Sequence record: MN525560.1
Source: a phage
Direction: 5' to 3' (one strand)
Length of the DNA: 1,068 nucleotides
Part shown: one piece after another, positions 1 to 1,068 of the stretch
How the letters are laid out: each line of letters starts with the position of its first letter
Numbering within the stretch: position 1 is the first letter of the stretch
The notes under the pieces: generated by a model
Told to the model about the DNA's origin: nothing
The model's database searches: none
What the model saw: only the letters and a program-made list of their open reading frames with translations
Made by a program: the position numbers and the translations under genes

Positions 1-1068
1 ATGGAGAAAATTATTTTTACTAAAGATCTTGTTGCTAATTCTGCTGTTGTTGCTGATCAGTGGAAACATCTTACTATTGATCGTAAAGTTTTTTGCAATG
101 CTGAGGCTGAGCTTGCTAAAACTTATGGTGTTAATGCTACTGCTCTTGTTACTAAAGATTATTGGCGTGATGTTGATAATGTTACTACTCGTGTTTTTCG
201 TAATGAGGCTGGTCAGGATATGATGGCTGATCTTATGGGTATTGCTGCTAATATTAATATTGGTAAAACTGTTGCTATTTCTCGTATTGCTTCTGATGCT
301 GGTAAAGTTGTTCGTACTCTTTCTGGTCAGGAGCCTGAGGATCTTGATAAAACTCGTTATGATTATACTGGTGATGTTATTCCTATTTTTAAAACTGGTT
401 ATTCTCGTGAGTGGCGTGAGCTTCTTGGTATGCAGTCTGAGGGTTTTGATCCTCTTCTTGATGATCAGGCTAATGTTACTTTTAATCTTCGTTCTGATAT
501 GGCTCAGTATCTTCTTACTGGTGATCAGACTCTTAATGTTAATGGTGTTTATACTGGTTATGGTATTACTAATCATCCTAATACTATTCAGGTTAATCTT
601 AATGCTTCTGGTGGTCTTAATATTGATCTTCAGACTGCTACTCCTGATGAGATTGTTACTTTTTTTAATCAGGATTTTCAGGCTATTCTTGATGCTCAGA
701 ATGTTTTTGAGCAGGTTACTCTTTGGGTTTCTCCTGCTGTTCGTCGTTCTTTTATGCGTCCTTATTCTGATGCTGCTGGTTTTAAAGGTGGTACTGTTGA
801 GCAGTATATTACTCAGTTTGGTAATGGTCGTATTGGTAAAATTGGTACTAATTTTCTTCTTACTGGTAATCATTTTGTTGGTTATGTTCGTAATGATATG
901 TATATTCGTCCTCGTGTTGCTCAGCCTGTTTCTACTTATGCTGCTGCTCGTGCTAATCCTCATGATAATTTTAATTTTCTTGTTTGGTCTGCTTTTGGTC
1001 TTCAGATTCGTAAAGATGCTACTGGTAAATCTCGTGTTTTTAATGGTTATGGTACTCAGACTCCTGTT
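1..1068 (+). CDS. Uncharacterised protein, 356 codons in frame +1 with no stop in the window (3'-partial or stop-stripped); recoded with one codon per amino acid. No family assigned; weak, unverified impression of a soluble beta-rich structural (e.g. virion/capsid-like) protein.
   Basis: Seen directly: ATG at 1-3 and 356 consecutive sense codons with no TAA/TAG/TGA in frame 1 through nt 1068; strict period-3 structure with one codon per amino acid. Translation: MEKIIFTKDLVANSAVVADQWKHLTIDRKVFCNAEAELAKTYGVNATALVTKDYWRDVDNVTTRVFRNEAGQDMMADLMGIAANINIGKTVAISRIASDAGKVVRTLSGQEPEDLDKTRYDYTGDVIPIFKTGYSREWRELLGMQSEGFDPLLDDQANVTFNLRSDMAQYLLTGDQTLNVNGVYTGYGITNHPNTIQVNLNASGGLNIDLQTATPDEIVTFFNQDFQAILDAQNVFEQVTLWVSPAVRRSFMRPYSDAAGFKGGTVEQYITQFGNGRIGKIGTNFLLTGNHFVGYVRNDMYIRPRVAQPVSTYAAARANPHDNFNFLVWSAFGLQIRKDATGKSRVFNGYGTQTPV. 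The protein has diverse, non-repetitive composition, unlike the Leu-rich off-frame ORF. The true start cannot be confirmed because there is no upstream sequence, and the product is unassigned because no search could be run. Confidence 0.85.
   Translation, partial: MEKIIFTKDLVANSAVVADQWKHLTIDRKVFCNAEAELAKTYGVNATALVTKDYWRDVDNVTTRVFRNEAGQDMMADLMGIAANINIGKTVAISRIASDAGKVVRTLSGQEPEDLDKTRYDYTGDVIPIFKTGYSREWRELLGMQSEGFDPLLDDQANVTFNLRSDMAQYLLTGDQTLNVNGVYTGYGITNHPNTIQVNLNASGGLNIDLQTATPDEIVTFFNQDFQAILDAQNVFEQVTLWVSPAVRRSFMRPYSDAAGFKGGTVEQYITQFGNGRIGKIGTNFLLTGNHFVGYVRNDMYIRPRVAQPVSTYAAARANPHDNFNFLVWSAFGLQIRKDATGKSRVFNGYGTQTPV

Follow-up and report, generated by a model that had tools for sequence, protein, structure and literature searches.

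One-codon-per-amino-acid DNA encoding the major capsid protein of Escherichia phage C1, probably a back-translation with phiX174 codon usage

The window, as we call the whole stretch of 1068 nucleotides analysed here, reads as one open frame from end to end, and every amino acid in that frame is spelled with a single codon. This raises the question of how such DNA came about, and how far its letters can be used to trace the organism behind it. The sequence-only reading had proposed a back-translated, synthetic or recoded sequence. We have followed this up by tabulating the codons, identifying the encoded protein and its native gene, and comparing the codon choice with natural usage tables and with simple software rules.

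One codon for each amino acid

Frame +1 (1–1068) comprises 356 codons with 0 stops and uses 20 distinct codons, one per amino acid. They are GCT for Ala (31 occurrences), CGT for Arg (20), AAT for Asn (26), GAT for Asp (26), TGC for Cys (1), CAG for Gln (18), GAG for Glu (12), GGT for Gly (29), CAT for His (4), ATT for Ile (20), CTT for Leu (24), AAA for Lys (14), ATG for Met (8), TTT for Phe (19), CCT for Pro (11), TCT for Ser (14), ACT for Thr (30), TGG for Trp (5), TAT for Tyr (14) and GTT for Val (30). The tabulation in frame 1 reproduces exactly the codon table that had been read from the sequence, and a search for any amino acid with a second codon in this frame found none. Cys is present once and is uninformative for the one-codon rule, its entry TGC resting on a single codon. 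The window opens with ATG and its last codon is the sense codon GTT; it carries no terminal stop codon, ribosome binding site (RBS), tag or cloning flank. T makes up 83.7% of the third codon positions, and the overall GC content is 36.5%.

The probability that all of the degenerate codons (343/343) are the chosen ones was calculated for several natural usages. The log10 P is −83 to −92 with phiX174 usage, −85 with M13, −132 with G4, −149 with phage C1 and about −160 with E. coli, and the full span over every natural usage tested is −83 to −164. Chance is excluded as the source of the one-codon pattern.

The opposite strand is also open over its full length (Table 1). This frame is open because the codon table lacks TCA, CTA and TTA, the sense codons that give in-register antisense stops; any ORF caller would take it for a long antisense ORF. 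Frame +2 of the window contains a single stop. Intrinsic-terminator-like hairpins with T-rich tails occur four times on the plus strand (Table 1), compared with 0.7 ± 0.8 expected from shuffles; this surplus is, in our reading, an artefact that the T-ending codons (TTT, CTT, GTT) of a synthetic ORF produce. Promoter-like sites are at chance level (3 found, 3.1 expected). The window is unfit for analysis at the nucleotide level because the codon table manufactures all such signals; the analyses affected are those of composition, skew, promoters, terminators, antisense ORFs and codon adaptation.

The encoded protein and its native gene

A tblastn search of 50,697 phage records with the encoded protein retrieved the coat or major capsid protein of Escherichia phage C1 (YP_010054303.1, genus Deseoctovirus), with 356/356 residues identical (100%). 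The RefSeq label of this C1 protein is merely 'virion structural protein'. Phage C1 is a dsDNA siphophage of 46.7 kb. Escherichia phage S192 (ON239132.1) encodes the identical protein of 356 aa, and about 150 further phages of Escherichia, Salmonella, Klebsiella and Shigella encode relatives at 95–99% protein identity. The encoded protein is already known, being identical to a deposited phage protein. The advice that the analysis be done at the protein level proved sound, as the protein search retrieves the exact source at 100% identity.

The native C1 gene and the window have identical translations of 356 aa; the native gene, however, draws on 49 codons at 52.6% GC and closes with a TAA stop, as compared to 20 codons, 36.5% GC and no stop in the window. 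The two differ at 226/1068 nucleotides (78.8% identity). These differences are split into 218 at codon position 3, five at position 1 and three at position 2, with those at positions 1 and 2 confined to the six-fold codons of Leu, Arg and Ser. Whole codons are the same in 138/356 cases. Divergence that is silent only is exactly the pattern expected of a protein string converted back into DNA.

Table 1. Positions of features in the window and of the native genes in the phage C1 genome
Feature	Position	Strand	Remarks
Probable back-translated CDS of the phage C1 / S192 major capsid protein	window 1–1068	+	356 codons, ATG, no stop; complete
Full-length antisense open frame	window 1–1068	−	356 codons, 0 stops, 20 distinct codons; not a gene
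N-terminal arm	window 1–117	+	codons 1–39; probably removed in head maturation, as inferred from Sf11
Cluster of differences from Sf11 gp39	window 64–132		residues 22–44
DUF6260 domain, mature HK97-fold capsid body	window 133–1044	+	codons 45–348; Pfam PF19774, phrog_771 and PDB matches
Terminator-like hairpin	window 404–420	+	T-rich tail
Terminator-like hairpin	window 439–454	+	T-rich tail
Terminator-like hairpin	window 693–713	+	T-rich tail
Terminator-like hairpin	window 756–773	+	T-rich tail
tblastn match in phage C1	MH717097.1 / NC_054651.1 19329–20396	−	356/356 residues
Native C1 capsid gene	NC_054651.1 19326–20396		ends GTG TAA
C1 gp30, 'hypothetical protein'	NC_054651.1 20866–22278 (= L001 4119–5531)		YP_010054305.1; 470 aa
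C1 gp51, 'portal protein'	NC_054651.1 29946–31358		470 aa

The recoded DNA was looked for in six collections, with the synthetic-construct and patent divisions lying outside this scope, and none of the six yielded a natural copy. Megablast of the window gave no match when run against the phage records, 5,426 complete genomes of E. coli and 72,556 plasmids, and exact patterns of 50–60 nt from window positions 241–300 were absent from IMG/VR viral, JGI metagenome and GTDB genome contigs. Near-identical natural DNA, which would have spoken against an artificial origin, was likewise not found in the collections searched. With the protein natural (100%), 226 silent nucleotide changes and no natural DNA copy found, the proposal of a back-translated, synthetic or recoded sequence stands.

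The result of a more sensitive blastn search (word 11) was different. About 205 native homologues were recovered at 78–79% identity (E = 0, about 900 bits); the matches are strong since the window retains 138 of the 356 whole codons as well as codon positions 1 and 2. The expectation of no significant native match by nucleotide BLAST is therefore borne out for megablast and fails for sensitive blastn. Nor is nucleotide homology wholly uninformative on the source, as had been held, since blastn recovers the right phage group; the ranking within that group is nevertheless unreliable. In the phage collection, the true source, C1 (78.9%, 911 bits), scores below Salmonella virus VSt472 (79.3%, 923 bits). 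Among otherwise enterobacterial matches there is also a phage labelled Acinetobacter, vB_AbaM_AB4P2 (78.7%), which is an odd host label here.

Origin of the codon choice

The top codons of phiX174 (NC_001422) are the window codons for 17/18 degenerate amino acids strictly, with Cys tied and 0 mismatches. The phiX174 usage was tabulated under three sets of coding sequences with the same result in each, the Cys tie being 13:13 or 15:15. The probability that a random one-codon table coincides with a given one is 3e-9. The other T-rich ssDNA coliphages were rejected as the origin of the table, M13 matching at 15/18 (failing at Glu, Leu and Cys) and G4 at 10/18 (with two further ties). The source phage C1 (8/18, with one further tie) and E. 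coli, represented by a K-12 genome sample (8/18) and by ribosomal-protein and EF genes (8/18), were rejected as well. The phiX174 usage table is the best-supported origin of the codon choice, as judged from the match among the handful of tables tested; the top codons could be the same in another genome, for example that of a further phiX-like microvirus. EMBOSS ships a phiX174 codon-usage table. The window resembles the output of most-frequent-codon back-translation (as by EMBOSS backtranseq) in having one fixed codon per amino acid, no stop and no flanks. A literature search returned no paper or tool using the phiX174 table for back-translation, only unrelated vaccine-design papers.

We consider it highly probable (about 0.96) that the window was produced artificially, by back-translating the phage C1 capsid protein record with one fixed codon per amino acid by means of the phiX174 table. 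The starting material would have been a protein string, the 356-residue major capsid protein of phage C1 (identical in S192). Each residue would have been replaced with the most frequent phiX174 codon, with the Cys tie settled as TGC. The conversion was presumably made in silico rather than by gene synthesis. The absence of a stop codon and of flanks is as expected of a converted protein string. All of the nucleotide-level features (36.5% GC, 84% T in third positions, the antisense frame and the terminator-like hairpins) would then be non-biological.

A back-translator with a frequency-blind software default, such as Biopython CodonTable.back_table, is an improbable source. We tried Biopython back_table, alphabetical first and last, TCAG first and last, lowest and highest GC, and most-T. 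Biopython back_table (alphabetical last) reproduces 15/18 degenerate choices, as most of these are T-ending, but is wrong at Lys (AAA in the window, AAG by the rule), Leu (CTT, TTG) and Cys (TGC, TGT), whereas the phiX174 table has no mismatch. The seven other ordering rules reach 15/18 or fewer, so that each of these eight simple rules mismatches at least three amino acids.

We regard it as very unlikely that the window is a physically synthesised capsid gene, deliberately recoded on a one amino acid–one codon design. Assigning a single codon to each amino acid is a known approach in gene design, and the purposes of a recoded gene would be a trans-complementation or anti-recombination copy, escape from nucleic-acid-targeting defence, or a codon-usage experiment. 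The window is a complete ORF from ATG, and its 78.8% identity to the native gene, with silent changes spread throughout, would suit the blocking of recombination. Against such a gene, the codons are not host-preferred (8/18 match E. coli genome-wide or highly expressed usage), CTT for Leu is a poor E. coli codon, stop, RBS, tag and cloning flank are all lacking, and the plasmid collection searched contained no such construct. A Deseoctovirus capsid gene physically built with phiX174-style codons, for the study of effects of codon usage or nucleic-acid-targeting defence, has the same slim prospects. An expression construct codon-optimised for E. coli was rejected; its codons for Leu (CTT), Pro (CCT), Thr (ACT), Ile (ATT) and other amino acids are not those that E. 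coli prefers, and the window stops at the sense codon GTT with neither a stop codon nor flanks.

A natural gene of extreme codon bias, for example from a T-rich ssDNA phage or a highly expressed gene, has a negligible probability: phiX174 and M13 do favour the same T-ending codons, but drawing the top codon 343 times has P of 10^-83 to 10^-92 even with phiX174 or M13 usage, the identical protein belongs to a dsDNA siphophage (46.7 kb) that natively encodes it with 49 codons, and the DNA copy is absent from every collection searched.

On the back-translation reading, the window is an encoding artefact around a known capsid protein; it is useful as a quality-control flag and of little biological interest. 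A back-translated sequence of this kind can be traced, with sensitive blastn leading to the phage group, a protein search to the exact source, and the codon table to the reference usage table.

The capsid protein and its native neighbourhood

The protein itself holds nothing biologically new; an orthologue with 96% identity already has a cryo-EM structure. Residues 45–348 match Pfam PF19774 (DUF6260) with E 1.4e-112 and 376.1 bits (cut-off 26.6), covering positions 1–300 of the 301 in the profile. The match to phrog_771 ('head and packaging / virion structural protein') has E 4e-134, and the NCBIfam search gave no family match. Among solved structures, 9ocb_A ('Major capsid protein gp39') matches best, with E 2.7e-232, and 5wk1_A comes next (1.5e-25). 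By its 96.3% identity to the solved chain 9ocb_A, the window protein is predicted to have the HK97-like fold. Pfam still calls PF19774 a domain of unknown function, despite two solved capsid members, TW1 (5WK1) and Sf11 (9OCB).

PDB 9OCB is the capsid of the Shigella siphophage Sf11, and its authors describe a classical HK97-like fold (PMC12724387). In the T=7 shell of Sf11, gp39 is present in 415 copies, and gp40, a beta-tulip decoration protein, sits as trimers at the threefold positions (PMC12724387). The cryo-EM model of gp39 comprises residues 46–355, virion mass spectrometry covers residues 40–356, and the N-arm is probably cleaved (PMC12724387). Sf11 gp39 has the same length as the window protein but comes from another phage and host, and 13/355 residues differ (96.3% identity). 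Eight of the 13 substitutions fall at residues 22–44, in the N-arm, and five lie in the mature body (residues 46–355). The clustering at residues 22–44 is consistent with relaxed constraint on a discarded segment. By analogy with Sf11, the protein in the natural phage probably loses about 39 N-terminal residues and then builds a T=7 head together with a decoration protein in trimers.

The major capsid protein of the marine Pseudoalteromonas phage TW1 (5WK1) belongs to the same family and aligns with residues 37–346 (E 1.5e-25), but is a distant relative, and the alignment is gapped around residues 180–240. The TW1 decoration protein is the closest structural equivalent of that of Sf11 (PMC12724387).

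The pair of capsid and decoration proteins seen in Sf11 is also present in phage C1, where the gene for the decoration protein (phrog_766, 4e-51) directly precedes the capsid gene, its end lying 2 nt upstream. The native capsid gene sits in a head-morphogenesis cluster, a result that holds for the native C1 gene, the window itself having no genomic context. The portal, head morphogenesis and large terminase genes are located elsewhere in the C1 genome. The gene for gp30 immediately precedes those for the decoration and capsid proteins. The gp30 protein matches phrog_760 (9e-145, unknown function), and towards its C terminus it gives a marginal match to the head maturation protease phrog_3017 (8e-4). 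It might be the scaffold or the protease behind removal of the N-arm. A Pfam search of four native neighbours, gp30 among them, gave no matches. The head region of C1 contains two different genes of exactly 1413 nt (470 aa), gp30 and gp51, the first labelled 'hypothetical' and the second 'portal protein'; the portal of Sf11 is also listed as 470 residues.

Follow-up and report, generated by a model that had tools for sequence, protein, structure and literature searches.

What protein does this DNA encode, and is it one that is already known? The window, by which we mean the whole stretch of 1,068 nucleotides analysed here, was described in a first-pass annotation as coding for a 356-residue protein with no assignable family, a candidate uncharacterised protein whose length and composition gave a vague impression of a capsid-like component of a virion.

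The reading frame and its translation

On the plus strand, frame +1 is open over the entire window (1-1068). It begins with an ATG, translates into 356 residues and contains zero internal stops. The terminal stop codon is missing; the natural gene in Escherichia phage C1 is 1071 nt long and ends in TAA. The translation, the codon table, the identity to the C1 protein and the match to PHROG 771, all described below, define this feature as the coding sequence of a major capsid protein, 356 codons long, recoded and with its stop omitted.

Several things that the first-pass annotation had read from the translation stand. The 356 residues at 1-1068 do form one uninterrupted frame. The single cysteine noted there, TGC at nucleotides 94-96, is residue 32 and is the sole Cys of the protein. 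Acidic and basic residues are indeed roughly balanced (D+E = 38 versus K+R = 34; pI 5.66). By our rule of thumb, a 19-residue Kyte-Doolittle mean of about 1.6 is required for a membrane helix, and the highest such mean in the window protein is 1.11, in keeping with the statement that no membrane helix is present. The composition is led by Ala, Thr, Val, Gly, Asp and Asn, which agrees with the Gly/Thr/Asn/Val-rich stretches remarked upon.

The DNA itself is not a natural sequence. The first-pass annotation did not notice that the window uses one codon per amino acid throughout: in the codon table, 31 of 31 alanines are GCT, 24 of 24 leucines are CTT and all 30 valines are GTT. We know of no natural gene with such a pattern. 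The natural C1 gene specifies the identical protein and shares only 78.8% of its DNA with the window; 218 of the 226 mismatches fall at codon position 3, and GC content is 36.5% in the window and 52.6% in the natural gene. The single-codon usage and the third-position mismatches to the C1 gene mark the window as a capsid coding sequence that was back-translated or recoded synthetically, without its stop codon. Since the DNA is recoded, the DNA-level signals of the window carry no biological information, and conclusions drawn from its base composition, its choice of codons, its other reading frames or its regulatory motifs would be spurious. One can see this in the other frames. There are zero stops in frame -1 of the window and one in frame +2, and nucleotides 29-223 hold a Leu-rich open reading frame of 64 amino acids. 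We rejected the open frames and the short reading frame as genes: they are by-products of recoding, for the natural C1 gene has stops there (2 in frame -1 and 14 in frame +2).

A feature that is missing from the window may be mentioned here. Directly 3' of the natural C1 capsid gene, at about 10072-10100 of the C1 sequence, there is an apparent intrinsic terminator. The terminator-like element consists of an A-run, GGGGC-GAAA-GCCCC and TTT, and it would suit a strongly expressed late gene.

Family membership and relatives

Profile searches, which the first-pass annotation had recommended, gave significant matches to DUF6260, to PHROG 771 and to capsid proteins in the PDB. The Pfam profile PF19774 (DUF6260) matches residues 45-348 (nucleotides 133-1044, plus strand) with E=1.4e-112 and 376.1 bits, versus a cut-off of 26.6, and the match spans profile positions 1-300 of 301; all seven aligned relatives match DUF6260 as well. 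The profile phrog_771, named 'virion structural protein' in the category head and packaging, matches residues 4-350 with E=4e-134 (profile positions 2-352 of 354). These profiles place the window protein in DUF6260 / PHROG 771. A second Pfam family, PF09950 (Major_capside), stays below its gathering threshold (16.4 bits versus 26.8, E=0.0058). It matches three of the seven relatives at E up to 1, with 8e-5 as the best value, and the score at most hints at a remote relationship.

A tblastn search of the window protein against 50,697 phage records found homologues in 339 of them, and in 337 of these at least 80% of the query is covered. Many of the 339 records name it a coat or major capsid protein, and several GenBank records say 'hypothetical protein'. 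The closest relatives are identical. The coat protein of Escherichia phage C1 (AYR02276.1, the product of ORF29 in MH717097 / NC_054651, Deseoctovirus C1) has 100% protein identity over 356 of 356 residues, and so has the coat protein of phage S192. Phages Bas77-81 of the BASEL collection follow with 99.2-99.7% protein identity, and in Bas78 the protein is annotated as 'major capsid protein'. These five are small siphoviruses of a Skatevirus-centred cluster with genomes of 46-48 kb, which depend on O-antigen as receptor (PMC11990801). Phage C1, too, falls into the Skatevirus-like cluster. Identities of 96-99% are found in many siphophages of Salmonella, Escherichia, Shigella and Klebsiella, including Skate, LPST10, Akira, IME207 and Vi II-E1. 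One group of Klebsiella phages stands at about 79%, and siphophages of Pseudomonas, Enterobacter, Pseudoalteromonas, Aeromonas, Mannheimia and Yersinia are at 24-35%.

The Sf11 capsid and the HK97 fold

In a phmmer search against the PDB, the best answer is 9ocb_A, 'Major capsid protein gp39' (356 aa), which matches residues 1-355 with E=2.7e-232. Sf11 gp39 and the window protein are 96.3% identical, with 13 differences in 355 residues, and only 5 of the differences lie within residues 46-355. The entry 9OCB is the capsid of the Shigella siphophage Sf11, described by Subramanian, Dover and Parent (J Virol 2025; PMC12724387) from a 3.4 A icosahedral cryo-EM reconstruction in which gp39 has a classical HK97-like fold and residues 46-355 are modelled. 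The features named there are an A domain, a P domain, an E-loop, a G-loop and an N-arm. The head has T=7 geometry and holds 415 copies of gp39, in 60 hexamers and 11 pentamers, and gp39 was found in Sf11 virions by mass spectrometry with residues 40-356 covered (PMC12724387). By comparison with chain A of 9OCB, residues 46-355 of the window protein (nucleotides 136-1065, plus strand) would be the equivalent of the HK97-fold body with its P domain, its E-loop and G-loop, and its A domain.

Sf11 (Cedarrivervirus Sf11) and the source of the window protein share more than the fold. Both proteins have 356 aa, and both are encoded in the same gene order, including a gene for a 470-aa protein. The 13 substitutions set them apart, and so does the host, which is Shigella flexneri for Sf11 and E. 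coli for the window protein. With 96% identity to the solved 9OCB structure as the reason for assigning the HK97 fold, we have high confidence that fold and mode of assembly should be transferable from Sf11 gp39. A single-sequence AlphaFold2 model of the window protein reached a mean pLDDT of 33.6 and a pTM of 0.26, which is too poor for a fold search.

We are left with very little doubt about the overall answer, namely that the window is a back-translated major capsid protein gene from a Skatevirus-like small enterobacterial siphophage, with an HK97-fold product and a T=7 head as in Sf11. The window protein is an already known and structurally characterised kind of phage major capsid protein. 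Assembly would then proceed in the same manner: 415 copies would form a T=7 head around about 46 kb of dsDNA and the portal would take the twelfth vertex, as is established in Sf11 and as we infer here. The capsid-like impression of the earlier reader is borne out by the identity to the C1 coat protein and by the 96.3% identity to the HK97-fold protein of Sf11.

A second solved structure belongs to a much more distant relative. The major capsid protein of the Pseudoalteromonas siphophage TW1 (5WK1 chain A) matches residues 37-346 with E=1.5e-25, and a profile of the family improves this to E=1.1e-64. TW1 is far more divergent than Sf11 and has a marine host; the related phage H103 is 27-29% identical to the window protein.

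Is there anything left to say for an uncharacterised protein without an assignable family? A scan of the window protein with NCBIfam profiles gave zero matches, Pfam still names DUF6260 a 'family of unknown function', and the 'hypothetical protein' labels in GenBank point the same way. Such labels weigh little against a full-length PHROG 771 match, 96% identity to the solved capsid protein of 9OCB together with the TW1 match in 5WK1, many annotations as coat or major capsid protein, and the cryo-EM and mass spectrometry already published on Sf11 gp39, a near-identical homologue. We regard this explanation as having practically no probability left. Close homologues with known function do exist, in the C1 coat protein and Sf11 gp39, and the claim of a protein without family is refuted by DUF6260, PHROG 771, the 339 phage records and the published Sf11 structure and virion mass spectrometry. 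Given 9OCB and 5WK1, the name 'major capsid protein, HK97 fold' could now take the place of the labels 'DUF6260', 'hypothetical' and 'virion structural protein'.

The HK97 fold is also used by shells that are not those of phages, and one could think of an encapsulin, or of the capsid of a satellite or a gene-transfer agent. After the two phage capsids, the next PDB matches of the family profile are in fact encapsulin EncA shells. These matches are not significant (E=0.38-1.1, with zero stretches passing alone). Moreover, complete siphophage genomes of 46-48 kb, from phages that were isolated as plaque formers, carry the gene for the identical protein in their head module, and the Sf11 homologue is the shell of a virion that has been imaged (PMC12724387). 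A non-viral shell protein is accordingly an extremely improbable explanation, and the phage major capsid protein is the one that we retain.

A Walker-A-like motif

Residues 83-90 of the window protein, ANINIGKT (nucleotides 247-270, plus strand), formally fit the Walker-A pattern of PROSITE, [AG]-x4-G-K-[ST], and the record of Vi II-E1 carries a PS00017 P-loop annotation at the homologous position. The first-pass annotation, which had recognised no definitive nucleotide-binding motif, overlooked this formal match. We consider ANINIGKT to be probably a chance match and not a nucleotide-binding site, because the distant relative P400 does not share the pattern and lacks its G-K. The Walker-A pattern of PROSITE is short and prone to false positives.

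If ANINIGKT did bind nucleotides, the protein might be an NTPase, or else some other enzyme or an anti-phage defence protein, and the pattern and the P-loop annotation would speak for it. A search with PADLOC defence profiles found zero families matching the window protein at E up to 1, the NCBIfam scan was likewise empty, and the Pfam matches are to capsid families only. The lack of conservation of G-K in P400 counts against it as well, and the residues homologous to 83-90 belong to the model of the capsid protein in 9OCB. We give such a function hardly any credence at all. The capsid protein remains the preferred reading of these residues too.

The head module in natural genomes

The window is the capsid coding sequence alone, and gene context was read from natural phage genomes. 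In C1, the order is ORF31 (470 aa), ORF30 (decoration protein) and ORF29 (capsid). The product of ORF30 matches 9ocb_H, 'capsid decoration protein gp40', with E=7e-98, and belongs to PHROG 766 'head decoration'. The same arrangement of a protease-like gene of 380-470 aa, a decoration gene of about 150 aa and the capsid gene is seen in Sf11 and Bas78. It is also present in five of five distant relatives with 24-80% identity (Klebsiella phage ZCKp20p, Enterobacter phage CobraSix, Pseudomonas phage BUCT566, Pseudoalteromonas phage H103 and Yersinia phage P400). The neighbourhood of homologues had been proposed as a way to tell a morphogenesis module from a defence island; the homologues sit in the phage head module, directly after the gene for the decoration protein.

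In Sf11, every threefold site carries a beta-tulip trimer of the decoration protein gp40, in the same arrangement as gpD on the lambda head, and the best structural match of gp40 is the capsid-stabilising protein of TW1 in 5WK1 (PMC12724387). By sequence, the TW1 protein (5wk1_X) is homologous to the C1 decoration protein with E=7.7e-5. The gene order in C1 resembles that of lambda, where C/Nu3, D and E correspond to protease/scaffold, decoration and capsid. Lambda gpD and the Sf11 decoration protein have the beta-tulip trimer and the threefold occupancy in common, and they differ in that the N-terminus of the Sf11 protein is apparently not anchoring to the capsid, unlike in lambda (PMC12724387).

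These parallels do not extend to the sequence of the capsid protein. When our family alignment (A1) was compared by hhalign with lambda gpE, the probability was 0.4% (E=0.15), and with HK97 gp5 it was 0.2% (E=0.33), so that no similarity is detectable in either comparison. The link to HK97 gp5 and lambda gpE is one of fold and of the working of the head module, not of sequence family.

The first gene of the three deserves a closer look. C1 ORF31, at 7119-8531 of the C1 sequence, is the equivalent of GenBank gp41 of Sf11 (28155-29567) and belongs to PHROG 760. The ORF31-type protein goes under the name of prohead protease in two GenBank records, and DUF2213 is noted on it in the record of Skate. 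Four of six ORF31-type members have sub-threshold matches to DUF2213. Weak matches to phrog_3017 (three of the six) and to phrog_530 (one of the six) were also seen, and both of these profiles are named 'head maturation protease'. In an alignment of ORF31-type members, His, Ser and Asp-His positions of the N-terminal half are invariant, with His111, Ser120 and His216 of C1 ORF31 among them, and the C-terminal tail resembles a coiled coil. A search with C1 ORF31 against the PDB gave zero matches, and profile comparison of the family with HK97 gp4 and lambda gpC detected zero similarity. The ORF31-type protein may be a fusion of protease and scaffold, an idea for which these features are suggestive only.

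We also considered whether ORF31 might be the portal, as the Sf11 portal likewise has 470 aa, and rejected this. ORF31 has no PDB match, and the solved portal is the product of another gene, gp63 of the Sf11 GenBank record (DUF1073, at 38197-39609 of the Sf11 sequence), which matches the solved portal 9YIN with E=0 and adjoins the Mu-F-like gp62. Readers should be aware that the portal is named 'gp42' in Table 1 of PMC12724387, but gp63 in GenBank. That Sf11 has two different proteins of 470 aa, GenBank gp41 and gp63, invites confusion.

The start of the ORF31-type gene varies by annotator. The product is given as 470 aa in C1, Sf11 and HC6, as 428 aa in Skate, BS5, BUCT3377 and gmqsjt-1, and as 496 aa in Vi II-E1. 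The disputed part lies at 7119-7250 of the C1 sequence and at about 242-245 of four of the compared pieces. The extra N-terminal residues, about 42 in number, match a separate family, PHROG 3684.

The N-terminal segment and maturation

The authors of the Sf11 structure proposed that the N-arm of gp39 is cleaved (PMC12724387). By analogy with Sf11 gp39, residues 1-39 of the window protein (nucleotides 1-117, plus strand) are probably removed at maturation. This segment is identical to that of the window in eight of nine close relatives. Its removal would take Cys32 with it and would leave a Cys-free subunit of about 35.2 kDa that begins at Lys40, compared with about 39.6 kDa for the unprocessed chain.

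What might do the cutting? The capsid proteins of HK97 and Sf11 have a common fold, and in both an N-terminal segment is lost at maturation, in Sf11 by the proposed cleavage of the N-arm. The segment proposed here is short, about 39 residues, in comparison with the delta domain of HK97, which has 103. A tentative suggestion, which we would sooner doubt than rely upon, is that residues 1-39 are a short propeptide cleaved by the upstream 470-aa PHROG 760 protein. On this view the upstream protein would combine protease and scaffold and stem from a prohead-protease lineage with no link to HK97 gp4 or lambda gpC that profile comparison can detect. If so, maturation could be pictured in the following way. 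The first 39 or so residues would be cut off, perhaps by the protein that the second gene upstream encodes, with its protease-like part and its coiled-coil, scaffold-like tail. The expanded shell would then be held together non-covalently by threefold trimers of the decoration protein, the product of the neighbouring upstream gene, in the manner of gpD on lambda. The capsid of HK97 is a covalent chainmail, in which isopeptide cross-links between Lys and Asn join the subunits. The presence of a decoration, or cement, protein suggests that the shell could be stabilised non-covalently in place of such cross-links.

A last observation concerns the variation within this part of the protein. Eight of the 13 substitutions in Sf11 fall in residues 22-44, that is, within 23 residues, and all of these are private to Sf11; Cys32 of the window, for instance, is Val in Sf11 gp39. 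One might suppose that the N-terminal 45 or so residues are a hot spot of variation. We rejected this, as the eight differences occur in Sf11 only and the eight other close relatives match the window exactly over residues 1-56. Residues 22-44 of Sf11 gp39, whose whole gene lies at 26615-27685 of the Sf11 sequence, could be a small patch of recombination in the segment that is presumed to be cleaved.

Follow-up and report, generated by a model that had tools for sequence, protein, structure and literature searches.

The window, by which we mean the whole 1068-nt stretch of DNA that was analysed, is filled from end to end by a single open reading frame. Its length is an exact multiple of three (3 x 356 codons), an ATG stands at positions 1-3, frame +1 contains 0 stop codons, and the final four codons (1057-1068) read CAG ACT CCT GTT (Q-T-P-V), with a sense codon in last place. 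The preliminary description of this stretch had given the same account of the ATG at nucleotide 1, the 356 codons and the unterminated 3' end, and each of these features is seen in the window. The chance of 356 stop-free codons, calculated on base composition alone, is about 9e-10, and frame +1 is therefore truly coding. The window holds neither a stop codon nor a ribosome-binding site (RBS) nor any flanking sequence. The preliminary description interpreted the missing terminator in two ways, either as a true C-terminus lying downstream of the window or as a full-length protein back-translated with its stop codon omitted, and it cautioned that the native start might lie elsewhere than at ATG-1. 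Only part of that interpretation stood. The results given below bear out the back-translation, and they contradict both the downstream C-terminus and the doubt over the start codon.

The protein encoded in frame +1 was identified by sequence search. In a tblastn search of 50,697 phage records, the coat protein of Escherichia phage C1 (AYR02276.1, ORF29; MH717097.1 / NC_054651.1, Deseoctovirus C1) agreed with it at 356/356 residues (100% identity), and so did that of phage S192 (ON239132.1). The C1 and S192 coat proteins begin and end at the same residues as the window protein. Approximately 158 further records from phages of Escherichia, Salmonella, Shigella and Klebsiella were at least 95% identical in the same search. 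The window protein matched the Pfam family DUF6260 (PF19774) with an E-value of 1.4e-112 and a score of 376.1 bits (cut-off 26.6) over profile positions 1-300 of 301, and it matched PHROG 771, 'virion structural protein', with an E-value of 4e-134 over profile positions 2-352 of 354. An NCBIfam search of the window protein gave no match. The Pfam family Major_capside (PF09950, DUF2184) fell below threshold (16.4 bits against 26.8), and the protein was not placed there. Homologues of about 50-53% identity were observed on bacterial contigs of up to 2.3 Mb from Gilliamella, Actinobacillus pleuropneumoniae and Rodentibacter. DUF6260 is named 'Family of unknown function' in Pfam, and many phage records label its members 'hypothetical' or 'virion structural protein'.

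At the nucleotide level the agreement was far lower. The best DNA matches found by blastn in the 50,697 phage records reached about 79%, and the C1 coat gene itself reached 78.9%. Every amino acid of the window is written with one codon only, which gives exactly 20 different codons in all and 0 exceptions among the 343 codons for degenerate amino acids (356 codons in total). Alanine is written as GCT 31 times, valine as GTT 30 times, threonine as ACT 30 times, glycine as GGT 29 times and leucine as CTT 24 times, and codons ending in T make up 298 of the 356. Under uniform synonymous usage, such a one-codon-per-residue pattern has a log10 P of -165. The native C1 gene encodes the identical protein with 49 codons at 52.6% GC, against 20 codons at 36.5% GC in the window. 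Identity between the two sequences by codon position is 98.6%, 99.2% and 38.8%, respectively. Given the 100% identity of the proteins, the third-position figure of 38.8% indicates a back-translation of the phage C1 coat protein itself. We also considered whether the DNA might be a natural gene, extremely biased in its codons, from an unsampled T-rich phage genome. Nature does offer a phiX174-like preference for T-ending codons, but phiX174 itself uses several synonymous codons per degenerate amino acid, whereas the window makes no exception in 343. Moreover, the best DNA match of about 79% was obtained despite a 100% protein match in the 50,697 phage records, and a third-position identity of 39% beside an identical protein is not the pattern of natural divergence. 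We consider a natural origin of this coding next to impossible. Judged from its codon pattern, the window is almost certainly a computer-made back-translation of the complete 356-residue phage C1 major capsid protein, in which one fixed codon was used per amino acid and no stop codon was appended, and none of the observations speaks against this reading. A fixed-codon back-translation of this kind would yield a frame that opens at nucleotide 1, fills the window and runs off its 3' edge.

The codon set of the window was compared with the preferences of six genomes, namely phiX174, M13, G4, T7, lambda and phage C1. In 17 of the 18 degenerate amino acids the window uses the codon that is most frequent in phiX174; for the eighteenth, cysteine, the two codons are equally common in phiX174 (13:13), which leaves 0 mismatches. 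The other genomes gave 3 (M13), 6 (G4), 8 (T7), 10 (lambda) and 11 (phage C1) mismatches. The back-translation table was therefore most likely derived from phiX174, which we offer as a well-supported guess since another T-rich genome could fit equally well. Artificial codons and an omitted stop would also fit a deliberately designed synthetic gene, such as an expression or fusion construct left open for a C-terminal tag. However, the uniform use of CTT, GCT, GTT, ACT, TCT and CCT is not what one would choose for expression in E. coli, and the codon set departs from the preferences of lambda, T7 and phage C1 at 8-11 amino acids. The window also shows no cloning sites, linker or tag, and its single-codon scheme produces the heavy low-complexity repetition that gene designers avoid. 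A designed construct is thus very unlikely, and were it true, the protein would still be complete and the conclusion unchanged.

The back-translation also accounts for two further open frames in the window. Read in register on the - strand (1..1068), the window shows 0 stops over its full length, because reverse-complementing the 20 codons never yields a stop codon. In frame +2, a leucine-rich 'ORF' of 64 amino acids extends over positions 29-223 of the + strand, and the single stop of that frame is a TGA at 221; frame +2 is nearly open because only an ATG followed by an A-initial codon can produce a stop there. The native C1 gene has 2 stops in the antisense in-register frame and 14 in frame +2. 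Both the antisense frame and the 64-residue frame are by-products of the codon set and not genes. The same table, and not biology, is the source of the codon bias, the T-richness, the GC and AT skew, the absent stop codon and RBS, and the short exact repeats of the window. Nucleotide-level findings made on the window should be discounted, since that table produced them. The missing stop codon is likewise an artefact of data construction, and nothing novel attaches to it. The importance of the artificial coding is one of quality control only, as the window carries the information of the protein and nothing else.

The termini of the protein were assessed at the natural locus of phage C1 (coordinates prefixed L001) and among homologues. 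The preliminary description had recommended a search for the first in-frame stop downstream, a search for an RBS or an alternative start upstream, and a comparison of length with homologues, and these tests indicate a complete protein. The native C1 coat gene occupies L001 6001-7071, and its 3' end reads ...ACT CCG GTG TAA TAA (L001 7060-7074), which places a double TAA immediately after the codon for V356. At the other end, the C1 locus annotates the ATG at L001 6001 as the start, and this corresponds to ATG-1 of the window (1..3, + strand). A GGAG motif lies at L001 5990-5993 with a 7-nt spacer to the ATG, and the stop codon of the preceding decoration-protein gene lies at L001 5996-5998, 2 nt before the ATG. 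No ATG, GTG or TTG occurs in the 18 in-frame codons of the C1 locus between ATG-1 and the nearest upstream stop, 19 codons away. The phage C1 coat gene thus differs from the window in its TAA TAA, its RBS, its downstream hairpin and its 49 codons.

Comparison with 120 homologues, down to 37% identity, gave a concordant picture. Their commonest length is 356 amino acids, their N-terminal offsets are mostly within 3 residues of ATG-1, and 115 of the 120 end between -6 and +4 residues of V356. Of the five outliers, three are fragments, and two are distant proteins with 47 and 64 additional residues. In an alignment of 36 sequences, the column of V356 is also the last one for close relatives (...GTQTPV or ...GTQTAL), and more distant sequences stop 3-5 residues before it. 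The gene of the orthologue in Shigella phage Sf11 closes with ...ACT CCG CAG TAA TAA. Mass spectrometry of mature Sf11 virions covers residues 40-356 of this orthologue, gp39 (PMC12724387), and coverage up to residue 356 supplies direct experimental evidence for a C-terminus at the position where the window ends. Codons 355-356 (CCT GTT, P-V; 1063..1068, + strand) therefore encode the true C-terminus, with the stop left unwritten, as both the native gene and the ends of the homologues indicate.

These observations also decide whether the window might be a natural gene fragment, that is, a truncated ORF whose real C-terminus, and perhaps start, lies outside. The bare lack of a stop codon and of flanks is the whole of what speaks for a fragment. 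Against it stand the TAA TAA directly after V356 in the natural gene of an identical protein, the homologue ends between -6 and +4 in 115 of 120 cases (the two longer proteins being only 42-46% identical), the length of 356 amino acids in Sf11 gp39, and a single-codon usage that is not seen in natural genes (the native gene employs 49 codons). A truncated fragment is hence scarcely credible. The protein is complete, running from its native start at ATG-1 to its native last residue, V356, and the window as a whole (1..1068, + strand) represents the complete coding sequence, minus its stop, of a 356-residue HK97-fold major capsid protein in artificial codons. The 20-codon usage, the identity to C1, the DUF6260 and PHROG 771 matches and the match to PDB 9OCB described below all bear on this description.

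In the natural genomes, a hairpin follows the capsid gene. An 8-bp stem with the arrangement AAAGGGGC-GAAA-GCCCCTTT lies 3' of the double TAA of phage C1 (L001 7078-7097, + strand), with a folding energy of -14.4 kcal/mol and a z score of -4.1, and 0 of 200 shuffled sequences were as stable. The Sf11 genome (coordinates prefixed L007) carries the same 8-bp stem after its capsid gene at L007 26590-26609 (- strand), closed by a UUCG loop and with an energy of -14.1 kcal/mol. GAAA and UUCG are both known as unusually stable tetraloop types. A strict terminator scan of the + strand did not call the hairpin, as its tail, TTTATGAA, has a short T-run, and the T-run criterion of the scan was satisfied on the - strand only. 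The element after the capsid gene is a stable, conserved hairpin with a putative terminator role. Placed after a highly expressed capsid gene, it probably acts as a leaky terminator or stabilises the RNA.

Structural comparison placed the protein among the HK97-fold capsid proteins. In the PDB, it matched chain A of 9OCB with an E-value of 2.7e-232 and about 96% identity; this entry, from Shigella phage Sf11, is titled 'Major capsid protein gp39' and has a length of 356 amino acids. An AlphaFold2 model built from the 36-sequence alignment had a mean pLDDT of 81.6. When this model was searched with Foldseek, 358 matches were obtained at E<=0.001. The 9ocb chains ranked first (E 2.7e-53, TM 0.83-0.88 on target) and 5wk1_A, from phage TW1, ranked second (E 4.8e-23, TM 0.80); encapsulins and other capsids with the HK97 fold came next. 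The capsid shell domain comprises residues 45-348 (133..1044, + strand), the extent of the DUF6260 match in Pfam, and the AlphaFold2 model and the Foldseek matches support its HK97 fold. On both family profile and fold, the protein belongs to the HK97-fold major capsid proteins of the Sf11/TW1 type (DUF6260, PHROG 771). Phage major capsid proteins of this type are already known and have been structurally characterised.

The two characterised relatives differ in their distance from the window protein. Sf11 gp39, from a Cedarrivervirus siphophage, shares the length of 356 amino acids and about 96% of its residues, and its gene resembles that of C1 in having a decoration gene directly upstream and a TAA TAA followed by the hairpin; it differs by 14 substitutions, and its last residue is Q in place of the V of C1. 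[quoted passage not shown] In the Sf11 capsid, 415 copies of gp39 form a T=7 shell, and gp40, a trimeric beta-tulip decoration protein that most resembles that of TW1 (5WK1), occupies all threefold sites (PMC12724387). The major capsid protein of the marine siphophage TW1 (PDB 5WK1, 352 aa) shares the family (E 1.5e-25 over residues 37-346) and the fold, and it too is paired with a beta-tulip capsid-stabilising protein. However, it is only about 26% identical over the structural alignment and its host is Pseudoalteromonas. The role as main shell protein of the virion is experimental for the Sf11 orthologue and for TW1 (5WK1), and by homology to these the C1 protein would serve the same role.

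The capsid gene sits in a phage head-morphogenesis module, which is seen in the natural C1 locus and not in the window. Directly upstream of the C1 capsid gene lies the decoration-protein gene (PHROG 766; PDB 9ocb_H, E 7e-98), and Sf11 has the same order of decoration gene followed by capsid gene. Two genes upstream of the C1 capsid gene is ORF31 (L001 4119-5531, + strand), an uncharacterised protein of 470 amino acids assigned to PHROG 760 (unknown function). Its Sf11 counterpart is gp41, also of 470 amino acids (L007 28155-29567, - strand), upstream of the decoration and capsid genes. The head module of lambda is ordered C protease / Nu3 scaffold, D decoration, E major capsid. The C1 sequence of a 470-residue protein, decoration protein and capsid protein resembles this order, as does the trimeric decoration protein at threefold sites. 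The C1 capsid protein differs from lambda gpE in belonging to another Pfam family, and no sequence similarity was detected between the two. In the position of lambda C/Nu3, the 470-residue ORF31 is a candidate scaffold or protease.

ORF31 showed sub-threshold matches to a head-maturation-protease PHROG (E 8e-4) and to Pfam DUF2213 (E 0.038), on which no functional assignment was based, and its C-terminus is coiled-coil-like. A search of ORF31 against PDB sequences gave no match. Because the Sf11 paper tabulates a portal of 470 residues, ORF31 was also considered as the portal protein; it was rejected, as it lacks a PDB sequence match while Sf11 gp63 is the 9YIN portal. The protein annotated in GenBank as Sf11 gp63 (DUF1073, 470 aa; L007 38197-39609, - strand) is identical to the solved portal PDB 9YIN. 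In Table 1 of the Sf11 paper, the 470-residue portal appears as 'gp42' (PMC12724387). In the GenBank record gp42 is an ORF of 48 amino acids, and gp41 shares the portal's length of 470 amino acids. The portal is thus 'gp42' in the paper and gp63 in GenBank, so that the numbering of genes differs in part between the two sources.

The N-terminal arm, residues 1-45 (1..135, + strand), stands apart from the shell domain. It lies outside the Pfam domain, it is predicted to be helical (the AlphaFold2 model has helices at residues 8-42), and it is absent from the Sf11 map, in which residues 46-355 of gp39 were modelled (PMC12724387). Residues 22-44 (window 64-132, + strand) account for 8 of the 14 differences from Sf11 gp39, and the shell domain is almost invariant. 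The Sf11 authors infer an N-terminal cleavage of gp39 (PMC12724387), and maturation of the C1 protein probably involves the loss of its first ~39 residues. More tentatively, residues 1 to ~39-45 may constitute a cleavable assembly arm, a mini delta domain, that is removed by an unrecognised prohead protease for which C1 ORF31 / Sf11 gp41 is a candidate. We think it possible, if somewhat doubtful, that this full scheme is correct. The cleavable-arm reading is suggested by the helical character of the arm in the model, by its absence from both the Sf11 map and the virion peptides, and by its holding 8 of the 14 differences. ORF31 is put forward as the protease because it occupies the place of lambda C/Nu3, has a coiled-coil-like C-terminus and gives sub-threshold matches to DUF2213 and a protease PHROG.

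For phage C1, the coat protein encoded by the window would follow the usual course for tailed-phage heads: it would assemble into a procapsid, probably lose its N-terminal ~39 residues and then expand. By close homology to Sf11 gp39, the C1 head would be a T=7 icosahedral shell of 415 copies, cemented by the trimeric decoration protein that is encoded directly upstream in the natural genome. The artificial coding of the window and the identity, completeness, family and fold of the protein are shown by the present analysis, and we infer both the T=7 geometry and the cleavage of the N-terminal arm in C1 from the 96%-identical Sf11 orthologue. For the family as a whole, what is missing for DUF6260 is an up-to-date name and not biological knowledge, as the 5WK1 and 9OCB structures show an HK97-fold major capsid protein. 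This capsid family appears to be present in prophages of the Orbaceae and Pasteurellaceae, besides coliphages and the phages of Salmonella and Klebsiella.
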